A DNA stretch of 64,000 nt from an uncultured cyanobacterium (GTDB taxonomy: Bacteria > Cyanobacteriota > Cyanobacteriia > CAKZMO01). Every line of letters starts with the position of its first letter. Position 1 is the stretch's first letter. The notes below the pieces were generated by a model. The model did no database searches. It worked only from the letters and a program-made list of their open reading frames with translations, and was not told where the DNA came from. Position numbers and translations under genes: made by a program. The stretch is taken from NCBI GenBank assembly GCA_963719515.1, contig CAVRCJ010000003.1:352001-416000 (forward strand), in the 5' to 3' direction. Of the stretch, positions 1 through 64,000 are shown one piece after another.

Positions 1-1076
1 CTAAAGCAGCAGCAGAATGATGAGTAAAACTGCGCCACCACCAATTACCCCCCCCAGCAGCGGACCAGGCTTGAGGCCGTCTTCAGCGGTTGGGGCTGGT
101 GCTTCAGAAGCAACGGGCTGGGCGACGGGCTCCGCCACTGGCTCCAGCTGCACAGACTCAGGAGAATAGTCAGCGCCCTCTAGCATCACCTCAGTGATCA
201 ACCCGTAGGCGTCAACCCAAGCCTGCTTGACCTCCGGCGTCCAGTCTTCCTTGAGGTATTGCTCAAAGGTTTTGAGGAGGCTGTTGCCCACCAGGGGATA
301 ATGATCCGGCAGCGCGCCATACTTGACGTGGCGAGCCCCCAAGCCTTTGAGGGCACCGGTCAATTCGCCGGGTTGACGCAGGTTCTCGACCACAAGACCA
401 AAGAAGCCAAAAGCATCTCGCTCTGCTTGGCCATGTTGGTATGCGCAAATAGCGGCTTGGCTGCCGGATAGTCCGTAAACAGATTGTCGTAGAAGCTTGT
501 CGCAAATTCATCGGCGTGGGACTTTACTTTCTCAAAGCTCTGCTCCAGCATGGCGACTTTTAGGCCGGTCGCCTTATCCACCTCGTTGACATCCACGGCG
601 AGGTCAGATTCTGGCGGCTCAAGCGTCACCTCTTCTGCGGCTGTAGTCGGCCCCTTCTAGCATCATCTCGGTAATTACACCGTAGGCGTCCATCCAGGCC
701 TGCTTTGTCTCAGGGGTCCAATCAGTCCAAGGTATTGGTCAAAGGTTTTAAGGAGGAGTTACCGACCAAAGGATAGTGGGCTGGTAGCGCGCCGTACTTA
801 ACGTGGCGAGCCCCTAGCCCCTCAAGGGCGCCAGTCAGCTCGCCAGGGTGGCGTAGGTTCTCGACCACAAGACCGAAAGACGCCAAAAGCTTTTTGCTCT
901 GCTTATCACATCGGTTGCGCAAACAGCGGTTGTGCCGCTGGATAGTCTGCGAACAAGTTCTCGTAGAAGCTTTCGCAAAGTCATTGGCATGGGGCTTTAC
1001 TTTTTCGAAGCTTCTCTCCAGCAGCTCGACCTTTAGCGCCGAATCTTTGTTAATGATTTCAACGTTATGAAGCCAT
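1..1076 (-). CDS. Tandem two-domain globin (flavohemoglobin-type globin fold, no reductase domain) with C-terminal hydrophobic anchor; frameshifted in this sequence
   Basis: ORF pieces 722-922, 360-629 and 1-393 join into two copies of SFEKVK.HA..F...FY.NLF.DYPAA.PLF...KQ..LL....VVENLR.PGELTGAL.GLGARHVKYGALP.HYPLVGNS...WT.E.KQAW.DAYG.I. These are followed by a Pro/Ala linker and GGVIGGGAVLLIILLLL. Probable ATG at 1076; several indels. Confidence 0.8.
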
Positions 1077-1659
1077 TGGTATGCCTGTCCTGCAGTAGTG
1101 CAAGTTGAATTTTATAGTGAGTGAAGGCGCAAAGGGGCATCTTCTCGATTCAATACATCGGTTGGCCAATCGCATCAGCTACTCGTAATGATTTCCTGAT
1201 ATCGACGCGCTTGAAGAGACCTTAGGAAATCAGTTAGTCCTCGACTGCCAATCTTGACTACCAAATGCCTGGTAAGACGACATCTATGAAGACAGCCAAG
1301 CAAGCTCGATCCAGTATTGCTTCAGCGGGGCACTCGAAAGCTTTTAGCTCGTCGTTACATGGCAGCAAAAGCTGCGCGACGCAAACCTGACGCATAGAGA
1401 ACCGATAACCTGCACGATTTTGTCAAACAAAGCACATTTCGAGAATTTAAATTTCCGAATTTTGCATCGCTTTATGCGTTTTTCGCATTGCAAGTCCGCC
1501 AGCGCGATCGCGTGAAACTGTTATGCAAATTGCGTACTGAATTAAAACCACATTTTGCATAAGAATGTGCTTGGCTTTGTATCAAATACTGCAAATATTT
1601 CTAAGCGAAAACCCATAAAAGTTGAATAGATGAACTCTGACCACTCTGTAGAAATATCC

Positions 1660-3492
1660 ATGCCGTCTAAGGCCGTTCGTTTTTTAGGCTCAATTCGCTT
1701 AGCGGTGCCGCTGATTGGCGGCGATCGCACTCATATTAATTGGAGCCACGTTTTACGAGTCCAGCGTCGGCTCTGCCACCGTTCAGCGCGAAATCTACAA
1801 AAGCGCCTGGTTTGGCGGGCTGATGTTTTTGCTGGCGGTCAACTTAGGGGTCTCTACCCTCAGCCGCTATCCCTGGCGAGGCGCGCGCAAAGTTGGATTT
1901 GCGATCACCCACTGTGGCCTAATCATCATCATTGCCGGGTCTGCCGCCGTCATTCACCTCAGCACCGAGGGCATGCTGCTGGTGCGTACCGACAGCGGCC
2001 CCGGGAACCAAATCCGCGTGGAGGGTGACCTATTGGAGGTGGTATCGCCAGACCAAAAGCGCCAGCAAACCGATATTTTTGTCAAGCCGGACGGCTCAGT
2101 CTACCCCGCTCAGTTTGCCGGACTCTCGATGCTGGGCTACAGCGACAGCGCCATCAAAACCGTGAGCTTCGTTGAGGGGGATAGCGATAAAGACCCAGCC
2201 GCGAAAATTTGGCGGTCAAGCTGCAGCTGCGCAGCGATCGCATGGGTCAGACCCTAGAGCGGTGGCTGGCGACGGCTCCCATGGGCTATGGCCAAATGGA
2301 CATCGGTCCGGCGCATTTGGAGCTACGGCAGGCGATGGATGAGGGCGTACTCGCGCAGTTTCTCAGCCCCCCGTCGTCTCAGTCCGCCTACGGAACGCTG
2401 ACGCTGGGCGATCGCACCGTCGATATCGAAAAAGTGCTGGGCCGCTCGGTTTCCCTGAAAAAAGGGGTGAGCGCTGAAATCGTCGACGTCTGGCCCGACT
2501 TTCGGCTGACGGCGGGCAAACCGACCTCGGCCTCCAAAGCCTTCCGTAACCCAGCGGTGCAGGTGAATGTGGCCCAAGGTGATATCCAAGAGCGCTGGTT
2601 TGTGTTCGCAAAGCCGGGCTTGCCTCCGGTACGCTCCGGAAATTCCATCGCCCTAGAGGCCACCTACACCGCGCCGGAGACCACGGCGTCCGATTACTTC
2701 CGCGTTGTGGCCGCTCCTGGGGGGCAGCTGTTTTACGCGGCGCTCTCGTCCAAAGGCTTCAAGTCGGGTGAGCTGCACTCTGGTGAAGCGATCGCTCCTG
2801 GCTGGGCCGACTTTCGAATCTCGCTGGCCGAGCGTCTAGATCACGCTCAGGTGCAGCGGCAGGTAGTGCCCATGGCCCCAGTTGCCCCCGGCGCAGCCAG
2901 TAGCGAGGGATTTCCGGCCCTGCAGGTGGCTGCTGAGGGACGGAAGGCCTGGCTCCCCTGGGGCGAGCCCATGGCCCTCGATACGCCCGGCGGCGAATAC
3001 TTCGCGGCCTTTACGCCCAAGCTGCTACAGCTTCCTTTCTACGTGAAGCTCGATGACTTTATCGTGGAGCGCAACGAAGGTAGCGAATCGGTGGCCATGT
3101 GGACCAGCAACATCACCCTGTTTGACCCCACGACCGACACCGCCGCCCACCGCTCGGTGTGGATGAACCACCCCACCTGGTTTCGCGGCTGGAAGCTGGC
3201 CCAGGCATCCTGGAATCCTGGCGACCTGAAGCAGTCTACCCTGCAGCTGAAGCGGGAGCCCTGGTGGGTAACGGCGCTAACCTGGATCGGGTCGCTGATG
3301 GTGGTGACTGGCGTGGGCACCATGTTCTACGGTCCGGCGCTGGTGAAGCGATCGCGGGGCCGCAAACCCGCACCCCAGCCCGGAACCCCGTCGCCCGAAA
3401 CACCTTCGCCCGAAACACCTTCGGGACAGGCCACGGAGGACGCGATCGCCGAACCGGCACCACAATTGGTTGGGGCGCAAACCCATCCGTGA
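1660..3492 (+). CDS. ResB/Ccs1-like cytochrome c biogenesis (system II) protein; two frameshifts (~1715, ~2210)
   Basis: N-terminal FLGSIRLAVPL..IGATFYES..IYKSAWF..RYPW..GFAITHCGL transmembrane segments; C-terminal WMNHPTWFRGWKLAQASW..REPWWVTALTWIGSLM typical of ResB; spread over ORFs 1630-2028, 1715-2257 and 2209-3492. Confidence 0.8.
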
Positions 3493-3527
3493 ACCGCCCC
3501 GCCGTAAACGAACAATTTTGGACAACT

Positions 3528-5261
3528 ATGAACGGCTCTAACATCATTAAATTCTTGGTCGGTCTGTGTTTGGGCTGCGTCCTCCTACTGCTGCCCCTCA
3601 GCCAGTTCCAGCCCGACGGCCTTGAAAGCCTGCGCACCCTGGCCGTGCAGCTTGACGGGCGCAAAAAGCCCCTCGACACCGTTGCCAAAGAAACGATCGC
3701 TAAGATACATGGCTCGACGACCTATCGTCACGCGGACGGTGAAGCGATCGCCAAAGAGGGCTACCTCACCGCCTACCTCGGCATGTGGTTCAACACCCGC
3801 AACTGGAACGAAGAGCCCGTGGTGCTGGTCAGCTATCGACCCCTCAAAGAGGTGGCTGGCCTAGATTTAGAGCGTAAGCACTTCACCTTCCAGGAGCTGA
3901 TGACCAACCGGGAGCTAGGAGCGATCGTCGGGCAGGCTCACCAAAAGGAAGCCGAAGAGATAGACCTCAGCCGCGATGAGCGGGAGGCACTCTCCATCGA
4001 AGGTCGCCTGAACCTGCTGTACCAGGCCGTGGGAGATAAAAGCCTGCCCATTGTCCCGCATCCCAGCGAAATTAAGGGCAAATGGGCCGGTCTCAGCAGC
4101 TCGCCGCAGCTCTACGCACCAGAGGCGATCGCCCCGGTGATGGCCCAGTTTGCCGTGATGCAGCGGACCTTACTGAGCGGTGGCCTCACCCACCTGCCCA
4201 TGGTGGGGCCGCTGGCGGATAACCTCAAGGAAAGCCTGCAGCAGCTCAGCCCTGCGATTTATCCCACCGACGTGACGCTGGCGCGAGAGGTGCATTTCAA
4301 CCACTTTCACCCCTTTGCCAAGACCTGGTGGCTATACGGCCTGGCATTCATCGCCATGCTCGCCGCCCTATGGATAAAGCCCTGGAATCTCTACTGGAGC
4401 GCCATCGGCCTGTTCACGGCGGGCATTGCGGTACAGAGCTACGGCTTCTTTCTGCGCATGCAGATTGCCGGTCGGCCCCCGGTCACCAACATGTATGAAT
4501 CTGTAGTGTGGGTGGGCTTTGGCATCGCGGCGATCGCCCTGGCGTTTGAGCTCACCTCCCGCAGTCGCTACTACCTGCTGGCGGCGGCTCCCCTGGCCAT
4601 GGTCTGCCTCATCTTGGCCGACAGCCTGCCCGCCGTCCTCGATCCCAGCATCTCGCCCCTGGTGCCGGTGCTGCGGGACAATTTTTGGCTCAGCATCCAC
4701 GTGCCCACCATCGCCCTCAGCTACGCCAGCTTTGCCCTAGCCCTGGGGTTGGGACATGTCGCCCTGGGCAACTATCTATTTGCCCCGCAAGAGAAAAAGC
4801 GCATCAAAACCCTGTCTCAGCTCAACTACCGGGTGCTGCAGGTGGGGGTGCTGCTGCTGACGGCGGGCATTATCCTAGGCGGCATCTGGGCTCACTTCTC
4901 CTGGGGCCGCTTCTGGGGCTGGGATCCGAAGGAGACCTGGGCACTGATTGCCCTGCTCTGCTACCTGGCTCCGCTCCACAGCCGGCTGACGGGCTGGATG
5001 GGGGACTTTGGCATCAACGTGGCTAGCGTGGTGTCGTTTAACGCGGTGCTGATGGCTTGGTACGGGGTGAATTTTGTCCTGGGTACGGGATTGCACAGCT
5101 ACGGCTTTGGCACCGGAGGGTCGGCGCTGGTGATTGCCGGGGTGGTGGGTCTGGACCTGCTGTTTGTGGCGATCGCGGCGGTGCGGCATTACGGCTGGTT
5201 CAAGGGTCTGGGTGAATCCACGTCTGCGGTGCCTCCCGATGGCATCATTGTGGGAGATTAG
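3528..5261 (+). CDS. ccsA: CcsA/ResC (NrfI-like, long form) cytochrome c biogenesis/heme translocase
   Basis: WWD domain WAHFSWGRFWGWDPKETW, conserved His in LSIHV and GLHSYG, PVTNMYES, and N-terminal GRKKPLDT extension. Confidence 0.9.
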   Translation: MNGSNIIKFLVGLCLGCVLLLLPLSQFQPDGLESLRTLAVQLDGRKKPLDTVAKETIAKIHGSTTYRHADGEAIAKEGYLTAYLGMWFNTRNWNEEPVVLVSYRPLKEVAGLDLERKHFTFQELMTNRELGAIVGQAHQKEAEEIDLSRDEREALSIEGRLNLLYQAVGDKSLPIVPHPSEIKGKWAGLSSSPQLYAPEAIAPVMAQFAVMQRTLLSGGLTHLPMVGPLADNLKESLQQLSPAIYPTDVTLAREVHFNHFHPFAKTWWLYGLAFIAMLAALWIKPWNLYWSAIGLFTAGIAVQSYGFFLRMQIAGRPPVTNMYESVVWVGFGIAAIALAFELTSRSRYYLLAAAPLAMVCLILADSLPAVLDPSISPLVPVLRDNFWLSIHVPTIALSYASFALALGLGHVALGNYLFAPQEKKRIKTLSQLNYRVLQVGVLLLTAGIILGGIWAHFSWGRFWGWDPKETWALIALLCYLAPLHSRLTGWMGDFGINVASVVSFNAVLMAWYGVNFVLGTGLHSYGFGTGGSALVIAGVVGLDLLFVAIAAVRHYGWFKGLGESTSAVPPDGIIVGD

Positions 5262-5277
5262 GCTGTATCGGCATACT

Positions 5278-5381
5278 GTAGGTTGGGTTGAATTTATGAA
5301 ACCCAACGTCACCATTGATATTGTTGGGTTACGCTAGCGCTTTTTAGCGAAGCCATGCCCGAAGGGCTATACCCAACCTAC
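5278..5381. repeat. GTAG-type REP doublet (REPIN-like) with an internal short hairpin insert
   Basis: GTAGGTTGGGTT..AACCCAAC ... GTTGGGTTAC..ACCCAACCTAC terminal inverted repeats in the ccsA-Rieske spacer. Confidence 0.7.
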
Positions 5382-5401
5382 GATTTTTGAGGAATGAACC
5401 T

Positions 5402-5875
5402 ATGAAACGACGCGAATTTATGAACTGGGTGGGCTTTGGGGCCCTGGCCGCCTCCCTCCCCGTGGCGATCGCCGCCTGTCAGCCTGATACCGCCTCGACC
5501 GACAGTGCCCCAACCGACAGCGCCCCTGCTGAAGATGAGACTGCATCCGCAGAACTGGACAGCACCCCTGACGCTGAGGGCTTCTCCGCCATCGGCACGG
5601 TTGCCGAGCTAGACGAGGGCAGCATTTCCAGCAAGAACTTCCAGGGCGAGCAGGTCGCCGTCGTTCGCGCAGCCGAAGGCGTTGTGGCGGTCAATACCCT
5701 CTGCACCCACCAAGGCTGTACCGTCAAATGGGACGGTGAAGCGTTTGCCTGCCCCTGCCACGGCTCCAACTTCTTCCCTGACGGCAGCGTTGCCACCGGC
5801 CCAGCATCAGAGCCGCTGCCGACCTATGAGGCTAAGATTGACGGCGATCGCGTCTTGGTCAAGGTGGCGGCGTAG
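5402..5875 (+). CDS. Small Rieske [2Fe-2S] protein with Tat signal and lipobox (PetC3-like)
   Basis: KRREFM twin-arginine motif, AIAAC lipobox, CTHQGC and CPCHGS Rieske boxes. Confidence 0.9.
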   Translation: MKRREFMNWVGFGALAASLPVAIAACQPDTASTDSAPTDSAPAEDETASAELDSTPDAEGFSAIGTVAELDEGSISSKNFQGEQVAVVRAAEGVVAVNTLCTHQGCTVKWDGEAFACPCHGSNFFPDGSVATGPASEPLPTYEAKIDGDRVLVKVAA

Positions 5876-5896
5876 TCCAAGACTACCCTCAGCTTG

Positions 5897-7627
5897 TTAA
5901 ATTCCGTGGCTTTTGCCGATCACCCAGTGACGGCGAAAGAATCGCGACAGCTGCGACTCGGCCAGAGGCAGGTAGATTGGGCGACCGTGGGGGCAGGTCT
6001 GGGGCTGGCGGGTCTGCTGCCACTGGGTCACCAGCGACTGCATCTCCGGCAGCGCTAGCGGCGTCCCGTTGCGGATGGCGGTGCGGCAAGCGGTGGCGAC
6101 AATGGCAGCCTCAGCGTCTTCCTGGCTGAGCTCCCGCAGCGCCTCGACGCAGTCCTCCCGCCCCATCAGCGCCTCCGGCAGCGTCCGTACGGCCCAGACG
6201 TTATCTCCAAAGGGCTCAATGTCAACGTCAATCTGCTGCAGTCGCTCCACCTGAGCCGCGGTTAGGCCCGTCAAAACCAGCGGCGACGCCACGGGCACCG
6301 TGCGCCAGCGATCGCACAGCTGCTCATAGATCACCCGCTCGTGGGCGATGTGCTGCTCAATCAGCCAAACGCCGCTGGGGTGCTCCGCCAGGATGTAGGT
6401 GTTGTGGACCTGGGCCAGCACCGTCAGCGACAGCAGCGGCAGCGCTGGGCTAGCTTGGTCTTCAACAGCCCCGTTGATTTTAGCCTTGTCGTCAGCGTCA
6501 CCCCCATCGGCGATCGCTCCATTCATCCGTGCGCCATAGGTTCCCCCCGTCTCCGCCACCGTTAGCAGCGACGACGTCCGGGGGACGGGGCTATCGGACG
6601 CCGCGACGAGGCCCTGACGCAGAGCTGTGGCGATCGCCCCCTTAATCTGCTCTCGCCACAGGTCCATATTCTGCAGGTGAATTTCACTTTTGGCCGGGTG
6701 ACGGTTCCAGTCAATCTGGGTTGGCGAAACCCTTAAATGCACGGCGCAAATAGGGTAGCGCCCTCGGGGGAGGCTGCGGTGAAAGACCCCTAAAATCGAC
6801 TGCGTCAGCGCCGGACATTGAACCACGCGACCGTTGATCGCCACCGTGACCCAGTCGGGTCGGTGACGGTGGCGGCGATCGGGCAGCGCCAGCACCAGGC
6901 GGCAGGGTGGGGCGTCTTCTTCTGCATCGCACAGATCGCTGGGCCAAACATGCTCCACCAGGTCCGCAGCAGGCAGCCGCAGAATTTGGGCCATTACCTG
7001 CCGCATGGTGTCGGGGTAGAGCTTAAACCAGGGGCGATCGCCCTGGTTGACCTGCCAGGTGAGGTGGGGATGGCACAGCGCTAGGGCATGGATGACCTGC
7101 TGCACCTGACGCAGCTGCTGAGACTTGGCGGGCAGGGCCAGCCGCCGTAGGGCCAGCCGCTGAAACAGATCCTCGACCGTCACCACAGTGCCGGGGGCGA
7201 TCGCCATAGGCTCTATCGCTGCTGGCTGGCCCTGTCCGTCGTACCGGACGCGCCAGCCCTGATCGGCGCCCCGCTGATAGCTACAGATTTCTAGGGAGGA
7301 GAGCTGCGCCAGGCTGTGCAGCGCCTCGCCGCGAAAGCCGAGGCTGCTAATACTGCGCAGATCTACGGCCTGGGAGATTTTGCTGGTGCTGTTGGCGGTC
7401 GCCGCCTGACGCAGATCTTCTGGGGAGAACCCAACGCCGTCATCCACCACTTGAGCCGCCCAGCGCTCGACGTCCACCGTCACCGTCAGGCGCTGGGCCC
7501 TAGCATCAATGGCGTTCTCCGCCAGCTCTCGCACCACAGCGGCCATGCAGTCGATCACCTCCCCCGCCGCAATCAGATGGACGACGTCTTGGGGAAGGGA
7601 CCGAATCAGGGATGGGGGCATAGGCAT
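5897..7627 (-). CDS. mutL: DNA mismatch repair protein MutL
   Basis: IAAGEVI, ELAENAIDA, LGFRGEAL, EQHIAHER, ACR and CPHGRP motifs. Confidence 0.95.
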   Translation of the reverse strand: MPMPPSLIRSLPQDVVHLIAAGEVIDCMAAVVRELAENAIDARAQRLTVTVDVERWAAQVVDDGVGFSPEDLRQAATANSTSKISQAVDLRSISSLGFRGEALHSLAQLSSLEICSYQRGADQGWRVRYDGQGQPAAIEPMAIAPGTVVTVEDLFQRLALRRLALPAKSQQLRQVQQVIHALALCHPHLTWQVNQGDRPWFKLYPDTMRQVMAQILRLPAADLVEHVWPSDLCDAEEDAPPCRLVLALPDRRHRHRPDWVTVAINGRVVQCPALTQSILGVFHRSLPRGRYPICAVHLRVSPTQIDWNRHPAKSEIHLQNMDLWREQIKGAIATALRQGLVAASDSPVPRTSSLLTVAETGGTYGARMNGAIADGGDADDKAKINGAVEDQASPALPLLSLTVLAQVHNTYILAEHPSGVWLIEQHIAHERVIYEQLCDRWRTVPVASPLVLTGLTAAQVERLQQIDVDIEPFGDNVWAVRTLPEALMGREDCVEALRELSQEDAEAAIVATACRTAIRNGTPLALPEMQSLVTQWQQTRQPQTCPHGRPIYLPLAESQLSRFFRRHWVIGKSHGI

Positions 7628-7726
7628 GGGGGGGGATGCACAGAAGAGGACTGTCGACCGAGGTGATGCCTTCTGTACTATCCTATCGAGGATGCCGCAG
7701 CAATCGAGCCCAGGAGGGCGCAGACG

Positions 7727-8116
7727 ATGTCGAGCTATGACGCGATCTACCAAATCGTGCGACAGATTCCTCAGGGGAAAGTCGCGACCTATGGTCAAGT
7801 GGCTAATCTGGCGGGGCTGCCGGGACGAGCGCGCCTTGTGGGCTATGCTCTTCACCGCGTCGATACCCCAGATTCAGAAATTCCCTGGCACCGCGTGATC
7901 AACGCCAAAGGGGAGATCTCTTACTCGGCACTGCGGCGCGGCGGCGACTACCTGCAGCGATCGCTGCTAGAAGATGAGGGCATTGAATTTACGTCGGCGG
8001 GAAAAGTCAGCTTTGCCCGGTGTCTGTGGCATCCCTCGGATCTTCTAGAGGAAGCTCACCTCGGTAACCCCGTTCTCGATAGCCCCATGCTTGATGGACC
8101 TATACCCGATGGCTAA
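7727..8116 (+). CDS. Alkyltransferase-like (ATL/YbaZ, MGMT family) DNA-damage binding protein
   Basis: IPQGKVATYGQVA..ARLVGYAL..PWHRV (Trp in place of the catalytic Cys). Confidence 0.9.
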   Translation: MSSYDAIYQIVRQIPQGKVATYGQVANLAGLPGRARLVGYALHRVDTPDSEIPWHRVINAKGEISYSALRRGGDYLQRSLLEDEGIEFTSAGKVSFARCLWHPSDLLEEAHLGNPVLDSPMLDGPIPDG

Positions 8117-8696
8117 CCAAGGGCGCGACAAAGACTTGATTGCGCCCCTGGTTTTTGGCCAGGCGTAGAGCAGATTCTGCCGCCTCAACTAAGACTGACT
8201 GCTCTTCATGCTGCTGCGGAACTTGACTGGCAACGCCTACCGAGATGGAAACGCTAATCAGGTTCGAGCGAATCCGCATTGTCTCGGCCAATCCCGCTGC
8301 TCCCTCAACGTCGGTCGCGGACAAAATGCAGGCAAATTCGTCTCCACTACAGCGGGCCAGGCTGTCCCCGGCGCGTTTGGAAATAGAGATGAAGGCCTGG
8401 GCGAGGTGACGCAGCAGCATGTCTCCCCCGGCGCGGCCCTTACTTTCGTTGTAGTCTTTGAAGCAGTCGATCCCGGCCAAGATTAAGCTCAGCGGCTCCT
8501 CTCGCCGGGCGCAGCGCCGCCATTCTCGAGCCAGCATGAGATTGAAGCCACGGCGATTATAGAGGCCCGTCAGCTCATCGGTCACCGCCTGATGCTGCAG
8601 TCGCTGGTTTTCAGCCTCAAGCGCCGCTATGCGGCCCAACAGCTCTTGAATCTCGCCTGAGCTAGAGGGCTCGTGATCATTGGAGCGCGTCGACAT
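8100..8696 (-). CDS. GGDEF-domain protein with short coiled coil; degenerate active site
   Basis: TDELTGLYNRR, GIDCFKDYN, SGDEF, AKNQGRN. Confidence 0.85.
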   Translation of the reverse strand: MSTRSNDHEPSSSGEIQELLGRIAALEAENQRLQHQAVTDELTGLYNRRGFNLMLAREWRRCARREEPLSLILAGIDCFKDYNESKGRAGGDMLLRHLAQAFISISKRAGDSLARCSGDEFACILSATDVEGAAGLAETMRIRSNLISVSISVGVASQVPQQHEEQSVLVEAAESALRLAKNQGRNQVFVAPLVSHRV

Positions 8697-8728
8697 GGAA
8701 GTTTACCTCAACAAAGGTTGCACTGAAT

Positions 8729-10060
8729 CTAACTGAATGTGAATACTCCCGACGTTCTTCCTGCAGAAGCGCTTTGCGAACATCCTACGGATAGAGCGCG
8801 GGCTTCATCGGTCACCCGATGAGCGTCCTGCTTCTGGGCCAGTTGGCTAGATATGGTTTCCCACATCCCCGCTACCTCGACTCCACAGGCAATTTGAATA
8901 CCCGAAATTCCACGGGCATTGATGACTTGAGCAGCGGCAATATCCCTCGGCTTGAGCGACCCACACTCAGGGCACCGATGAACGCGATCGCCCCACGACT
9001 TTTTGACCGCAGCGCCGCAATTAGGACACTCCTGAGAGGTGCCGTAGGGGTCAACCTTGCCGTAGTAGACACCGCGCTTGAAGCATACCCACGGCAAGAC
9101 CTGGTTCACGAACTGCCCAAGGCCAGCGTCCAGGGTGTGCTTACCTAGCATCCCTTTCGCCATGACGCGAAAGTCAAGGTCTATGTCCTTCGGACAGGCT
9201 GCGCCAACGGCAAAGATGATTTGGGCCTGGTCACAAAGCTTGTGGGCCAGCTTGAACTGCCAGTCAAGTCGACAGGCCGCTATCTGCTCATGCACCCGTC
9301 CAATTCTTCCGATGAGCTTGGCGCGGTTCTTCGAGCGCCGCTGCTTATTCTTCAGTCTGCGTTGCAGCAATTTAAGCTTGCGCTGCAGCTTACCGAAAAA
9401 GCGCGGGCGCTCTACCTGCAAGCCGTTGGAAGTGGACAGGAAGTACTCAATCCCTACGTCAATGCCAATGCTGTCCCCAGCAGGGATGACATCAGGCACG
9501 TTGACATCGGCTTGAATGCAAAGGGTAGCGTACCACCCCGAATGCTTTTTGATTATGCGCACCGTCTTGACCTTGAATCCGTCAGGAATAGGGCGGTGCA
9601 GAACGATGCGCATCGTGCCCAGCTTAGGCAACTTGATTTGGCTACCCGTCACCGGGTTTTCCTTGAACTGCGGAAAGAGAAACGAGCGGTATTGCCCAAA
9701 CTTTTTGAAGCGCGGGAAACCATGACCTCGCTCTTTTCTCGCAGCAAACGCCGCCTCTATCCGTCCTATAACGTCTTGAAGAACCTGCGACTGCACTTCT
9801 TTCAGGTGAGGAAACACTTTTTTAGCGGCAGTCAGCGATCGCTTCTGAGCGTAGTAATTGGGGTAGGGTACATCTGCTGGCATGATGTACTCCGACTGAA
9901 GCGAGCAGGCATTAGCTACGCAGCTTCTCGACTTTACCCAGTCCTTGCGTTCGCGCAGTGCATAGTTGTAGACGCCGCGACAGGTCTCAAGCCAACAGAC
10001 CATACGGGCTTCCTGCTCAAGAGACGGATAAATTCTGTAGGAGTAGTTCAAGGTCAACAT
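8729..10060 (-). CDS. tnpB: TnpB RNA-guided endonuclease family protein (RuvC-II Glu apparently lost)
   Basis: YSYRIYP, IGIDVG (RuvC-I), TSQECPNCG..CPECG zinc finger, RDIAAA (RuvC-III). Confidence 0.95.
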   Translation of the reverse strand: MLTLNYSYRIYPSLEQEARMVCWLETCRGVYNYALRERKDWVKSRSCVANACSLQSEYIMPADVPYPNYYAQKRSLTAAKKVFPHLKEVQSQVLQDVIGRIEAAFAARKERGHGFPRFKKFGQYRSFLFPQFKENPVTGSQIKLPKLGTMRIVLHRPIPDGFKVKTVRIIKKHSGWYATLCIQADVNVPDVIPAGDSIGIDVGIEYFLSTSNGLQVERPRFFGKLQRKLKLLQRRLKNKQRRSKNRAKLIGRIGRVHEQIAACRLDWQFKLAHKLCDQAQIIFAVGAACPKDIDLDFRVMAKGMLGKHTLDAGLGQFVNQVLPWVCFKRGVYYGKVDPYGTSQECPNCGAAVKKSWGDRVHRCPECGSLKPRDIAAAQVINARGISGIQIACGVEVAGMWETISSQLAQKQDAHRVTDEARALSVGCSQSASAGRTSGVFTFS

Positions 10061-10181
10061 GCCTCGATCATAGCATTTCTAGGAAGGGCAGCGCTACTCC
10101 TTAGAAATGCTTGCCACCGCCTCGCTCGCTTACATCCCGACGCTGCTGCTGCGCATACAGCGCGGGGCTTTCACGAACTAT
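8739..10181 (-). mobile_element. IS200/IS605-family element carrying tnpB only (no tnpA)
   Basis: Related subterminal hairpins at both ends (CCCGACG...AGCGCGG(G)GCTT on the + strand). The right end finishes in TCAC and the left end abuts TTTAG on the minus strand. Confidence 0.8.
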
Positions 10182-10217
10182 CTAAACGTACGGATGCGCT
10201 TGACACAGTCAGTCAGA

Positions 10218-11798
10218 TCACCCCTGTACAGTGAGCGTGCTTAGATCCGAGATGCTGCCAGCGATTGTGACGCCGCGATCGTTCGCCGCTAGGTGTCTCA
10301 CTATTTTGTAGATGATTTCGATTTTATCGCCTGCACTGACCTTTGTGGCCAAATCAGACAGAGAGAGCGAACCGGGCGTAGATTCAAGCAACTCAACCAC
10401 TTGAGTCTGTAGCTCAAGAATAGAGGCCGCCGCTTTTTTACCGGCTTCCACACCCGGCTGATGGTAGGCATTGATGTTGACCAAGGAGGCGTAAAAGCCG
10501 ACAGCGCGGTCGTACAGCGCAATCAGCGCTCCGACGGTGTAGGGAGTGACGCGCGGCATTGTGACGGTTATTGAGTCTCGGTCGTTTTCGTATAGCGCCT
10601 GGCGGGTGCCCTGTAGCAGCCCTGACAGGTAATCTCCGCTGGTGACCCCTGGCTCTACCTCAATGGGATCGGTGGCCCCATCTTCAAGCACTTCGATCAG
10701 CGTGACGAAGAAGTTGTTCACCCCTTCTCGCAGCTGCTGGACGTAGGCATGCTGGTCTGTCGAGCCTTTGTTGCCGTAGACGGCGATGCCCTGATGCACT
10801 ACGTTGCCTGCTAAATCGGTCTCTTTCCCCAAAGATTCCATCACTAGCTGCTGCAGGTAGCGGCTAAACAGCAGCAGGCTGTCTTTGTAGGGCAGAACCA
10901 CCATATCTTTTTCCCCCTTCCCATTCCCTGAAACATGCCAGGCCAGGGCTAGGAGCGCCGCTGGGTTGCCCTTGATAGAGCGATCGCGGGTCTCCTCATC
11001 CATCGCGCGAGCGCCGTCGAGCATCGCCTGGATATCGATGCCCTGTAGCGCTGCGGGCAGCAGCCCCACTGCCGACAGCTCAGAGGTGCGCCCCCCCACC
11101 CAATCGTGCATGGGGAAGCGAGCTAGCCATCCCTCTTGCTGGGCCTGCCGGTCGAGCTTACTGCCCTCACCGGTAACGGCGATCGCATATTGGGCAAAGT
11201 TGAGGCCGCGCACCTCATAGGCGTTTTTGGTTTCCAGCATGCCGTTGCGCGTCTCAGGTGTGCCGCCTGACTTGGAGATTGTAATCACCAGCGTGCTGGT
11301 CAGCCGATCTTTGAGGGTGGTCAACGTGCGGCCCACGCCGGCAGGATCGGTATTGTCTATAAAGTGAATATCCATGGGCGGATCGATACCCGCTAGCGCT
11401 GAAGAGACAAACTCTGGCCCCAAGGCCGACCCCCCAATACCGATGGAGAGGATATCTGTGAACTTCTGGGCCTGTGGCGGACAGATTTCTCCGGCGTGAA
11501 CTTTGGCGACAAATGTTTTAATGTGCTCTAGGGTTTCGACAATTTCCCGCTTGAGTTCGGCGTTGGGGGCCAATTCAGGGTTGCGTAGCCAGTAATGACC
11601 CACCATGCGACCCTCATCTGGGTTGGCGATCGCCCCCGCTTCTAGGGCGGCCATATCGTCGAAAGCTTTGTCGAAAGAAGGCGCTAAGGCCTCTACCTGC
11701 TCATCCGTGAACCGCATACGGCTGATATCGACGTAGAAATTTAAGCTATCGGAGTAGTACAACCAGTCTTGATACCGCTGCCACAGTTCAGAGTTCAT
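10218..11798 (-). CDS. pgi: Glucose-6-phosphate isomerase
   Basis: [48 protein letters not shown]. Confidence 0.97.
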
Positions 11799-12182
11799 CT
11801 ATAGCGTCTCCTGCTTTTCCTGTAACGATGTCTAATAACTAAAAAAATAGAGGGACTGGATTAGAGATTGATTAACCCATCCCTTTGCCGGTCACTTAAT
11901 TATGCGGGATAGAGGTCTGCAGCACTCAACATTTGAATGCATCCGGGGGACTGTTCGACTACAGTTTACTCAATTCGCACCCTCTCCTCCGAAGGGTTTA
12001 GGCAATCGCAAAGTTTGTGAAGCCTGCAAGATGAATTACGAGAGCAGCGGTTTGATGAGGGCTGCTAGATCAACGCAGCGCCTTGTCATTTCTGTTTAAT
12101 TCTTGACCTGGAGAAGGTTTATAACGGTATCGCAGCCGAAACGGGTACGATTTGGATTAAGCTTTGATAAGTTCTGGGCTAA

Positions 12183-13304
12183 GTGACGACTGAGGAGTGG
12201 GGAAACGTGGGTGCAACAGCCAAGCCTGCTACAGGTGTAGGTCTACTCTCGGGAACGGTATTACTCTGGGCTCTTGCCGCTGGGGCGATCGCCACGGTTA
12301 TGGGGTTGGGGTGGGAGTACCCCGCCCTGCGGTTCAGCCTGCTCGCAGCGCTGCTGCTGTCGGCAGGGCTGTCAGCAGCGGCAGGCCACCGCGCCGTGCC
12401 CTTGCTGCAGGCGCTCAAGGCGGGGCAGTTCATCCGCGAAGATGGTCCCCAGTCCCATTTGACCAAGGCCGGAACGCCCACGATGGGCGGAATTTTCTTT
12501 ATCCCCGCCGGGCTCGTGGTGGCTATAGCGCTGACGGTTACGCTGCCTGGAGGTGCGCCAGCCGTGCTGGTGGCTAGCGGAGTGACCCTGGCGTTTGCGG
12601 CAATCGGCTGGGCTGATGACTGGCAGGTAATTCGGCGGCGGTCAAATAAAGGTATTTCTCCTACCTTGAAGCTTGGGCTGCAGCTCGTGGTCAGCGTCGC
12701 GTTTTGCCTATGGCTGTTCTTTACCCAGTCTAGTGAGATAACAACGTTGATCTTGCCCGGTATAGCGCTGCCCCTGGGCTGGCTGTTTTGGCTGGTGGCA
12801 GGGTTTGTGCCCGTGGCGCAAAGCAATGCCACCAACCTCACTGATGGGGTAGACGGGTTGATGGGGGGTACAGGGGCGATCGCCTTTCTGGGCTTAGCGG
12901 GGCTGATGGCCCAGGCCCACCCAGATCTGGCGATCTTCAGCGTCTGCATGGCGGGAGCCTGCTTGGGATTTTTGGTCTACAACCGCCACCCGGCCCGCGT
13001 GTTCATGGGCGACACTGGCTCGCTAGCGCTGGGGGGGGCGATGGCGGCGGTCGGGCTGCTGGGTCACAGCCTCTTTGGTCTGCTGGTGGTCAGCGGCATT
13101 TTCTTGGCCGAGACGCTGTCGGTGCTGCTGCAGGTGGGCTATTACAAAGCGACTAAGGATGAAAATGGGGTGGGTAAACGTCTATTCAAGATGGCACCGC
13201 TGCACCACCACCTCGAACTGACCGGCTGGAGTGAGCTACGCGTCGTTACGTTTCTTTATGGCGTCGGGAGCCTTTTGGCGCTGTCAAGCGCTCTGCTGAT
13301 GTAG
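12183..13304 (+). CDS. mraY: Phospho-N-acetylmuramoyl-pentapeptide transferase
   Basis: HLTKAGTPTMGG, NATNLTDGVDGL, FMGDTGS, MAPLHHHLEL. Confidence 0.97.
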   Translation: MTTEEWGNVGATAKPATGVGLLSGTVLLWALAAGAIATVMGLGWEYPALRFSLLAALLLSAGLSAAAGHRAVPLLQALKAGQFIREDGPQSHLTKAGTPTMGGIFFIPAGLVVAIALTVTLPGGAPAVLVASGVTLAFAAIGWADDWQVIRRRSNKGISPTLKLGLQLVVSVAFCLWLFFTQSSEITTLILPGIALPLGWLFWLVAGFVPVAQSNATNLTDGVDGLMGGTGAIAFLGLAGLMAQAHPDLAIFSVCMAGACLGFLVYNRHPARVFMGDTGSLALGGAMAAVGLLGHSLFGLLVVSGIFLAETLSVLLQVGYYKATKDENGVGKRLFKMAPLHHHLELTGWSELRVVTFLYGVGSLLALSSALLM

Positions 13305-13478
13305 CGCCAAAAGGCAACATTGGTCCGGCTTAGGCACAACATATTGGGTAGATAGGCTCTGTATTATCCCCAAACTCTACAGAATTACGCCAGCTTGACC
13401 CTATCGCTCTTTGTGCCCGTAACCGCCAAATTGGCTTTGTACCTCGCTTTTCTGCGCAGAACCAACTAGCATGAGGGA

Positions 13479-14609
13479 GTGACTAATGTGCATTATCCCT
13501 TACGCTCGCTTCAGCGGAAGTGCTGGTTTAAGCTCATTTGTGGCGCTAGTTTTCAGCACCTTCCAGTTGTTAGAAGTTTAGCTCTCGCCTACGGGTTGGC
13601 GGGCAGCGATTGTGTAGACGTCGCCGCCGACCCCGCTGTGATTGCCGCCGTTCGTGACGCCTACAGGGCGATCGCCTCCTGCTCCTCGGATGCGCGGCTG
13701 CGGGGCTATCAGCCCCGGTCTCCCTGGCTCATGGTCAGCCTTAACGATGGGGACGATCCTCATTTTCGCAAAGCGGCTTTTGACCCTGCCCGCTGTCCCC
13801 CCCAATGCCCTCGCCCCTGCGAGGCGGTTTGTCCTGCGGCAGCCATTTCCCCCGAGCGCGATCGCGGCGTGCTGAGCGAGCGGTGCTACGGCTGCGGGCG
13901 CTGTCTGCCCGTCTGCCCAGAGGGCTATATTTCAGCCCAATCGTATCGCGTTTCGCCTGAGGTAGTGGCCCCGCTGGTGATGTCGGGGGTAGATGCGGTG
14001 GAAATTCACACGCAGGTAGGACACACCGACCGCTTTCGCAGCCTGTGGCGTCGGGCTATTCAGCCTCAGCTCGGACAGCTGAAGCTGGTGGCGGTCAGCT
14101 GCCCCGATGGCGATGATGTTGTGGACTATCTCTGGTCGCTATACACCATGATGACGCCCTTGCCCTGTCCCTTGGTGTGGCAGGTTGACGGACGTCCCAT
14201 GAGCGGCGACTTGGGCAGAGGCACCACCCACGCCACCCTGCGGCTGGCCCAGAAGGTGGCGGCGGCGGGGTTGCCCGGCTACATTCAGCTGGCGGGCGGG
14301 ACCAACCACCATACGGTTCCAGCTCTGCGGCAGCGGGGGAGGCTAGGTCAGAACGTCTGCGCGGATGCGCCGCTGCCGGTGGCCGGGATTGCCTACGGCA
14401 GCTATGCCCGTACCCAGCTGATGCCGCTGCTTGACCGCCTTGAGACCGCTTCGCCGTTGTCTTGTCTCGAAGATCACCCCGACCTGCTGTGGCAGGCCGT
14501 CGCGATCGCCCACAAGCTTGTCTCTCAGGTGAAGCAGGCCAGCCTGCCGCTGGCAGCACCTATCGAGCCCTTACTCCCGGAGGTTATCCCCGCTCGCGTT
14601 CTACCCTGA
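13479..14609 (+). CDS. ldpA: Light-dependent period (circadian input) 4Fe-4S protein LdpA
   Basis: WFKLICGASFQ, CPPQCPRPCEAVCP, CYGCGRCLPVCP, DGRPMSGD, QLAGGTN. Confidence 0.92.
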   Translation: MTNVHYPLRSLQRKCWFKLICGASFQHLPVVRSLALAYGLAGSDCVDVAADPAVIAAVRDAYRAIASCSSDARLRGYQPRSPWLMVSLNDGDDPHFRKAAFDPARCPPQCPRPCEAVCPAAAISPERDRGVLSERCYGCGRCLPVCPEGYISAQSYRVSPEVVAPLVMSGVDAVEIHTQVGHTDRFRSLWRRAIQPQLGQLKLVAVSCPDGDDVVDYLWSLYTMMTPLPCPLVWQVDGRPMSGDLGRGTTHATLRLAQKVAAAGLPGYIQLAGGTNHHTVPALRQRGRLGQNVCADAPLPVAGIAYGSYARTQLMPLLDRLETASPLSCLEDHPDLLWQAVAIAHKLVSQVKQASLPLAAPIEPLLPEVIPARVLP

Positions 14610-14681
14610 TGCAGCACCGCCCGCTTTATTGGGCCGTGCTGTCCGCGTCGTATTCGTTATTCAACCCTGTAGTTTTTATCT

Positions 14682-16535
14682 ATGGCGTTCACTAGTAATT
14701 TCCTTCCTCAAAACTCTGGCGCTGAGCCGGCTCAGCCCGAAGCGTTACAGCTAGAGATGATTGAGCGGGTCGCCGCTGATGATCTCGATCAGCTGATCGA
14801 AGTTTTGCCTCAGTCTATTCGGCAAGCAATAGAGCAGCACGACCAGCGCGATCGCCTCATTGAGGTGGTGCTAGACCTGGGCCGCCGCCCCGAAGTCCGC
14901 TTTGCCGATCACGTGGAGTACCTGTCGGAAACCCCCATTTCCACGGACGACTTGCTCTACTGCACCGACCGCATTGGGTCTTTTAGTGGCGACAACCGGG
15001 CGGGCATTGAGCGTACTCTGCACCGGATCAGCGCCATGCGCAACCGGGCGGGCGACGTCGTCGGACTCACCTGCCGCGTGGGCCGGGCCGTCTTTGGCAC
15101 CATCGGCATGATTCGCGACTTGGTGAGTACTGGGCAGTCGATGCTGCTACTAGGGCGACCTGGCGTGGGTAAAACGACGGCGCTGCGGGAGATTGCCCGC
15201 GTGCTGGCGGACGACTTTGATAAGCGCGTGGTGATTATCGACACCTCCAACGAGATTGCCGGGGATGGCGACATTCCCCACCCGGCCATTGGACGGGCGA
15301 GGCGGATGCAGGTTGCTCGCCCTGAGCTGCAGCACCAGGTCATGATTGAGGCCGTGGAGAACCACATGCCGGAGGTCATCGTCATCGATGAGATTGGCAC
15401 AGAGCTAGAGGCGCTGGCGGCTCGCACCATCGCCGAGCGCGGCGTGCAGCTGGTGGGAACGGCCCACGGCAACCAAATCGAGAATTTGGTCAAGAACCCC
15501 ACCCTGTCTGACCTAGTGGGGGGGATCCAGTCGGTGACCCTGGGGGACGATGAGGCCCGGCGACGGGGCAGCCAGAAAAGCGTGCTGGAGCGCAAAGCGC
15601 CACCCACCTTCGACATCGCCATTGAAATGCTGGAGCGCTACCGCTGGGTGGTTCACGAGTCGGTGTCAGATACCATCGATCTGCTGCTGCGAGACCGGCT
15701 GCCTAACCCTCAGGTGCGGACGGTGCAGGAGTCGGGCAAGGTGCTAATCACCCGAGAGCTGGCCGAGGCCAAACCCGGAAAGACGCGATCGCTGCGGTCC
15801 CATGCCGGCGGCAGGCGCAGCGCCAGTCAGTCTTCGGGCTCTTCCTTAGGTCAGCCGCTGGGGCAGGGCATAGGCTGGCGCGCTTCGGGTCAAATGACGC
15901 CCCTGCCCGTCAGCGACCCGCGTCAGCCTACGGCCATCGGCCATCGGCAGGAGTTTGACCAACTGCTCAGCGATTCGCTTGAGCAGTCAGGGCTGGGAAC
16001 CTCGGTTCAGTCTGTGGGACCGGATGGTGAGGATTTGCCGCTGCACGTCTATCCCTACGGCGTCAGCCGGCAAAACCTAGAGCAGGTGATCTACACCACA
16101 AATATGCCCATGGTGCTCACCAAGGATCTAGATCATGCCGACGTGGTGCTGGCGCTGCGATCGCATATCAAAAATCACTCTAAGCTGCGCCACCTGGCTA
16201 AGGTGCGGCAAATTCCCATCTACACCGTCAAGTCCAACAGCGTGCCGCAGATTATCCGGGCGGCAAGGCGGATGCTGCGGCTGGACGACAGTCCGGCGGA
16301 GCCCATCAACATCAACCTATTTTCCCGCAGCGGCGGTGAAGACGAGATTGAGGCGCTCGAAGAGACTCGCCTAGCGGTAGAGCAGGTGGTCCTTCCCAAC
16401 GGACAGCCCGTCGAGCTGCTGCCCCGCTCCGCTGAAATCCGCAAGATGCAGCACGAGCTAGTGGAGCACTACCGCCTCAAGTCGTCGAGCTTTGGGGAGG
16501 AGCCCAACCGCCGTCTGCGGATCTATCCTGCCTAA
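14682..16535 (+). CDS. ycf45: Ycf45/SpoIIIAA-like AAA ATPase with C-terminal R3H domain
   Basis: GRPGVGKTT, IDTSNEIAGDGD, IDEIG, C-terminal RKMQH R3H motif. Confidence 0.9.
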   Translation: MAFTSNFLPQNSGAEPAQPEALQLEMIERVAADDLDQLIEVLPQSIRQAIEQHDQRDRLIEVVLDLGRRPEVRFADHVEYLSETPISTDDLLYCTDRIGSFSGDNRAGIERTLHRISAMRNRAGDVVGLTCRVGRAVFGTIGMIRDLVSTGQSMLLLGRPGVGKTTALREIARVLADDFDKRVVIIDTSNEIAGDGDIPHPAIGRARRMQVARPELQHQVMIEAVENHMPEVIVIDEIGTELEALAARTIAERGVQLVGTAHGNQIENLVKNPTLSDLVGGIQSVTLGDDEARRRGSQKSVLERKAPPTFDIAIEMLERYRWVVHESVSDTIDLLLRDRLPNPQVRTVQESGKVLITRELAEAKPGKTRSLRSHAGGRRSASQSSGSSLGQPLGQGIGWRASGQMTPLPVSDPRQPTAIGHRQEFDQLLSDSLEQSGLGTSVQSVGPDGEDLPLHVYPYGVSRQNLEQVIYTTNMPMVLTKDLDHADVVLALRSHIKNHSKLRHLAKVRQIPIYTVKSNSVPQIIRAARRMLRLDDSPAEPININLFSRSGGEDEIEALEETRLAVEQVVLPNGQPVELLPRSAEIRKMQHELVEHYRLKSSSFGEEPNRRLRIYPA

Positions 16536-16552
16536 GGCGGCTGGGCCTAAAT

Positions 16553-16594
16553 CTATCTGTAGCGATCGCCTTGTGGCCGGACGCTACAGATAGC
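16553..16594. terminator. Hairpin downstream of ycf45
   Basis: 12-bp inverted repeat CTATCTGTAGCG...CGCTACAGATAG. Confidence 0.5.
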
Positions 16595-16642
16595 AAAAAC
16601 TTGTGCTTAAATAAGGGGCAGCTCCTTTAGCGGCCAGCCGCC

Positions 16643-17224
16643 ATGCCCCCCAAGCCACCCCACCAACCGTCGCTGTTTACCGCCGCCGAGCAGCGAGCCT
16701 GTATCGCCGCCCCCCAGGCCTTCGACGCTGGCATTACGGCGGAGGCGCTGCAGCAGTGGAAAGCCCGTGTGGTGGCTTATCAAGCCAGCGTCGAGCCCGC
16801 TGTCCGTCAGCCTTCACTGTTTGGCGAGCAGAGTCAGCCCCCAACCCCTGAACCAGCGGCGATCGCTCCCTTTTCGCTGGCGCAGCAAAACTTCTTTTTC
16901 TTTAACTGGCCCGCCGATCGCCACCCCGACAGCGCCTGCCTCTACTTCGTCATCGATAGCACCTCATCTCTATTGCTGTATATCGGCGAGACCTGCCGCG
17001 CCAATCAGCGGTGGAAGGGGGTGCATGACTGCAAGCAGTACGTCCTCAACTATCAGACGCTTCACTTCCGCCATCAGCTCCCGACCGCCATCAACACGGC
17101 CTTTTATTGGGAGGCTCCTATACAAACTCGTCCCAGGCAACAGCTAGAGTCGGCGCTGATTACGCGGTGGCGATCGCCTTTCAACAAAGAAAACTGGCGC
17201 TTTTGGAGTACGCCTTTTATCTAG
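16643..17224 (+). CDS. Cyanobacterial GIY-YIG nuclease family protein
   Basis: CLYFVID..LLYIGET..RWKGVHDCK..LE..LI..W..PFNKE. Confidence 0.75.
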   Translation: MPPKPPHQPSLFTAAEQRACIAAPQAFDAGITAEALQQWKARVVAYQASVEPAVRQPSLFGEQSQPPTPEPAAIAPFSLAQQNFFFFNWPADRHPDSACLYFVIDSTSSLLLYIGETCRANQRWKGVHDCKQYVLNYQTLHFRHQLPTAINTAFYWEAPIQTRPRQQLESALITRWRSPFNKENWRFWSTPFI

Positions 17225-17496
17225 GTTCGACCCTTCAAAAGTGTGGCCTCGAAGCTATCTTTTCAATTCCCTATAATTTCCCCGTAGGTGACTGGCTCTT
17301 GGACAAGGGGGCGTTGCCAGAGCCAGTGCAAACCTTAAGTGAATCGGGGAGCGTGCGATTCAGAACTCCATCTTTAATTAGTATGACGCTCTATATTGCG
17401 ATCGCCTGTGACGCCTAGTGGCCGGCTAGCGTGATTGTTGACGCTGAACGCGGTGACAGTGCTGGCGCGAATTTTGTGACTGCTTCTCCTAAACCT

Positions 17497-17512
17497 TGTG
17501 ATGTGTCTCACA
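17497..17512. promoter_or_regulatory. CRP-type binding site
   Basis: Exact TGTGA-N6-TCACA (TGTGAtgtgtcTCACA) in the intergenic region about 150 bp upstream of dxr. Confidence 0.6.
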
Positions 17513-17664
17513 AAAGTAAAACCCGTGTGGGCTATTCCCCCCGCAAACACTGGGTTGAGCTAGCGAAAACTTAGGGCAGTACCGCGCAGCGTCTTATAGT
17601 AAGGGTGGCGGCGCAGCCCGACCACTGGTTCCCACCCTCTATTCCACATTTAGGTCATATCGTT

Positions 17665-18846
17665 GTGAAACCGATCACGATTCTCGGCTCTACGGGTTCA
17701 ATTGGCACACAAACCTTAGATATCGTTACGCAATACCCCGAAGAATTTCGCGTCGTGGGGTTAGCCGCTCGGCGCAACGTTGAGCAGCTGGCGCAGCAGG
17801 TGCGGCAGTTTCACCCTGAGATCGTGGCCATCTGTGACGCCGCGCTAGAATCGGCGCTGAAAGAGGCGATCGCCGATGTGACGCCCCAGCCCATTATCGT
17901 AGCGGGAGAAACGGGGGTAGTGGAGGTGGCTCGCTACGGCGACGCCCAGGCCGTGGTGACGGGCATTGTGGGCTGCGCGGGACTGCTGCCGACCCTGGCC
18001 GCCATTGAGGCGGGTAAGGACATTGCCCTGGCCAACAAAGAAACCCTGATTGCCGGGGGGCCAGTGGTCCTGCCCCTGCTAGAGAAGCACGGCAGTCGGC
18101 TATTGCCCGCCGACTCTGAGCATTCGGCTATTTTTCAGTGCCTCCAAGGGGTGCCCGAAGGGGGCTTGCGGCGCATCATTCTCACGGCGTCGGGGGGCTC
18201 CTTCCGCGACTGGCCCGTGGAGCGGCTGCAGGACGTGACCGTAGCGGACGCGCTGAAGCACCCCAACTGGTCTATGGGGCAAAAAATCACCATCGACTCC
18301 GCCACGCTAATGAACAAAGGCCTAGAGGTGATCGAAGCCCACTACCTGTTCGACACCGACTACGACCACATCGACATCGTCATCCATCCCCAGAGCATCA
18401 TTCACTCGCTCATTGAGCTGCAGGATACCTCGGTGCTGGCGCAGCTGGGCTGGCCCGACATGCGGCTGCCTCTGCTCTACGCGCTGTCCTGGCCCGAGCG
18501 CCTGCCCACCAACTGGGAACCCCTAGACCTGGTAAAAGCCGGCGACCTGACCTTCCGAGAGCCGGACCACGACAAGTATCCCTGCATGCAGCTGGCCTAC
18601 AGCGCGGGGCGGGCGGGGGGCACCATGCCCGCGGTGCTCAACGCCGCCAACGAGCAGGCCGTGGCGCTGTTTCTGGAGGAGAAAATTCGCTTCTTAGATA
18701 TCCCAGTGCTGATTGAGTCGGTGTGCGATCGCCACCAGCAAGACCACCACCGCCAGCCCAGCCTGGACGACATTTTGGCGGTAGACCAGTGGGCGCGCGA
18801 GGCCGTGAGGGAAGCCCACAGCGCTCAAAAATCTGTGGTGGTTTAG
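17665..18846 (+). CDS. dxr: 1-deoxy-D-xylulose-5-phosphate reductoisomerase
   Basis: [47 protein letters not shown]. Confidence 0.97.
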
Positions 18847-18853
18847 GAGCGCG

Positions 18854-20109
18854 ATGTACGCTGTTGGCTTAATGAGCGGTACCTCCGCAGACGGCATCGA
18901 TGCCGCCCTCATCGAAATATCGGGACCACCCGCACAGCCCTCGGTACGCCTGCTGGCAGGCCAGACCTACCCCTACGCCCCGACCTACAGCAGACCATCT
19001 GGGCGGTGTGCGCTGGCCAATCCCTCACCTTGGCGTCTCTAGCCGCTCTAGATGACGCGATCGCCCGCGCCTTTGCCCAGGCTGCCCAAGATATCCAGGC
19101 CCACCATCCCCCTGCGCAGCTTGTGGGCTCTCATGGCCAAACCGTCTACCACCGTCCCCGTCAGCCGCTGGATCCCTTGGCCGCTAGTGCCACTGAGGCT
19201 CGGCCTACCCTAGAGCAAACCGACCACAGCTTGGCCTACAGCCTGCAGCTAGGGCGCGGCGATGAGATTGCCCGACTGACAGGGCTGCCTGTGGTGGCCA
19301 ACTTTCGGCAGGCCGACGTGGCTCTGGGCGGCGAAGGGGCTCCCCTCGTGCCCGCCATCGACGCGGTGCTGCTGCGCCACCCCACCCTATGGCGCTGCGT
19401 GCAAAACATCGGCGGCATTGGCAATGTCGCCTATCTGCCGCCGATCTCCAGCTCGGAGCCCGTCCGCGGTTGGGACACAGGGCCTGGGAACTCGCTATTG
19501 GACTTGGCCGTCCAGGCTCTATCAGAGGGGCAGCAGCTCTACGATGCGAACGGAGCCTGGGCAGCAACCGGCAGGGTGTGCGAGCCGCTGCGGCACCGCT
19601 GGCTCAGCCATCCCTTTTTTGCCCAGCCGCCGCCTAAGTCTACGGGCCGCGAGCTATTTGGCGCTGAATTTTTGCAGCAGTGCCTCGCCGATGCCGAGCC
19701 CTACGACCTGAGTCCGGCGGATCTGCTGGCCACTTTGGGTGACCTCACCGCCCTCTCTATTGCTCAAAGCTACCGGCATCTCCCGCGCCAACCTGACCAG
19801 GTGCTGCTCTGCGGCGGCGGACGGCACAATCAGTACCTGGTTAGTCGTCTGCAGCATCACCTAGGTGCGGTGCCGCTGCTGACCACCGACGCCGCTGGTC
19901 TCGACGTTGCCGATCTTGACCCCGATTACAAAGAGGCGATCGCGTTTGGCCTATTGGGCTACTGGCGCTGGCACGGCGTTCCCAGTAATCTTCCTAGCGC
20001 CACGGGGGCTTCTCGCGCTGTTTCCCTGGGCGAGGTCTATCTCCCCCCTCAGTGGTCCTATGATAGAATTAGAGCCACTGTGCCCCCCGTACTGACAACC
20101 CCGCATTAG
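18854..20109 (+). CDS. anmK: Anhydro-N-acetylmuramic acid kinase; one frameshift near 18985
   Basis: [12 protein letters not shown] in ORF 18854; [27 protein letters not shown] and PPKSTGRE in ORF 19006. Confidence 0.92.
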
Positions 20110-20123
20110 AGTGATACGTACCC

Positions 20124-20570
20124 GTGGCACATACGTTTCTTATAGAGGATGGTCGCTGGTTTTTGAGCGGCAGCTGGCTCGACCGAGACGGCCCATCGGT
20201 AACGGTAAACGGCAAGCTTTTGGTCGTCTGGAATCGAGATAACTGGTATACCTTAGTCACTAAGCTCAGCTTTCCCAGCGGCGATCGCGATGAGATTTCG
20301 CTCCAGTACCGAGGGCGGTTTATCAGTGATAACCGGCGCTATACCTTCGTCCTTCAGCACAGCCACCTTGGGCGGGTTGAAGGAGAGGGCTGGGTCGCCC
20401 CTGAGTCGATTATTCAGCGCTATTGGGTGCTGGGGGACCGCGATCGCCGCGCTGGGTTCGAGAGCCTCCACCGAATCACCAGCGATCGCTATCACCTATC
20501 GAGCAGCATCATGTCGGGCCACTACCTGACCAGCATGATGGAGGGTACCCTGAGCCGCCGGGCGGGCTAA
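20124..20570 (+). CDS. Conserved hypothetical protein
   Basis: 148-aa ORF with a plausible beta-rich sequence that fills the intergenic space. Confidence 0.7.
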   Translation: MAHTFLIEDGRWFLSGSWLDRDGPSVTVNGKLLVVWNRDNWYTLVTKLSFPSGDRDEISLQYRGRFISDNRRYTFVLQHSHLGRVEGEGWVAPESIIQRYWVLGDRDRRAGFESLHRITSDRYHLSSSIMSGHYLTSMMEGTLSRRAG

Positions 20571-20614
20571 CGCCCTCTCCCAATCCGCTACGAGGCTAAC
20601 TCGACCCAATTGAC

Positions 20615-22027
20615 CTAAGGCCAATCGTTTGTCCCGCTAATCGCTAGGTCTTCCTCAAAGCTAAACAACTTGAGGTGCTCTGGGTTCTCCAGCAGCATTT
20701 TGGACAGAATTAGAGCGGCGATCGTCCAGGTTTGATATTTACGCGAGGCTTTACCCACCAAGCGTCCATTGCGACCGTCGTAATACTCTGGCCACTCGTC
20801 TCGGCTCAGCCGCTTCTCCGCTAGCGCAACGGCGCGCTCCCCAATTTCAGGCCGCCCGAGCTTGACGGAAGCCGCCACCAGCATCCACATGAGCAGCGGC
20901 CAGTTGCCGCCGTTGTGGTAAGACCAGGGCACGTTCTTGGGGTCGCAGCCGGTCAAAATTCGCCATTCGTCTCCCTCTATGGCCGGAAAGCAGATCTTCA
21001 TGGGCATGTAGCCCACTAGGTCGTCCCAGCGCTGCTCGATTAGATCGACAATAGAGCGGGACTCTCGCTCGCTCGCCAATGAGCAAATCACGGCCATCAG
21101 GTTCCCCAAGGCATAGAAGCGGAAGTCAATCTGGGCAGGGCCGAGGTTACCCGCCAAATAGCCGCCCTCTTCCGGCATCCATTCCGTCAGCCAGACGGGG
21201 ATAGAGTCGGGATAAATATTGAACTTGTTGACGGCCTGGGTTCCAAATTCTTCTCCCCGATAGCGGTAGATATCATTCAGCCGCCGCAGGTCTAGCCAGT
21301 AATACTCGCGGATAAAGTGGTTGAGGGTAATCAACCGCTGGCTGATCACCTGCATATAGACCTCGCGCCGCTTGTTGCCCGGAATAAGGAGGTCCTGAGC
21401 GGCCCTCAGCGCCGCGTAGAATAGCGCCTGAATTTCTAGAGGATGGCCTGCGACCCCCATGCGCCGGTCGATCATGAAGGAGGCGTCGGGCACCAGCAGC
21501 GTGGGGTACATATCGAAGCGGTCGGCCAGGCAGAGCTTTAAAATGAGAATAATGCCGTCCTGAAACTCAGGCCGCTCCGCCAGCTCGCGATCGCCTGTGG
21601 CACGGGTGTAGGCCCGCAGCAAAATCAGCCACCAAAAGCTAGAGTCTACCGGCGTGACGCGGCCAATGGCGTGCTCGCCAAAGTCGGCCACCAGGTGCTG
21701 CTGTTCGCCCCAGTGCTCTACCTTAAAGCTAGCGGGCATGAGCCCTTGACCCGCGTTGAAGCGGTCCATCTGCTTGTCGCTGCTCTGCAGCATCAGCGTC
21801 TCTATCAAAAAGTGGCGCACGATGTCCGTTTGGCCGTTCATCAGAAAGACGAGGGCCGACGGCACAAAGTCTCGCACAAAACACTGGTCGTAGTTGAGCG
21901 CTTCCACCTCTGGATCACGAGCCGCAACGGTCCCCACGGCGTTCTCGTTGTAGTAGAGAACGGAGGCTTCCAGAAGCTTCCAGGCTTCCGGCAAAAGGCT
22001 ATTTTTGAGGCGAATCACAGATGTCAT
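20615..22027 (-). CDS. Alkaline/neutral invertase (GH100)
   Basis: [54 protein letters not shown]. Confidence 0.95.
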
Positions 22028-22749
22028 AGAAACGGACCAAGATTTAAAGGGTAAACAATAGCAAAGTGGACTGCAGAGGGCTAACGACAAGCAGCGATGG
22101 GCTGACGCCTACAGCAATAGGATTAGCCTTTCCCCAAAACTAGAGACTGCTTTGAGATCTGTCTCTGCAGCGCTGTTGTGCAGGTTGGCCGCATAGCTCA
22201 ACTGCACAAATCGAACGTATAGATTTAGAGGCGCAGGCCGGATTCATAACTTGAAAGCTTAGTCGCGGTCTTCGGGCGAGTGGCAGGTGATCAAGTGAAA
22301 CGTTATCAATAGTAAAGAAACGTAGTTGGATTTCAATTTGCAATTAGCCCAAACGAGACGAGAGGCGATCGCCAACTGGAGTCAATAGTAGAAGACGCGC
22401 TAGCGCTAGCGCTATCCCGGGGGAGGCCTGTAAGCGTCTTATCTACTGTTTGAAACCAAACCTGGTCTAGGTTGGAAAGCGGGGCGCTCTCTGCGGGGCT
22501 CCACCTCTCAATAAGGGGTTTACTTACGAGTTTCTATAAGCTGCTTTACCGGTAGTGAATGGTCTTACCGGCGTAACTGATAGTCAAACTGTTGCACTCC
22601 CACCTAAGAAATTCCACTGTTTGACGTCGCCTTTATTGAAAATTTATCGAATTGCCTCGGATTGCGAATTCCTCCCCAACTCAATTTGGTTCTGGGGTTG
22701 GGCCATAGCGGTAGAATAGCTGAGCTTACCCTGAAGGGGCTCGTTTGGT

Positions 22750-23622
22750 GTGGCTATGCTGGTTTGGGAACTAGACTTCTACTCTCGTCCGCTGCTGGAC
22801 GAAAAGGGTAAAAAACGGTGGGAGCTGCTGCTGTGCGAAAGTCCGATGACGGTGACGCGGGATGTCTCATCCCTATATCGCTACTCGGCCTTTTGTAGCA
22901 GCACTGAGGTCAACTCGGTATGGCTCAGACGGACGCTGGAAGCGGCGATCGCCCAAGCCCCTGCCCCCCCCGACCGCATTCGCTTTTTCCGTAGGCAAAT
23001 GACCAACATGATCACCAAAGCCTGCGACGATGCCGGACTATCGGTTTTTCCCAGTCGCCGGACGCTGGCGCTGCACAGCTGGCTACAGGAGCGGCTGGCC
23101 TCCGTCTACCCCACCATGGAAGGTTACAGCCCCGGCGTGTCTTCCTCTGTCAGCTATCCGCCTACTGAGCCCCAGCCGCTTCCCGACGCGCTGCTAGGCG
23201 ATCGCTGGGCGGTGGTGAGCCTAGAGGCCGATGCCTTGAGGGAGATGCCGGATTGGGAGGTTCAGTTTGGAGAAGCTTTCCCGCTGGAGTTTGTGGCCTT
23301 GGCCCCCGATACCCCGGTCCCTGGCCTCATGGTTTTCTCCCCTCGCGCCGACGCTATCGGAGCCTGGATGTCAGGCTTAGAGCTGGCGTTTTTGTCGGTT
23401 GAACCCACGCAGGTGGGAACAGTGGGCTTACTGCTGCATACAGGTGCTGACGACGCCTGGATTTTGGCCAGCCTGGCCTCAGAGTCGGTGCGGCAAGAGG
23501 CTGAGGCGTTTGAGATGATGAAGCAGGCGGCCAAGGGCCTGCACTTCTTAGGAATTCAGACGACTCCGGATTCGCAGGCCTTTGCCGGATTTTGGCTATT
23601 ACAGGAGCGCGATTTAGCGTAA
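22750..23622 (+). CDS. Tab2/Atab2 family RNA-binding protein
   Basis: WELDFYSRPLLDEKGKKRWELL, RFFRRQM, SRRT, GLHFLGIQ. Confidence 0.9.
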   Translation: MAMLVWELDFYSRPLLDEKGKKRWELLLCESPMTVTRDVSSLYRYSAFCSSTEVNSVWLRRTLEAAIAQAPAPPDRIRFFRRQMTNMITKACDDAGLSVFPSRRTLALHSWLQERLASVYPTMEGYSPGVSSSVSYPPTEPQPLPDALLGDRWAVVSLEADALREMPDWEVQFGEAFPLEFVALAPDTPVPGLMVFSPRADAIGAWMSGLELAFLSVEPTQVGTVGLLLHTGADDAWILASLASESVRQEAEAFEMMKQAAKGLHFLGIQTTPDSQAFAGFWLLQERDLA

Positions 23623-23722
23623 GATCGCAAAGCGACTTAGCTTTAGTCTTCCTTGCCGCAGCGACGCCGTTTAGCGAGGCCGCGCTATGGCGTCTTTGGG
23701 TCAAGCTGTTACCTCTCAACCT

Positions 23723-25027
23723 ATGGTGTTCGATAGTCGAAAGCCAGATGTTTTGTCTGAGCAGGTGCTTGAGCTTGCCCGCAGTGCAGGAGCAGAAGCC
23801 GCCGAGGTGTACCAGGCACTCTCGGACACGAATCCTGTCTTTTTTGAAGCCAATCGGCTTAAGCGCATTGAGCGATCTCAAACTGAAGGACTCGCCCTAC
23901 GGCTGTGGCGCAATGGACAGCCCGGTTTGGCGATCGCCCATGGGCCTATTGAGCCCCAAAATTTGGTCGATCGCGCCATTGCGGTTAGCCGGCTCACTCG
24001 TCCTGAAGCCGCCGACTTGGCTTCTCCTAAAGCCTTACGCTACGCCGATGTGGGGCATGGGGTTTCGGCTCAACAGCTGATCGATTGGGGCGAAGCGGCG
24101 ATCGCCCAGGTGCGCGATCGTCATCCCGAGGTGCTGTGCTACGCCGAGTGGAGCTGTGAGGCGGAAACCACGCGACTGCTCAACTCCGAGGGTTTAGACT
24201 ACCGCTACACCGACACCACCCTCAGCAGCTATATGAGCGTTGAGCGCGTTCGCGAGGGCGACTTCCTCAACGTGTCGGACGGCGAAACCCGGCGAGATCA
24301 GCTTTCGACAGAAGACTTAGTCGATCAGATTCTGCAGCGCATTGACTGGGCCCAGGGCACCGTCGATGCGCCTCAAGGCCGGGTTCCCGTCTTGTTTACC
24401 TCAAAGGCGGCAGACCTGCTGTGGGATACCGTGCAGGCGGCGTTGGACGGCAAGCGGGTGATTGAGCGAGCCTCTCCCTGGAGCGACTTACTGGGGGAGC
24501 AGGTGCTCAGCCCTCAGCTCACCCTATCGCAGCAGCCCCAGGTAGGCCCCTTTAGCTGTCCCTTCGATGATGAGGGCATTCCCACTAAAGAGATTATGTT
24601 TGTTGAAGAGGGCATTCTGCAGCTGTTCTACACCGACCGTACCATTGGCGATCGCTTGGGCAGCGGCAGCACGGGCAATGGGTTTCGTCCGCAGCTGGGC
24701 AGCTATCCTACCCCAGGGCTGTTTAACTTTCTTGTAGAGCCCGGTGAGCGATCGCTGCTCGATTTGATCAAGCACCTCGACAACGGCATTGTGGTGGACC
24801 AAATGCTGGGGGGGGATGGCGGCATCTCGGGTGACTTCTCCATCAATGTGGACCTGGGCTACCGCGTGGAGCGTGGACGCATCGTGGGCCGGGTGAAGAA
24901 CACCATGGTCTCCGGCAACGTCTACGCTGCGCTTAAGCAGGTCACTCTAGGCAACGACCCCCAGTGGAATGGCCCTTGCTATACCCCCTCCGTCGCGGTG
25001 CAGGATCTCTCTGTGGTGAGCCGTTAG
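23723..25027 (+). CDS. TldD/PmbA family protein (PmbA-like)
   Basis: FEANRLK, PFDDEG, STGNG, SGDFS, G.VKNTMVSGN. Confidence 0.88.
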   Translation: MVFDSRKPDVLSEQVLELARSAGAEAAEVYQALSDTNPVFFEANRLKRIERSQTEGLALRLWRNGQPGLAIAHGPIEPQNLVDRAIAVSRLTRPEAADLASPKALRYADVGHGVSAQQLIDWGEAAIAQVRDRHPEVLCYAEWSCEAETTRLLNSEGLDYRYTDTTLSSYMSVERVREGDFLNVSDGETRRDQLSTEDLVDQILQRIDWAQGTVDAPQGRVPVLFTSKAADLLWDTVQAALDGKRVIERASPWSDLLGEQVLSPQLTLSQQPQVGPFSCPFDDEGIPTKEIMFVEEGILQLFYTDRTIGDRLGSGSTGNGFRPQLGSYPTPGLFNFLVEPGERSLLDLIKHLDNGIVVDQMLGGDGGISGDFSINVDLGYRVERGRIVGRVKNTMVSGNVYAALKQVTLGNDPQWNGPCYTPSVAVQDLSVVSR

Positions 25028-26280
25028 TCAAACCAGCCAATATCCGCGTCGGAGATCTTCGGCGGGGGAAGCTTGGGCTGAGCTTTTTGGGTCTCGGCGT
25101 CAGCGGAGGCCGCATCACCAGAACCCGCATTGCTGGACGCCAGCGTGCTGCGCTTCACCCGCTGCAGCCCAGAAGTTTTCTTTGGGGTTCCCTCAGGGCG
25201 CTGGAGAGGGGCGACCCCAGGAGGCGGGGTCAGTGTTGTTTGCCCTGAGGGCATCTGCTCTGTTGACATGGGGGGTAGGGACGGCGAAGCAGCCGATGGA
25301 CTGGGGCGACGTGAGGCGGGGGCTGCCGAGATGGGAAAAGGTCGGGAAGCAGGGCGAGCTGCAGGTCTCCCTTTAGAAGGCACGACCGGCGGGGCTGCCG
25401 GCGCTGCAGACCGCATCTCTGAGCGCTGGGACGGCGCTTGATTAGAGGAGCCCTGGGTTAAGTTGCGGATATAGTCCTTGGCTTCGGCAAGCTCTCGCTG
25501 CAGGGTGGCTATTTTCTCGACCGATGCGCGAAGCTGGGCGATATGCTGCCGCTGCTCTTCGATGGTGGCCTGCTGCTCTTTTGCCTTGGTTTGCAGCGCC
25601 TGTTCTCGCTGTTGGGATTGAGCGAGCTGCCTCTCTAGGGCTGCGATCGCGGCGCTATCCGCCTCTGCGCCGTTCACCGTTGGCGGGTCTACGCTAGGCG
25701 GCGTCGCTTCAGGAGCGGCAGTGTCAGCAGGAGCAGGAGAAGGGATCTCAGCAGCGGCGACATCGTCATCGCCCTCTTGGTCCATAACGACGTCCATAAC
25801 GACGGTGGCAACAACGGCTCTAGCTGCGTCTGCTGCAGTCGTATCGTCTGGAGCCGCTACCCGTACTTCAGCCGCTGCTTTTATAGGGACGTCTGTGTTA
25901 TCCGCTTTGGCCACGGCACCTGATGCGTCCTCCGCTTTAGAAAAGTCAGCGCCAGCGGGCTCGTCACTAGGGCGATCGCCCTTCGGGAGTTTAGCGTCAC
26001 TTTTATCAGTGCCCTCAGCCGCTTTAGCACCGTCAGGAGCAACAGGCTCGACAGCAGCAGGCTCGACGACAGGTTGGGGCTCTGGGCTCTTCAGGTCGGC
26101 CTCAGCGCCCGTCCCTTCAACCTCAGCATCAACAGGCTGTACGTCTTCTACCGCTGCCTCATCTTCATCGACGGCGGCAGACTTTAGGTCTATTGGATCA
26201 GCCGTTAACGCATCGACAACCTCAGCTTCAATGGGCAGCGGCTCGACCCGCTGACTCCTTGCTTTACTCTTTGCCATCAT
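25024..26280 (-). CDS. Hypothetical protein: acidic/Ala-rich disordered region, coiled coil, Pro-rich tail ending DIGWFD
   Basis: Long ORF with low-complexity composition and a heptad-like segment. Confidence 0.7.
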   Translation of the reverse strand: MMAKSKARSQRVEPLPIEAEVVDALTADPIDLKSAAVDEDEAAVEDVQPVDAEVEGTGAEADLKSPEPQPVVEPAAVEPVAPDGAKAAEGTDKSDAKLPKGDRPSDEPAGADFSKAEDASGAVAKADNTDVPIKAAAEVRVAAPDDTTAADAARAVVATVVMDVVMDQEGDDDVAAAEIPSPAPADTAAPEATPPSVDPPTVNGAEADSAAIAALERQLAQSQQREQALQTKAKEQQATIEEQRQHIAQLRASVEKIATLQRELAEAKDYIRNLTQGSSNQAPSQRSEMRSAAPAAPPVVPSKGRPAARPASRPFPISAAPASRRPSPSAASPSLPPMSTEQMPSGQTTLTPPPGVAPLQRPEGTPKKTSGLQRVKRSTLASSNAGSGDAASADAETQKAQPKLPPPKISDADIGWFD

Positions 26281-26462
26281 TGCCTCCTTGACGTAATCCA
26301 AAGGAGCATTGGATTAGATATTTCTGTAACCCGTCAGCCGCGATGACAATCATCAGCACAAATCCCGCTGCAGGTGACTAGAGCGATCGCTCCTAAATCC
26401 ATTCTAGGGTGATGGTCGCCATAATTAGGACTACACTAAGAATTGAGCGTTACCGAACTCCC

Positions 26463-27242
26463 ATGGCACAAGAATCTATTACGTTACTCTCTGGCCGAGA
26501 AATTGAGCAAATGCGAAAAGCGGGGCAGATGGCTGCTGAGCTTTTGGCTTACCTGGAGCCGCTGGTAAAGCCCGGTACGACGACGCTAGAGATCAACGAC
26601 GCCGCCGAGGAGTGGACCCAAAAGCGAGGGGCGAAGAGCGCACCGCTGGGGTACCACGGTTTCCCCAAGTCTCTCTGCACCAGCGTCAACGAGGTTGTCT
26701 GCCACGGCATTCCCAACGCTAAGCAAGTCTTGAAAGATGGAGACATCATCAATATAGATGTGACGCCTATTCTAGACGGCTTCCACGGCGATACTTCCCG
26801 CACCTACTTTGTCGGCACTCCGTCTCCTGTTGCTAAGCGATTGGTAGAGGTCACGGAGGAATGCTTGATGCGGGGCATCGCTCAGGTGAGGCCGGGAGCC
26901 CGCATCGGCGACATTGGCGCTGCTATTCAAGAGTATGCCGAGGCTGAGGGCTTTTCGGTGGTTCGAGATTTTGTCGGCCACGGCGTGGGCCGTATATTCC
27001 ACACCGCTCCTCAGGTGCCTCACTACGGCAAGGCCGGTAAGGGCCGAAAGCTGCGGCGCGGAATGGTGTTTACCATTGAGCCAATGCTCAACGAGGGAGC
27101 CCATGACGTCGAGGTCTTGGACGATGGCTGGACCGCTATCACCAAAGACCACAAGCTCTCAGCCCAGTTTGAGCACACCCTTGTGGTCTCAGAGGACGGC
27201 GCGGATATTCTGACGCTGCTGCCTGAGCGCGTTGTGGCGTGA
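26463..27242 (+). CDS. map: Methionine aminopeptidase type I
   Basis: SVNEVVCHGIP, DGFHGDTSRT, GHGVG, FTIEPM, SAQFEHT. Confidence 0.97.
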   Translation: MAQESITLLSGREIEQMRKAGQMAAELLAYLEPLVKPGTTTLEINDAAEEWTQKRGAKSAPLGYHGFPKSLCTSVNEVVCHGIPNAKQVLKDGDIINIDVTPILDGFHGDTSRTYFVGTPSPVAKRLVEVTEECLMRGIAQVRPGARIGDIGAAIQEYAEAEGFSVVRDFVGHGVGRIFHTAPQVPHYGKAGKGRKLRRGMVFTIEPMLNEGAHDVEVLDDGWTAITKDHKLSAQFEHTLVVSEDGADILTLLPERVVA

Positions 27243-27272
27243 ACGAGGAGCCTGCTTAAAAGCAGATTGCAC

Positions 27273-28433
27273 CTAAAACCGGTCGGGCATCCAGGGGGAA
27301 GGGCCGGCAAATAGGGCCGCTGCGATCGCCACTGCCTCGTCCGGTCCCGCCAACCAGCCCATCTGCCGCATTTGGTAGGGGGAAAGTAGCCCCGAGTAAA
27401 GTGACGCCAGAGCGCTAGCTGACAGTGACAGCGCCCCCACACTACCCGAGGTTACCTGCCCGCGTCCCTCGCTGACTGACAGCGTCCAGCAGCCCTGGTT
27501 AACGGGCAGCGCCGAGTCCGCAACCTCAAGGCTGAGTTCTGCCGTCACGCCTGTAGGGTAACCCCTCGCCGCTAGGGCCAGGGGAACGTCGACCAGCCGC
27601 AACATCCAATAGCTTAGGTTCTGGAGGTTTGCCGTTTGGTCCGGCAGCAGCAGGGCCATGGGGTCAGCTGCACCACCTCGCCACTGCACGACATTAAACT
27701 GGGAGCTGTGCTGGGCTATGAAAGCCCACAGAGTATGGCCTGCAGCAGGGGTTGCGATCGCCCAATCAACGACGCTGAGGGTAGATTGGGCCTTGAAGCT
27801 GAGGTCATACAAGATGTAGCCCTCAGGGGCATCGCGGCCCATAAGGTAACCGTAAAGGGGACGATCTTCAGACCCCAGGATTTGGGCCCAGAGTCCCGCA
27901 TGGCGATCGAGGTGTCCAGAATGGTGGCATGCATAGCGCTGCTGAATCGGCTGCAGTACCTCACTATCGAACGCCGCTGGCTGCACCGGAAGCGGCATTT
28001 TGCTTACCCCAATTTGATGCGCCGAAACCTGCCAGTCACAGGAGGTTCCGCCCGCGCCATATCCCATTTGCCGATACAGCGGGTCAGCGGCGGAGTAGAG
28101 GGCCGACAGCGGTATCTTTGCGTCGTGCAGCTCGCGCAGCATCCCTTGAAGCAGCGCCCTCGCGTTGCCCTGTCGCCGCGCCTCGGGCAAGATGCTCACC
28201 GCAGCAATGCCCGCCATGGGAATTTTTTGACCGAGCCACCACTGGGCGCTGGGCAACACAACCAGCTGGCCAACGGGATGCGAGTCGCGCTCCACAATGC
28301 GGAATCTTTCGAGGCCGGTCTGCTTTATAGCGCGATCGACGTCGGCTGCTGAGCAGGCAAACCCCTGCTGCTCGGCGCGTCTGATAAAGTCTATGTCTTG
28401 AGCCGTTGCAATTCGGTAATTGTGCGATGTCAC
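27273..28433 (-). CDS. Eis-like GNAT acetyltransferase with SCP2-like C-terminus
   Basis: MAGIAAVSILPEARRQG, SALY, LYRQMGY, MLRLVDVPLALAARGY. Confidence 0.85.
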   Translation of the reverse strand: MTSHNYRIATAQDIDFIRRAEQQGFACSAADVDRAIKQTGLERFRIVERDSHPVGQLVVLPSAQWWLGQKIPMAGIAAVSILPEARRQGNARALLQGMLRELHDAKIPLSALYSAADPLYRQMGYGAGGTSCDWQVSAHQIGVSKMPLPVQPAAFDSEVLQPIQQRYACHHSGHLDRHAGLWAQILGSEDRPLYGYLMGRDAPEGYILYDLSFKAQSTLSVVDWAIATPAAGHTLWAFIAQHSSQFNVVQWRGGAADPMALLLPDQTANLQNLSYWMLRLVDVPLALAARGYPTGVTAELSLEVADSALPVNQGCWTLSVSEGRGQVTSGSVGALSLSASALASLYSGLLSPYQMRQMGWLAGPDEAVAIAAALFAGPSPWMPDRF

Positions 28434-28595
28434 GCTGTCAGCCCTCGTCTAAGCTGAGACATGGCCATTGGGCACGCTGCCACGAAGCTGCTCGCCTCAA
28501 CTATAGCAGTCAGGGGCAAAAGCAGTTGGGCAGCACAAACAGAGAGGACTGTCTATAAGCTCTCTCTGCATAGCAATATTTGGGTGAAACAGACC

Positions 28596-28775
28596 TTAGT
28601 CGTCGTCGTCCTCGTCTTCCTCGCCTGCCGGATAGACAAAGCTCCGGGAGCGACCGGTGAGCACGGATTTACCGAGAGACAGAGCCTTCTGGGCTTCTAG
28701 CGCAGCCTGGCGCTTCCAGGTAGCCCGGCGCATGCTGCGCTTCGATTTAGATGTTTTCTTCTTGGGGACAGCCAT
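28596..28775 (-). CDS. rpmF: 50S ribosomal protein L32
   Basis: [21 protein letters not shown]. Confidence 0.97.
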
Positions 28776-28844
28776 GACCGAACCGTGATTCCACAACCTT
28801 TCAAATATAGGCTAAAGCTGCGGTAAGAGCAAGCCCAGAAGTCT

Positions 28845-29108
28845 CAAAGAGCAATGACAGGATGTTGGGGGTTAGCTAGCAGGGCAGCTAGATGTCTCTG
28901 GCCATAGCCGAAGTCGTACTTCAGGTTGTCAGCCCTTAGTCTTCAGGGTGCTGTTGTTCTCGTTCTCTACCCTCCAGCGAGTACGTCCGGCACGAACGAT
29001 GTCAGCTACCGTCTCATCTATGATGCGGAAATTGGTGGCAAAGGCATTCTTGTAGGTTACTTAGCCATCAGGGCAAGTTATCGTCACCTCGTACCAGTTG
29101 GCCAGTAG
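28845..29108 (-). pseudogene. Transposase fragment (ISNCY-like DDE)
   Basis: Manual translation LLANWYEV..DG*VTYKNAFATN..IVRAGRTRWRVENENNSTLKTKG/NLKYDFGYGQRHLAALL resembles the RWKIENENNNxLKxxGYxLEHNFGHG transposase motif; contains a stop and a frameshift. Confidence 0.7.
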
Positions 29109-29126
29109 CGTATTTCTCCCCGGGAT

Positions 29127-29165
29127 AGATCCCCCCTGCTTCACATAAGGGGGCTGGGGGGATCT
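29127..29165. repeat. C/G-tract inverted repeat of the common cyanobacterial dispersed type
   Basis: AGATCCCCCC...GGGGGGATCT. Confidence 0.45.
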
Positions 29166-29269
29166 CCGATATACACCTAGCAGCCAGAGTTTTTTTACGT
29201 CAGTTCTACCCTTGCCGTGTCGCGGCTGACCCTTCGCGCCTGAGCCATGTCACGGCAAGAATGGTCAGC

Positions 29270-29600
29270 TTACACCGGGGGGGCAATCCGCTTAGTGAGG
29301 ATACGCATAACGTCGCCGGGGTCTGCGGTGCGGAGAACCTCGGTGCTGTGGATGATGGGTAGGGGGATGGACCAGTCATTGATTTCCGCGTAGTCTAGCT
29401 TGTGGGGCCGCTTGCGACAGTGGTCTACGGCGTAGGGATGGCCGAGGGCAATGAGCCGTAGGCGAGTCGGTGCGGCCCTGGAGGCCGTTGATGATGTAGA
29501 TCATGTTCCTGTGGTTTGGAGGAAAGACGCCCAGGACTAGCCATCCATACGATGAAGAACGGGATGGCTACCACAGGATAAAATCGGCGGTAGCCATTGC
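29270..29600 (-). pseudogene. Frameshifted small cyanobacterial hypothetical protein
   Basis: Manual translation RLRLIALGHPYAVDHCRKRPHKLDYAEINDWS...PGDVMRILTKR resembles a recurring cyanobacterial family (xGYAExxDWS). Confidence 0.5.
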
Positions 29601-30189
29601 GTTGCTCGTACCAACGTAATGGTGATGCTCCCTGGTCGGTGTTGGCTCACTGCCAGGGGGCGCGCTAAAGTATTGGGCGTCTGATTGATGGGCACGGGTT
29701 AGGTGCCCATGGGTAGAAACTGTAGCGGCTGTTGGGGGCGCTGACAAGTGTACTAAGGAAATTTTTTGGTGGGGGCGATCGCGTTGCTAGCGCTTTCGGA
29801 CTGCTGAGTAGCAAGGAGGGGTTTTGCGATCTTTGCTGTAGGTATGTGGGCGATCGCTGCTGGAGTGCGATCGCTGGGTGAGTGTTATTTAGCGACTGAT
29901 GATTGGGGCTTTGCTCTTTAGCGAGAGCCATCTGCGCTCACTAAGCTTTGATTGTCAGAACTGCATAACTTAGTAGGCCGAATACCGAGATTTTCTGCGT
30001 CCCTGACTGAAATAGCTTCTATCCCCTATCATTTCTGGCTTGCAGCGATTTCCGAACCCGTTAATTTCTCACCAATAGTTAGTGAGATTATAGAGAAGAA
30101 GTCTCGGAGGGCACACAGCACAGCGCTTCACCACAGCTTTCATAAGTCACGTTCAACCCCTAAGAGATTGAACCTCAAGCTTCATCCTC

Positions 30190-30322
30190 CGAGTTCAGTA
30201 CTAATGCTTCCGAGAAAGTAAGGCGATCGCCGAGTTCAAAGCACCAATTGTCAAGCTCAGAGCCTCACCATTCGAGTTCAGAACCCCAACCGTTAAGCTC
30301 AAACCCTCAACCGCCGAGCTCA
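30190..30322. repeat. Degenerate 21-nt periodic repeat (heptad-encoding)
   Basis: GAGTTCA/AAGCTCA/GAGCTCA at about 30190, 30232, 30253, 30274, 30295 and 30316; the minus ORF 30201-30383 reads ERLSSAV EGLSLTV GVLNSNG EALSLTI GALNSAI. Confidence 0.6.
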
Positions 30323-30409
30323 GACGCTCGTCAAAAAACGACAGGCCCGAGATGTTCATAAACAGGCTCCATAGGGTATTCAACCTATATCGCTTTATTC
30401 AAAAGCTTA

Positions 30410-30754
30410 ATGATTTACATTATCCGCAGCCGCGCCGCTCCCGAGCAAATGCGCCAGATGCTAGAGATATTGGGAATATACATTAAGCTGGCTGTAGATC
30501 TCGAACGCGAAATCTTTGCTGGAGGCGGAGAGCTACACGCCGACTGTGAACTGATTCTGTTGAAAGATGGTAGTCAGCAAGCCGACATTTGGGGAGCCGA
30601 CTGGTATCCACTCAAACAAGCCGTCGGATACGAATCAATCATCAACATCCGCCCCAAAGCCAACAACCGCTCAATGGAAATCCAAGACCCTGCCCTCCGA
30701 GAAAACATTGACCCAATCGTACAATCGCTCTTAGGTGGTGTTCAATGGCAATAA
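30410..30754 (+). CDS. DUF5674-like protein
   Basis: YIKLAVD..GGGELHADCE..GSQQADIWGA..ESIINIRP..NRSMEIQD. Confidence 0.75.
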   Translation: MIYIIRSRAAPEQMRQMLEILGIYIKLAVDLEREIFAGGGELHADCELILLKDGSQQADIWGADWYPLKQAVGYESIINIRPKANNRSMEIQDPALRENIDPIVQSLLGGVQWQ

Positions 30755-31020
30755 ACTGGGACATCCTCAAAAGACAATACCTGCAAGCCGACCGAGCAAC
30801 CCAGCTTGACAGCCTTGCGCTGAACCTTACACGCATCCAACTGCTGACCCACAGCGGCACAGACGAGCCCGTCGCCCAGCATCTCATCAGAGAAAGCCAG
30901 TTCTTTATCGAATGGGCTGTCTCCAACATGGACCTGACAACAAATATGACCTTTGCCGCTGAACTAGTCGATCTACAGCGGTTACTCAGTCAGTGGAAAG
31001 TGACATCCTCCCGACGCTGA
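30745..31020 (+). pseudogene. Small helical hypothetical protein overlapping the DUF5674 gene, truncated by an IS-derived insertion at 31000
   Basis: Start overlaps the upstream gene; the last six codons come from the inserted element. Confidence 0.6.
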
Positions 31021-31391
31021 CAGCAAGCTGTACAGCGCGGGCTTCCTCAGTGACTCCCAGCTATTGCCGAGACATATCCTGAGATAGGTTTATACTCCGC
31101 CTGATGCCCCACGGCAGAGTTTTGAATTTTCATCTCCGCGAGGGAGGATACGCACTATGTGTCGCAGATACATTTGCAAACTGAGGAACGGGTGACTTGC
31201 AGCTTTCGCCTACGGGCCCGTCACACTCTTTGCGGGGTGTATCACCTTGCTATCTCTATCATACCAACTGCTAGCCTCAGCGCTGAGCGCACTATCGGCT
31301 GTGCATCATTTTGCGGGCGCACTTCGGCTAGCGCGACTCTCATCCCGACGCACACCCTGACGGGTAGAGCGCGGGGCTTCCTGTCTAGTAG
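31000..31391 (-). mobile_element. Non-autonomous miniature IS200/IS605 derivative (internally deleted tnpB element)
   Basis: Same end hairpins as the 8739-10181 element; right end TCAC; left end abuts TTTAG; residual 28-aa ORF at 31047-31133. Confidence 0.75.
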
Positions 31392-31721
31392 CTAAATCCT
31401 CTCGCTCTGATTCGCTTAGAAACGATTGGCACTGCTGCTTGTTGTGGCACTAGCCTAGCTCCACCACCTGCTCTTAAACAGTAGCTCTATTTTCGTCAAG
31501 CAATACTAGCGATCGCCCGCAATAATCTACGCTCGGCTTCAAATACTATCTCTATTTGGGCTTATACCTACGGAAAGATGGCTGCTTCAGCGCTTTGCCG
31601 CTATTTTGACGGTATAGCAGGTTAGTAGAACAAAAGACCTCTTTTGAGCTTGAATACCTCCGATCAAATAGCCACGCAGTACTGCGGCATGCCCAACTAA
31701 CCTTGTGCAAAGAGTTTCTCT

Positions 31722-32804
31722 GTGAAAATAGCAATTATTTCTCATTCTCACTACCCTATCAAACAGCCTTTTGCGGGGGGCTTAGAAGCTCACACCGACA
31801 GCCTCACAAGGCAACTGCAGCGAGCAGGTCACGAGGTTACATTGTTCTCGGCTCTCGGCTCTGACAAAAGCCTGCCTTTCGTCCCTTTCTTCAGACCAAC
31901 AGCGATTGAGATCTTTAGATCCGACGGAGAAATCGTTTCGTATCGAGAGAGACGGTATGTCTCGCTGATGCGCTTTTTGAAGCGCGGCGACTATGATTTG
32001 GTTCACAACAACAGCCTGCATTACGCCCCTCTAAAATTAGCCTTCTCCTTGCCCATTCCAATGGTAACGGTGCTGCACACCCCGCCATTTGGTAGCCTCA
32101 TCGAAGGCTTTAAAGCGAGCGTTTCAGCCCTCAATCATCACGTCATTGCTATTTCAAGATCTGTTGCCCAATCTTGGCAGAGCGCCGTGCCCCAGCTAAA
32201 GCCGCACCTGATTTACAACGGCGTAGATACCAATCATTGGCTACCGGCCAGCAAGCAGCAAAACTATGCGATTTGGTTTGGCCGCATCACGCCTGAGAAG
32301 GGAACGCATTTGGCGATTCAGGCTGCAAAGCTAGCGGGCGTTCAGCTCAAGATTTGTGGGCCAATCCATAAGCCTGACTACTTTTTAAAAGAGGTCAAGC
32401 CATTGCTCAGCAACCAGGCAGTCTACCTAGGAAATTTGAGCGCTGACGAACTCGCCAGCCAAGTCGCTCAGGCCAGCGCCTTTGTCTGCACGCCCTGCTG
32501 GGATGAACCGTTTGGCTTAGTTGCCGCCGAAGCCCTGTCCAGCGGCACCCCCGTCGCCGGGTTTAACCGGGGTGCCCTGTCAGAAGTTGTGACCCCGGAA
32601 ACGGGCGTTTTGGTGGCTGAAAACGCTGAGGCGCTGGCTTGGGCTATCAGACAAGCGCAGCAGCTCTCCCGAGAACGCTGTCGTCAACGCGCAATCGAAC
32701 AGTTCTCAATAGCCACCATGGTTCAAAGCTACACCCGGCTCTATCAAACCCTAGTCAGCGATCGCCTCCAGCCTATACCTGCCGCGCTGCCCTTGGTGTC
32801 ATGA
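31722..32804 (+). CDS. Glycosyltransferase family 4
   Basis: PFAGGLE, FGRITPEKG, WDEPFGLVAAEALSSGTPV. Confidence 0.9.
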   Translation: MKIAIISHSHYPIKQPFAGGLEAHTDSLTRQLQRAGHEVTLFSALGSDKSLPFVPFFRPTAIEIFRSDGEIVSYRERRYVSLMRFLKRGDYDLVHNNSLHYAPLKLAFSLPIPMVTVLHTPPFGSLIEGFKASVSALNHHVIAISRSVAQSWQSAVPQLKPHLIYNGVDTNHWLPASKQQNYAIWFGRITPEKGTHLAIQAAKLAGVQLKICGPIHKPDYFLKEVKPLLSNQAVYLGNLSADELASQVAQASAFVCTPCWDEPFGLVAAEALSSGTPVAGFNRGALSEVVTPETGVLVAENAEALAWAIRQAQQLSRERCRQRAIEQFSIATMVQSYTRLYQTLVSDRLQPIPAALPLVS

Positions 32805-33859
32805 CCAGTCATTCGATCCTTTACGTTGTCAACGCCGATGGGTCTGGGCATACCCGCCGCGCCGAAGCAATTTTGCAGCATCTCGACGTTCCGGTGGTAG
32901 TGGCGTCAGAAAATCCGGGCCTGTTTAAGGGGCTCAGCCCCCATACGCTCGTTTGCCGCATTCCCCCGCTTCGGTTAGACGGCGATCGCCAGCTTGCTGA
33001 CGATGCCCTACATGTCCCCTACGGCAGCGATCGCGCCTACTTGGACCGGGTGCAGACTATGGTGGAGCTGTGCGATCGCCATCGCTGTTCCCTAGCGGTA
33101 ATTGATGTCTGTGCCGAAACCGCGATGCTGATGCGGCTGTGCGGCATCCCTTACCTCTACATGCGAATGAACGGTAGGCGCGACGATGCGGCCCATTTTC
33201 AAAGCTATCGCGCTGCAGCGGGATTAATCGCCAGCTACCCGCAGCCCTTTGAAGAAGATTGGGTACCCAGCTGGATGCGGGAAAAGACCTGCTACGTCGG
33301 CGGCATTTCAACTCAACCGCCACCGAAGTCACTAGCGCCGGTTTCCCAAACGCCCTACGTGCTGATCATGCGCGGTAAAGGCGTGAGCCAGCTGACACCG
33401 GCAGCGATCGCCTCAGCATCAGCGCTGGTGTCAGACTATCGATGGATTGGGATTGGCTTCGACCAAGCGCAGAGGGGAGACAACTTCGAAATCCTGCCCT
33501 ACGTCGCCGATTCTGAGCGCTATGTGCAGCAGGCCGCGATCGTGATTGCGAACACCGGCAACAACAGCGTTTTAGAGATTGGCCACGAGGCCAAACCGTT
33601 CATCACGGCTCCCGAATGGCGCTTTTTTGAAGAACAGACCACAAAGGCAGCTCAGCTAGCCAAGCATAATCTAGCCGTCGTTTTGACGGAATGGCCCCAA
33701 ACGGGGGAGGCTTGGCAGGCGGTGTTGACGCAGGCTAATCGTTTAGATAGCAACGCCTGGCCAAAGATATTGTCTACGGATGGCGCAGAGCGGGCGGCAA
33801 ACTACATCTCGGAGCAGTTTGCCCTAGTTTCACCGCGATCGGTGTCTTCAGCGGCTTGA
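32801..33859 (+). CDS. GT-B glycosyltransferase (GT28 C-terminal-like)
   Basis: GSGHTRRA, IANTGNNSVLE, PEWRFFEEQ; ATGA overlap with the upstream gene. Confidence 0.75.
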   Translation: MTSHSILYVVNADGSGHTRRAEAILQHLDVPVVVASENPGLFKGLSPHTLVCRIPPLRLDGDRQLADDALHVPYGSDRAYLDRVQTMVELCDRHRCSLAVIDVCAETAMLMRLCGIPYLYMRMNGRRDDAAHFQSYRAAAGLIASYPQPFEEDWVPSWMREKTCYVGGISTQPPPKSLAPVSQTPYVLIMRGKGVSQLTPAAIASASALVSDYRWIGIGFDQAQRGDNFEILPYVADSERYVQQAAIVIANTGNNSVLEIGHEAKPFITAPEWRFFEEQTTKAAQLAKHNLAVVLTEWPQTGEAWQAVLTQANRLDSNAWPKILSTDGAERAANYISEQFALVSPRSVSSAA

Positions 33860-33920
33860 TGGTTTCAGCGTTGACGATGTAGGACTATGCGTTTTAAGTG
33901 GACAGGGCGGCGTCATGTCC

Positions 33921-34793
33921 CTACCGCACAGATTGACGGGCCGCCGCGATCGCCTCATCTGTAGGTTCTGCCACAACGCGAATGGTGGATGCGGTCTGGG
34001 ACCACTCGATATACCCGGCTTCGACAAACTGCTGCAGCCATTTTTCCATCGGCCACCACTGTCGCTTGCGATAGAAAACGGCGGCATTGCGCAGGACGTC
34101 GTGAAAATGCTGCAGCGGCGGCGCATATTGGTCGTGGTATTGGTGAAAGGCGGTTCCGCCCCCGAGCCAAGCCACGCGAACGCCTTTCTCCTGGGCTGAA
34201 AACGCAAAATCAGTGTCTTCTGCGCCGTAGCCCTGAAACCGCTCGTCGAAGCCGCCGATCTGCTCCCAAACCGATCGCCGTAGCCCAAAGTTGAGTGACC
34301 AAAACAGGTGATAGTCGCGGGTGGGCTGCAGGGTGCCCGCTTCAGGGTAGGTTCGGGCGGGATGGGGGCGACCCTGCCGCCTCAAGTCGGCGGCGTCCCA
34401 GCCGTCGGGTAGGGGCGCAGGCAGATAGTAAACGCCCCCCATCGCAATGGCGTTAGGAGCCGCTTCAAACGCAGGGTGGTAATCCGCCACGAGACGGGCC
34501 GCCGGAATGCAGTCGACATCTAAAAAAATGAGGCGATCGCCAGCGGCGGTTTGTGCGCCTTGATTGCGCGCCTGCGCTAAGGGCAGCTTCGTTGCTGAAG
34601 TGTGGACTTCGGTTGTGACATAGTGTCCTGTGAAAAAATCTGGGGGCGGCTGTGCCGTCTCGTTCATGTGAACGACTACGGTTTCAATGTCAAAGCCCTC
34701 CGGCGGCGGGCTCAGCCGCTGCACCCCCAGAAGGAGATGGCGCAAATGGCGCGTCCGATTTTTGATCAGCACAATAATAGAGATTTTTTCCAT
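33921..34793 (-). CDS. Glycosyltransferase family 2
   Basis: LAQARNQGA, IFLDVDC, GGFDERFQGYGAEDTDF. Confidence 0.9.
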   Translation of the reverse strand: MEKISIIVLIKNRTRHLRHLLLGVQRLSPPPEGFDIETVVVHMNETAQPPPDFFTGHYVTTEVHTSATKLPLAQARNQGAQTAAGDRLIFLDVDCIPAARLVADYHPAFEAAPNAIAMGGVYYLPAPLPDGWDAADLRRQGRPHPARTYPEAGTLQPTRDYHLFWSLNFGLRRSVWEQIGGFDERFQGYGAEDTDFAFSAQEKGVRVAWLGGGTAFHQYHDQYAPPLQHFHDVLRNAAVFYRKRQWWPMEKWLQQFVEAGYIEWSQTASTIRVVAEPTDEAIAAARQSVR

Positions 34794-34807
34794 GTCCCTT
34801 GCCGAGC

Positions 34808-34913
34808 TATAGCGAATGTCCTGATGCATTAGGACATTTGCGCGCTCAGTTGCCGACACAATGTCAGGCGTTCAGCCGATTCTGGTGTCCTAAGCAACTG
34901 AACCAATGCAATA
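34808..34913. repeat. ~105-bp dispersed MITE-like repeat, copy 1
   Basis: Closely similar to 59456-59561; internal inverted repeats (TTAGGACA/TGTCCTAA, TCAGTTG/CAACTGA). Confidence 0.8.
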
Positions 34914-35052
34914 AGTGCCGAGCTGCTATCGATGAACGGCGATCCTGAACACTGGCCCCCAAGCACTGGCCCTCTCTCCTACTTCGATGCCATTACAATA
35001 CTCCTCTATCCTTCCTCTGGATACCCTTTCGCCATACTGAGAATTGCTGGTC

Positions 35053-35760
35053 TCAAAACAGCCCTTGAGCGCGCCGAGACGGCTCTCGGTAGGTCAAGAG
35101 AGACACCGCAACGAATACAACGAACCCCAAAAGAGGACTCAAGAGCGTCGGCAAACCATCGAAATCGGAGCTGAATATATCGTTGGGAATGTAGAGCAGG
35201 GCGTTATTTAGGCCAAACGCCGTTGGCCTCATCACAAACAGAACTAGACGCGTGGCTGAGCCGACGAGCATACAGGCGATCGCCCCTGCCTGTGTTGCCT
35301 TTGGCCAAAATAGTCCTCCGGCCAAGGGGACTAGCAACCCGGCAAATCCTAAATGAACTTCTCAATCGCAGCAAGCTGCGGAGTATCACTTTGCTATGCC
35401 TCACACACTTCGTGGCTCGGCTTCGCTCAACAGCGCCCTATCGAGCGCTGTTCTCTAGACCGCAGCAAGCTGCGGGGTATGTGACCCAGAGAACTAGATC
35501 AAACGCCAGCAGCAGCAATAGCCCATTTTATTAAGAGGTTTGGCAAAGAAAAGCCCGGTCAACAGCAGGCAAAGCGCTAGGCCAAGGGGGAGAGAAGCCC
35601 CTGCCCAAAACCCAAACTCGGCCGCTAAGTCTGTGTTGCCAAAGGTGGCATTTGAATCTACGGACTGCGCCATGAGCGTCGTTGCCGCTAGCGGCAGTGC
35701 GAGTCGACGTCCTGCAACGAGATAGTTGACGCTACTCTCTTTAATTTTATCGGTTGCAAG
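35053..35760 (-). pseudogene. Sodium:solute symporter pseudogene (5' and 3' ends only)
   Basis: NYLVAGRRLALPLAATTLMAQSVDSNATFGNTDL (N-terminus) and LVPLAGGLFWPKAT..GLPTLLSPL (C-terminus); middle is missing and an IS-derived element lies between. Confidence 0.8.
35353..35497 (-). mobile_element. Palindrome-associated miniature IS200/IS605 element (PATE-like)
   Basis: Two copies of CGCAGCAAGCTGCGG(A/G)GTAT hairpin; on the minus strand it is preceded by TTGAT and ends TTCA(T). Confidence 0.65.
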
Positions 35761-36023
35761 CAAACCAACCCCGACATTAGCTGTTTCTGAAGCTGTAAAG
35801 TCTGTTTTTTGTAGTAAGAAAATGGTTTTAAATAAAGATACCTGTTCTCGACTACACCCTTCTAAATTCAAGCAGATTTTGCGGCCCACATCAAAATAGC
35901 AGGTGCTAGGTTTGCATGTCTACGATTAAAAATGGGTCAAGAAAAGAGTTTTGAAACTCTTTGTAACCACACCTATTGTATGAAGTTCTAAGGCTGTTTT
36001 AGCCGATCTCTCTGGTTACCGAG

Positions 36024-36311
36024 CTACGAGATGAATTCGAGCAGCAACACTGATGGCTCTTTCAAGTCTCGGTAGCTTTTTGCTTTAGCCTCAATCGCCT
36101 GCCGCTGCCCTATGGCCCGACCGCAGGGAAACCCATACTTCTTTTGCACTCGATCGCTCGCAATGCTTAAAGCCTCCCGCGATCGCTCGACAAAGTCTTC
36201 TAGGCCATAGGCTTCCCCCGCCGTTAGGTAGTCCTGCACCACCAAAGACGGCGAGTAGCACAGCTCTTGAGAGCCGTCGGGCCACTGAATCTTGAACTGA
36301 ATTTCAGGCAT
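36024..36311 (-). CDS. MSMEG_0570 family nitrogen starvation response protein
   Basis: MPEIQFKIQWPDG..CYSPSLVV..ASDRV..KYGFPC; Nit1C context. Confidence 0.9.
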   Translation of the reverse strand: MPEIQFKIQWPDGSQELCYSPSLVVQDYLTAGEAYGLEDFVERSREALSIASDRVQKKYGFPCGRAIGQRQAIEAKAKSYRDLKEPSVLLLEFIS

Positions 36312-36314
36312 AGG

Positions 36315-37457
36315 TCATCCCACGGTTGCAGTTACAGTAGAGCTAGCACAAAGCCGCTCGTATTCCCTCACGTGCTGGTGAGCGCAGCGCTCCCAGGTGT
36401 AGCGGTCCAAAATAGGTTGGCTTTGGCGCACCATCGCCGCCGCGATCGCGGGGTCAAGCGATCGCACCATCGCCGCCGCGATCGCCGCCGGGTCCAGCGG
36501 GTTGGCGAGGCAGGCTTGCTGGGGGGACAGAAACTCTGTGAAGGGCGGTTGGTCAGACGCCACAACGGGCAGCCCGGAGGCGATCGCCTCCAGCACGACC
36601 AATCCCCAGCCCTCTTTGAGGGAGGGAAACGCGAACGCATCGGCGCACCGATACAGGGCGGGCAGGCTTTCGCCCGGCACTACCCCCGGCAGCACGAGCG
36701 CCTCCCGCAAGTCTAGAGCCTCCGCAACGGCAAAAAACTCATCGCGGTAGGCCTGATAGTCAAACAGCGTAGCTCCGCCGACGATCATCAGCTGGGCCGT
36801 GGGGTGATGGCGATGCACCTGGGCAAAGGCCTGCAGCAGGCGAATAGAATTTTTGCGAGGCTCAATGCCGCCAACGGTGAGGAACACCGGGCCGCTCAGC
36901 CCATAGCGCGATCGCAGCTGCGCCTCCTCGCCGCTGATCTGCGGAGTAAATCGCTGCCGGTCCACGCCGTTGACCACTCGCCCCGCCTCAATGCCGTACT
37001 CGGCCTGCAGGGTCACTCGCCAGCGATCGCTCACCACTAAGCAGCGGTCTGGCCTGTAGATAGAGCGCTCTTGGCACTGCTGGAGATAAGGGCTTTCGAA
37101 GGCCTCGACGTGGTGGACAGTGCGCAGAATGGGGGAGACACCCGCCTGGGCTAGGGCGTTAGCGCCGATGCAGTCCTGGGCGTGGTAGAGGTCGTATTGG
37201 CCTGCGGTGGATTCTAGAGCGGCGACAAATTCCGCAATCCGCTGGCGAATTAGACCATCGATGTCGGCGGGGGCGGGCTGGGCAGGAATGAGCCGAACCC
37301 TGCAGGGGAGCGATCGCTCGAAGCTGGTGCCTTTGTCCAAGGCGTAGATGCAGACCTGGTGGCCAAGCTGGGTGAGGGCGGCGGCCAGCTCTAGGGTATG
37401 GACGACGCTGCCCCTAGGCTTAGTGGAGTAGGTGAGTAGGGCGATGCGGAAGGGCAT
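36315..37457 (-). CDS. MSMEG_0565 family glycosyltransferase (GT4)
   Basis: LTYSTKPRGSVVHTLELA, HAQDCI, GGIEPRKN, EGWGLVVLEA. Confidence 0.9.
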   Translation of the reverse strand: MPFRIALLTYSTKPRGSVVHTLELAAALTQLGHQVCIYALDKGTSFERSLPCRVRLIPAQPAPADIDGLIRQRIAEFVAALESTAGQYDLYHAQDCIGANALAQAGVSPILRTVHHVEAFESPYLQQCQERSIYRPDRCLVVSDRWRVTLQAEYGIEAGRVVNGVDRQRFTPQISGEEAQLRSRYGLSGPVFLTVGGIEPRKNSIRLLQAFAQVHRHHPTAQLMIVGGATLFDYQAYRDEFFAVAEALDLREALVLPGVVPGESLPALYRCADAFAFPSLKEGWGLVVLEAIASGLPVVASDQPPFTEFLSPQQACLANPLDPAAIAAAMVRSLDPAIAAAMVRQSQPILDRYTWERCAHQHVREYERLCASSTVTATVG

Positions 37458-37473
37458 AGGGATATTTTTGGGA

Positions 37474-38460
37474 TTATTGAGCGCGATCGCCATCCGGGGC
37501 GAAAAATCCGGTTAGCGCCTGCTGCCGGAAGTTCCAAAACGGCCTCGACTCCTGGCCTAGGGTGAGAGTCAAAGCGCGATCGCCCGTCACCCGACCCACC
37601 ACGTCGCAGGTCAAATCTCTGGACCGAAAGAGGGCCTGCACTTGAGCCGCCCGCTCAGGTCGCACGCTGAGCAAAAAGCCATAGCTGGGAAAGCTCAGCA
37701 GCCACCGCGTCAGCGGCACTTCCCTAGGGCGAGGCACCGCGCCTAGGTCTAAGGTGGCCCCAGCGCCAGAGGTCTCCAGCAGCATGAGCAGCGTCCCCAC
37801 CAGTCCGCCCATGCTGATGTCTTTGCCTGCGTCGCACCAGCCGCGCTCCGCGAGGGCGGGCAGCAGGGCTAAGTTGGCTTGCAGTGTTGGCCCCTCCTTG
37901 TGGGTCGCTGCGTTCCAAAATGGGTAGCTAAGGTGGGGCTTCCCGTCTAAGTCTACGGCCATCAGCAGGACGTCGCCCGGCTGGGCGTTAAAGCTGGTGA
38001 TTAGGGATGTGGCCTGCCCCAGAATGGCTACGGCTAGGGCATCGTGAGGGCTGTGATGATTGGAATGTCCCCCCACGATGGGTACGCCAAAAGCGTGGGA
38101 GGCCGCCATCATCCCCTCCCAGAGCGGTGCGGCACCCTGGGCGTCTTGGCTCCACAGGGCATCCACCACCGCCAAAGGTCGGCCCCCCATGGCGTAGATA
38201 TCGCTGACGTTGACCATCACGGCGCACCAGCCCGCAAACCAGGGCTCGCTTTGGACAAGCTGCGGCCAGAGCCCCTCGGCGGCGAGCAGCAGGTAGCCAT
38301 TGCCTTGGGGAATCGCGGCGCAGTCGTCCCCCAGAGCGATGGGCGCTTGCGTCTGGGGATGGGGAACCCACTGCCCCAGCTGACGGGCCGCCACCTGAAT
38401 ATCCTGCTTGTGCTTAAGGCTGACGGCCTGCTGCAGCTCTGCGACAATCTGTGCCAGCAT
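37474..38460 (-). CDS. Sll0787 family AIR synthase-like protein
   Basis: LGDDCAAI, VNVSDIYAMGGRP, IVGGH, KDISMGG. Confidence 0.9.
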   Translation of the reverse strand: MLAQIVAELQQAVSLKHKQDIQVAARQLGQWVPHPQTQAPIALGDDCAAIPQGNGYLLLAAEGLWPQLVQSEPWFAGWCAVMVNVSDIYAMGGRPLAVVDALWSQDAQGAAPLWEGMMAASHAFGVPIVGGHSNHHSPHDALAVAILGQATSLITSFNAQPGDVLLMAVDLDGKPHLSYPFWNAATHKEGPTLQANLALLPALAERGWCDAGKDISMGGLVGTLLMLLETSGAGATLDLGAVPRPREVPLTRWLLSFPSYGFLLSVRPERAAQVQALFRSRDLTCDVVGRVTGDRALTLTLGQESRPFWNFRQQALTGFFAPDGDRAQ

Positions 38461-39002
38461 TACGAGGCCTGCCGGGCCCCACCGTCCGACGCAGCACCAT
38501 AGCCCGGCAGCTCAAACCGCGCCTCCCTACAGGGGGGGTAGGCCTCTAAATCCGCCTCCATTAGATGATGGGGACGGCCCTGAATCTCTAGCGTTTCCAG
38601 CGACTGCCAGTGCAGGCGGCGGAAAAAGCGCACGTTTTGCAGCTGCACGGTGGCCAAAAAGCGATCGCAGCCCCAGGCATTGGCGGTAGAAACGGCTTTG
38701 ACGATCAGGCCTTTGCCAATACGGCCCGCGCGCCGATAGTCCACATGCACCCCCAGCCGCCCGCCGTACCACTGACGCGGCTCGGTTTCGTAGATGCGCA
38801 CCACGCCGACGACGGTGGGCAGAGCCAGCAGGGGGGAGTCGGTCTGGAGCGCCACAATGGGGTAAGCCGTTGCGTCTGTCTCGTCCAGGTCGCTGCCCTC
38901 GAACAAATTCTGCTCGTGGCAAAAGATAGTCTCTCTCAGGGCGTAGTAGGCGCGAAGATTCCTGGGCGATCGCGCCAGCTCAAAGCGATAGCGGTGGGCC
39001 AT
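38460..39002 (-). CDS. MSMEG_0567/Sll0786 family GNAT acetyltransferase
   Basis: VGVVRI..WYGGRLGV..AVSTANAWGCDRFLATVQ. Confidence 0.88.
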   Translation of the reverse strand: MAHRYRFELARSPRNLRAYYALRETIFCHEQNLFEGSDLDETDATAYPIVALQTDSPLLALPTVVGVVRIYETEPRQWYGGRLGVHVDYRRAGRIGKGLIVKAVSTANAWGCDRFLATVQLQNVRFFRRLHWQSLETLEIQGRPHHLMEADLEAYPPCREARFELPGYGAASDGGARQAS

Positions 39003-39029
39003 AGCGTTCTCCTTGATGGCTTGGATGTC

Positions 39030-40124
39030 CTACTCAAACAGGGAAAGCGCCGAGCAAGCCCCGCATTTGCCGCAGCCCGCCTTCATCTCAGCAGAAGACA
39101 TCCCGGCGCGGCGCAGCTTTTCCCCCACCGCCTGATACACCGTGGTCATAAAGGCCTGCGAGGGGGCCGGGTGGTGCTCTAGCGGCGTCCCCGTAATGGG
39201 GACAAACGGCACCACAAAGGGATAGACCCCCGCGTCAATTAGGCGATCGCAGGTGGATATTAGGGTCTCGGCGCTGTCCCCCAGCCCCGCCAGCAGGTAA
39301 GTGCTCACCTGCCCCCAGCCAAAGACCTTAACGGCGGCGGCAAAGGCCTCAAAATACCGCGAAACCGGGATCTCTGCCTTACCCGGCATGATTCTAGCCC
39401 GCACCGCTGGCTCCACGACCTCCAGGTGCATCCCCAAGCTATCGATGCCCGCCGCCTTCATGCGGTCAAACCAGACAAAGTCGTCTGGCGGTTCGCACTG
39501 GGCCTGGATCGGTAGGTTAACGCGGTCCTTGACCGCCTGCGCGCAGGCGGCGAGGTGGGCGGCCCCTCGGTCAGGGGTGCTGGGGGTTCCGGTGGTCATC
39601 ACCATGTGGCGCACCCCATCCAAGGCAACGGCGGCGGCGGCGACCTCAGCGAGCTGCTCGGGGTGCTTGCGGGCCACGGTGCGCCCGGCGGTGAGGGAGT
39701 TTTCAATGGCGCAAAACTGACAGGCGGTGTCGGGGTCGCGGTAGCGCATGCACATCTGCAGCACGGTGGTCGCCAGCACATCGCGGCTGTGGAGCAGGGC
39801 AATTTTTGAGTAGGGGGTGCCGTCGGTGGTGGTGAGGTCGTAGAACTTAGGGCGCGGCGGGAAGGCGATCGCCGCCTCTAAAGCTGCGTCGTCGTGCTGC
39901 AGCGCCATGCTTTGGTCGCGGGTCGTCTGGGCGGCCTGCACCTGGTAAGGCGACTGGCTCGCAGTCCCCGTATAGATGGGAACCATCACCGTCGTGCCGT
40001 CAATGGTGATGGCCTTATGGTCAGACGGCCCCGCCCCGCCCTTGCGGCCCTCAGCGCCAGCCGAGGCATCCGCTACCCGCAGCCCCTGGGACTGTAGGTC
40101 GGTGATCAATTGCTGCTTATTCAT
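39030..40124 (-). CDS. MSMEG_0568 family radical SAM protein
   Basis: GGAGPSDH, expanded CMRYRDPDTACQFC cluster motif, C-terminal CGKCGAC. Confidence 0.92.
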   Translation of the reverse strand: MNKQQLITDLQSQGLRVADASAGAEGRKGGAGPSDHKAITIDGTTVMVPIYTGTASQSPYQVQAAQTTRDQSMALQHDDAALEAAIAFPPRPKFYDLTTTDGTPYSKIALLHSRDVLATTVLQMCMRYRDPDTACQFCAIENSLTAGRTVARKHPEQLAEVAAAAVALDGVRHMVMTTGTPSTPDRGAAHLAACAQAVKDRVNLPIQAQCEPPDDFVWFDRMKAAGIDSLGMHLEVVEPAVRARIMPGKAEIPVSRYFEAFAAAVKVFGWGQVSTYLLAGLGDSAETLISTCDRLIDAGVYPFVVPFVPITGTPLEHHPAPSQAFMTTVYQAVGEKLRRAGMSSAEMKAGCGKCGACSALSLFE

Positions 40125-40138
40125 AAAGGATGTTAAAT

Positions 40139-41227
40139 CTAGGGAGCTTGAGGCGATTCGGACGGCTTACGAGATTCATCACCCTGAGTTTGAAGATCTA
40201 AGTTTAGACCGCTGCGACGGCCTTTTGAGGTCGGACTTTGGGTCTCACTATTTACTGGCGGTGGCGAGGGAAATCCTGTAGACCTATCGCCTGCGTCGGC
40301 CTTCCTCGACAGGGGCCCCCAAGCGTCACCGTTGAGCTGCACCTTGAGTAAATCGGGGCGGGCGTAGTGGCCCACCGAGTCCATCATCCGCTTGCGCTTG
40401 ACGATCAAAGCAAAATCTAAATCGGCGATCGCCAGCCCTTCCCCTTCAAAAATTGGGTCGCACAGCGGCACCCCTTCTGGGCTGATGATGGCGGTATAGC
40501 ACCCGCCGCTCAGCACCTTCTGCAGCTTTTCGTCTGGGGTAATTTGCTGGCGCTGCCCGGGGGTCAGCCAGCCCGTGGCGTTGACCACGAAGCACCCCGA
40601 CTCTAGAGCGTGGTGGCGCATGGTCACCTCCATCTGGTCGGCAAAAATCTGGCCTACCATCGACCCCGGAAACTGGCCGCAGTGAATCTGCTCGTGCTGG
40701 GCCATCAGGGCGTAGCGCGCCAGGGGGTTGTAATGCTCCCAGCAGGCCAGCGCGCCCACGCGGCCCACGGCGGTTGGGGCCACCGCTAGCCCCGCCCCAT
40801 CGCCCTGACCCCACACCATCCGCTCGTGAAAGGTCGGCGTAATCTTGCGGCGCTTGAGCAGCAGCGCGCCGTCGGCGTCGAACAGCAGCTGAGTGTTGTA
40901 GAGCGAGCCTTCATCCCGCTCATTCACCCCCAGCACCACCACCATCTCGTAGGAGCGGGCGGCGCGGCTCACCGCGTCCACCACCGGCCCCGGCACGGTG
41001 ACCGCCTCTTCGTACAGCTGCATATGCGCTTTCCCCATGAGCACGGGGGGCTGCACGAACGAAAAGTAGGGGTAGTAGGGAATGATTGTCTCCGGAAAGA
41101 CAATCAGCTGCGCCCCCTCGCGGGCAGCCTGAGCGATCGCCTCTAGCACTTTTTCGGTGGTGCCAGCGCGGTCATACAGTACGGGGCTGATTTGGGCAGC
41201 GGCAGCGCGAATGGTGGGGTAAGGCAT
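40139..41227 (-). CDS. Nit6803/NitC family nitrilase
   Basis: Catalytic triad contexts VFPE, RRKITPT and [17 protein letters not shown]. Confidence 0.95.
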
Positions 41228-41287
41228 GGGTGATGACGGGGTAGGGACACAGCACCGCCATGTCCACAACAGTGGGTAAAAGAAAGG

Positions 41288-41770
41288 CTACATTGTCCAG
41301 GTATCTAGAATAAACGCGCCTTCTTTGCGGTGCATGAGCACCAGATCTAGGACGTCTAGCGGATTGATGGGGCGGATGCCAGGCATCAAAGAGGGCTCAC
41401 CGTGGCCATAGAGCGCCTGCAGCGCAAACCGACAGGCGTAAACCTTGCCGCCTTCCTCCATGACCTTTTTGAGCTGATTGTTGATGGCTTGGTGTCCTGG
41501 AAACGCCTCATCCCCGATTTTTGGGAAACCCCGCTGGATGCCGAGGGTTACGCCAGGGCCATAGAGCAGCACCGAAGTCTCAAACCCTTTACGAATCAGC
41601 CGCGTGGCCTGCAGCAGGTTGACAAGTCCAATTGATCCTTCAAAGGCCACCGTGTGGAACGTCACCAGTGCTTTCTCGCCCGGGTCGGCCTGAACATCAG
41701 GAAAGACTTTCTCTTCATAATCGACAAAAAAGTCGCCAGCTTGGTGTGCTGGGGTAGTCACTTCAGGCAT
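41288..41770 (-). CDS. Sll0783/MSMEG_0572 family (DsrE-like) protein
   Basis: [38 protein letters not shown]. Confidence 0.93.
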
Positions 41771-41864
41771 GGTAGATCCTCATAAGGTTGCAAGTTAGCG
41801 TTGAAAATTTGAGTATTGGGGTCAATCTAAAGATTGAAATTCAGCTGCAGAGCCGTTATGCAGC

Positions 41865-41906
41865 ACCTTAGAGGGGATAAAAGCGAGCTCCAGTATAAAC
41901 AGCTAC
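41865..41906 (-). promoter_or_regulatory. NtcA-activated class II promoter of the Nit1C operon
   Basis: GTA-N8-TAC at 41893-41906, 22-nt spacer, TAAGGT (TAN3T) at 41870-41865. Confidence 0.85.
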
Positions 41907-42017
41907 AAAATCAGCAGGTCTGTATCAAGCGACAGGCCATACTGAAGTTAGAGACGGATTTGATTTTCTCAACCTGATAGTTTTAATAGGTCAACAAACA
42001 GGTCAACGCCGCCCGGT

Positions 42018-43163
42018 TTAAATCCAGCCGTGAATCGCCGCTTCATAGACAGCCTGGTAGCGATTTTTGGCCTTGAGCTTAGTAATGCTGTTGTTGATGT
42101 GGAATTTGACCGTGCTTTGGCTGATGTGCAGCGTCTCAGCAATGTCGCGATCGCGGTGGCCCTGTCCCAGCAGCGATAGAATTTCTTGCTCACGGTCGGA
42201 AAGCAGCTGCAGGGGAGATAGGCTATCGGTTCCAGCATTTTCAGCGGCGGGCACAGACAAATTGACCTGAAGCAACGTGCCCTGGTGATCGGGCGTCAGC
42301 TTCAGCGTCCCCCTACAGCCCGTCACAAACTGCTGCATCGGACTCAGGCACCTCAGCACGGAGGTCAGGGAATTTCGACTCTCCCCAGTCGTAGCCACAA
42401 TGGCGTCAAGGGTCAGAGAATCCGACCCATAGATCAGCCGGCAGTAGTTGCACCGCACCTGGGTTAGCCGCTCTGCGACGCACAGCACAACGTAGGCGGC
42501 GGAGGGGTTAACGGGCCGCTCGGTGCCCATCAGCGTCAGCCGTACGGGCGTTAGCACCGTGGCGAGCCATTCAGAGAGCACCCAGTTTAAGCCCGAGACG
42601 GGCATGAGTGAGGTGGGCCTTTGGGACTGCATTGCGGCATCTAGCCCTACGGCTGTGGCCATGCAGAGCACCTGCAGCACTTCCAAAAACTCTGCCGCCA
42701 TGGCCTTATGGCTAAAGCTCACCAACACGCCAATCACCCGGTCTTGCGAAATCAGTGGATAGCCCGCAAACCCCTGCAGCTTGTTGGCGATCGCCCAGTC
42801 ACGGTCCTTTACCCACGACTCTTGGGTCAGCTGATTACTCAGAAACGGCACCCGGTTCTGGGCAATCTTGCCCACTTTGTAGGCTCCCATGGGCACGCGC
42901 TCAAAGTCCCCATCTAGTCGCGTATGCAGCCCAGAGGAGGCCACCAGCTTGAGGGAAGTGCGGTCGGGTTCAACAATCCACAGCCGCGCAAACGCGCAGT
43001 CAAACTGCTGCACCAGCGCCTCGGTAACGTGGTGGGCAATGGTATTGATGTCGAGGTTACCTGAAAATCCCTGTACAACCTGGTTCACCCGCTGGAGATC
43101 AAACAGCAGTCGAGTCGAATTCAACTCGGGGAGAGGCGTAGCGCTGGCTTCGATGGAATTCAT
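42018..43163 (-). CDS. GAF-domain LuxR family transcriptional regulator
   Basis: N-terminal GAF (FARLWI..GYPL..IGVL); C-terminal LSDREQEILSLL..IAETLHISQSTVKFH. Confidence 0.88.
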   Translation of the reverse strand: MNSIEASATPLPELNSTRLLFDLQRVNQVVQGFSGNLDINTIAHHVTEALVQQFDCAFARLWIVEPDRTSLKLVASSGLHTRLDGDFERVPMGAYKVGKIAQNRVPFLSNQLTQESWVKDRDWAIANKLQGFAGYPLISQDRVIGVLVSFSHKAMAAEFLEVLQVLCMATAVGLDAAMQSQRPTSLMPVSGLNWVLSEWLATVLTPVRLTLMGTERPVNPSAAYVVLCVAERLTQVRCNYCRLIYGSDSLTLDAIVATTGESRNSLTSVLRCLSPMQQFVTGCRGTLKLTPDHQGTLLQVNLSVPAAENAGTDSLSPLQLLSDREQEILSLLGQGHRDRDIAETLHISQSTVKFHINNSITKLKAKNRYQAVYEAAIHGWI

Positions 43164-43351
43164 AGGAGCCAAGAGGGATATCGTGGTACCAGTTGAACGG
43201 AAATAGCTAAATATCTCTGTATTATTGGGTACGATTGAGGCGGCTGCAACGAAATAACCTGCTTTTATTGGGAGGTCAGCGGCCTCCATGAGCGCCCAAT
43301 AGCCTGTACCAGGGCTGCTCCCCTAGTTATACTGCTAAATTCATAAGTTTT

Positions 43352-43393
43352 GTAGCTGAGACAACAAGATGTCTCAGTGGTAGCCTTTACGGT
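43352..43393 (+). promoter_or_regulatory. Probable NtcA class II promoter of the MSMEG_0569-type gene
   Basis: GTA-N8-AAC (one mismatch) at 43352-43365, 22-nt spacer, TACGGT at 43388-43393. Confidence 0.65.
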
Positions 43394-43429
43394 GCGGGTA
43401 TTGCTGCAGCAATCAACGAGCTATGTGAA

Positions 43430-44716
43430 ATGAGTAAACATTACCCTGTTGCTGTAATCGGAGGTGGACAAGCTGGCCTGTCGGTGAGCTACTGCCTCCA
43501 GAAGAGCGGCATCGACCATGTGATCTTTGAGACCCACAAAATCGCCCACTCGTGGCGCACAAAGCGGTGGGATACGTTTTGTCTGGTAACCCCCAACTGG
43601 CAATGTACGCTGCCGGGGTATAGCTATCGCGACTACTGCGGGGCCGAGCCCGATGGGTTTATGCGTCGGGACGACATTGTGGCCTACATCGAAAGCTACG
43701 CCCAGAGCTTTGACCCGCCGCTGCGGGAAGGGGTGACGGTGCAGCGCCTGCGGCAGGGCCGGGCCTTTGAGCTGACCACCTCCGCCGGGGATTTTACCGC
43801 TGACCAAGTCGTGGTGGCCACCGGCAGCTACCACCGTCCCCGCATTCCCGCCATGGCGGAGCGGCTGCCTAAAGACATCCTGCAGATGCATTCGTCGGAC
43901 TACCGCAACCCCAACCTGCCCGAGGGCGCAGTGCTCGTGGTGGGCAGCGGTCAGTCGGGCTGTCAAATTGCCGAAGACCTGCATTTGGCGGGCCGTAAGG
44001 TGCACCTATCCCTCGGCAGCGCCCCGCGATCGCCCCGCCGGTATCGCGGCAAAGACGTGGTGGACTGGCTTGACCAGATGGGCTACTATGACATGCCCAT
44101 CGACAAGCACCCTGAAAAGGAAAAGGTGCGCAGCAAGACGAACCACTACCTCACGGGCCGCGATGGCGGACATGAGATTGACCTGCGGCAGTTTGCCTTG
44201 GAGGGCATGCAGCTCTACGGCAGGCTGAAAGAGGTGGAGAGTGACGCGGGCGGGCAGCTGAGATTTCAGCCCAACCTAGAGGAGAATTTGGGCCAGGCAG
44301 ATGCCGTGGCCCAGAGCATCAAGCAGACCATCGACAAGTTTATTGATGCCCAGGGCATCAACGCCCCGGAGGAGCCCCCCTATAAGCCGGTATGGCACCC
44401 AGAGGTTGAGCCAGAAGCCCTAGACTACCGCGCCGCTAACATCACGTCGGTGATTTGGTGCATTGGCTACAGTATGGACTTCAGCTGGGTGGAGGTACCT
44501 GTATTTGACGGCAAGGGCTATCCGGGGCATCGGCGCGGCGTGAGCAACTGCCACGGGCTGTACTTTTTGGGGCTGCCGTGGCTTTACACCTGGGGTTCAG
44601 GTCGATTTTCAGGCGTTGCCCGAGACGCGCAGTATGTTGCAGATGCGATCGCGGCCCGCAAGGTTGGGGTGTCGCCGCTGCTGCAGATGGTCAATGATGC
44701 AGTGCTGGGGTCGTAG
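43430..44716 (+). CDS. MSMEG_0569 family flavin-dependent oxidoreductase
   Basis: IGGGQAGL, RWDTFCLVTPNWQC, VGSGQSGCQIAEDL, WGSGRFSGV. Confidence 0.92.
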   Translation: MSKHYPVAVIGGGQAGLSVSYCLQKSGIDHVIFETHKIAHSWRTKRWDTFCLVTPNWQCTLPGYSYRDYCGAEPDGFMRRDDIVAYIESYAQSFDPPLREGVTVQRLRQGRAFELTTSAGDFTADQVVVATGSYHRPRIPAMAERLPKDILQMHSSDYRNPNLPEGAVLVVGSGQSGCQIAEDLHLAGRKVHLSLGSAPRSPRRYRGKDVVDWLDQMGYYDMPIDKHPEKEKVRSKTNHYLTGRDGGHEIDLRQFALEGMQLYGRLKEVESDAGGQLRFQPNLEENLGQADAVAQSIKQTIDKFIDAQGINAPEEPPYKPVWHPEVEPEALDYRAANITSVIWCIGYSMDFSWVEVPVFDGKGYPGHRRGVSNCHGLYFLGLPWLYTWGSGRFSGVARDAQYVADAIAARKVGVSPLLQMVNDAVLGS

Positions 44717-44755
44717 AGGACATGGCGGTGCCAGGTCCCTACCGCCCGACGGGGG

Positions 44756-46362
44756 CTACATCTCGTACTTATCAACCTGCGCCTTGAGATACTCCTCGGG
44801 CTCGCTGGGGTCAAATTCACCGAGCTTCAGACTCTTCCACCCGAGTTAGATCCTCGGGGAGGGTCGCCGCCTAGCTCCTCAGACAGCTCCCGCGCTAGGT
44901 CGGTCATGAAGATCTGCCGACCAATCTCGTCGTAGTTAGCCTTGTCTGTGGGCATGTAGTCCCACCGCACCAGCTGAGTCGAAATCCAGCTGGCGAAGCT
45001 TTTCCAGGGATAGGGGTCGAAGTTGATGCGGTCGGGCACCTCTAGAGAGTTACCTTGGCCATCTTCGAAGTTGCCGGTCATCACCGCTTCGAGCACTTCA
45101 ACCGGCTGATTGAGATATTCCCGGGGGGCGATCGCTGCGGCGATTTCTTTGCGGTTGGCGGGCTGGTTCGCGTAGTTTGCGCCGTCGATAATGGCCTTGT
45201 TGAGCGCCCGGAAGGTGTTGGGGTATTCGTCAATCCACTCTTGGGAGGCCACAAAGGCGCAGCAGGGGTGCCCCGGCCACAGGTCTTTGGTGAGCAGGTG
45301 GATGAAGCCGATATCGTCGAAGACGACCCGCTGGGTGAAGTTGTCCGGCAGGATGAAAGCGTCGATTTGCCCCGTGGACATTTTGGCGATCGCGTCGGGG
45401 GGCGGCAGGACAATCAGCTTAACGTCGTTGTCGGGGTCGACGCCGCCGGAGGCTAGATAGTAGCGCAGGAGTAAATTGTGGTTGGAGTAGTCGTAAGGGA
45501 TGCCGATGGTCATGCCCTTGAAGTCTTCTGGGCCGTTGACGTTGCCCAGGTGCTTGTTGGCCACGGCAATCCCCTGGCCGTTGTTGTTTTCAATGCTGGC
45601 CAGCTTCACCTGAAACGGCGTCGACCCCAGCCCCAAAGACATGGCGATGGGCATCGGAGCCAGCATGTGGTAGGCATCTAGCTCTCCGGCGATCGCTGCG
45701 TCCCGTACCACAGACCAGCTGGCGTACTTCATCAAAGACACGTTGAGCCCGTGCTTTTCGTAGAAGCCCAAGGGGTCAGACATGATGATGGGCGTGGCGC
45801 AGGTGATGGGCAAAAACGCCACCTTCAGGTCCGTCTTCTCAAGATCGCCTGGGGCGGACGGGGCCGCAGCCTCTTCCACTTCCGGCTGTCGGGCGCAGTT
45901 GGCCAGCGACACCAGCGCTGCCCCAATTACCGCATTTTGCAGAAACTTACGCCGCGTCACCTGGCTCATCCGCCGGGCGTCGCTGAAGAACTCCCCTGCT
46001 TTGGGGCCAAAGGCGGCGGCAAAGGCCTGGTCTAGGCCCCCCGCAAGCTGCATCAGATCCTGCACCAGGCGCTCCCGCTTTGGATTGCCCTGCGCGGCCA
46101 TCTGCACAAACAGCGCGGTGCGCAGCTCGGCCTGACTGATGGCATCGGCCACTTCCAATGCCTGGGGCTGATAGAGGCGCATTTTGATCAGATCATCGAC
46201 GAGATCCGCTGGCTCTTGCGGCATATCCGCCATGTATTTCCAGTGGTCGGCCGTGGTGTGGAAGCTGCCGCAGATGATGCAGCGAACCGCCACGGTCTCC
46301 GCCGTGCCTTGCTGGCAGGATAAGTTCTGCCATCTCTGGCTGGGAGCTGATGCAAAAACCAT
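44756..46362 (-). CDS. NrtA/CmpA/CynA-type ABC substrate-binding protein with N-terminal extension; 3' frameshift
   Basis: FLPITCATP, ELDAYHMLAPMP, SNHNLLLRYYLA, WPGHPCC; C-terminus LKLGEFDPSEPEEYLK..EM* lies in a shifted frame ending at 44756. Confidence 0.85.
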
Positions 46363-46377
46363 GATTATTCTCGTCTG

Positions 46378-47532
46378 CTAATGGAGTACCGTCAGGGCTG
46401 CGTCCTGCATGCTAAACAGCATCTTCTTGAGATGCTTGATGGCAGGGGTGACAATGGCCACAAAATACGCTTCTCTGAGCTTGCGCTCCGCCGCGCTACC
46501 CTTGACGTAGGCCCGCGCCCCGGCGTGGAGCATCGCCCCCTGAGCCGCCCGCAGCGACAGCTCCGCCGCCGCGATTCGGGCCTGGATAATTTCCCGCAGC
46601 AGCTGCGCATCGGCGGTGCCCTGGGCGTCGAGGTGGTCGGCAAGAGCGTAGGTGCGATCGCGGGCGATCGCCACGTCGGCTTCGATATTTTCTACCTGGT
46701 CATCAAGGAAGCAATTCACGTGCCCCAGCCGCTGATTAGAGCGCTTCATCAGCGTCACACAGCTCTCCGCTAGGCCTAGCCCCATGCCCACTTGAGTCAA
46801 GATGAAGCCGGGCCGAATGCGGGTGATGTAGTCTTCGCAAGGGGCCGCTAGAACCAGGGAGCTGGGGACAAACACCTCCCGAAAGACGCAGCTGTAGGTG
46901 CCGGTGCCCTCCAGGGCGATAAAGTGGGCGTTGCACCGCAGCGCCATACCCTCTAGGTCATCCGACACCATGGCCATCAGGTAGTCATCGCTGTCGGCGA
47001 TCTTGGCCACCACCCCAAAGCCGTGCCCCGGCCCCAGGTTAGATACCCAGGGCAGCATGCCGTTGAGCCGGTATCCCCCGTCAACCGGGATAGCCGTCAG
47101 GGCAATTTTCTCGATGTCGACAAAGTGCTTCATGGGGTTCGACAAGCCCGTGCCCGCAAGCTGTCGCCCTGTGGCAATGTCGGGCAGCAGCGTCGCCCGC
47201 AGCTCCTCGTTCTCGGTATTTTGTAGATACCAGGTGCAGGCCACCTGACACCAGGCCATAAACCCGGTGGACAGACACACCTTCGAAATTTCTTCAATGC
47301 TCTGGACGGCGGCCCTCAGGCCCAATCCGCTGCCCTGATACTCCGGACTGACCCCATGGGCAAAAGCGCCCGCCTCTCCCAGCTGATGCATAATTTGGGT
47401 TGGGTACTTACCGTCTAAGTCGATGGCCTGTACCTGCTGCGCTAGGGACTGCTCGGCGATGCTGCGCACGGCCTCGGCGGCAGTTTGAAGCGTCGGTGTA
47501 TTGGTTGATAAATCGGGTTGGAGTGTCTGCAT
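46378..47532 (-). CDS. Acyl-CoA dehydrogenase family flavoprotein
   Basis: GTGLSNPMK, LNGMLPWVSN, RKLREAYFVAIVTPA. Confidence 0.85.
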   Translation of the reverse strand: MQTLQPDLSTNTPTLQTAAEAVRSIAEQSLAQQVQAIDLDGKYPTQIMHQLGEAGAFAHGVSPEYQGSGLGLRAAVQSIEEISKVCLSTGFMAWCQVACTWYLQNTENEELRATLLPDIATGRQLAGTGLSNPMKHFVDIEKIALTAIPVDGGYRLNGMLPWVSNLGPGHGFGVVAKIADSDDYLMAMVSDDLEGMALRCNAHFIALEGTGTYSCVFREVFVPSSLVLAAPCEDYITRIRPGFILTQVGMGLGLAESCVTLMKRSNQRLGHVNCFLDDQVENIEADVAIARDRTYALADHLDAQGTADAQLLREIIQARIAAAELSLRAAQGAMLHAGARAYVKGSAAERKLREAYFVAIVTPAIKHLKKMLFSMQDAALTVLH

Positions 47533-47595
47533 CCTAAAGTTTGGTTTGAATTTTGCGAGGTGGGGCCAGCCGTAAGGCCATTGGGATAGTTCGAC

Positions 47596-48135
47596 TTAGG
47601 CCATTTCAACGCTGACCGGCATTGGATTCCGCAGCGTTGCGGACACGGGAGACCACTCGTTGGCGTGGGCTACCATTTCTGCTAGGGTCTCTTTGCTTGC
47701 GTCGCCGTCAATGTCCACTTTTACCCGCACGTCGGTAAAGCCAATTTGAGGGTTGTCCAGCTCTCCGGTGCCCCAGGTGCTGGTGATGTTGATATCCCCT
47801 TCTAAATAAATTTCTAGCTTAGTTAAGGCAATGCCCCGCGCCGCCGCGTTGGCCTGTAGCCCAACGGCGAGGCAGGAGCCAAACGCGCCCAGCACGATTT
47901 CTGAAGGGTTGGGTGCGGTGTTGTCTCCCAGCAGGACAGGGGGCTCGTCAATCACGAACGGCTCTAGGTCGCGGGCGTAGTTGAGGCTGCGGAACTTGCC
48001 TTCACAGACGGTCTTAACTTTGAGAGTTTTGTCGGCGGGGTTGGCCTTATTTTTAGCGCTCAGCTCCTCCAGTCCATCTTTGGGGATGGGGGTTAGGGGC
48101 ACTTTTACTGAGGTATCAACAGTAGTATTCGCCAT
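47596..48135 (-). CDS. OsmC/Ohr family protein (single Cys)
   Basis: IDEPPVLLGDNTAPNPSE..GSC; WSPV at the usual second-Cys position. Confidence 0.85.
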   Translation of the reverse strand: MANTTVDTSVKVPLTPIPKDGLEELSAKNKANPADKTLKVKTVCEGKFRSLNYARDLEPFVIDEPPVLLGDNTAPNPSEIVLGAFGSCLAVGLQANAAARGIALTKLEIYLEGDINITSTWGTGELDNPQIGFTDVRVKVDIDGDASKETLAEMVAHANEWSPVSATLRNPMPVSVEMA

Positions 48136-48146
48136 AGCTATATTAA

Positions 48147-48160
48147 ATAGAACGTTCTAT
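48147..48160. promoter_or_regulatory. Probable TetR operator
   Basis: Perfect 14-bp palindrome ATAGAACGTTCTAT 12 bp upstream of the osmC start, inside a longer imperfect inverted repeat. Confidence 0.7.
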
Positions 48161-48192
48161 CTAATATATAGCTAAAAGCTTTTTCGCAAGCT

Positions 48193-48206
48193 GTATCCGC
48201 TGTTAC
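48193..48206 (-). promoter_or_regulatory. NtcA box upstream of the osmC operon
   Basis: GTA-TCCGCTGT-TAC; TATATT -10-like hexamer 24 nt downstream on the minus strand. Confidence 0.65.
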
Positions 48207-48251
48207 TGACTTTTCTCAGGCAGGCTGTGGGGTCTTTATCTGTGGGGTGCT

Positions 48252-48879
48252 CTAGGCGATCGCCGCAATCTTATTGTCCCGATCGCTGCTTGAGAAATCC
48301 TCTTGAAGCGCCTGAGCAATCAGGTGGCGACCCACATCAAAGCTGCGGCGCAGTCGGGCCGGATCTTGGTGCAGCTTCCCCATCAGCATCGCCCCCTCAA
48401 TGACGGTGATAATTTGCTCCGCTAGGGCGTCGGGGTCAACCCCTGCTTTAAGATGAGGTCGGCCCTGTCGCAGGAGCTGAGCCAGAGCCGCCTCCCACTC
48501 CTTAAAAATTCGCTGCAGGTGGTCTCGAAAGCTAGCGTCCTGCTCTACTAGGTCAACGATCAAGTTGCCCAGCAGACAGCCGCTGCAAAAAGGCTGCTGC
48601 TTTTCCTCCAGTCGATCGAGAATCCAAAAGAGCTGCTCAATGGGCGATCGCCCCAGGTCGGCGGCGGGCTGAAATACGCTGCTGGAGTTTTTCCCACTCC
48701 AGGTCAATCAGCGCGTGGCCGAGGGCTTGCTTGGATGCAAAGTAGTTGTAGAAGCTGCCTGAGGACGCCCCGCTGAGCTTAAACAGCTCACTCAAACTGG
48801 TGGCGACGAATCCTTTGCGGTGAACCGTATCAATGACGGATTCAAGAATGTCTTCGCGGGTGCGCTTCTGGTTTGCCAT
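48252..48879 (-). CDS. TetR/AcrR (NemR-like) regulator; frameshift near 48690
   Basis: HTH TREDIL..KGFVATSL..GSFYNYFASK in ORF 48637-48879; GCLLGNL C-terminal domain in ORF 48252-48707. Confidence 0.88.
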
Positions 48880-48981
48880 ATCAGCCCCTCATCAGGTATT
48901 CAGCCTAGCACTTTCATGGGTGGGGCCATTTGCGAAGCGGTCCACCCAAAGGCGGCCACCGCTCAAAGGACTTTGGTCACT

Positions 48982-49488
48982 CTACTGAGTCGCCGCTCGC
49001 GCCAGACCGTGCAGCGCCTGGCCAATCATCACGATGTTTTGCTCACAGCCCGCTAAGCTATGGCGCTCCATCAGGTAGCTGGGGTTGTTGTAGGCTAGCC
49101 AGGTCTGCCCGTCCTCGTCTTCCCAAACGAGCATTTTTTGAGGAAGATCGATGGCTACGGTACGGTTGCACTGCATCAGCGGGGTGCCGGCGTTGGGATT
49201 GCCGAAGATTAGCACTTGGGTGGGCGGCAGGTCTTTATCCACGGAGGCGGCATTTTCCGCATGGTCGATGCGGGCAAACAGGCTCAGCGGCCTTTCCTCT
49301 AACAGCGCCTCAATGCGATCGCCGGTTTCCGCCACGCTGAAGGCGCTGGGCATGTAGACCAATCCGGCCTTCTCCTCAGGGATATCTGCCGCGCTAGGAG
49401 AACTGGCCCAAACTGAGGATAGACCCACAAGGGCGATCGCCAGGGTGAGCAAAACTAGCTTTTTAAGGTGTTTCATAGAGTGCTTCAT
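48982..49488 (-). CDS. DUF302 domain protein with signal peptide
   Basis: FARIDH..LIFGNPNAGTPLMQ..IDLPQKMLVWED. Confidence 0.85.
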   Translation of the reverse strand: MKHSMKHLKKLVLLTLAIALVGLSSVWASSPSAADIPEEKAGLVYMPSAFSVAETGDRIEALLEERPLSLFARIDHAENAASVDKDLPPTQVLIFGNPNAGTPLMQCNRTVAIDLPQKMLVWEDEDGQTWLAYNNPSYLMERHSLAGCEQNIVMIGQALHGLARAATQ

Positions 49489-49562
49489 TGAATAGGGCTC
49501 TAATAGTGATACAGGTCTCATTATGTCTAGACCTGACGCCGTAAACAAATCCCACGCGCCCG

Positions 49563-50345
49563 CTACGGCACCAGCTGCCCCACCCCCGAGAGCTGATGAT
49601 TGGGCCGATAGGCGAAGCTCGGTAGGTCTTCGGCCTTTGTAACCCCGCTAAACACCAGCACCGTCTCAATCTCTGACTCAATCCCTGCAATGATGTCGGT
49701 ATCCATGCGATCGCCCACAATTGCCGTCTCTTCCCGCTGTGCCCCCAGCTTTTTGAGGGCGCTGCGCATCATCAGCGGGTTGGGCTTGCCTACGCAGTAG
49801 GCCTTCACCCCTGCGGTCAGCTCAATAGGGGCCAGCAGCGCCCCAGTGGCCGGAATAATTCCTTTTTCTGACGGCGCGGTCATGTCGGGATTAGTGCCAA
49901 TCAGCTTGGCCCCTTTCTGTACCAAAAAGCAGGCCTGCTCTAGCTTTTCATAGCTGTAGCTGCGGGTATCCCCCACCACAACGTAGTCTGGTGCGGTGTC
50001 GTTAATGGAGAAGCCCGCATCGTACAGGGCGTTAGTCAACCCTGGTTCCCCAATCACAAAGGCGCTGCCGTTGGGCTTTTGCTGGGCTAAGAAGGCGGCG
50101 GTGGCCAGGGCGCTGGTGTAAAAGTTCTCCGGTGAGACCTCAATGCCCAGGCGGCTGAGCTTTTCCTTCAGCTCGCGGGGCGATCGCTCGCTGCTGTTGG
50201 TGAGAAACAGAAATCGCTTCTCTTCGCGGTGTAGCCAATCTACGAACTCAGGTACGCCGGGCAGCAGGCGATTGCCGTGGTAGATGACGCCGTCCATGTC
50301 GCAGATGAAGGCCGTTTTGGCCTGGAGGGAAGTGAGATCGCTCAT
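49563..50345 (-). CDS. HAD-IIA hydrolase (NagD-like)
   Basis: DMDGVIY, LTNSS, TNPD, GKPNP, VGDRMDTDI. Confidence 0.92.
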   Translation of the reverse strand: MSDLTSLQAKTAFICDMDGVIYHGNRLLPGVPEFVDWLHREEKRFLFLTNSSERSPRELKEKLSRLGIEVSPENFYTSALATAAFLAQQKPNGSAFVIGEPGLTNALYDAGFSINDTAPDYVVVGDTRSYSYEKLEQACFLVQKGAKLIGTNPDMTAPSEKGIIPATGALLAPIELTAGVKAYCVGKPNPLMMRSALKKLGAQREETAIVGDRMDTDIIAGIESEIETVLVFSGVTKAEDLPSFAYRPNHQLSGVGQLVP

Positions 50346-50517
50346 TAGAATTTTGGTGAGGGCCGCGTCAGAACACCTCGCATCTTACCTCTCGTTTTAG
50401 TTTGGCGCTTCTGGGCGGCGGTTGACAAACTAGAGAGAAGTTATGTTCGCTGTACGCCTTTTTGGCAGGAATATGCTCAAAGGAGTTAACGGCTTTGGCT
50501 GGCGCTATTCACGGGCT

Positions 50518-51486
50518 TCATGACGACGCATCGCCCCACACCTGCTTCAACACTTTCTCTGGCGGGATGTCCGCCATGTTCTCTGTGTCAGACTTGATGC
50601 CGACGAACTTCTCCTCTTGGGGCAGCAGCAGCGCTGGGTCAGTGGGGCCAAACAGTGCCAGGGTATAGACTTTAAGGGCTACCGCTAGGTGCATAGGGGC
50701 GCTGTCGGTACAGATCATCAAGTTGGCTCCAGCAATCATGGCTGCCAGCTTACCAATATCGCTTGGCTGGGTGACCTTAATGTTGGCAGCGGACTTAAGC
50801 TGAGCTACAAACGCCTCATCTTCTGGCCCTTGCACCACAATAATGGGCAAATCGGGCTGGCGATTCTGGAAGTCCTGAACAATAGCGGCCCACGACTCTA
50901 CCGGGTAGAGCTTATCGATTCCCTTTTCCTGGGCCAGCTGACTAGAGCCCCCGTGGATGATTACGTAACCGCGATCGCCCACCTCAAGGCGAGCCTGCTC
51001 CCTGTCAGCCCAGTCGATGTCGCTCTTGGGCAGGTTGATGCTGGGCAAGGGACAAGGCGTCTGGATATCGAGCCCCTGAAGCAGGTCGTGATACATACAG
51101 GCAGCGTACTGCTCGGTTTTCAGAGGCACCGGGTTGGTGAGGAACCGGCTGCCAAAACTTGTGTCGTAGCCGATCCGAATTGGCGTTCCTGTCAGCCACA
51201 GCAGCAGGCCCACGCTCCAGCGACTCCCCAGAGAAAGGGCTACGTCGTAGTAGCTCTCGCGAATGACCCCTAGCAGGTTGGCCCAGTCAGCGGGGCTGTT
51301 GCGACTCTTGAAGTCGAATGGAATCACAGAATCGACGGACGGGCAGACGCGATAGGCTCCTTTGGCGCGCGGTTCAACGATGACGTCAATCTCCGCGCTG
51401 GGGTAGGTTTGCTTGAGGTCGCTCAGCGTTGGAAAAAAGAGAACTTGGTCGCCAATCCCACCAGGGACAAGAGCCAGTATGCGCAT
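50518..51486 (-). CDS. Glycosyltransferase family 9
   Basis: GGIGDQVL, DSAPMHLAVA, LFGPT. Confidence 0.9.
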   Translation of the reverse strand: MRILALVPGGIGDQVLFFPTLSDLKQTYPSAEIDVIVEPRAKGAYRVCPSVDSVIPFDFKSRNSPADWANLLGVIRESYYDVALSLGSRWSVGLLLWLTGTPIRIGYDTSFGSRFLTNPVPLKTEQYAACMYHDLLQGLDIQTPCPLPSINLPKSDIDWADREQARLEVGDRGYVIIHGGSSQLAQEKGIDKLYPVESWAAIVQDFQNRQPDLPIIVVQGPEDEAFVAQLKSAANIKVTQPSDIGKLAAMIAGANLMICTDSAPMHLAVALKVYTLALFGPTDPALLLPQEEKFVGIKSDTENMADIPPEKVLKQVWGDASS

Positions 51487-51659
51487 GGGTGTTCACCGGG
51501 AGAATCCGCTCTTCATTGTAGTTGAAGGGCTACGGAATCAAAAGAGCACCAAAGAGGAATCTGTAACAGGCAGGTCCAGATACCTCATTACAGGTTTGTC
51601 GACTAATCAAGGGTAGGATACTCACAGCTAAGGAAAAAGCCTTTCTTGAGAGTAAACCT

Positions 51660-52349
51660 GTGCATTTTCTAATTCCTGCCGCAGGCCGAGGTCGACGAAT
51701 GGGCAGCGATCGCAACAAGCTGCTGCTGACCCTGATGGCGCAGCCGGTCATTGCCTGGACGCTGCAGGCCGCAGATCGATGCCCCGACGTCAGCTGGATA
51801 GGAATCATTGGGCAACCTCACGACTGGCCGGATATCAAATCAATTTTGGAGGCGCTGCCCTTGAAGACCCCGGTGGAGCTGATTGACGGGGGGAAAACCC
51901 GTCAGGAGTCAGTGTTCAACGGTCTAGAAGCGCTGCCTGAGGGCGCAACCCACGTGCTGATTCACGATGGGGCCCGGTGCTTAGCGACCCCAGAGCTGTT
52001 TAGCCGCTGCGCCGAGGCGCTCCAAAGCTGCACGGGCCTCATTGCGGCAGTGCCGGTAAAAGATACGATTAAAGCTGTGGTCCCCAACACGCGACAGGTT
52101 GAAAGTACTCCGGAGCGGGCGCGCCTGTGGGCAGCTCAGACCCCTCAAGGCTTTGAGGTCGCGCAGCTGCGGCAGTGCCACCAGCAGGGGCGCGAGCTAG
52201 ACTGGGCGGTGACGGATGACGCGGCGCTGTTTGAGCGCTGTGGTCTACCGGTGCAGATCGTGGAGGGGGAGGAAACGAACCTGAAAATCACAACGCCCAT
52301 GGATCTGGCGATCGCCACGTTTATTTTGCAGAACCGGGATGAGATTTAG
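51660..52349 (+). CDS. ispD: 2-C-methyl-D-erythritol 4-phosphate cytidylyltransferase
   Basis: IPAAGRGRRM, RQESV, IHDGARC, AQTPQGF, VTDD, NLKITTP. Confidence 0.96.
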   Translation: MHFLIPAAGRGRRMGSDRNKLLLTLMAQPVIAWTLQAADRCPDVSWIGIIGQPHDWPDIKSILEALPLKTPVELIDGGKTRQESVFNGLEALPEGATHVLIHDGARCLATPELFSRCAEALQSCTGLIAAVPVKDTIKAVVPNTRQVESTPERARLWAAQTPQGFEVAQLRQCHQQGRELDWAVTDDAALFERCGLPVQIVEGEETNLKITTPMDLAIATFILQNRDEI

Positions 52350-52363
52350 AGGATAGAGACGCG

Positions 52364-52732
52364 ATGCGGATGGCCTGCCGTTGGGAGACTTTTCGAGATT
52401 TGACCACCCCGCCGGGGGCGAGCGGCCGCTCGCTCTTGCGGGCAATTATCCTGTCGGCGGTTGTGGGTATGGGGTTGTTCGGTCCTGTGGCTAGGGCGAT
52501 CGCCCTGCCGCCCCCGGAAGACCTCCCGGAGGAGGTCGCCCGCACCGAGATTATCATTGAGGCGCGATCGCCCGTAGATGGGGAACCTCTAACGGCAGTA
52601 GAATACGTGGAGCTGCAGGCCGAGCTGGCCGAGCGGGAATACCCGGCAGAGGTCAGCTCCGAGCTGCAGCAGCTGATCTTTTTGCTGCGGGTGCGAAGAT
52701 TGATTCGTACCTTTACGCCCTTTTCGTTTTGA
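52364..52732 (+). CDS. Conserved cyanobacterial hypothetical protein
   Basis: ALPPPEDLPEEVARTEII.EARSPVDGEPL after a signal-like segment. Confidence 0.7.
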   Translation: MRMACRWETFRDLTTPPGASGRSLLRAIILSAVVGMGLFGPVARAIALPPPEDLPEEVARTEIIIEARSPVDGEPLTAVEYVELQAELAEREYPAEVSSELQQLIFLLRVRRLIRTFTPFSF

Positions 52733-52764
52733 GGGGCCAGCGAGCTCAGCAGGATCTAGCCAAT

Positions 52765-55311
52765 CTAAGACAATCCCCGCAGCAGCTGCCTAACCTTGTA
52801 GCCCTGCCGGGCGTCGAGGGTCTGTGGAAACTGCAGCTCGGCGATGGCCTGACCGGGGGCGAGGCTGGAGTCTTCAGCGGCTGACACAAGCTGGTTGAGT
52901 TGGGCCACCAGCCGAACCGCATCGGAGGGCTCGGGGGTGACCCCCATCAAAAGCCCCACTGCGGGCTTAGAAGCCTGTAGCGGCATCAGATCGGGGGTTT
53001 GGCCTAGGTCTACCATCAGTCGAACGCGACGCGAGTTCATCTCGACTCCCGTGGCAGGGTAAAACCGCCCATTCCAGTAGATTTGGGCGGGAGCCTGAAT
53101 CTGCCGGAAGATCGGCGTCCGCTTGGAGGGTGCTGGATCTTTAAAGGCTCGCACCAGGCTTGTCGCCATAAACCCAAGAGAGGAGAAGGGGCGATCGCTG
53201 ATGGCCCGCGTCTGGCTGTACCACTCCTCCACATCAGAATACAGGACAAGCACCAGTTGATCAGATTGCTCAGGCGATAGGCCCACAAAGTCAACGCTCA
53301 CCAAAACGCTATCGCCCGTCGGCTGCACCCGCAAAACTTCGGCGTCGAGCCGAACGCTAGCCCCAAAGTCTCCCCGGATCGTGAGCTCGACTAGATCAGG
53401 CAGGTTGGGCCAGCTCTCCAGCTGGATGCGCGCTCCGCTTTCGCTGATGTCAAGGGTGCGCCCCTCCAAGGGGTGCTCGGCGCTACAGACGGTGACCTGC
53501 AGCTGGCGCTGGAGACGGTGCGCCCGGCGCAGCTGTGGCTGCTCAAAGGCCACCAGCATGGCGGCTGACACCATCACTAGATTGAAGATGCACCAGAGGG
53601 CGTTGATAATCACGGCCTGCTGGGACTCAGGGCGGACAATCAGCCAGAAAGGAACGGCGAAGAGCGAGCACACTAACAGCCCCACGAGCACAACGGTGAC
53701 CCGCGAAGACTGAAGGTCAAAGGAGCGCTTAGTGACCGAAATGCCCTTAGCCGTGACGTTAAAGCTCCCTAAGCTGGGGTTGAGAAGCGCCATAAAGGTG
53801 ACAATTCCCGTGCGAAACGCCAGCGCATACTCAAAAATTTCATTCCAGAATGAGAATCGCACCCCCTTTTGGGCGATGTAGTTGGCGTTCATCGCCAAGA
53901 TGATGTGGGGCAAGGCATAGGCCAACGTTTCGACACCCAGACCCCGAATGGGATTGACGCCGCCCAGCAGATAGAGCACCGGGGCGATCGCATACATCAG
54001 GCGAGGAAAGCCGTAGAAAAAGTGGGAGGTCGATGACGTGTAGCACAGCCGCTGGGAGAGCGACAGCTTTCCGTTGAACAAAGGTTTTTCGAGCCGCAAA
54101 ATCTGCGCCATCCCCCTCGCCCAGCGGATTTGCTGGCCAACGTAGGCAGAAAAGGTGTCCGGGGCCAGCCCGGCCACCATGATCTTGTCGTAGTACACCG
54201 TCTCATAGCCCAGCTTATGCAGCCGTAGGGACGTGTGGCAGTCCTCCGTCACCGTCTCCACCGCAATTCCACCGACCTCCAGCAGGTGAGTTTTGCGAAT
54301 CACCGCCGCCGACCCGCAGAAAAAAGTGGCGTTCCAAAAGTCGTTCCCCTTTTGAACTAGTTTGTAAAACAGCTCATTGCCGACTGGAATCCGGCCCTGG
54401 GTGAGCAAGTTGCGCTCGAAGGGATCCGGGTTGTAGAACCAGTGGGGCGTTTGCACCAGGGAAACTTTAGGGTTATGAAAAAAGCCCACCGTGTGCTGCA
54501 GAATTTGCCGACTGGGGATGTGATCACAGTCAAGAATCAACACTAGCTCCCCGGGCGTGCGGGGCAGCGCGGTGTTGATGTTGCCCGCCTTGGCGTGGTC
54601 ATTGTTGGGCCGCGTCAGCATGGCGCACCCCAGCTGATCGCACATGTGCTGCAGCAGGCGGCGGCGCTCAAGATCTTTGCGCCCATCATCGAGCACAAAC
54701 ACCTGCCGCTTGTGGGTCGGGTAGTCCACCGCGAGGGCCGTGAGGGCCGTTTTGCGGACGATGTCGATGTCTTCGTTGTAGGTGGGAATGTAGATATCGA
54801 CGGAGGGCAGCTGCTGCTCGGAGGATTGGGCCAGCGACACGGGCTGGCGATCGCGCATGCGGATGGTTTGGAAGTAGGTGAGCAGCAGCGTCACGATGGC
54901 GTATAGCTCAGCGGCAAACAGCAGCAGCGTAAACAGACTGCTCACCCAAGTAGAAAAGTTGAGGGTGTAGCTGGCGCGGTAGAACAGATACCGCAAGGTG
55001 GTGATGATGCTCAGCCATACCAAAAACAGGTGGAGATATTCACCGGCCCGCCAGTTGGCTTGACGCTGCTCTAGGGTGACCAGTCCCCATCCGAGAGCCA
55101 CGAAGGTAACGGCCACGATGCCCTGCTGCCACACCTTAAGGGGCGTCACAATTAGGGGCACTGACACGAGCAGCGTCAGCAGGACGAGGACAATGAGTAA
55201 CCCTTGGGATCGGCTGGGCAGCAGCGTATCGAGCCAGTGGGGCAGGGAGGCTAGGGCGCGGGTAATCCACGACTGCCGAGAGTTGATAGGGGGTTGAGTT
55301 GAGGGTGTCAT
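52765..55311 (-). CDS. bcsA: Cellulose synthase catalytic subunit with PilZ domain
   Basis: PTYNE, DDG, HAKAGN, DCD, QTPH, FFCGS, TED, QQIRW; PilZ motifs RRAHR and DISESG. Confidence 0.95.
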   Translation of the reverse strand: MTPSTQPPINSRQSWITRALASLPHWLDTLLPSRSQGLLIVLVLLTLLVSVPLIVTPLKVWQQGIVAVTFVALGWGLVTLEQRQANWRAGEYLHLFLVWLSIITTLRYLFYRASYTLNFSTWVSSLFTLLLFAAELYAIVTLLLTYFQTIRMRDRQPVSLAQSSEQQLPSVDIYIPTYNEDIDIVRKTALTALAVDYPTHKRQVFVLDDGRKDLERRRLLQHMCDQLGCAMLTRPNNDHAKAGNINTALPRTPGELVLILDCDHIPSRQILQHTVGFFHNPKVSLVQTPHWFYNPDPFERNLLTQGRIPVGNELFYKLVQKGNDFWNATFFCGSAAVIRKTHLLEVGGIAVETVTEDCHTSLRLHKLGYETVYYDKIMVAGLAPDTFSAYVGQQIRWARGMAQILRLEKPLFNGKLSLSQRLCYTSSTSHFFYGFPRLMYAIAPVLYLLGGVNPIRGLGVETLAYALPHIILAMNANYIAQKGVRFSFWNEIFEYALAFRTGIVTFMALLNPSLGSFNVTAKGISVTKRSFDLQSSRVTVVLVGLLVCSLFAVPFWLIVRPESQQAVIINALWCIFNLVMVSAAMLVAFEQPQLRRAHRLQRQLQVTVCSAEHPLEGRTLDISESGARIQLESWPNLPDLVELTIRGDFGASVRLDAEVLRVQPTGDSVLVSVDFVGLSPEQSDQLVLVLYSDVEEWYSQTRAISDRPFSSLGFMATSLVRAFKDPAPSKRTPIFRQIQAPAQIYWNGRFYPATGVEMNSRRVRLMVDLGQTPDLMPLQASKPAVGLLMGVTPEPSDAVRLVAQLNQLVSAAEDSSLAPGQAIAELQFPQTLDARQGYKVRQLLRGLS

Positions 55312-57868
55312 CTGGCCTCCTGGGAGCGGCTAACGCGGTTCACGTAGAGTTGCGAAATTCCGTACAGCAGCAGCGCTAGCAAAATAATGCCGGTGGGAAT
55401 CAAAAACCAGTACTGCTGTAGGAAGAGCGTCGCCCCTCGCATCGAGCTGACGTCTCGGACCTGCTGGCGCGGACTTTGGTTGAGGGAGGTGAGCCGATAG
55501 GCTCCTGGATCGTAGGGTTGAGGCTCCTCCGCAGTCCGGTTCACCAAGACGGTGTCCCCCTGCAGCTGGAAGAACAGGCTGTCGAAGTTGAGGACATCCT
55601 GCAGCACTTCTAGCCCTGTCTCGGTTTCAGCCGTCAGAGCGATCGCCGTGTGGGTGTCGCCTTCCAGCGAGACGGCCTTGATAATACCGTCGTAGTTGGG
55701 CACGCTTTGAGTCTGGCTCTCTTTCCAGAACCGCGCCGCACCGCTGATGTCCAAACTGCCGTCCTGCAGCACCTTGGCCAAGGGGAAGCGATCGCGACGG
55801 CCAATGCCGACAATGTGGCGGTCACCAATCTCAGCCGAGGGTTGTCCGGTGGTCACGACGAGCTTGACGGCCTCGGCGCTGCTGATTTGCCCTAACCGCT
55901 TCGAGAGCGCCAGCAGCGTATTGAGTTCTGTCACCGTAGGCGCTTCTGGGAGCGCGATCGCCAGCTGCGAGAGGTCCTGCGGGGCGGCCAGCGGAAACCC
56001 TGCCGTCAGCAGTTTCAGGTCGGGCAGCTCGAAGACGGTGTCATGCTTGAGGTCGAAGGTGGTATCACCATGCAGCGTTCCCCACAGCTGACTGTCCGTT
56101 GGCGGTCCGCAGAGTTCTGAGTCTCTGGGGTCGAGGATGAAGTTGACGGTGAGCACCGAGTCAGGGCGAATGAGCGCCGGCGGCAGCTCGACGGTAAAGC
56201 GCTTGCGGCCCCCTTGCCAATCGTCTAGGCGACGAGAGCCTACGGAAACGTCGTTTAGCTTCACCTCGACCGCCGAAGTGCGCGGGTTGACCTGGCGGCT
56301 GTAGCTATAGTCCAGGGTTACGGTGCTGTCCCGCAAGTAAGCCTCCCCTGGCGGGGCCTTGAACGGAATTTGAATGGCGGGAGGCGTCGCCCCCTGCACC
56401 GTGACGTCCTGGAAAGCGTCGCCGCCCTCCATCGTCAGGTCCGCTAGCTGAAAGACTGAATTGCGGGGAAGATATCCCGGCCAGTCGCCCTGGGGGCTAG
56501 CGGCATCGGTCACGCTCGTCACCAGCAGCGTTTGCCCCGTCATCACCTGGCGATCGCCTGGCTGAGTCAACAGCTGCACTGCCTTGGCCACCCCTGCCGC
56601 GTTGTTTCCTGTGGCCACCAGCGCCGGAACTGCGCCATCTTTGACGGTGGTCAAAATCAACAGCCCTGCGTCAGCGGGCAGCGGCGTCTCGTCCTTGTCC
56701 AGAATCTGACCGTCTTTGACGGTAAACGGCAGCGACATTTCCGCCAGCAGCGGCTGATCTTTGGGAGTCCCGATAACGACAAGATGATCGCCCCAGTCTA
56801 AAGCGTCGATCTTATTGACGACCTGGGTAGTAAGGGGATGACGCTCGGCCATGCGGGAGGCTGCTACCTGAAAGCGGCTGACAGCGGTGGACCAATTGTC
56901 GGTGTAAGCTTTCGGCGTAAGATACGTAATGCTGTTGGGGTCGAGGCTGAGAGGATCGATAAAGGGATAGGGAAACTGGCTGAGATCGAGGGCGACAGGC
57001 TGCGACTTGAAGTCGAACAGCAGCTTGGAGTCTGGTAGGATCTCCGTCCAAAGGCCGGGATTAGCGGGGTTTGTGCAGGTCTCCGAGGTATGCTGAACCG
57101 CCACCAGCGACAGGCCGTTGCGCTCCTGAATTAGATTAGTCGGGATATCGAACACGGCCTCAGCAATTTGGCTGTCGGAGCGGTCTAGGGGAACGCTGCC
57201 CAGGCTGGTGTTGTTCACCCGCAGGGTCAGGTGAGAGCGCTCGCCCAGCAGACCAGGAGAATGCTGGTAGCGGACGACTGCCTTGGCCGACTGCAGATTC
57301 CAATGGCGGGGGCGGGTAAACCCCAAACGGGCTTCTGGGTAGACCCCCTGCAGCCGCAGTCGGTTACCGACCACGGGGCTGCGGCTAAACGCCATGACGT
57401 ATTGATACGTTTCGTCTGCCGCCTGGTCTGAGGTCTTTGCCTCGCCAGATTCACTGGGCGGCGACGGAGCGGGCGACGGGGTCGGTGCTGCGGGTGTTGC
57501 CGGTGCTGCAGGCGTTGCCGGTGCTGCGGACCGCGCTGCTGGCTGGGCCGGGGCGGACGGGCCGCTGGACGAGGGGCTGGCTTCGCCGCTGGGCGAGCTG
57601 GGGCCGAACGAGCGGGCGGGCGGGGCCGGTAAACGGGGCGCTGCCGGGGCGCTTCGGGCAGCGTGAACTGCTGAATAACCTGATTCTCTTGCTGCTCCAA
57701 AGAACTACTCTGGGCAACAGACGGCGTAGGCCACATCAGGCTGGCCGCTCCCAAAGCGAGACCGATGACTAAAAGAGGCCAGAATCGGCGGAGGGCCGTT
57801 GGGCGATTGGGAGAAGGGCTTATTAAAGCGCGGCGGCGCTTGGGCCGCTGAAAAAGAAAGGGAAACAT
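55308..57868 (-). CDS. bcsB: Cellulose synthase partner BcsB with Pro/Ala-rich N-terminus; frameshifted at ~57400-57560
   Basis: Signal segment in ORF 57227-57943; BcsB-like domains (C.NP..P.LW, FPYPF, PDL....GFP) and a C-terminal TM helix in ORF 55308-57395; overlaps the bcsA start. Confidence 0.85.
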
Positions 57869-58013
57869 AGACACAGGGAGGTTAGACGACAGGTAATAGG
57901 CCGTGGTGTTGAGAGGTATTGAAGCTGCGAATTTTTTGAACACGGGCGCGATGATGTGCGGGAGGGCTGCGCAAGCAATGCCTGGAAAACAGATAGACCC
58001 TCATACAACCCAA

Positions 58014-59312
58014 CTACGATGGGGCAGGATCTTTTGGCAGCTGCCAATCCAGCGTCTTCAGCTCTGAGACAGGGTATAGGCCCAGCCAAATCAGATTCTG
58101 GGTGTAGTAGGATATCTCCGAGGCCCAGATGCCGCGACTGTAAATCGGCAGCAGCGCCTGATTGAGAATTTGCTCTGCTACCTCGGGAGAAATCTGCTGC
58201 AGAGCGGGGTAGAGCATCCCATACTGAGCGGGCGAGTCGTAATCCACCAGAGCGTCACCCTGAAGACCGATCTCTGCCGGAATTTGTCCCGTAGCCTGCC
58301 ACTGCTCCACTAGAGGCGGCAGCTGTTGCTCTAGATAAGCCGTCGCCCTGGGCTCTTGCGTCAGGGACGCATCGAGAGCCACGCGCCACCACACCCGGTA
58401 GGCGTCAAAGCCGTAGTGGCGGCTTAGCGCCGTGCTGGGGTCGACCGCGCTATAGCGGCCCGTATCGAGGTCTAAGGTGACCCAGTCGCTAGGGAGGCCC
58501 AGGGCCGACACTTCAGCAGACTGGGTCAAAATGTCGTAGCTGCTGTCCACTAGCGCCAGCCAGTCGTGGTCGGGGTCCACCTGAGCAAACAGCCGGAAGG
58601 CGTAGGGCGCGAGGTAGGAGGGGTTGAGATGCACCTGGTTGGGGGTGGGCTGGAAGGCCGCTTTGGGTCCGGGCAGAAAGTAGCGATCGCCGCCAAACCG
58701 CGCCCCTGCCGCTGGCTCAGAGGGCTGTCCGGCGTCAGCGGCGTAGTAATCGGGAACAGCGATGGTTGAGAGCGCCCACAGATCGGCCAGCTTGGCCCTC
58801 GCCAGCTCTAGATACTGAGGCTGGTTCCACCGCCGAGCCGCCAAAATCAGCGCGGTGACCGCGTCGAGGTCGGCGTCGCTGGCAAAGTTGGCGTCGAGAA
58901 TGCCCCACTGCTCGGCGTCATCTTTGCCCCACTGCCAGGCCCACAGCTGGTGAGAATTGCCCCCGCCCGAACGCACCCCCAGGTTGTTTTCAGACCAGGT
59001 GAGCACTACGGAAAAGGTCACCGGATCGTCGGCCATCACGGCCCGGAGCAGCGCGTAGGCCTGCCCCTCAGACACGGTGCGATCGCTGGCTTCCCGGTCA
59101 ATCACCCGCCCATCTGCCTGGATGAACCGCTGCTTGTAGACTTGCCAGCTTTCGTCTATCTGCTGCAGTCGCTTTGTGGTTGAGTCAGCCGCCGGGCCAC
59201 TTGGCGGAGGCGCTTCGGATACCGGCTCTGGAGGCTTGGTCGGCGCTGTGGGGCCGCTACAGCTCATGAGTGCTATGGCAAGTCCAGCGAGCAGGAGTCG
59301 ATCGATAGCCAT
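58014..59312 (-). CDS. bcsZ: GH8 endoglucanase, lipoprotein
   Basis: TVSEGQAYALL, ASDAD, NPSY, FDAYRV; LMSC lipobox. Confidence 0.9.
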   Translation of the reverse strand: MAIDRLLLAGLAIALMSCSGPTAPTKPPEPVSEAPPPSGPAADSTTKRLQQIDESWQVYKQRFIQADGRVIDREASDRTVSEGQAYALLRAVMADDPVTFSVVLTWSENNLGVRSGGGNSHQLWAWQWGKDDAEQWGILDANFASDADLDAVTALILAARRWNQPQYLELARAKLADLWALSTIAVPDYYAADAGQPSEPAAGARFGGDRYFLPGPKAAFQPTPNQVHLNPSYLAPYAFRLFAQVDPDHDWLALVDSSYDILTQSAEVSALGLPSDWVTLDLDTGRYSAVDPSTALSRHYGFDAYRVWWRVALDASLTQEPRATAYLEQQLPPLVEQWQATGQIPAEIGLQGDALVDYDSPAQYGMLYPALQQISPEVAEQILNQALLPIYSRGIWASEISYYTQNLIWLGLYPVSELKTLDWQLPKDPAPS

Positions 59313-59455
59313 CTTGATCTCCTCAAAGAGGTGCAGTTACGGCGAAAAGCGGTCCGGGAGCTTATCCCGGTTCATTGCCCACTGAAGTAGGCTTCAATTT
59401 GACGGCCCGTCTGAAGTGCGGGCCGCACACCACCCATGAGTTACGGATGCGCTGA

Positions 59456-59561
59456 TATGGCAAAGGTCCTGATGCCTTAGAACATTTGCGCGTTCAGTTG
59501 CCGACACAACGTCAGGCTTTCAGCCGATTTTGCTGTCCTAAGCAGCTGAACCAATGCAATA
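59456..59561. repeat. ~105-bp dispersed MITE-like repeat, copy 2
   Basis: Same orientation and closely similar to 34808-34913. Confidence 0.8.
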
Positions 59562-59565
59562 GCGC

Positions 59566-61878
59566 TTAGAACCGCTCCCAAGGTGGCTCAATCCCGCGCT
59601 GCAGTAAGAAGCCCTCGCGAATACGCTGCATCTCAACGGCAACTTCGGGGTCGCTGATTCCCTTGGCGGCCTGCTCCGACTGCCAGTCTTCCAGCTGGCT
59701 CAGGGCCGCTAGTCGCCGACCCTGAGCTGCGCTCAACCCCGCGAGCGATCGCCGGGCGATGCCGTTTCCGGGGTCTAGCTCCAGCGCCTGGTTGTAGGCC
59801 CGCTGCGCGGCGTCATAGCGCTGACGCTCGAACTCGACGCCTCCTAGCGCCAGCAGCGCCCCCAAGTTGTCGGGATTGCGGTCAAGAATCGCGGCGTAGG
59901 CGTTGCTAGCATCGCTCAGATCTCCTAGATCTTGGGCAATTTGACCGCGAACAAAGTAGACGTTGAGGTCGTCTGGGTTCTCAGCAATCAGCTGATCCAC
60001 CATCGATCTGGCGGCATCAGGGTCGCGGCTCGCCACGAGCTGAATCTTGCGAATCTGTACGGGAATATTATCGGCATCGACCTGCAGCAGCTGCTCGTAG
60101 AGCGCTTCGCGAGCTGCGGACGCCGGCAGGACACCGGTCAAGCTATACAGCTCGGGCGGAGCTTCGGAGGCGCTGTGGCGGGAAAGCCACTGAGAGAGCA
60201 CGGCCTCAGCCTCAGCTTCGCTAATCCGGTCGGCCCCGTAGGCCAAGCTGGCGCGTCCCAGCTGCTTCGACTCATCCTGCGGGTTGAGGGCAACGATCTG
60301 GTCGTAGAGGGCGATCGCCTCATCGAACTGCCGCTGCTCCGTCCGCACGGTGGCCAGCCCCTGCAAGGCTCCGGTCATCACAGCTCGCTGCGGTCGCCGG
60401 GCAATAATGGTTTGATAGCCCTGGGCGCTGGCCTCTAGGTCCCCCTGCTGCCGGTCGATGTCGGCCAGCAGCAGCAGGTCCAAAGGTTCATCCTCGCTGC
60501 TGCGAGAATTGGCAAATACGGCCAGAGAGTCCCGAGCGGCGCGGTAGTCTCCCTGCTCCGCTAAGATTTGCGCGGCCCGGTAGTAGAGGAAAGGTTCGTC
60601 GACCTGCCGCGCCAGCTGCTGATAGACCGGCAGCAGCGCCGGGTCGGGGGAGGTGGTCTGCACCAAACTGCGGGCGATCGCCTGCTGCTCACTGCCTTGG
60701 GCGGTGGCAAGCAGCTGCAGAAGCTGAGCAGCCGCTGCCTCACCCGAAATCTGCTGGGTTTGCTGTGCTAGCAGCGTCTGCCGCGCCTGCAGCTCCAAGT
60801 CATCGGGATACTGCTGGCTCAGCTGCTGGTACACTCCTAACGCCACGGTCTGCTGCCCGGAGATACCGCTGAGGGCATCCGCGATTTCCCGCGCCCGGCC
60901 TGCGGTTAGGTTGGCGGGGTCGTTGAGGACGTCGCGGTAAAGGGTGGCGGCAGCCTGCTCATAGGTGGTATCGCCGCTATAGCGAGCGATGTCCATATAG
61001 GCGCGGGACAAAATTAAGCGCGTATCCCCTCGGCTTCTCAGGGGAGCCAGTATTGTCGTTGCTTCACTGAATTGTCCATTGGCGGCGTAGGCCGAGGCCA
61101 ACGCTCCCCGCAGCTGTAGCTGAGTGCTGACCTGCGCCGACTCAGCCCGCAGCGCCTGCTCTAGGCTTGCTACCGCCTGAGCGCTTTGGCCCGTTTCTCG
61201 CAGGGCCAGCCCGTAGGCGATCGCTTCACTGGCGCTGAGGGTCGCGCCGCTGGCTCGATAGCGCTCGAACAGGTCCACGCCAGCGCTGTGGTTGCCGCTG
61301 TAGGTGTAGGCTTGGGCCGCACCGATGAGGGCTTCTGGCGACGGACTCGTCTGCAGAACCTGGGAGTAGTCGGCGATCGCCGCGGCAAACTGACCTTGGT
61401 AGAGATAGAGCAGCGCTCGCTGCTGGCGGGCTTCGGTGCTATTGGCATCTAGCCGCAGGAGCTGGGTTAAGGCGTCAATGCCTTGAGTCTGCCACTCAGG
61501 CCGGTAGCCCCCCAAGATTCCCAGGGCGTAAAGCGCCAGCTGGTTGCTGCCGTCGAGGGCAACAGTGCGTTGATAAGCCTGGAAAGCTTCCGCATCTCGG
61601 CCCGCCCGCCGATAGGCGATTGCCAGCCCCAGCTGGGCATCCACCGACTGAGCATTGGCCCGCAGCGCCCGCTGAAAAATTTCGATGGCCCCATCAACCC
61701 AGCCTCGATTGAGGTAGGTGTAGCCTTGGGCGACCGAGGCAGAGGCCGACTGGGCGCTGACGCCTGCCTGCAGCGCCATGGGAATAATCACAAGTCCGTG
61801 GCTGAGCAAGCCAATGCTGAGCATTGTCCCCCAGAGGGACAATCGCCCTCGCTGTCTCACAGCTGCTGTCCGTTTCAT
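59566..61878 (-). CDS. Secreted TPR-repeat protein (BcsC TPR-like, no beta-barrel)
   Basis: Signal peptide followed by many TPR-like helical repeats; bcs operon context. Confidence 0.85.
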   Translation of the reverse strand: MKRTAAVRQRGRLSLWGTMLSIGLLSHGLVIIPMALQAGVSAQSASASVAQGYTYLNRGWVDGAIEIFQRALRANAQSVDAQLGLAIAYRRAGRDAEAFQAYQRTVALDGSNQLALYALGILGGYRPEWQTQGIDALTQLLRLDANSTEARQQRALLYLYQGQFAAAIADYSQVLQTSPSPEALIGAAQAYTYSGNHSAGVDLFERYRASGATLSASEAIAYGLALRETGQSAQAVASLEQALRAESAQVSTQLQLRGALASAYAANGQFSEATTILAPLRSRGDTRLILSRAYMDIARYSGDTTYEQAAATLYRDVLNDPANLTAGRAREIADALSGISGQQTVALGVYQQLSQQYPDDLELQARQTLLAQQTQQISGEAAAAQLLQLLATAQGSEQQAIARSLVQTTSPDPALLPVYQQLARQVDEPFLYYRAAQILAEQGDYRAARDSLAVFANSRSSEDEPLDLLLLADIDRQQGDLEASAQGYQTIIARRPQRAVMTGALQGLATVRTEQRQFDEAIALYDQIVALNPQDESKQLGRASLAYGADRISEAEAEAVLSQWLSRHSASEAPPELYSLTGVLPASAAREALYEQLLQVDADNIPVQIRKIQLVASRDPDAARSMVDQLIAENPDDLNVYFVRGQIAQDLGDLSDASNAYAAILDRNPDNLGALLALGGVEFERQRYDAAQRAYNQALELDPGNGIARRSLAGLSAAQGRRLAALSQLEDWQSEQAAKGISDPEVAVEMQRIREGFLLQRGIEPPWERF

Positions 61879-61982
61879 ATCGCGAATTACTGTAGGTGTA
61901 CTTGACGTTTCTGTGTCTTTGAATAGCGATGTCGATAAGGCTATATACCCAAGTGCCTGTGGCGCTCAGGGTAGGGACTTAT

Positions 61983-63989
61983 CTAGGGCAAAATGTCGAA
62001 GTCGCTTCTGATACGAAATCCTGCCACTGTCTCGCTGAAGTCATCTCGCTGCTGGAGGGTAAAACCCACGCGGAAGTTACGCCGAATCGGAAAATCGTAA
62101 AACAGCTCTAGGGCGTCGGCATTGTCGAGTTCCTCGCCGTCGCCACCCTGCAGGTTTTGACCATAGGCCAGTCCCAGGCGATCGCGGTCGGTAAACACGT
62201 CGAGGAAGTTGATGCCGCCGCTGACGGTATCGGCGTCGAAGTCGGCGTCTCGGTTGCTGTAGTGGCCGTAGCGGGCAAACAAACCCAAGTTAGCCTCAGG
62301 GATGAAGTATTCGGCGTTGAGGCCAAACGCCTCTTCGCGATCGCCCTCTTCAACCCCAAATCCACCGTTTCCCCGGTCGAGGCTGAAAATGTCGGCGGGA
62401 CCATCATCGGCCCCAGCATCCCGCCCGTTGACGTAGGTGCCCCGAATGATGGCGTTGCCCACCCGAACTCCTAGCTCAGCGGCTACCGCATCCAGCTCAA
62501 ACTCGCTGATGCTGCGGTCGGATGAAAATCCACTCACCGCCAGCCGGACGTCGTCAGTAGCGGCCCAGTTGGCAACAATTCCCTGTCGAGACCCGATGCC
62601 GCTGGTCGCCAGCGCTGGGTTGGTCTGGAAGATGGGGTTGAAGAAATGGGTGACCGCGTCTTTCGCAAAGCTGTTGCGATCGAAGTAGGAGGTGAGGTCA
62701 ATTTGCCCCAGGGTGAACCGCAGATTGGGAATGCTGGGCGGCGCTACGGTAACGTAAAGCTCGTTGATGTTGACGCCTTCTAGCTCAGAGTCAATGAAGG
62801 CATCCCCCTCTGTCAGGTCAAGAGAGCCCCCCACTAGCAGATAGGAGGTGATGGGATAGATGGCGGTGAGTCGGCCTCGGGCAGACAGGTCGTCATCCTG
62901 ATAGAGGAAGGCCGCCTGAAACTTAACGATTGGGTCCGTAAGCGCTCGGTTAGGATTGGCCAAGTCAGCCGATTGCACTGAGGCTGGGGTGGTCTCAAGA
63001 GCCTGAGCTACAGCGCTGGAGGACTGGGCGATCAAGGGCTGGGTCGGGGACTGGGCGAGAGGCTCAGCGACAGGCTGGGCAGCAGAGAGCTGGGCAGCAA
63101 GAGGCTCGACGGACCTAGCGGCAGGCGTCGCCGGCGGGGCGATCGCAACCTCGGTTGACGGCACCGTCTCAATAACTTCAATGCCTGCTAGCTCGGGCCG
63201 TCTCGGTGGGGTGGCCTGCAGATAGGTAAAGCTATCGGCAGCGTCAAAAGCGGGCAGCGGGGCCTGGGGCGCAGCGGCGATAGGACTCGAGTCCGGCTCC
63301 ACGGTCGGCGTGGGTTCCGCAATCGTGATCACCGGCATCAGCGGCGGCGTTGTGATGGCTTGATAGGTCGGCGTACGCAGGCTATCGTCGCCCTTGGCCT
63401 CCTCACCGCCAGTCACAACCGCGCCACCGACGGAACGGGGCAGGTCGAGACCGGCCGCCATCTGAGACGGGTACCCACTGCCCTGTACTGCCGCCGAGCG
63501 ACCGATAGGAGGGGTGAGCTGGGGCGCTGTGTGGAAGCTAATGGAAGGAGAGTGGAGCACAAATGGAGCCGCAGGATCGAAGGGCTGAGCCTCTAATTCT
63601 GGGGTAAAACTATGGTTCTCAGTGCCCAGCTCTTCTCCTCTAAGATAGGCCAAGCTCGGAACGAATTCAGCTGGGGGAAGAGCCAACGCGGCATGGGGGG
63701 CCATTGCGCCGAGGGCACCCCCAGACGCCTCCTCAATCGACGGGGAGACCAATTCAGCCGCCCTGTTAGAATCCGTGCCGGGAACATAGGCGCTAAAGGG
63801 GTCCGAAGCGGCCATCTCAGTCGGGAGGGTCGCCTCATCGAGCGCAGCCCCATCCTGACTGAGGTGATAGTCGCCATTGGGATGAACTGGGCCGGCCTGC
63901 GCGGGCTCCTGGGCTAAGGCAGTAAAAAGTCCTAATCCTATACAGGTTAGATAAGTGATTGAATCACTGGCGTTCGAGGGGCTAGACAT
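61983..63989 (-). CDS. Probable outer-membrane carbohydrate porin with long disordered N-terminus
   Basis: Signal peptide, ~330-aa Pro/Ala-rich region, then amphipathic beta-strand domain (GQIDLTSYFDRNSFA, LFARYG, LELFYDF). Confidence 0.75.
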   Translation of the reverse strand: MSSPSNASDSITYLTCIGLGLFTALAQEPAQAGPVHPNGDYHLSQDGAALDEATLPTEMAASDPFSAYVPGTDSNRAAELVSPSIEEASGGALGAMAPHAALALPPAEFVPSLAYLRGEELGTENHSFTPELEAQPFDPAAPFVLHSPSISFHTAPQLTPPIGRSAAVQGSGYPSQMAAGLDLPRSVGGAVVTGGEEAKGDDSLRTPTYQAITTPPLMPVITIAEPTPTVEPDSSPIAAAPQAPLPAFDAADSFTYLQATPPRRPELAGIEVIETVPSTEVAIAPPATPAARSVEPLAAQLSAAQPVAEPLAQSPTQPLIAQSSSAVAQALETTPASVQSADLANPNRALTDPIVKFQAAFLYQDDDLSARGRLTAIYPITSYLLVGGSLDLTEGDAFIDSELEGVNINELYVTVAPPSIPNLRFTLGQIDLTSYFDRNSFAKDAVTHFFNPIFQTNPALATSGIGSRQGIVANWAATDDVRLAVSGFSSDRSISEFELDAVAAELGVRVGNAIIRGTYVNGRDAGADDGPADIFSLDRGNGGFGVEEGDREEAFGLNAEYFIPEANLGLFARYGHYSNRDADFDADTVSGGINFLDVFTDRDRLGLAYGQNLQGGDGEELDNADALELFYDFPIRRNFRVGFTLQQRDDFSETVAGFRIRSDFDILP

Positions 63990-64000
63990 CAGGTTTACTT

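Follow-up and report, generated by a model that had tools for sequence, protein, structure and literature searches.

A conserved structured leader predicted upstream of the omegaRNA in gene-less IS200/IS605-type elements of cyanobacteria

Background

What does a mobile element carry between its ends when it carries no gene? The question is raised by a 392-bp element in the window, i.e. the stretch of 64,000 nucleotides from an uncultured cyanobacterium that was analysed here. A sequence-only reading of this locus had proposed an RNA-only miniature IS605 element with a structured 5' leader complementary to its right end, such that in a parent element the two parts of the guide scaffold would lie on either side of tnpB, like a tracrRNA and a crRNA.

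Gene-less omegaRNA elements have already been published. PATEs are described as often encoding omegaRNAs that depend on TnpB in trans, and in the model of the same study guide-directed cutting favours the retention of the element (10.1101/2023.03.14.532601). Standalone omegaRNAs are reported to function in trans, with a biological role that is called unknown (PMC10691335). In the case of ISDra2, the sequence 5' of the 116-nt scaffold is given as dispensable for cleavage (PMC10097598), and TnpB itself is reported to trim the 5' part of the omegaRNA (PMC10278001). What appears to be new in the present family is a conserved 5' leader domain, of which we found no description in the literature that we searched.

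Results and discussion

A gene-less element with the ends of resident tnpB elements

The element and its surroundings comprise the following features (positions of the window).

31392..31395, minus strand: TTAG target tetranucleotide (TAM-equivalent), outside the element; precedes 53/53 copies
31000..31391, minus strand: ORF-less IS200/IS605 (PATE-like) element, 392 bp; 53 full copies
31344..31376, minus strand: subterminal left-end hairpin; the first 65-73 nt of the element are 88-95% identical to the left ends of resident tnpA+tnpB and tnpB-only elements
30745..31020, plus strand: small hypothetical gene downstream of the DUF5674 gene; 3' end interrupted by the element after codon 85
30984..30999, minus strand: flank-derived guide, the first 16 nt past the right end, placed by analogy with TnpB omegaRNAs

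In the genome to which the window belongs (G000; 5.28 Mb, 21 contigs), BLAST recovered 53 full-length copies of the element at 96.2-100% identity, which represent 33 distinct sequences with 14 members in the largest identical group. The right end reads TCAC in every copy (31003-31000 here), as it does in the resident tnpB elements, and the flanks differ among all 53 copies, both upstream of the TTAG and downstream. Taken together, the TTAG in front, the TCAC at the end and the differing flanks constitute the signature of the IS200/IS605 group: the target is a fixed tetranucleotide located 5' of the element, there is no target duplication, and subterminal hairpins are found at both ends, the left one at 31376-31344 having been recognised in the sequence-only reading. 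The boundaries and the strand proposed in that reading proved exact, and the element has no protein gene, its 28-codon frame (see below) not being conserved among the homologs. We therefore consider the element very likely to be a non-autonomous, gene-less member of the IS200/IS605 type, and the ends and the copy number suggest that it is excised and integrated in trans by TnpA. A stop-free frame of at least 150 aa occurs at only 7 of the 53 insertion junctions. The small gene that is interrupted in the window matched no Pfam or NCBIfam family, the guide lies antisense to the end of its ORF, and an empty site corresponding to this locus was found in none of four other genomes of the same genus.

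Potential helpers reside in the same genome, and together with the miniature they form a three-tier family with common ends: a 1.8-kb element with tnpA and tnpB (3 copies), one of 1488 bp (16 hits) in which tnpB is accompanied by a small divergent ORF, and the RNA-only element (53). The ends of both larger elements match the first 65-73 and the last 85 nt of the miniature. Their proteins carry the NCBIfam names IS200/IS605 transposase and RNA-guided TnpB (both over the cut-off), and 17 cognate tnpB frames are full-length and open with all three RuvC motifs. In one tnpB-only element (G000 contig C3:50421-51908) the divergent ORF, of ~60 codons, takes the place of tnpA, and two cognate tnpB elements contain insertions of about 130 bp (C13:120433-118817) and about 4 kb (C16:71606-66092).

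The window holds a tnpB element of its own, at 8.7-10.2 kb, for which the sequence-only reading had correctly noted that the leader is absent. With the cognate family its TnpB shares 36% identity, which makes this element the wrong comparator, the cognate elements being located elsewhere in the genome. This element (8729-10186) likewise has a TTAG target, and its left end is nearly that of a different, 17-copy miniature family (see below), of which it may be a relative rather than of the 31000-31391 family. The leader is absent from the resident tnpA/tnpB elements as well: the covariance-model matches in G000 number 53, i.e. the copy number of the miniature (150 of 1471 candidates scored). Because its interior has no similarity to the resident tnpB element that is detectable with nhmmer, the miniature does not appear to be a simple deletion derivative of that element.

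A complete omegaRNA at the right end

31000..31120, minus strand: complete TnpB omegaRNA scaffold, 121 nt; last 85 nt 85-88% identical to the end of the resident tnpB element
31120-31113 / 31101-31094, minus strand: omegaRNA stem 1
31108-31103 with 31007-31002, minus strand: omegaRNA pseudoknot, stem-1 loop to 3' end
31083-31079 / 31050-31046, minus strand: omegaRNA stem 2, with an inner hairpin; stem probability 0.93-0.94
31041-31010, minus strand: omegaRNA right-end hairpin, followed by TCAC
31121..31133, minus strand: A-rich linker between leader and omegaRNA

The right end had been called omegaRNA-like, and both its position and its fold are those of a TnpB omegaRNA, with the scaffold complete between 31120 and 31000. 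Among the homologous loci that carry the leader, two omegaRNA types were distinguished, namely type A (9 loci), which is cognate with the resident TnpB, and type B (11 loci). Each type tracks the ends of cognate tnpB elements (L300 and L185 for type A, L305 and L026 for type B). In eight type-A elements the omegaRNA helices and three leader helices taken together are 93.8% paired, with two-sided change in 8 of 46 pairs; this paired share was matched by 0 of 500 shuffles and slid controls reached 31-47%, figures that overstate the signal to the extent that the homologs are kin. The omegaRNA stems by themselves are 87-97% paired in these eight elements. Five pairs of the pseudoknot are standard in 8/8 and the sixth in 3/8, with two-sided change in none; in type B both strands of the pseudoknot differ in sequence yet still pair, as judged by eye. 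The linker in front of the scaffold is A-rich in both element types, has no variable column in the 53 copies, and is a candidate site for 5' trimming.

We consider it probable that the omegaRNA of the miniature is a working guide for TnpB in trans. A TTAG followed by a 12-nt seed match elsewhere in the genome exists for 0 of the 53 guides (for 3 of 53 at 10 nt), so that regulation of other loci is not indicated. In four of the five genomes with type-A miniatures that were tested, no TnpB with more than 57% identity to the cognate protein was found in assemblies that are 91-98% complete and in which repeats are often unassembled; the fifth genome has a TnpB copy at 75% identity with an internal stop. 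This weakens a strict dependence on TnpB, though the assemblies are fragmented.

A conserved leader behind a promoter-like box

31258..31266, minus strand: -10 promoter-like box TGGTATGAT; TA...T kept in 18/19 homologs
31134..31252, minus strand: conserved structured leader, ~120-nt rod, from covariation of P0/P1 and covariance-model hits
31243-31238 / 31172-31167, minus strand: leader P0; pairing probability about 0.77
31233-31229 / 31180-31176, minus strand: leader P1; pairing probability about 0.9
31222-31187, minus strand: leader core, closed by an apical hairpin of 3 bp whose loop varies (3-4 nt)

The leader starts right after the conserved -10 box and stops at the A-rich linker. The box was found at 31266-31258, where a promoter-like motif had been proposed, and appears to be conserved among the homologs: its columns include invariant ones and its distance to the leader core is fixed within each element type. 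The boxes were picked with a tolerant pattern, and a strict -35/-10 scan made no promoter call on the minus strand. A transcript would be expected to start near 31252.

The structure was analysed in 20 representative loci, from which near-duplicates and the late-found L392 were left out. Most homologs fold as one rod, and short hairpins follow 3' of it down to 31134. The sequence of P0 varies widely, and its strands score on average 5.3/6 with their own partner (at least 5 in 18/20) versus 2.2 when strands are swapped across subfamilies; P1 occurs in several two-sided versions. The leader core is 94.7% paired over the 20 homologs, a figure for which shuffle controls again overstate the significance, the homologs being kin, and the leader alignment contains 24 invariant and 13 near-invariant columns out of 91. 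One core pair that otherwise looks invariant has changed cleanly on both sides, from G-C to A-U in L273; the remaining two-sided counts in the core come from P2, in which three rows are misaligned by one position, and have little weight. At two core pairs all 20 homologs have U-G. The lineage of the window has undergone two changes in the core, by which the predicted fold is shifted; that it nevertheless reached 53 copies weakens the case for a strict function of the core. The folding energy of the leader does not differ from that of shuffled sequences (z -0.04; -1.16 to +1.17 in ten homologs), hence the structure rests on comparison and not on energy.

As judged from this comparison, the RNA domain formed by the leader is real and conserved. 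The structured 5' leader of the sequence-only reading is thereby retained, in the form of a rod whose outer stems covary and whose core is nearly invariant, and the hairpins that had been drawn in it fared less well. The proposed hairpin ACACCCC-GCAA-AGAGTGT pairs at 5/7 positions only, its ACAC/GTGT stem has probability 0.0, and its bases form part of the rod. The GACGGG/CCCGTT stem is indeed stable here (0.82-0.97) but private to this lineage, the GGG being present in 1/20 homologs.

Searches of Rfam 15 gave 0 matches at the gathering score in the window, one junk hit (E 2.9) in the 601-nt region, and 0 matches at E<=1 in seven homologous or sister loci. Likenesses to known ribozymes, domain V of group II introns, SRP and 16S rRNA, which were noted by eye, were discarded, as the registers misfit and Rfam returned nothing. 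An origin of the leader in tnpB, tnpA or sister miniatures was likewise rejected (best nhmmer E 0.75), and because of that value a leader frame that by eye resembled the RuvC-I region was also dropped.

Distribution of the leader

After merging of loci with identical flanks, the leader was found in 18 genomes with at least seven family labels. A diverged copy (L183) from a class-wide DNA search was used to define a core pattern, and 29 exact matches to this pattern were obtained from 185,579 species genomes. Fourteen of these are in cyanobacterial records and all 14 lie in gene-less IS605-type elements; the other 15 were taken as chance on the basis of the record titles. Further loci came from pattern and model searches, in which the majority of genomes lacked the leader; it was recovered, for example, in 7 of 151, 8 of 150 and 2 of 57 genomes (one of the latter weak, 22.6 bits). 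The covariance model separates true hits, at 60-120 bits, from the next ones at 28 bits or less. With a looser pattern in 400 genomes, one-mismatch hits were no commoner than in the reversed control (28 scored, maximum 15.5 bits) and one new exact hit emerged, L392, again in a gene-less element. A metagenome scan with a leader 16-mer yielded at least 120 stretches, with no homologous one among the matches listed; the best match (L127/L130) was rejected, as it consists of 28/30 nt inside an unrelated gene and L130 has no model hit. Viral scans gave 3 and 1 matches, none with the parts of the element, and the plasmid and phage collections no real leader match. In none of the searches made was the leader found outside gene-less elements.

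Since the same leader precedes two omegaRNA types, it behaves as a module, and its distance to the right end is 206-235 nt wherever a right end is present. In L234, L279 and L283 no left end is recognisable and leader, promoter and omegaRNA are kept. The latter two (in G104 and G131) stop a few bases short of a 417-codon frame that we take, from its N-terminal motif, to be a SasA-type kinase gene. Domestication of these two loci was considered and dropped: they are 96% identical over 1.2 kb, and therefore one inherited insertion explains both. Broken members also occur, namely L209, with an insertion within the omegaRNA, L233, which ends just past the leader core, and L312, which lacks the rod and begins at the hairpin directly before the omegaRNA.

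The nine-base complement

31180..31188, minus strand: leader 9-mer TTCCTCAGT, on the 3' strand of the rod (P2, bulge and start of P1)
31043..31051, minus strand: right-end 9-mer ACTGAGGAA, mostly the 3' strand of omegaRNA stem 2
31047..31133, minus strand: 28-codon frame, judged incidental

The exact complement on which the split-guide proposal was built is present (31188-31180 with 31051-31043, 9/9). It is only modestly above chance and is not a conserved helix. Among 2000 shuffles in which the leader was compared with the omegaRNA part, 3.2% gave a perfect match of at least 9 nt; when the element was shuffled in its entirety (300 times), 17% did. In the window copy, the mean probability that the leader 9-mer pairs upstream within the leader is 0.56, compared to about 0.055 for pairing with the right end. 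Among 19 homologs, 9/9 Watson-Crick pairing is found in one, i.e. the lineage of the window itself, and L213 has eight Watson-Crick pairs plus one G-U; in the same register 5-7/9 positions pair in six other type-A and 4-6/9 in eleven type-B homologs. The ensemble probability of pairing between leader and right end is at most 0.10 in 18/19, with L246 (type B) at 0.67.

The covariation that a long-range helix should display was looked for in the eight type-A elements. There the 9-bp helix has a paired share of 75%, which 201 of 500 shuffles attained as well (72% and 444 of 500 for the shifted register), versus 0 of 500 for the local structure. With a shift of 1 nt, 5/6 distant type-A homologs pair at 8/9 positions when G-U is counted, and the type-B strand reaches up to 8/9, by eye, with a segment just 5' of the right-end hairpin. 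In L235 the right-end strand has changed together with its local partner, from CTCAG/CTGAG to CTCGG/CCGAG, with a leader strand as in L231, and the ACTGAG segment is retained with its local partner in tnpB-bearing elements that have no leader.

A parent element with both leader and tnpB was likewise not encountered. Neither tnpB nor tnpA lies inside the element at any of the 20 leader loci (the tnpB near L215 sits beyond the element's left end), and the exact-pattern scan of the 185,579 species genomes contained no leader-bearing tnpB element. The 28-codon frame had been interpreted as a fused start and end of tnpB. The GGAG-ATG, the frame (31133-31047) and a tnpB-like end are indeed there, the last being shared because the omegaRNA overlaps the 3' end of tnpB; its start, MKIQNS, is not that of the resident cognate tnpB, MKVTYQ. 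A similarly ending frame exists in 3/20 homologs (L262, L213, L272) and the ATG frame is absent in 10/11 type-B homologs; the frame is probably incidental.

Possible roles of the leader

The explanation that we prefer, with slightly more than even confidence, is that of a gene-less IS605 RNA cargo whose leader protects or loads the omegaRNA precursor. On this account TnpA from the three tnpA+tnpB copies would move the element in trans to TTAG sites, as the common ends and the peel-and-paste mechanism suggest. From its own promoter the element would then express an RNA of ~250 nt plus flank, consisting of the 5' leader, the A-rich linker, the complete omegaRNA and a guide that equals the downstream flank; this anatomy was drawn by sequence comparison, and transcription is presumed. 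Resident TnpB (17 open copies) would load this omegaRNA and cut an element-free allele (TTAG plus flank), and repair from an occupied chromosome copy would, by analogy with published work on other IS605 elements, restore or spread the insertion. Cyanobacterial chromosomes are polyploid and would supply such element-free alleles. The leader would stand in for the missing tnpB mRNA: most likely it shields the RNA at its 5' end and makes the precursor available for loading by TnpB, with 5' trimming in the linker, and does not belong to the mature scaffold. This role of the leader is the least certain step. For the protective or loading role as such we see the balance as about even. A near-invariant core with conserved loops exceeds what a mere protective stem would need, which argues against protection alone.

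An alternative is that the leader is a functional RNA in itself, e.g. an aptamer for a protein of host or element, or an unrecognised self-processing ribozyme, that captures TnpB or confers an extra activity on the RNP. The near-invariance of the core, loops included, across at least seven family labels and two omegaRNA types while the outer stems covary, the sharp gap in model scores, the retention of the leader in elements without a left end and its presence where no close TnpB was found would all fit such a role. Against it stand the confinement of the leader to these elements, the lack of an Rfam ribozyme or riboswitch match, the fold-shifting core changes in the lineage with 53 copies, and the unrelated leaders on other gene-less families, which agree more readily with a generic function than with a specific one; moreover, the retention in L279 and L283 reduces to a single insertion. 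We regard this alternative as unlikely. The opposite possibility, that the interior is filler or acts at the DNA level (as spacing or as a single-strand hairpin for TnpA) with the RNA incidental, would agree with the missing energy signal, with a recent burst of near-identical copies that requires the ends only, and with the mobility of 93-bp copies that consist of a right end alone (see below). It would leave unexplained the conserved -10 box at a fixed distance, the G-U pairs that are tolerated or, as in the case of the two U-G core pairs, invariant, and the preservation of the omegaRNA stems and pseudoknot, and it strikes us as quite improbable.

Two further readings make use of the complementarity between leader and right end. 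The leader could be a cis switch, whose pyrimidine-rich strand invades omegaRNA stem 2, so that the guide would become active only upon trimming of the leader. Such a switch has a precedent in AmaTnpB, for which cis-inhibition by upstream mRNA is reported and pairing with the omegaRNA proposed (PMC10278001), and it could draw on the shifted register in the distant type-A homologs, on L246 and on the type-B strand. Covariation is nevertheless found in neither register, the probabilities are low in all homologs but one, and some residual complementarity is to be expected because both local helices are pyrimidine/purine-rich and alike in sequence; we hold the switch to be improbable. The proposal of the sequence-only reading, a scaffold split across tnpB in the parent with leader and right end pairing like tracrRNA and crRNA, has in its favour the perfect 9 bp in the window's lineage, the near-perfect match in L213 and the 3.2% of shuffles, which applies to the comparison of leader and omegaRNA only. 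It has to contend with the lack of covariation, with the engagement of both strands in covarying local pairings, with an omegaRNA that is complete without the leader and with the 0/20 loci that have tnpB inside. It would have been the larger surprise had the evidence supported it; as matters stand it is unsupported and highly improbable.

Relation to known systems and significance

The family resembles the PATE-like elements of Geobacillus stearothermophilus (Meers et al., 10.1101/2023.03.14.532601), which are gene-less, share their ends with tnpA/tnpB elements, encode a TnpB-dependent omegaRNA and are predicted to be mobilised in trans; the conserved structured domain of ~120 nt, of which we found no description in that study, and the conserved promoter before the scaffold set the present elements apart. 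With the standalone omegaRNAs of OMEGA systems, as described in PMC10691335, it shares the co-occurrence of mobilised effector-less loci and effector loci in one genome and the action in trans (here presumed), and it differs from that description in being of the TnpB type, with a 3' guide and a 5' module common to two omegaRNA types. The scaffold itself is similar to those described for ISDra2 (PMC10097598) and AmaTnpB (PMC10278001), i.e. about 106-121 nt with a stem-1-loop pseudoknot before the guide and a terminal hairpin; their 5' extension is described as trimmed tnpB coding sequence, whereas here it is a conserved non-coding rod. Only the idea of a two-part guide is shared with the tracrRNA-crRNA split of TranC/Cas12 (Jin et al. 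2025, as summarised in PMC13565253 and PMC13639567): unlike there, the duplex is not conserved, no CRISPR array was seen within the 392-bp element and the scaffold is whole. The main text of PMC12873609, on 202 cyanobacterial genomes, contains none of the terms 'transpos', 'IS200' and 'TnpB', and its supplements could list the motif unnamed.

The family offers a clean test system, in which 53 dispersed guides and the cognate TnpB and TnpA occur in one genome, together with a leader for which a structure model exists. If the leader raises the omegaRNA level or its loading into TnpB in trans, this would explain how there can be about three RNA-only parasites for each helper, and would provide a natural 5' handle for the expression of TnpB guides; if the invariant core binds or catalyses, it would represent a new class of structured RNA. 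More speculatively, and in our view rather doubtfully, gene-less OMEGA elements may possess a whole class of dedicated 5' RNA modules, of which this leader would be the first to be described. As a specific aptamer or self-processing RNA, it would outperform the tnpB mRNA in capturing TnpB (or a host factor), it would be exchanged between omegaRNA types, and the persistence of the element would depend on it. Were this so, the several unrelated leaders known from this genome and class would have arisen by convergence.

Other gene-less families and minor observations

Two further gene-less IS605-type families are present in G000, one of 6 copies (C3:566935-567363) and one of 17 (C3:80401-80856), which have TTAA and TTAG targets, respectively, different leaders and a third type of omegaRNA, which is longer. 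A TAGAAAACGTA-like motif is common to the leaders of both, and the rod base of the 6-copy family is like that of the leader at 31134-31252. Another leader family (L025:1340-1620, L188:1340-1621, L196:1340-1622), in other cyanobacterial families, forms a rod with two-sided changes (by eye) and a small apical hairpin, i.e. its layout resembles that of the leader described here and its sequence does not. A further leader family is represented on the gene-less element L007:150-465.

At 28900-30400 the window also contains 1.5 kb in which no ORF reaches 90 aa. Short direct repeats occur there near 30180-30330, and the stretch is flanked by the DUF5674 gene and by a gene at 28598-28776 that we presume to be rpmF-like. 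Finally, in G050 and G022 six loci (L315, L320, L324, L327, L316 and L321) consist of a right end only, 93 bp long (91 bp in one), after a TTAG. These elements start directly past an internal TCAC of the type-B omegaRNA, which suggests that an internal sequence mimicking the end motif gave rise to one-ended transposition.
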